DNA of 13,542 nt from Promethearchaeota archaeon (GTDB lineage: Archaea > Asgardarchaeota > Lokiarchaeia > Sigyniarchaeales > SOKP01), in the NCBI GenBank assembly GCA_048941285.1, contig JBHLNS010000070.1, positions 1 to 13,542 of the forward strand, given 5' to 3'. The notes below the pieces were generated by a model. The model was not told the DNA's origin. It was given only the letters and a program-made list of their open reading frames with translations, and did not search any database. A program made the position numbers and the translations under genes. Positions 1-13,542 of the stretch are shown in pieces. Each line of letters begins with the position of its first letter. Position 1 is the first letter of the stretch.

Positions 1-147
1 AAAATTTGGGGAAACCCACTTTATTTTAATACAATAATAGATACTCTAAATGCATGTATTAAGGTCTCACAAAGTCTACTAACAATAAGTTTAATTGCCC
101 CAACATTATTATCTTTGATTTTATTAATATTTTTATACAACCTATAA
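1..147 (+). CDS. 3' end of a probable membrane protein (partial, runs off the left edge)
   Basis: Frame 1 is open from base 1 to TAA at 145-147: KIWGNPLYFNTIIDTLNACIKVSQSLLTISLIAPTLLSLILLIFLYNL*. The C-terminal segment is hydrophobic. It is absent from the ORF track, and its start probably lies outside the window. Confidence 0.6.
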   Translation, partial: KIWGNPLYFNTIIDTLNACIKVSQSLLTISLIAPTLLSLILLIFLYNL

Positions 148-211
148 GTTCAACGGCAATAATTTATCTTAAAAAATTAAAAATTTATTTAAGCAAATCT
201 CTTAATTTTTA

Positions 212-219
212 TTTATATA
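212..219 (+). promoter_or_regulatory. candidate archaeal TATA box for the 7-TM gene
   Basis: TTTATATA lies 21-28 nt upstream of the ATG at 240, the spacing expected for a leaderless archaeal transcript. An alternative box, AAAAA-TTTATTTA, is at about 179-191. The AT-rich background limits certainty. Confidence 0.35.
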
Positions 220-235
220 AAAAAAAAAAAAAAAA
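219..235 (+). repeat. A17 homopolymer tract just upstream of a start codon
   Basis: 17 consecutive A at 219-235, then GCTT and the ATG at 240. Confidence 0.9.
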
Positions 236-239
236 GCTT

Positions 240-965
240 ATGTCATTAAGTCCTATAGATACTGTTAATGGAATATTTTCTATTATTTTTGTAGCGATAT
301 CTTTATTAGTTGGTTTTATAATACTCTCGAGATTTTTTAAGTATAAAGAGAGGATTTATTTATTAGTTGGAGCAACTTGGATTTTTATATCCGAACCTTG
401 GTGGCCCTCCAGTATTTCTTTTTTAGTAGCATTAAATAATGGAGTAGGTATCACTTCAGAAGTTTATTTTTTAATTGGAAATATTTTTGTGCCTCTTGCT
501 ATTATTCTGTGGTTATTCGCTTTTACAGAATTCATGTACACTGAAAAGCGTAAATTGATTTTTTCAATCTTTGGAGTAATTGGAGTAGTATTTGAAGTTT
601 TATTTTTTGTTTTCTTATTCTTGAATCCAAGTTTGATAGGAGCATTGAATGGACCGGTGGACGTAAATTATAAATCTTTTATAATGATATTCTTAATAAT
701 ATTTCTGGCAATTGTTGTAATTACTGGCTTTTTATTTGCTAATCTTTCACTAAAATCTAAGGATCCAGAAGTAAAACTTAAGGGGAAACTCTTAATAGTC
801 GCGTATATCGCTTTTTCAGTCGGAGCATTATTGGACGCTTCAGTACCTTTTAATGAGCCTACAATAGTAATTATTAGACTCATTTTAATACTAAGCGCTA
901 TCTGCTGGTATGGTGGATTTATCCTCCCAAAATGGATGAAAAAATTTCTTCTGAAAAGTAGATAA
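240..965 (+). CDS. stand-alone 7-transmembrane protein of unknown function (sensor-like 7TM)
   Basis: 241 aa with about seven hydrophobic segments and basic loops (KYKER, EKRK, KSKDPEVKLKGK). It has an EPWWP motif after TM2 and a FILPKWMKK C-terminus. There is no soluble output domain and no retinal-binding Lys in TM7. Confidence 0.8.
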   Translation: MSLSPIDTVNGIFSIIFVAISLLVGFIILSRFFKYKERIYLLVGATWIFISEPWWPSSISFLVALNNGVGITSEVYFLIGNIFVPLAIILWLFAFTEFMYTEKRKLIFSIFGVIGVVFEVLFFVFLFLNPSLIGALNGPVDVNYKSFIMIFLIIFLAIVVITGFLFANLSLKSKDPEVKLKGKLLIVAYIAFSVGALLDASVPFNEPTIVIIRLILILSAICWYGGFILPKWMKKFLLKSR

Positions 966-979
966 TATTTACTTTAAAA

Positions 980-993
980 TTTTTTATTTTTTT
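980..993 (+). terminator. candidate archaeal oligo-T terminator of the 7-TM gene
   Basis: TTTTTTATTTTTTT starts 15 nt after the stop codon at 965. Confidence 0.45.
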
Positions 994-1171
994 AAAAAAA
1001 AGGTTTTCATTAAACCTTAGAATTATTTTTTAAATTAACTTATACTCATTTTGAACTCTAAAAAAGATTAACCATCATTGTCTTAAATTCTTATTGCCAT
1101 TTAGATTCGTAATATCTGGATATTTCGCAAATTCATATTCTTTTAAATCATGTATAGATTGATCAATTAAA

Positions 1172-1699
1172 ATGTTAAGTTCTGAAATAGAAAAGCTGGC
1201 GAAAGTAACGTTAATAGGATATCCCGCTACGGGGAAAACTACATTAGCGAAATTATTAGCGAAAAATGAAATAAGTCGATTATATTTCCCTACTCATGGC
1301 TTAGATTTAAAAACGATTAAAGTTGATGATTATATTTTGAGATTATGGGATTTAGGAGGTCAACAGAGTTATCTAAAAACATACTCTAGAGATTATCTTT
1401 TAGGCTCTGATATCATATTTGTCGTTACAGACTCAACACCAAGAAATGTATTAAATTCTAGAGAATTGATTAATTATGCATGCCATTTCGTGGGAAAAGA
1501 TTGCCCAATCATTGCAATCGCGAATAAGCAAGATTTAGTAAAAGCAGATGGTCGAATGGATTTTAAAAGAGTCGAGGATATACTCCATATCAAAACTTAT
1601 GGCTTAACCGCAATCAATCCTTCAGAACGTTTAAAATTAATGAATATTATTAAAAAAGAATTAGATAAAGTAGCAATAAGGAGGAGAATAAAAGAATGA
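1172..1699 (+). CDS. Ras-superfamily small GTPase, Arf/Arl-like
   Basis: All G motifs are present: G1 GYPATGKT, G2 FPTHG, G3 WDLGGQ, IFVVTDST, G4 NKQD, G5 LTA. The PTxG and DxGGQ signatures are Arf-like. There is no Gly2 myristoylation site and no C-terminal CaaX. Confidence 0.92.
   Translation: MLSSEIEKLAKVTLIGYPATGKTTLAKLLAKNEISRLYFPTHGLDLKTIKVDDYILRLWDLGGQQSYLKTYSRDYLLGSDIIFVVTDSTPRNVLNSRELINYACHFVGKDCPIIAIANKQDLVKADGRMDFKRVEDILHIKTYGLTAINPSERLKLMNIIKKELDKVAIRRRIKE
1680..1686 (+). promoter_or_regulatory. Shine-Dalgarno-like site for the 1696 gene, inside the GTPase 3' end
   Basis: GGAGGAG ends 9 nt before the ATG at 1696. The start overlaps the GTPase stop (ATGA at 1696-1699). Confidence 0.55.
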
Positions 1700-2253
1700 A
1701 TTTTACTGAAAATGAAATTTTCGGAGCTGCATTAATAGGTTTTGACATGATTGACGGTCCATTTCTTAAGTGGAAAAAAGAATACGAAAACAATAAAAAA
1801 GGCGTAAACTTAGATGATTTTGCGATGAATTTTTATTTAGCATTCCGTGGTGGAAATGAATCAGTTAAAAAACCAAGAGCGATACTATATGATAATTTTT
1901 ATATTGTAGCATTCCCTAGAGATTTAGAACTGTGTTGCTTGTTTATGAAACCAAAAGATCTTGAAAACAATATTATTCAATTAAACAAAATTGCTTCCAG
2001 AATAATATCCGAAATGGAGACTGTTGAGGATGATGATAGTAGTGCTCAAGATTCTGACGAGAATATAATTGAAGAAATCGAAAGAATAATTCCGAATTTA
2101 TTAAATGGCACAAAAATGACAACTCCGGAATTAAGGAGGTATTTTAAACTAAGTAATTCTGAAATCTGGAAAGTCATGTCAGATTTAGAAAATTCAAAGA
2201 AAATTATCCGGGCAGGGAAAAAAGGCAGGTCAATATTATGGACTGCTACATAA
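1696..2253 (+). CDS. two-domain protein: predicted uDENN/longin-like N-terminal domain, acidic linker, C-terminal winged helix-turn-helix
   Basis: The N-terminal AALIGFDMIDGPFLKW resembles the first beta-hairpin (F-x(4)-GP) of uDENN/longin domains. It is followed by a helix, three short strands (AILY, YIVAF, LCCLF) and a helix. The linker is EDDDSSAQDSDE. The C-terminal IERIIPNLLNGTKMTTPELRRYFKLSNSEIWKVMSDLENSKKIIRAGKKGRSILW fits a wHTH. Confidence 0.65.
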   Translation: MNFTENEIFGAALIGFDMIDGPFLKWKKEYENNKKGVNLDDFAMNFYLAFRGGNESVKKPRAILYDNFYIVAFPRDLELCCLFMKPKDLENNIIQLNKIASRIISEMETVEDDDSSAQDSDENIIEEIERIIPNLLNGTKMTTPELRRYFKLSNSEIWKVMSDLENSKKIIRAGKKGRSILWTAT

Positions 2254-2281
2254 CTTTTATCAAAATTACTTTCTTTAAATA

Positions 2282-3112
2282 CTATCTAACTCTATGATCC
2301 CACTTTCCAATATTTTTGGTATAGTATCTTGAGAACATAATATAACAAATATCGGGTAATTCTCTGTCTATATTATTTACTGTTATATATCTTAATATGT
2401 GGTTAATTAAGAAAATACCAATAAATTCGATATGATAGCTATCTATATTTTTCGAAAGATTCTCACCAGAAAATTTAATATCTAACCCAGTTTTGTCATT
2501 CCATATGACTTCAATGATTATTTCTGGAAAAATTTCTTTTTCAACATGCCAAGTGTTCTCTATTTTCCAAACTTTAGCGCCAAGAAAAGATGATAAATTA
2601 TTTTGATCTTGGATGTTAAGAAGGTTGAATGGTTCACTTCTTTGTTTCAAAACATTCTCCATTAATTCAGTCTTTGTTTTAAATTTTTTTTCAAATGGTT
2701 CAAGCCCCTTGATTTTTCTCTCTATGAAATCCATAATAATATCAATAAATGTGGCACTGTCTTCTCCAGGTACCCAACATACACGCATTCCTGAAAAATA
2801 AAATTTAAATTCAGCATCAATACCATCACCAAATTCATCTCCAAAATAACTAAATGCTAAATGAACATTTACCTCAGGAAACATCTCAATGGAGATTGTC
2901 CAATCTTCACCAAAGTCAATGTTTTCAATTTTTCCTCCCAACTCCTTGTAGACAATATCTTTCAAGATCTCTGGTTTTAAGTTAATAAAAAGAGGATATT
3001 TCATTTTACTAATATCTTCAAGTTCTTTCTCATGAGGACCTCGAACCCCTGTAGCATCAATTTGCCCAATGGTCCAGTATTTCCTTTTTGACATATTGAT
3101 GTTAATTGTCAC
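2282..3112 (-). CDS. hypothetical protein with an internal two-domain duplication, possibly DUF3786-like
   Basis: 276 aa. The GTG start overlaps the upstream TGA (GTGA at 3109-3112). The two halves share LG(G/A)K...W...E(M/I)FPE...FSG...RxI. The first half has GDEF and ED motifs that recall DUF3786. Confidence 0.7.
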   Translation of the reverse strand: MTININMSKRKYWTIGQIDATGVRGPHEKELEDISKMKYPLFINLKPEILKDIVYKELGGKIENIDFGEDWTISIEMFPEVNVHLAFSYFGDEFGDGIDAEFKFYFSGMRVCWVPGEDSATFIDIIMDFIERKIKGLEPFEKKFKTKTELMENVLKQRSEPFNLLNIQDQNNLSSFLGAKVWKIENTWHVEKEIFPEIIIEVIWNDKTGLDIKFSGENLSKNIDSYHIEFIGIFLINHILRYITVNNIDRELPDICYIMFSRYYTKNIGKWDHRVR

Positions 3113-4419
3113 TTTTTTTTGAATTTTGCTATAAAAAAGCCTTGAGTTTGATGAATTGAAGGGAACAACCTTCCTGTTCCAGGAATCGTTTTATTATTAA
3201 TCCTATAGCTTGGAGATATCCATTTCGGTAAATCTAAAGGTTCTAAAGAATCAATGAAATTTAAAATTTGAAGTTCTCCTTCCTCTGGATAGATACTACA
3301 AGTAGAATAAACGAAAATTCCATTAGGTTTAAGTAAATCTAAAGCACTCTTTATAAGTTTCCTTTGTAGGATAATATTTTGCCTTAAGAATTTTTTATTC
3401 TGTCTCAGTTTTAATTCAGGATTAGCCAATAAATTACCTGATCCGGTACAAGGCGCATCTAATAATATTTTATCAAAATAATTTTGAAAGCGAATAGGAA
3501 AAATAATGCTATCTGTATTAATAAGATTTACATTTGACACATTTAATTGTTTAAGTAATCTCTTCATCATTTTGATCCTTTCATGAAGAAAATCTCCGGC
3601 TATAATATGACCTTTATTATTCATAGATTGAGCTATTAAACTAGTCTTTATTCCGGGAGCGGCACACATGTCGCATATCTGATCTTCTTCTCTAGGAGAT
3701 AATGTTTTTATCACTGTTCCAGATGCTTTATCTTGGAATAGTAGGAATCCTTTTTGATAAAAATAATTGCTTAATACCTTAATTTTTTGACATAATGGAA
3801 TCCAAAACATTTCAGGAATATCACTATCTCTCCGATATTCTATTTGATCCTTAGATAATCCTTCTATTATTTGTTTGTAAAAGTCTTCAGTACTTGTTTT
3901 TCTATGGAGATTATTAACACGTATAGTAATTTCAATATCATCAACGTCTCTATTCATAAATTTAATATTTTCTTTAAGAAAATCCATCTTCATAATGGGG
4001 AGTAGATGCTTAATCATGAAACTAGGGATTGATTCGAGAATGCTGAGTTTTTCCACATCATCTTTCTTAATAAGTGCTTTTTTCCATGAGAAAGATTTGA
4101 GTTGATGCAAAAATTTTTTATCAAGATTTATTATCTCATTTATAATCTCTTTTTCAGTAGCAGATTCCCATAATATTCTATAAGTAACATATAAATATTT
4201 AGAAAATGTACGAGCTTTTAGAGAATCAGACCCTCTAAGTGTCTTTTTTACAACAAAATTAATTTTATTCCAAAATCGAATAATTTCATTATAATAATGA
4301 AGAACAGTGGGATTTTTACGTAAATCTACAGGTAGGGAACTAATTTCTTTTTTAACTAACCTTGAAATTAATTTAAAGATAATCTGTATATCCGAATCTT
4401 TAATCTCAAATTCCCTCAT
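3109..4419 (-). CDS. RsmB/NOL1/NOP2/NSUN-family RNA (cytosine-C5) methyltransferase
   Basis: Motifs seen: TIRVNNL, FQDKAS, SAM-binding DMCAAPGIKT, motif IV DKILLDAPCTGSG, motif VI YSTCS and GFFIAK. Both catalytic cysteines are present. The N-terminal helical region resembles a degenerate NusB-like domain. The substrate (rRNA or tRNA) cannot be assigned. Confidence 0.95.
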   Translation of the reverse strand: MREFEIKDSDIQIIFKLISRLVKKEISSLPVDLRKNPTVLHYYNEIIRFWNKINFVVKKTLRGSDSLKARTFSKYLYVTYRILWESATEKEIINEIINLDKKFLHQLKSFSWKKALIKKDDVEKLSILESIPSFMIKHLLPIMKMDFLKENIKFMNRDVDDIEITIRVNNLHRKTSTEDFYKQIIEGLSKDQIEYRRDSDIPEMFWIPLCQKIKVLSNYFYQKGFLLFQDKASGTVIKTLSPREEDQICDMCAAPGIKTSLIAQSMNNKGHIIAGDFLHERIKMMKRLLKQLNVSNVNLINTDSIIFPIRFQNYFDKILLDAPCTGSGNLLANPELKLRQNKKFLRQNIILQRKLIKSALDLLKPNGIFVYSTCSIYPEEGELQILNFIDSLEPLDLPKWISPSYRINNKTIPGTGRLFPSIHQTQGFFIAKFKKK

Positions 4420-4453
4420 TATAAAATGATTTGCATCCTAATTATGTAATTTT

Positions 4454-4462
4454 AAAAAAAAA
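4454..4462 (-). terminator. candidate T9 terminator after the 1107-aa gene
   Basis: A9 on the plus strand reads as T9 on the minus strand, starting 18 nt past the stop at 4480. Confidence 0.4.
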
Positions 4463-4479
4463 TAAGTTTATTTTAATAA

Positions 4480-7400
4480 TTAGTTTACATCTGCCGGTAT
4501 TATTATTCCTTTTCTTTTTAGTTCAATTATTGTACTTATTATTTCATCTCGACTTGCTTTTCTTCCTGCTAACGCAAAATTTAATAGGCTTGATATAAAG
4601 AAGAATTTCCGTTCCTTTTGAATCTGTTCAGCTACTTCAATAAGAGCTTTTTCTAATCCTTTTAGTTTGATAACACCATAATGTTTTCCTAGTTGAAGGG
4701 GATAGACCAATGTGATATTGAAATGTCTTTCAATTAGATCATCGGTTGTTATAAAAGGAGTTAATTCTCCAGAAAACTCTTTTAAAAATGTCCCATATCG
4801 CTTCTCAAAATCTTCCGTGAATGCCCATTGATTATCCTTCAGTTTTTCTGAAGATGAACCATCTAATATTAAAGCAACTCGAACATAATCACCATCAGCA
4901 ATAACTATTTTGAAGTCACCATAATCCATTTCAAATTCTTTTCCTTTCGTTGCTGTTGATCCTTTTTTAATCTCACTTCTAAATTGCGAAATTGCTTGTA
5001 AGAATCCAGAGATTAGGTCAGAATCAATATCTTCTAAAGATATTTGTTTATTGTATATTGATACGCCTACTTCTTTATGGATAATCATAATGTAAGATAT
5101 TTTTACTAAATCATCCAATATCATTGATTCACCAGCCCAAAATCGCTTTAACTTTGAGTGTCTTATAGTTCTTGCTGTTAAGGCTGCCGCGATTGCTAAC
5201 GCACCTATAATAATATAGGGTAGATATGTAAGAAAAGCATCCATAAATAATATAAAATCATCTACAACCCGAATATATCCTGAGGTTAATTCAGCACTAG
5301 TATAAAATCCTTCTTCAACAAATCTAGCTCGAATTGAAAATTTATTTCCAGTATTTTGAAATTGTAAAGTTGCAAAGGCAATGCCCTCGATACTTGATCT
5401 TGAAGTGGTTTCATATACCGGAATCCCATTAGCATTTAAAACTTCGAAAATTATATCAGAACTTTTTAGTGGTTTTCCCCCATAATCTGCTATTATTACG
5501 GAAAAAAATGAAGTCCCTTTCATATATTGTGAGGCTGGTGTTTCTACAAATTCTATTATAGGAATAATTTTAAAAATTTCATAAGTCCCATTCACATCAA
5601 ATCTTATTGAATGCCATAGTGAAGTCACATTAAATTCAAAAAACCCTTGAGAAAATTCAGCGTTATCTATTTCACCTTCCCAAACTCCACTTCTTATTCC
5701 AGTATCTAGTATATTTATACCAAAATTTTTTAGCATCAAATCGGAAGGGGTTAAGTCATTACTGTTTATTCCTAAACCAATTGATGATGAAATATCAGAA
5801 GTTATAACATTTTGTATATATAGATTTATGGTAAACTCATTAACGGATACAGTAAATCCATTATCAGCGGTAGAATTTGTATAATAAACTAATATCAATT
5901 TAGCTTCATTATTATTCGATTCATTTAAAACGTTTAAAAAAAGCCATGTGAATCCAGCATCAAATCTAAGTACTGTAGTGGTTTCATCTTTATCAGCAAA
6001 TTCATTTATTCTGCTCATTAAAATCCAATTTGCATCGTTCTGTGTATTATCGAGAATGTCGAATGTTTTATTTCCTTTAAAGAGTGCTAAAGCTGCTAAT
6101 TCTAAATTATCTGGTTTACTGACATTAGATGTAATTCTTATATCCATTTGAGGTACTAAAGGGTTAGGATATGATGCAATCCAGTCATAATAATCAATAT
6201 TCCATAATGAGCTATCGAAATCCTCAAGTACATTGAAACTAACAAAATAAGACAGGTTATCGGTTAAAGCTTGAGCATTAAAGTAATTATCATCATTGTA
6301 CTGGAATGCTTCAATTGATTGTTCTCCAAAAATTGAGGTGGTTCCATTAATAATCGCTACATCAGTAGGGAAATGCAGTTGCTGAATTAGTGGATCATGA
6401 CGTTGGATCGTATCTAGGCTTTCTAATTCACCCACTTCCACTTTAAATTGATTAATAGATAGATCAATATCACTGATGCTAAGATATTCGAGTTTGAAGG
6501 TAAGAGTATTATTTCCCCCAAAAGGAGATAATGGATTATTATCCATAAAATAAAGTAATTGTAATTTTTCATGAGGGGTTCTAACAGAATAGTATATTAA
6601 AGTTTCGTTTCCTTGTTTGATATCATATTCAAGCGGTACCCAGTTTGATTGAAACATTCCTGCCTTATAATTCCTTATATATAATTGAGACCAAAATACA
6701 TCAGCAATATTGGAGATGTTCAATACAAGATAGATATCAAAACTAAAAATGTATTTGTAATGATCATACAACCAATTAAGCTTATGGCTCTCTCTAAATA
6801 ACTGAAAAAAAGTAAAAGGGGAATTCTCTAATGGTTTTAAATTGAATGTAACATCAACAGTTATATTTTTAGTGTCAGATACCCTATATCGATCTTCATC
6901 AACAAATCTAAAAGATCCGAGATCTCCTTCCAAATAAGTACCATTTTTTATCTGTACATCTCTCACATTATTCACTGTGTAATCATCGAAATAAAAATCA
7001 GGTGAAATAGCAAAAGTAGAACCTTCGTCTACATTATCAGTTGATCCTGCATCAGGATTAAAATATAAGAATTTGGGACCTCCACCTAAATCTGTATCAT
7101 CTCGAGGAATTTTTACTCTAAAAGCAAACCAATATTTTATAATTCCACTGTTAACAGTAAAGTTTGTAGTTTTAATATCTAAGTATATTGGCCCTGATCC
7201 TGAATTTTTAAAATCAAATATTTCCCAATGAGTTGCGTAACTTATAGGATGGGGTTTTTTTATTAACCCTAAAGTAGTGCTTGGATTTGGTGTTCCATTG
7301 GTATCATTTAGACAATCTACTATCGCAATTTCCCATGAATTCTCATCTGTAAATGAGGTTGGGTTATTGATGTCTTGAATTAGGATACTAACATTGTTTA

Positions 7401-7803
7401 CATACTGGCTTATTTCTATCGCAAATTTTTGAAAAATAAATGTTGGCCCATTTCTAGAACTAAAAATGAATTCAGAAAAATCACTTTCAATATTTCTAGT
7501 ATAATTTATCGCAGTAATATTTTCAAAAGTCATTTTTGCGTAAGATATATTATTGTTTGGTATAAAAATTTCTGGTTGATTGTTCAGATTAGGAAATTCT
7601 CGATTGATATAACAATCTTTTTTGATTTCCGTAATACTACTGAAATCTTTACCTGTTCGATTAATCAATTGAGGAGAGATAGAGTAAGGTTCATAGGTTT
7701 GACTCGTATTATGAAAATCTGAGAATTTGGTGAAGTATGGTAAACTAAGGCTTACTATTACAAAGAATAATATAAATAGCGATCTGTTCCTAAAATATTT
7801 CAT
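4480..7803 (-). CDS. large single-pass receptor-like membrane protein: signal/anchor, beta-rich ectodomain, Ig-like stalk, TM helix, cytoplasmic longin-like domain and winged-helix-like end
   Basis: The N-terminus is basic then hydrophobic (MKYFRNRSLFILFFVIVSLSL). About 830 aa are Asn/Thr/aromatic-rich with many NxS/T sequons. The stalk VIIADYGGKPL...EGIAFATL...IRARF is Ig-like. The TM YLPYIIIGALAIAAALTA (about aa 860-877) is followed by basic residues. The tail YIMIIHKEVGVSIY...DLISGFLQAISQF...KIVIADGDYVRVALIL...FEKRY is longin-like. SD-like GGGAG lies just upstream of the ATG. Confidence 0.8.
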   Translation of the reverse strand: MKYFRNRSLFILFFVIVSLSLPYFTKFSDFHNTSQTYEPYSISPQLINRTGKDFSSITEIKKDCYINREFPNLNNQPEIFIPNNNISYAKMTFENITAINYTRNIESDFSEFIFSSRNGPTFIFQKFAIEISQYVNNVSILIQDINNPTSFTDENSWEIAIVDCLNDTNGTPNPSTTLGLIKKPHPISYATHWEIFDFKNSGSGPIYLDIKTTNFTVNSGIIKYWFAFRVKIPRDDTDLGGGPKFLYFNPDAGSTDNVDEGSTFAISPDFYFDDYTVNNVRDVQIKNGTYLEGDLGSFRFVDEDRYRVSDTKNITVDVTFNLKPLENSPFTFFQLFRESHKLNWLYDHYKYIFSFDIYLVLNISNIADVFWSQLYIRNYKAGMFQSNWVPLEYDIKQGNETLIYYSVRTPHEKLQLLYFMDNNPLSPFGGNNTLTFKLEYLSISDIDLSINQFKVEVGELESLDTIQRHDPLIQQLHFPTDVAIINGTTSIFGEQSIEAFQYNDDNYFNAQALTDNLSYFVSFNVLEDFDSSLWNIDYYDWIASYPNPLVPQMDIRITSNVSKPDNLELAALALFKGNKTFDILDNTQNDANWILMSRINEFADKDETTTVLRFDAGFTWLFLNVLNESNNNEAKLILVYYTNSTADNGFTVSVNEFTINLYIQNVITSDISSSIGLGINSNDLTPSDLMLKNFGINILDTGIRSGVWEGEIDNAEFSQGFFEFNVTSLWHSIRFDVNGTYEIFKIIPIIEFVETPASQYMKGTSFFSVIIADYGGKPLKSSDIIFEVLNANGIPVYETTSRSSIEGIAFATLQFQNTGNKFSIRARFVEEGFYTSAELTSGYIRVVDDFILFMDAFLTYLPYIIIGALAIAAALTARTIRHSKLKRFWAGESMILDDLVKISYIMIIHKEVGVSIYNKQISLEDIDSDLISGFLQAISQFRSEIKKGSTATKGKEFEMDYGDFKIVIADGDYVRVALILDGSSSEKLKDNQWAFTEDFEKRYGTFLKEFSGELTPFITTDDLIERHFNITLVYPLQLGKHYGVIKLKGLEKALIEVAEQIQKERKFFFISSLLNFALAGRKASRDEIISTIIELKRKGIIIPADVN
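5815..6975 (-). repeat. two diverged tandem copies of a ~199-aa ectodomain module (protein-level repeat)
   Basis: Matching segments: DVQIKNGT (aa 282) / DVAIINGT (aa 481); VTFNL / VSFNV; FDIYLVLNIS / MDIRITSNVS; SNWVPL / ANWILM; NET / DET; LSINQFKVEV / VSVNEFTINL. Confidence 0.75.
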
Positions 7804-7989
7804 TAAAATCTCCCTTTTTAACTTAAATTTAAAGAATTAAAAAAAAATATTTGATAAACAAATGAAATCATATACTTTTAAAATTAGGCTTTCTAATATG
7901 ACAGAAATATCTTGATATGTCGATGTAAAATTATAAAGTGAAAAAAAGAAGAACAGAAAATATATTAAATAATTTTTGAGATGTCGTAA

Positions 7990-8508
7990 TTATTCTATAT
8001 TAAATCTATTTTTGATGATATCAAAAAGTATTATGCCTAGTGTGGCTAAAATCATCTCTGGGATCAGCACATAAAAGAAATATATTATTATTGGTAATCT
8101 AAAAGAAATGTACAAAATTATCGCAACATATATTGAAATAATAATAGCATATAATATGCCACCTAAATATTTTAAATAACGCTTGTCTCTAAAAAAGATA
8201 ATACAATATAAAGCAGGTACATTCACAATACAGCTAATTAAATCTATTGGTCCTAAGGGGGACGTAAGATTAACAAAAAAAACTCCTAATACGTTGCCAA
8301 TTAATCCTTCTAATGGAAAAAGTATACACATACCTACAATTAATTCTGCTACGCGGAACTGAAATTCTAAAAAACTTATTGGTTGGAATAAATAACCTAA
8401 AGCAGTGTATAATGCAGCAGTAATTGCGATTAATGCTATTTTAAAACTAATACTTTCTCTTTCAAAACCAAATGATTTTTTTTCTAATTCATTGCTCTCA
8501 TGGTTCAT
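7990..8508 (-). CDS. queT: QueT-family membrane protein (putative 7-deazaguanine precursor transporter, ECF S-component-like)
   Basis: IALIAITAALYTALG...PISFLEFQFRVAE...LGVFFVNLTSPLGPID matches the QueT pattern (AALY...PISF..QFRxxE...GxxxxN..SPxG..D). It has about five TM segments. Confidence 0.8.
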   Translation of the reverse strand: MNHESNELEKKSFGFERESISFKIALIAITAALYTALGYLFQPISFLEFQFRVAELIVGMCILFPLEGLIGNVLGVFFVNLTSPLGPIDLISCIVNVPALYCIIFFRDKRYLKYLGGILYAIIISIYVAIILYISFRLPIIIYFFYVLIPEMILATLGIILFDIIKNRFNIE

Positions 8509-8587
8509 TAGATCAACCTTATAAAAATTCTAGTAACTAACGAAAATATTTAAGATCTATTTAAAAATATTATTAATAGAAAAAACC

Positions 8588-8604
8588 AAAAAAAAAAAAA
8601 AAAA
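8588..8604 (-). terminator. T17 tract, probable terminator of the Loki-CTERM gene
   Basis: 17 consecutive A on the plus strand read as T17 on the minus strand, starting 15 nt after the TAG stop at 8619. Confidence 0.6.
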
Positions 8605-8618
8605 TTATGTTTTGATAG

Positions 8619-9482
8619 CTATGTTCTTTTCTTTTTCATTATAACAAAAATTATTCCAATAATACTAGCTGCAGCAACTCCAAAAATAATTGTAACTTCA
8701 TAACCAGGAATTCCGGCTAATTCTATTGAGAACTCATAAATGGTAGTACCTGTATCATCCTTTATTTTATACCCGATCCAAGCACCATAAGTCCTATCAT
8801 AAGTCCAGATCTCAGTACAATTTTCTAAATATTGAAAAGTATATAATGGAACATTCCAATCTAGAGCTTCTGCATGATGAACAATAGTATTTCCGATATT
8901 TTCCCATTTTGGTTCCCAAATAAAAGCACCAAGATATTGGTCTACATTAGTTGGAAGTTGAGCAAAGAAAGCCCCTGCAGTATGCAATGAAATATTATAT
9001 GGAATAAAGAAATAAGTGTTGTACAAGGTATTAATATAAGTTATAAGATTTGCTGGATTATAAAAGCTACGTACTATCTGTCCTACACTATCGGGGGTAT
9101 TGCTAAATGCGCCTGTAGTCCAGTCCCAATTGCTCGTATTATATAATGCAATATCATACAATGGTAAACCTAATATAGGAAAAATTTCGGTAGATGCATC
9201 AAATTTTGCACTAAAATTTACTGCAGTTACGAGCGATTTACTTCTTGCTCCTACATTAGCAGCTCCCTTACCAAAAATCTCTATTACAGAAACCCAGCCT
9301 ATACCAAATAGATCCTCTAAACTTTGGTTATTTACCGTTCTGACTTTTAAAATTTTTTGATTACCAGAAGCACCACGAAATGTATAGGTACCTATTTGAG
9401 GAATAGCTGGGGGTGTAATAGCTAGACTTATAGTAAAAAGTATAATAAAGCCTATCATCCAATTAGATCTTTTCATTTTCAA
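8619..9482 (-). CDS. secreted cell-surface protein with a C-terminal Loki-CTERM (PGF-CTERM-like) sorting signal
   Basis: N-terminal signal peptide MKRSNWMIGFIILFTISLA. The C-terminus is IPGY, a TM helix and the basic tail MKKKRT. Several NxS/T sequons are present. The true start may be the ATG at 9476 rather than the TTG at 9482. Confidence 0.8.
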   Translation of the reverse strand: MKMKRSNWMIGFIILFTISLAITPPAIPQIGTYTFRGASGNQKILKVRTVNNQSLEDLFGIGWVSVIEIFGKGAANVGARSKSLVTAVNFSAKFDASTEIFPILGLPLYDIALYNTSNWDWTTGAFSNTPDSVGQIVRSFYNPANLITYINTLYNTYFFIPYNISLHTAGAFFAQLPTNVDQYLGAFIWEPKWENIGNTIVHHAEALDWNVPLYTFQYLENCTEIWTYDRTYGAWIGYKIKDDTGTTIYEFSIELAGIPGYEVTIIFGVAAASIIGIIFVIMKKKRT

Positions 9483-9532
9483 CCCTAATCTTAATTTTTT
9501 AAGTAAGAATTCTGATTAATTTATTATTTACT

Positions 9533-9622
9533 AATTGATTATATAAATATTACTATAAATTGATAATGATTTTTCAATAGATCAATTTAGAAGAAAAAAT
9601 TGATTTAAAATTGATATCAATT
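9533..9622. promoter_or_regulatory. divergent promoter region with six AATTGAT/ATCAATT half-sites, including the perfect 14-bp palindrome AATTGATATCAATT
   Basis: AATTGAT at 9533, 9558, 9598 and 9609; ATCAATT at 9581 and 9616; palindrome at 9609-9622. A TATA-like TTTATATA lies on the minus strand at 9540-9547. Confidence 0.5.
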
Positions 9623-9650
9623 AATTAAATAGAACAAGTTTAGTAAAATT

Positions 9651-10430
9651 ATGCCAACTTTTTCCCCTGAGAAAAATATTGAAATTTATTATGAAATTAG
9701 TGGAAATAATTCTGGTCCAAAAATGGTTTTAATTCATGGTCTCTTTCTAAATAGCGATACTTGGAAATATCAATTACCCGCATTTGAACCTGATTTCAAT
9801 ATCGTTAGGTTTGATCTTCGAGGTCATGGACGATCTACTAAACCAAAAAAGCGATTTACAATTAGAAATTATGTAGATGATATGTTTGCCTTATTAAATC
9901 ATCTCAATTGGAATAATGAGCTTTATTTAGTAGGTCATTCACTAGGAGGTATGATTGCTCTTGTGTATGGCCTCGAAAATCCTTCCTATGTAAAAAAAAT
10001 GGTAGTTGCCGATAGTTTTTGTTTTATCAGCCAAGAAGCCATAACAGATGTTCTAGGCCGTATAAATAGTAGTAAACTGGAGAAGTTTGCGTTGGGAATT
10101 AGTATAAGAGGCCTACTCCCTTATGATGACGAAGTTGCTCAGTATGTTGCTAGTTTAGTCACTGAACATATGACAAAGAAGGATTGTTTACAAGCAACAG
10201 CTGCTTCTGCAGGTTTTAATATTTGTGAAAATCTTAAAAATTTACAGATTCCTGTATTAGTTTTAGTTGGAAAGAAAGATATTACAACTCCAGTTTGGGC
10301 AAGTGAAATGATACATGAGTGGTTACCTCAGTCAGAATTAATAATAATTCCGGATGCTGGACATTTAATAATTTTTGATCATCCTAATGAATTTAATGAT
10401 CTCACATTATCTTTTTGGAATAAAAAATAG
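9651..10430 (+). CDS. alpha/beta-fold hydrolase (PcaD-like esterase/lactonase/thioesterase)
   Basis: Oxyanion motif IHG, FDLRGHGRS, nucleophile elbow GHSLGG, acid in GKKDITTP, and His in DAGH. Confidence 0.92.
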   Translation: MPTFSPEKNIEIYYEISGNNSGPKMVLIHGLFLNSDTWKYQLPAFEPDFNIVRFDLRGHGRSTKPKKRFTIRNYVDDMFALLNHLNWNNELYLVGHSLGGMIALVYGLENPSYVKKMVVADSFCFISQEAITDVLGRINSSKLEKFALGISIRGLLPYDDEVAQYVASLVTEHMTKKDCLQATAASAGFNICENLKNLQIPVLVLVGKKDITTPVWASEMIHEWLPQSELIIIPDAGHLIIFDHPNEFNDLTLSFWNKK

Positions 10431-10451
10431 AAATATATATTTAATTTTATT

Positions 10452-11483
10452 TTATCCCCATTTAATTACTCCCGCATTCCATGCCCAACCAATACCAGCA
10501 GCGGTGATAACAACAATATCTCCCTGTTTTATCTTTCCACTTTTCACGCCATATTCTAAAGACAGAATTCCATCATTTTGACCATTGTGACCTATTTCTT
10601 CAAAATATGTTGCTTGTTTATATGGATCTACTCCAACAGCTTTGGCAACATATTCAAAGGCGCTTCTTTTCATATGTAATAATGCTAAATAGTCAATATC
10701 TTGTCTGGAATATCCAGATTGATTGAGAGCATCATCGATTACTTTAATAAAAGCATCCATTGAAAATTTATCAAGTCGTTGTTTTAATCCTTCTGGATCG
10801 GGCACATCCAAATAAATTAAGTCATTATCAATAGCTTGTTTTGAAATTGGTTGAATAGTTCCACCTGCAGGTACATAAACATCATCAGCAAATCTTCCAT
10901 CTGAAATAGCAGAAATCCCTAAAATTTCATTAGTCTTATAATCACTTCTTAATATAGCAGCTGCACCACTAGCCGCTAAACTAATCATGAATCGAGAATT
11001 CTGATTTTGATAGTTGATTAGATCAGAGTTTCTATAACCACTTGCAACTAAAACCCTTTTTATATTAGGATTTGTTTGCATTAAACTTTTTCCCAATAAC
11101 ATCCCAACTAAGAAAGTTCCACATCTTTGATTAATATCAAAAGCCCAAGGTTTAATGGGATTTCCTAACAGTTGCTGAAGTTTAATTCCGTAGGTCATCA
11201 TTGGTCGTTCAGCATAGACCTCTCCAGCCCAAATAATTAAATCAAGATCATTAGGTGTGATGTTTGCACGATCTAGAGCCTGAATACTTGCTTTTGCTCC
11301 CATCGCCACTGTATGATCTTCAGGACCGGGAACAGTTTTACTCTTTAAACCAAATTTCTCTTCAAGAATATTTTTGGGAATTCCTGATTTCTTTGAAATA
11401 TATTCGCTAGTATGTTTATATTTAGGGAGATAAATCCCCCATGATTCTAATCCAACTGAGCGGGGTTCCATTTGATTATTCAC
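10452..11483 (-). CDS. 3-oxoacyl-ACP synthase III-like (thiolase-fold) condensing or acyl-transfer enzyme, non-canonical
   Basis: Motifs seen: GIYLP, AFDINQRCGT (Cys121), AAAIL, VPAGG, LLHMKRS (His270), GHNGQND in place of the FabH GN motif, and AAGIGWAW. The true start is probably the ATG at 11471, judged by SD spacing. Confidence 0.88.
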   Translation of the reverse strand: MNNQMEPRSVGLESWGIYLPKYKHTSEYISKKSGIPKNILEEKFGLKSKTVPGPEDHTVAMGAKASIQALDRANITPNDLDLIIWAGEVYAERPMMTYGIKLQQLLGNPIKPWAFDINQRCGTFLVGMLLGKSLMQTNPNIKRVLVASGYRNSDLINYQNQNSRFMISLAASGAAAILRSDYKTNEILGISAISDGRFADDVYVPAGGTIQPISKQAIDNDLIYLDVPDPEGLKQRLDKFSMDAFIKVIDDALNQSGYSRQDIDYLALLHMKRSAFEYVAKAVGVDPYKQATYFEEIGHNGQNDGILSLEYGVKSGKIKQGDIVVITAAGIGWAWNAGVIKWG

Positions 11484-11487
11484 CTAT
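11478..11487 (-). promoter_or_regulatory. Shine-Dalgarno site (AGGTGA) overlapping the ligase stop codon
   Basis: The minus strand reads ATAGGTGAAT. The TAG is the upstream stop, and AGGTGA lies 8 nt before the ATG at 11471. Confidence 0.6.
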
Positions 11488-13034
11488 TTCAATTCTCTTT
11501 TTAATATTTTACCAGTAGCACTAGTAGGGAGATTATCCCTTATCTCAAAATATTTAGGAATTTTATACTTTGCTAGTCTCTCAATTAAATAATTTCGAAT
11601 TTCGTCTACATCTAATGTTTTACCAGCTTTTAAAGTTAGAAAAGCTTTTCCAACTTCACCCCATTTTTCATCAGGCACACCGATAACAGCAGCTAAATCA
11701 ACTGCAGGATGCTTAAATAATAACTCTTCAATTTCTACGGGATATACATTCTCACCCCCACTGATATACATCTCCTTTCTACGCCCTACGATGTAATAAA
11801 AACCCTCATCATCTTGCATTGCTAGATCTCCTGTATGTACCCATCCATCAGGCTCAATAGTTTTTTCCGTTTCTTCTGGTTCATCCCAATATCCCGAAAA
11901 AATATGTGGTCCCTTCAGTAGTAATTCTCCAACTACCCCTTTTTTAACAACTTCATCTGTTTTTGTGTTAATTATTTGCATATCACAATGAAGTACAGGT
12001 AGACCAACCGAAGTTGGTTTTTCTTTAATTCGTTTTTCTGGCAAATAAAAATTATTTGGTCCAACCTCAGTTAACCCATATCCCATTTTAAATAGTTTAT
12101 TCTTATCCCAATATTTTTCCATTATCGCAACTGGGCATGGAGCTCCACCAGATATGAATATCCTTACTGATTCAAAATTAGTTTTAGCAAAAAGAGACGT
12201 GTTTGCCATCATATGAAACATTGTAGGAACCCCTATGACAATCGTACATTTTTCTTCTTCAATAACTCTAATAGTTTCTCTAGGAATAAAATCTCCCATT
12301 AATATTGTTTTTGCCCCAAGATGATAAAAAGGAACTAAAAGAACATTCCAACCTCCAGTATGAAATAGAGGAAATAGTAATGGTTGTATATCATCAGGTC
12401 TTAAACTCCATGAAAGTATTGTATTTATAGAATTCCAAAATATCAATCTATGAGATAGTATTGCTCCTTTAGGAAGTCCAGTTGTGCCCCCCGTAAATAA
12501 AATAAGATGAGGATCATCAAAATCTAAAATTGGCCGTTCAACATCTGAATCCAAAATCTTTCTTGTTAAATCTATAGTATTAGAATCATTTAATGCTGAA
12601 TCATTTCCCATTATTACACTATGGTTAATAATTGACTTTTTCTTCAACTCTGAAACTGTCTCTGCTAATTTTGATTCATAGAAAAAAATAGAGGGCCCTG
12701 TTTTCTTAATTAAATACTCAATTTCTTGAATTGATAATCTTATGTTAAATGGAACAAGAATTGCTCCTATTTTTCCAGTTGCTAGAAAGAGATCTATGCA
12801 TTCTATCCTATTTGTTGAAAACATAGCAACACGATCTCCTTTAGCTATCCCCTCCTTTAATAATAACCGAGCTAATTTATTCGCTCTTAAGTTCAGATCC
12901 TTAAAAGTATATAATTTTTTCTCAATATTATCAAATACTGCTTCATTATCGGGGGTTAATAGCGCACGGCGCTTTGCCCAATCTCCTATCCAAGAAAAAT
13001 CGTTAGGAATTGAATAATTTCCTGCTTTAAACAC
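11484..13034 (-). CDS. acyl-CoA synthetase / AMP-dependent ligase (ANL superfamily, fatty-acid-CoA ligase-like)
   Basis: P-loop LFTGGTTGLPKG, PLFHTGG, SGGAP, GYGLTE, GELLLKGP, GWVHTGD, GRRKEMYISGGENVYP, and the catalytic Lys in ATGKILK. Confidence 0.95.
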   Translation of the reverse strand: MFKAGNYSIPNDFSWIGDWAKRRALLTPDNEAVFDNIEKKLYTFKDLNLRANKLARLLLKEGIAKGDRVAMFSTNRIECIDLFLATGKIGAILVPFNIRLSIQEIEYLIKKTGPSIFFYESKLAETVSELKKKSIINHSVIMGNDSALNDSNTIDLTRKILDSDVERPILDFDDPHLILFTGGTTGLPKGAILSHRLIFWNSINTILSWSLRPDDIQPLLFPLFHTGGWNVLLVPFYHLGAKTILMGDFIPRETIRVIEEEKCTIVIGVPTMFHMMANTSLFAKTNFESVRIFISGGAPCPVAIMEKYWDKNKLFKMGYGLTEVGPNNFYLPEKRIKEKPTSVGLPVLHCDMQIINTKTDEVVKKGVVGELLLKGPHIFSGYWDEPEETEKTIEPDGWVHTGDLAMQDDEGFYYIVGRRKEMYISGGENVYPVEIEELLFKHPAVDLAAVIGVPDEKWGEVGKAFLTLKAGKTLDVDEIRNYLIERLAKYKIPKYFEIRDNLPTSATGKILKRELK

Positions 13035-13041
13035 CTAGCTA

Positions 13042-13051
13042 ATTCACCTAT
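13042..13051 (-). promoter_or_regulatory. Shine-Dalgarno site (AGGTGA) overlapping the membrane-protein stop codon
   Basis: The minus strand reads ATAGGTGAAT. The TAG is the upstream stop, and AGGTGA lies 9 nt before the GTG at 13034. Confidence 0.6.
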
Positions 13052-13542
13052 ACTGCTTTATAAATTGGCCATTTTCTCCAAATATAAGCAAACAAGATCT
13101 CAATCCATAAAAACCATAATACAAAAGGAGTTGGATTCATTTCCCAATAATTTGTTGTATCTCCGAATAAAATAGGTGATAAAAGATAATACCCAAAAAA
13201 AGTTAATGTTCCAATGCCTATGACTAATAGAAATCTAAAAAGAAAGTTCTGCCATTGAGGAAATCTTTTTGGCCAGTTATCAAAAAATAACGAAACTAAT
13301 ACTACTGCACAAATAAGGAATATTGCATAAGTAATACTCATCATATACCATCCCTTGAATCTAGTTACATCATCTGGAATTATTCCACTAATAGCTACAA
13401 AGAAAGGATCAAAGAGATATTGAGCAATATAAGGTCCTAAAATAGAAATTAATAAACCTAATACTGTACAAGCTCCAGCTGCTATCATCCCGATAAAGGG
13501 TTGTTTTCTTCCTAACTTACTCCATGGCCAATATTCAAAAAC
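13048..13542 (-). CDS. polytopic membrane protein with repeated (F/W)xxWP motifs, possible transporter (partial, runs off the right edge)
   Basis: The frame stays open upstream of the track's ATG at 13488 to the window edge (VFEYWPWSKLGRKQPFIG-MIAAG...). Motifs FEYWP, FDNWP and WRKWP are separated by pairs of TM helices. Confidence 0.75.
   Translation of the reverse strand, partial: VFEYWPWSKLGRKQPFIGMIAAGACTVLGLLISILGPYIAQYLFDPFFVAISGIIPDDVTRFKGWYMMSITYAIFLICAVVLVSLFFDNWPKRFPQWQNFLFRFLLVIGIGTLTFFGYYLLSPILFGDTTNYWEMNPTPFVLWFLWIEILFAYIWRKWPIYKAV

Follow-up and report, generated by a model that had tools for sequence, protein, structure and literature searches.

Asgard genomes encode dozens of small GTPases and many longin/roadblock proteins. 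Few of the regulators can so far be assigned to a GTPase, since genes of the two kinds do not as a rule share operons (Tran et al., 2024), and which Asgard GTPases partner the longins carrying a GP motif is a question posed in print (PMC12290439). A locus in a Promethearchaeota archaeon of the class Lokiarchaeia, where a small GTPase gene runs into the gene of a putative longin protein, raises the same question in a concrete form: do the two products form a switch, and what does it control? We analyzed this locus in a window of 13,542 nt (the whole stretch of contig JBHLNS010000070.1). A preliminary description made from the letters of this DNA had proposed a minimal two-gene switch in which the nucleotide state of an Arf-like GTPase is read or set by a longin domain fused to a nucleic-acid-binding domain, an interpretation that is partly supported by the evidence presented here. 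The features of the locus are as follows.

1106..1142, + strand: conserved AT-rich 37-nt element TTCGTAATATCTGGATATTTCGCAAATTCATATTCTT with partial dyad symmetry, 30–66 nt before the GTPase start
1143..1171, + strand: proximal promoter region with a conserved T-rich TTAA block
1172..1699, + strand: GTPase gene (P0001; 175 aa, ATG start), an Arf/Arl-like member of the Ras superfamily
1680..1686, + strand: Shine-Dalgarno-like GGAGGAG for the partner gene, within the C-terminal RRR codons of the GTPase
1696..2253, + strand: partner gene (P0002; 185 aa, ATG start) for a longin-order domain, an acidic linker and a winged helix-turn-helix

Arrangement and conservation of the gene pair

The two genes overlap at an ATGA, as first described, with the TGA stop of the GTPase gene at 1697–1699 and the ATG of the partner gene at 1696–1698; the accompanying GGAGGAG site is also present, 9 nt 5′ of the partner ATG. 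The coupling recurs in orthologous loci beyond chance. Both genes overlap in 25 of 39 loci and are separated by 0–5 nt in 11, and the partner gene has a Shine-Dalgarno-like site ahead of it in 35 (GGAGG in 24). Sites of this type precede the GTPase gene in only 2 of the 39 loci; the GTPase gene of our locus has none and is, therefore, probably leaderless or equipped with a short leader. We take a TTTTAAAT-like sequence about 30 nt before its ATG to be a TATA candidate.

The pair is flanked by genes for a membrane protein without a Pfam match, an unknown 276-aa protein and an RsmB/F methyltransferase, and no histidine-kinase-like gene was found among the neighboring genes. BLASTP detected no similarity between the partner and the C-terminal 246 aa of a 1107-aa neighbor (E 6), and a sequence search of the PDB with this C-terminal piece gave no match. 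A sediment metatranscriptome (X1) contained three 151-nt contigs from the pair, two within the GTPase gene (95–99% likeness) and one within the partner gene (under 90%), and a second run (X2) had none from either gene. These contigs are too few to show that the genes are transcribed, that they share a transcript or where transcription starts.

We identified 488 relatives of the partner (E ≤ 0.001) among 594 candidates. The neighborhood survey that the preliminary description had called for upheld the conservation of the pair: a GTPase gene lies directly upstream on the same strand in 52 of the 62 distinct genomes with a fetched partner locus, including all winged-helix forms (47/47), all forms with a probable (HhH)2 domain (4/4) and the one form with a poly-arginine tail (1/1). 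The N-domain family is present in 143 of 160 other Lokiarchaeia genomes and in 17 of 239 sampled genomes from other families of the phylum; the archaeon studied here has a single partner copy. Thus, the gene pair is a tightly coupled operon kept as neighbors throughout Lokiarchaeia.

Such constancy bears on the possibility that the two genes are co-transcribed and nothing more, the partner being an ordinary regulator that senses a small ligand or another protein and the GTPase gene either a target or a passenger unrelated to it. The same gene order is seen in pairs whose partners are 91% identical and in pairs where identity falls to about 23–35%, and it persists across three kinds of C-terminal module; this argues against such an explanation, as do the stop/start overlaps. 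Furthermore, stand-alone longins without a neighboring GTPase gene belong to a different, shorter form, and longin and roadblock domains are established small-GTPase platforms. In favor of simple co-transcription, GTPase genes of strain MK-D1 generally do not share operons with roadblock/longin genes (Tran et al., 2024).

The GTPase and the longin-order domain of its partner

The GTPase has all of the G motifs (GYPATGKT, T41 in PTHG, WDLGGQ and NKQD), and they are invariant or nearly so in an alignment of 22 orthologues, in agreement with its earlier description as a complete small GTPase. Its best Pfam match was to Arf (PF00025; 5e-18, 65.6 bits against a cut-off of 22.3), an unspecific model that also matches in 9 of 14 control genomes and at 84 places in the archaeon's own genome, where this GTPase ranks 13th. 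Weaker matches were to Roc (2e-13, 51.1 bits), Ras (1e-10, 41.9 bits) and Gtr1_RagA (1.3e-5, 25.2 bits) and, in NCBIfam, to TIGR00231 small_GTP (9.2e-12). The closest solved relatives were Arl3 (1.4e-15), then Arl2, Arl8 and Arf1. Judged by these motifs and matches, the small GTPase is complete and stands nearest to the Arf/Arl proteins. The Arf family is defined by an amphipathic helix at the N-terminus, which exchanges with the interswitch (10.1101/2024.02.28.582541). The sequence has no such Arf-type helix, with 10 residues ahead of the start of strand 1 at K11, and three orthologues (L047, L048 and L031) start 1–3 residues ahead of this strand. The term Arf-like is supported by the Pfam and PDB relationships of the protein.

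The partner was modeled with AF2 (mean pLDDT 78.2). Its N-domain, approximately residues 8–110, has the longin order beta-beta-alpha-beta-beta-beta-alpha (E8–17, E21–29, H39–51, E62–64, E69–75, E78–84 and H90–110), as does the HhH-type relative. Structural comparison of residues 4–112 with VIA-align matched the domain to the Bet5-type longin of TRAPP (3cue_A; Z 9.8, rmsd 2.6 over 106 aligned residues), MglB (3t1r_A at Z 9.4; Z 9.4–9.5 for all MglB matches, including 3t12, ‘MglA in complex with MglB’), a Lokiarchaeal longin dimer (8yqg_B; Z 9.1) and MK-D1 roadblocks (Z 8.7–9.1), with Z values of 9–10 standing only modestly over the tool's stated background of 7–8. In the fold check that had been proposed for this domain, Foldseek returned no PDB match for the partner at E ≤ 0.001 (best 1.8e-3). 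Profile searches of the partner produced no Pfam match, whether to a longin/roadblock or an HTH model, and no longin/roadblock match in Pfam or NCBIfam at E ≤ 0.1; nor did a longin/roadblock model appear for the 27 family members among the best 25 of 77 families.

The LIGFDMIDGP hairpin noted in the preliminary description is present at residues 13–22 and reads F16-D17-x3-G21-P22. Each of the four residues occurs in 27 of 27 family sequences, and G21-P22 opens strand 2 (E21–29) in the AF2 model. In the GAP longins FLCN, NPRL2, SMCR8 and C9orf72, the GP motif sits either where strand 2 begins or at the close of the preceding loop (PMC12290439, section 2.4). The spacing of the partner hairpin equals that of W33-D34…G38-P39 in C9orf72 (numbered as in the same section). 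A loop that could supply an arginine finger, K59-P60-R61, is also conserved at P60 (27/27) and at K/R59 (25/27); its candidate finger residue, R61, is not invariant (20/27).

The proposed assignment of the N-domain to longin/uDENN domains is supported by the longin order and the VIA-align matches and, for uDENN in particular, by the invariant GP hairpin, but not by the family models closest to the proposal. Searches of the archaeon's own genome with Pfam NPR2 (PF06218), Folliculin (PF11704) and C9orf72-like (PF15019) did not match the partner at E ≤ 10, although the last model matched nowhere in the genome and, hence, says little. In the ESM Atlas, the best score (0.79) was below the tool's level for any lead, with NPR2 annotated on 19% of the nearest cluster.

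A complex of two longin domains, GTP, Mg and the GTPase was predicted with an ipSAE of 0.57 (runs of 0.59, 0.55 and 0.57) against 0.34 for the best control. Of 80 solved complexes, 58 attain this mark, as do 2 of 110 mismatched pairs; those that attain it at 0.60 or under are only 7 of the 80 and both mismatches. The partner had a pLDDT of at least 85 in the predicted complex, and contact agreement was at least 91%. The prediction that had been suggested for the pair thus lends weak support to binding between the GTPase and its partner. The limited strength of this support is a point for co-transcription without mutual binding, an explanation to which we give very little credence overall.

We tentatively favor, at slightly under an even chance, a two-gene co-translated switch of Lokiarchaeia, that is, a cognate GTPase/longin pair with a nucleic-acid-binding and probably autoregulatory output. 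The longin domain would be the docking platform for its own GTPase and is probably a homodimer, like other archaeal longin/roadblock proteins. It would most likely stimulate GTP hydrolysis, because it combines the F-D-x3-G-P hairpin with the nearby basic [K/R]59-P60-R61 loop, and may also sense the nucleotide state.

The C-terminal winged helix and the upstream element

An acidic linker (residues 111–121, net charge −6), correctly described at the outset, connects the longin-order domain to a C-terminal part with a net charge of +4, a modest excess within a family whose C-domains range from 0 to +8. The AF2 model predicts a winged helix in this region (H122–136, H143–150, H154–166, E170–176 and E179–184) with pLDDT of 87–95. 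Residues 121–185 matched the Z-alpha domain of ZBP1, the ArsR-like protein PH1932 and NolR bound to DNA (VIA-align Z 10.1–10.3, rmsd 1.6–2.4 over 60–62 aligned residues). Family members also match models of transcription factors: Pfam HTH_27 in 11 of the 27, HTH_11 in 9 (best 7.3e-8) and HTH_5 (ArsR) in 5 (1.1e-7), as well as a DeoR model (1.3e-7), with one protein (P0131) exceeding the HTH_DeoR cut-off (29.9 versus 21). Furthermore, a profile search of the PDB found MarR/ArsR/Lrs14 regulators at E of about 1e-3, with AdcR (7.8e-4) as the match for the partner itself. The claim of a basic C-terminal winged helix-turn-helix thus agrees with the charge, the structural match (Z 10.2) and the HTH matches of the relatives, but the partner itself lacks a Pfam HTH match and, among NCBIfam HTH models, met only SdpR (0.087).

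In distant partners, the longin domain and the adjacent GTPase gene are retained, but the winged helix gives way to a probable (HhH)2 domain (Rad51 N-domain, Z 8.2; AF1548, Z 8.4; IMS_HHH, 0.067) or a poly-arginine tail. In the locus studied here, the region before the GTPase gene holds the 37-nt element; when family-level loci are aligned, no other block of this intergenic region is conserved. A weight matrix built from 27 orthologous sites, leaving out the locus's own, scored the element at 34.3 bits and as unique in the 3.55-Mb genome. The next-best site reached 19.6 bits and lies inside an ORF, a further one 17.4 bits, and the maximum in the reversed genome was 17.8 bits. A search of the genome for a regulon, using the whole element and three sub-motifs, turned up no other site that convinced us; among the motifs, only the right-hand one, searched at its low own-site threshold, exceeded the control (166 matches versus 91). 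Variants of the element showed no co-variation with the recognition helix. We rejected the element as an RNA hairpin, as its fold is less stable than shuffled sequences (z +1.19) and it has no Rfam match. The 37-nt element is described here as a candidate operator or upstream promoter element, but a different factor could bind it, or it could belong to the core promoter in an extended form.

We infer nucleic-acid binding by the partner from the conserved, operon-specific upstream element and from the domain swaps in its distant relatives. In the switch that we favor, the winged helix would bind nucleic acid, its most likely site being the 37-nt element ahead of the operon, and the GTPase seated on the longin platform would change DNA occupancy, making the partner a GTP-gated, autoregulated transcription factor. 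Control could run in either direction, from the GTPase to DNA binding or from the DNA-bound partner to the GTPase.

The winged helices of eukaryotic longin GAPs (NPRL2/3) and of many Asgard and eukaryote-like proteins are protein-binding modules. The cognate pair could likewise operate without nucleic acid, with the winged helix serving in dimerization or protein docking and the output directed at the membrane, the cytoskeleton or another protein effector. NPRL2 and NPRL3 set a precedent by uniting an N-terminal longin domain with one or more winged helix-turn-helix domains (Zhang et al., 2012, PMC3521125), and the structural neighbors of the partner include the protein-binding winged helices of Rpa2 (Z 9.2), cullin WHB (Z 8.5–8.6) and ESCRT-II (Z 8.3). 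The extreme conservation of helices 2 and 3 across the family fits a protein partner as well as a DNA site, and that no regulon was found in the archaeon's genome also favors this alternative. Against a purely protein-binding role stand the transcription-factor models matched by the relatives and the conserved, unique and partly symmetric element in the operon's own promoter region. The swapped HhH and poly-arginine modules, in addition, have nucleic-acid binding in common rather than a shared protein partner. On balance, we regard this alternative as possible but somewhat doubtful.

A third reading keeps nucleic acid as the target but replaces DNA with RNA or the ribosome, bound by the winged helix (or by the HhH domain or poly-arginine tail), so that the pair would influence how RNA is translated or handled. 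The structural neighbors also include Z-alpha domains, eS25 and the winged helices of SelB bound to SECIS RNA (Z 9.0), and a poly-arginine tail would bind any polyanion. In mycobacteria, the HTH-containing GEF MfpC exerts its effect on mfpA through translation (PMC11343762). RNA as the target is improbable, however, given the absence of an RNA-structure signal in the upstream element and of any Rfam family in the window, and the best sequence-profile matches are to families of DNA-binding regulators.

Relation to known GTPase–longin systems

The preliminary description knew of no characterized system with this architecture. We found no description of such an operon in the literature covered, which did not extend to the asCOG supplementary tables that possibly list the family. 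The claim of novelty holds for the operon but is weakened by systems that come near: NPRL2/NPRL3, the conservons and NPRL2-like longins of Asgard archaea, which are already in print as fusions to signaling domains (Liu et al. preprint). The nearest counterparts are NPRL2/3, MglA-MglB and the actinobacterial conservons.

GATOR1 NPRL2/NPRL3 and the partner share the succession of a longin domain and a winged helix, and the GP motif is found in both NPRL2 and the partner. NPRL2 is itself a GAP for a small GTPase (PMC12290439, section 2.4). However, NPRL2/3 have three winged helices and the partner only one, which resembles prokaryotic transcription-factor HTH families. Unlike GATOR1, the pair has neither DEPDC5 nor a second longin subunit, and the partner is present in a single copy in its own genome. 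The pair also differs from NPRL2, whose client is a Rag GTPase, in having an Arf/Arl-like GTPase encoded next to the partner in a fixed operon and in escaping detection by the Pfam NPR2 model.

C9orf72-SMCR8 acts on Arf GTPases. This complex, FLCN-FNIP and the Asgard GP-motif longins described in PMC12290439 share with the partner the aromatic-D-x3-G-P hairpin at the start of strand 2, in the C9orf72 spacing. By contrast, the partner is without DENN and d-DENN domains, carries a fused winged helix, lacks a clearly conserved arginine finger and is missed by the Folliculin and C9orf72-like models.

MglA-MglB of bacteria and archaea also pair a small Ras-like GTPase with an adjacently encoded regulator of the roadblock/longin superfamily, its GAP. 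MglB has the roadblock order with an N-terminal helix, whereas the partner has the longin order and an added winged helix, and the GTPase, unlike MglA, is Arf/Arl-like with a G3 glutamine (WDLGGQ). The conservon or Mfp operons (CvnA-D; MfpB-E) combine a GTPase with the roadblock GAP MfpD/CvnB and the HTH-containing MfpC/CvnC (DUF742); for the latter, GEF activity has been demonstrated and a role as a DNA-binding effector has been considered. The single chain of the partner contains both a roadblock/longin-type domain and an HTH, and the pair may work like a conservon. It is not a member of this group: conservons are four-gene operons (histidine-kinase-like sensor, MglB-type roadblock, DUF742 protein and GTPase), and the two genes described here are archaeal and encode a longin instead of an MglB-type roadblock and an Arf-like GTPase. 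Consistent with this, DUF742 was not among the best 25 of 77 families for the 27 family members. In MglA group 3, a small GTPase neighbors a protein with a C-terminal winged helix-turn-helix, an arrangement read as a link between GTPase and transcription (Wuichet and Sogaard-Andersen, 2014). Those systems are bacterial, have MglA-type GTPases and carry a receiver-like N-terminal domain where the partner has a longin.

The comparison with NPRL2/3 allows a bolder and, in our judgment, unlikely extension of the favored switch. The small GTPase would directly gate a DNA-bound longin-winged-helix transcription factor, making a one-step switch from G protein to gene. The longin domain of this factor would represent, in living form, the GAP longin ancestral to the catalytic subunits of GATOR1, folliculin and C9orf72-SMCR8, and the now structural winged helices of NPRL2/3 would be relics of a DNA-binding ancestor.

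The operon offers the GAP-longin hypothesis a rare, class-wide and ready-made cognate pair of small soluble proteins, and gene control is a possible output of this eukaryote-like switch. Should the winged helix in fact bind the upstream element, Lokiarchaeia would have a GTPase switch resembling those of eukaryotes wired to a prokaryote-style output, transcription. Such wiring would bear on how GTPase switches were used before endomembranes existed.

The GTPase–partner operon and its neighbourhood

The small GTPase and its partner are encoded by overlapping genes:

1172–1699, + strand: small GTPase gene (product P0001), 175-aa ORF
1680–1686, + strand: GGAGGAG, 9 nt upstream of the partner ATG
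1696–2253, + strand: partner gene (product P0002), 185-aa ORF
2282–3112, − strand: 276-aa ORF, no family match
3109–4419, − strand: RsmB/F-type RNA methyltransferase gene (3e-48)

The TGA of the GTPase gene (1697–1699) overlaps the ATG of the partner gene (1696–1698). All sequence features that the preliminary description had picked out in the pair are present (ATGA overlap, GGAGGAG, G motifs, LIGFDMIDGP, acidic stretch and basic C-terminal part). Among the 39 orthologous loci where both genes were called, the two overlap by 4, 11 or 20 nt in 25 and are spaced by 0–5 nt in 11. Upstream of the partner gene, 35 of these loci carry an SD-like site (GGAGG in 24), and only 2 carry one upstream of the GTPase gene. 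Overlaps or short gaps, with an SD site mostly at the partner only, form the pattern of an operon whose first gene is leaderless or lacks an SD site and whose second gene is coupled to it. The 276-aa ORF overlaps the end of the methyltransferase gene by 4 nt, and the two are likely co-transcribed, convergently with the GTPase operon.

The pair is conserved in a gene-neighbourhood survey, one of the checks initially proposed. The gene immediately upstream, in the same orientation, encodes a P0001 homologue in 52 of the 62 distinct genomes with fetched partner loci, including every winged-helix form (47/47), every form with another C-terminal domain (4/4) and the one with a poly-arginine tail (1/1). 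Short stand-alone longins (107–134 aa) from four other families make up the 10 exceptions. For two of them a GTPase homologue is encoded about 3 kb off on the opposite strand; for the other eight, the 4 kb fetched to either side contain none. A P0002 query found matches in 60 of the 201 genomes sampled across the phylum; those of full length were limited to the family of the source genome (38/40) and a sister family (3/3). A distant relative used as query recovered the N-domain family in 143 of the 160 other genomes belonging to the class and in 17 of the 239 sampled from the remaining families. The source genome carries a single copy.

P0001 has the G motifs GYPATGKT, T41, WDLGGQ and NKQD, and its top Pfam match is Arf (5e-18, 65.6 bits; also Roc, Ras and Gtr1_RagA). 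Its closest solved relatives in PDB sequence comparison are Arl3 (1.4e-15), then Arl2, Arl8 and Arf1. Two further chains (8oul, 8ouk), which bear the title ‘Arf GTPase’, match at about 1e-10. Across 22 orthologues the P-loop, the PT.G motif of switch I, D60/G63 and NKQD never vary, and the catalytic Q64 is near-invariant (H in two distant ones). The Pfam Arf model is unspecific, as it matches in 9 of 14 control genomes; it also matches 84 places in the 3.55-Mb source genome, where the P0001 gene ranked 13th. Vargova et al. (10.1101/2024.02.28.582541) name an N-terminal amphipathic helix as the feature that defines the Arf family. Only 10 residues precede strand 1 in P0001, and 1–3 in several orthologues, which leaves no room for such a helix. 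Given the unspecific model and the lack of room, we call P0001 Arf/Arl-like by sequence, which stops short of demonstrating Arf family membership.

Fold of the partner and the GP motif

P0002 matched no family in either Pfam or NCBIfam. Of 594 candidates, 488 are relatives at E ≤ 0.001; among the 120 matches listed, identity is 74–91% and all named relatives are ‘hypothetical protein’ from Promethearchaeota/Lokiarchaeota-type MAGs. With only 29 representative clusters (50% identity) in 1.84 billion proteins, the family is narrow and well kept.

An AlphaFold2 model built from 16 sequences (mean pLDDT 78.2) places residues 8–110 in beta-beta-alpha-beta-beta-beta-alpha (longin) order, residues 111–120 in a disordered linker, and residues 122–184 in three helices and a beta hairpin. 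The acidic stretch (111–121) has a net charge of −6 and the C-terminal part is mildly basic (+4). Foldseek against the PDB, one of the checks initially proposed, returned weak E-values only (best ZitR, 1.8e-3, and LAMTOR, 2.0e-3). A VIA-align search covered 48,161 chains. For residues 4–112 it matched a TRAPP Bet5-type longin (Z 9.8), MglB (9.4), a Lokiarchaeal longin dimer (9.1), MK-D1 roadblocks (Z about 9), CPLANE, Mon1-Ccz1 and AP-4. Residues 121–185 matched Z-alpha, ArsR-like PH1932 and NolR-DNA (Z 10.1–10.2), then many ArsR/MarR regulators, and also Rpa2, cullin and ESCRT-II winged helices. Pfam HTH models match members of the 27-sequence family (HTH_27 in 11; HTH_11 in 9, 7.3e-8; ArsR HTH_5 in 5, 1.1e-7), one member (P0131) exceeds the DeoR cut-off, and the family profile matches MarR/ArsR/Lrs14 regulators in the PDB (E about 1e-3). 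Both the longin-type N-terminal fold and the C-terminal wHTH foreseen from the sequence are thus upheld by the predicted structure.

LIGFDMIDGP (residues 13–22) contains four of the residues invariant in the 27 family members (F16, D17, G21, P22, Y47, F50, G53, P60, F68), and G21-P22 begin strand 2. At this same place C9orf72, SMCR8, FLCN and NPRL2 carry the GP motif, which is missing from FNIP2, NPRL3 and the named non-GAP longins (adaptins, TRAPP subunits, DENND proteins) but which a class of Asgard longins does have (PMC12290439). The spacing of F16-D17 and G21-P22 equals that of W33-D34 and G38-P39 in C9orf72 (PMC12290439). Near the motif, the loop K59-P60-R61 is a possible, non-invariant arginine finger (K/R59 in 25/27, R61 in 20/27). 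The Pfam NPR2, Folliculin and C9orf72-like models, searched in the source genome, did not match P0002, so membership of the FLCN/NPRL2/SMCR8/C9orf72 subfamily is unproven. The uDENN reading gains support from the GP motif (27/27) and none from the family models.

Binding of the GTPase by its partner, as first proposed, gained weak support. Two copies of P0002 residues 1–112 were predicted with the GTPase, GTP and Mg, with an own alignment for each protein. The ipSAE was 0.57 (0.59, 0.55, 0.57) against 0.34, 0.00 and 0.00 for three controls, with partner pLDDT ≥ 85 and ≥ 91% contact agreement; the tool's verdict was weak support. In its calibration, 58 of the 80 solved complexes and 2 of the 110 mismatched pairs passed the mark; passes at 0.60 or under came from only 7 of those 80 solved complexes and from both mismatches. 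Because MglA-MglB and longin–GTPase complexes are already solved, the pass may reflect likeness to them. We judge it very unlikely that the GTPase and its partner do not interact.

We also identified other longin-like proteins. A 1107-aa membrane protein (4480–7803, − strand) has no Pfam or NCBIfam match. By eye, its ~245 cytoplasmic C-terminal residues resemble a beta-beta-alpha-beta-beta-beta unit of roadblock/longin type with a winged-helix-like end behind it, and would then be a module of the kind seen in P0002, three genes away. BLASTP found no similarity of this region to P0002, a PDB sequence search found nothing, and the ESM Atlas yielded nothing beyond leads (best 0.84, unnamed clusters). 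In one other family of the phylum, a stand-alone GP-motif longin (about 127 aa) stands head-to-head with a 143-aa gene without Pfam match (loci L039, 3920–4372(−)/4589–5020(+), L040 and L050). The start of the 143-aa gene (…DSDLVAGFFSAIQSF…) resembles the C-terminal region of the 1107-aa protein (…DSDLISGFLQAISQF…), and the two genes may form a pair of longins. In two genomes of one genus (L036, 3494–3817(−); L037, 2224–2541(+)), a stand-alone GP-motif longin is head-to-head with a PF0610-type winged helix and zinc-ribbon protein (Zn_ribbon_PF0610, 1e-14; PF0610-like_N, 1.3e-12; HTH_11, 1.9e-7), so that longin and winged helix are separate neighbouring genes. Many Arf-model matches of the source genome lie within ORFs of 300–700 aa, and at least six cluster on contig C35 (e.g., G000:C35:15734-37532). 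There, a weak Folliculin-model match (36858–37034; E 0.0057, below cut-off) just ahead of a GTPase domain, within one 493-aa frame, may indicate a longin–GTPase fusion. The stretch 7990–13034 holds ordinary genes:

within 7990–13034: QueT transporter (1.1e-20)
within 7990–13034: alpha/beta hydrolase (2.6e-32)
within 7990–13034: KAS III-like condensing enzyme (1.6e-17), directly followed by the next
within 7990–13034: AMP-binding acyl-CoA ligase-type enzyme (9.7e-79)
8619–9482: 287-aa secreted or membrane protein, no family match

C-terminal modules and the upstream element

Partners of one family (3 genomes) and of another (1 genome) keep the longin domain and GTPase neighbour and end in a helical domain with a GLG.KR hairpin (Pfam IMS_HHH at 0.067). 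In a model of this form (pLDDT 74.4), residues 118–183 match the AF1548 C-terminal part (Z 8.4, rmsd 1.6 over 57 aligned residues) and the N-terminal domain of Rad51 (Z 8.2). The domain is only probably (HhH)2, since such scores are modest for one that is small and helical. Another lineage ends in about ten arginines. Nucleic-acid binding, putative here, is the property that winged helix, HhH and poly-Arg have in common, and this is the main argument for an output on nucleic acid rather than protein. It counts against the same GTPase/longin pair working through a protein-binding winged helix, a reading we regard as somewhat less likely. An RNA or translation output of the pair is less probable again, and doubtful.

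The 260 nt before the GTPase start were aligned for 29 of 30 family-level loci (one dropped by ORF calling). Outside flanking coding sequence little is conserved; the main exception is one block 50–80 nt upstream, and a T-rich TTAA block lies closer to the start. The block (1106–1142 in the window) has partial dyad symmetry, with perfect arms in several genomes (e.g., ATAATA-N6-TATTAT or TCGATATTATCGA). A weight matrix from 27 orthologous sites, leaving out the own site and the poorly matching loci L015 and L018, scored the own site at 34.3 bits; the second-best place in the genome, within an ORF, scored 19.6 and a reversed-genome control up to 17.8. Sub-motif scans of the source genome found no regulon, folding of the region was no better than shuffles (z +1.19), and no Rfam family matched. 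On these grounds the element is specific to the promoter region of the operon. It suits an autoregulatory site, although another factor could bind instead. It lies upstream of the TATA-like TTTTAAAT, which is about 30 nt from the GTPase ATG; going by archaeal promoters in general, this position would suit an activator site. HhH-type operons (L031, L032, L034) have a different conserved inverted repeat, TTGTCG-N9-CGACAA, about 100–140 nt before the GTPase start; judging from these three close relatives, upstream element and C-terminal module seem to change in step.

Relation to known systems

The gene pair and its motifs are confirmed as observed, and their interpretation is partly supported. 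We tentatively take as the best explanation a cognate GTPase/longin switch that would have a nucleic-acid-binding, probably autoregulatory output. The closest analogues are NPRL2/NPRL3, the GAP longins C9orf72-SMCR8 and FLCN, MglA-MglB, actinobacterial conservons and MglA group 3 neighbourhoods. NPRL2/NPRL3 combine a longin with three winged helices (one in P0002), the conservons have a GTPase working with a roadblock GAP and an HTH-containing GEF, and the group 3 neighbourhoods include receiver-wHTH proteins (Wuichet and Sogaard-Andersen 2014). Fusions of NPRL2-like longins to two-component domains are reported from Asgard archaea (Liu et al.). NPRL2 is a GAP for Rag (PMC12290439). Because of these systems, a small GTPase with a longin/roadblock regulator is a known kind, and its HTH link has precedents. 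The claim that no such system is characterised needs qualifying for the wider kind; for the operon itself, our literature searches found no description, though supplementary tables may list the family. Three features are new: a longin with the GP motif is fused to a winged helix of transcription-factor type, the fusion gene forms a fixed two-gene operon with an Arf/Arl-like GTPase throughout one Asgard class, and a conserved element is specific to that operon.
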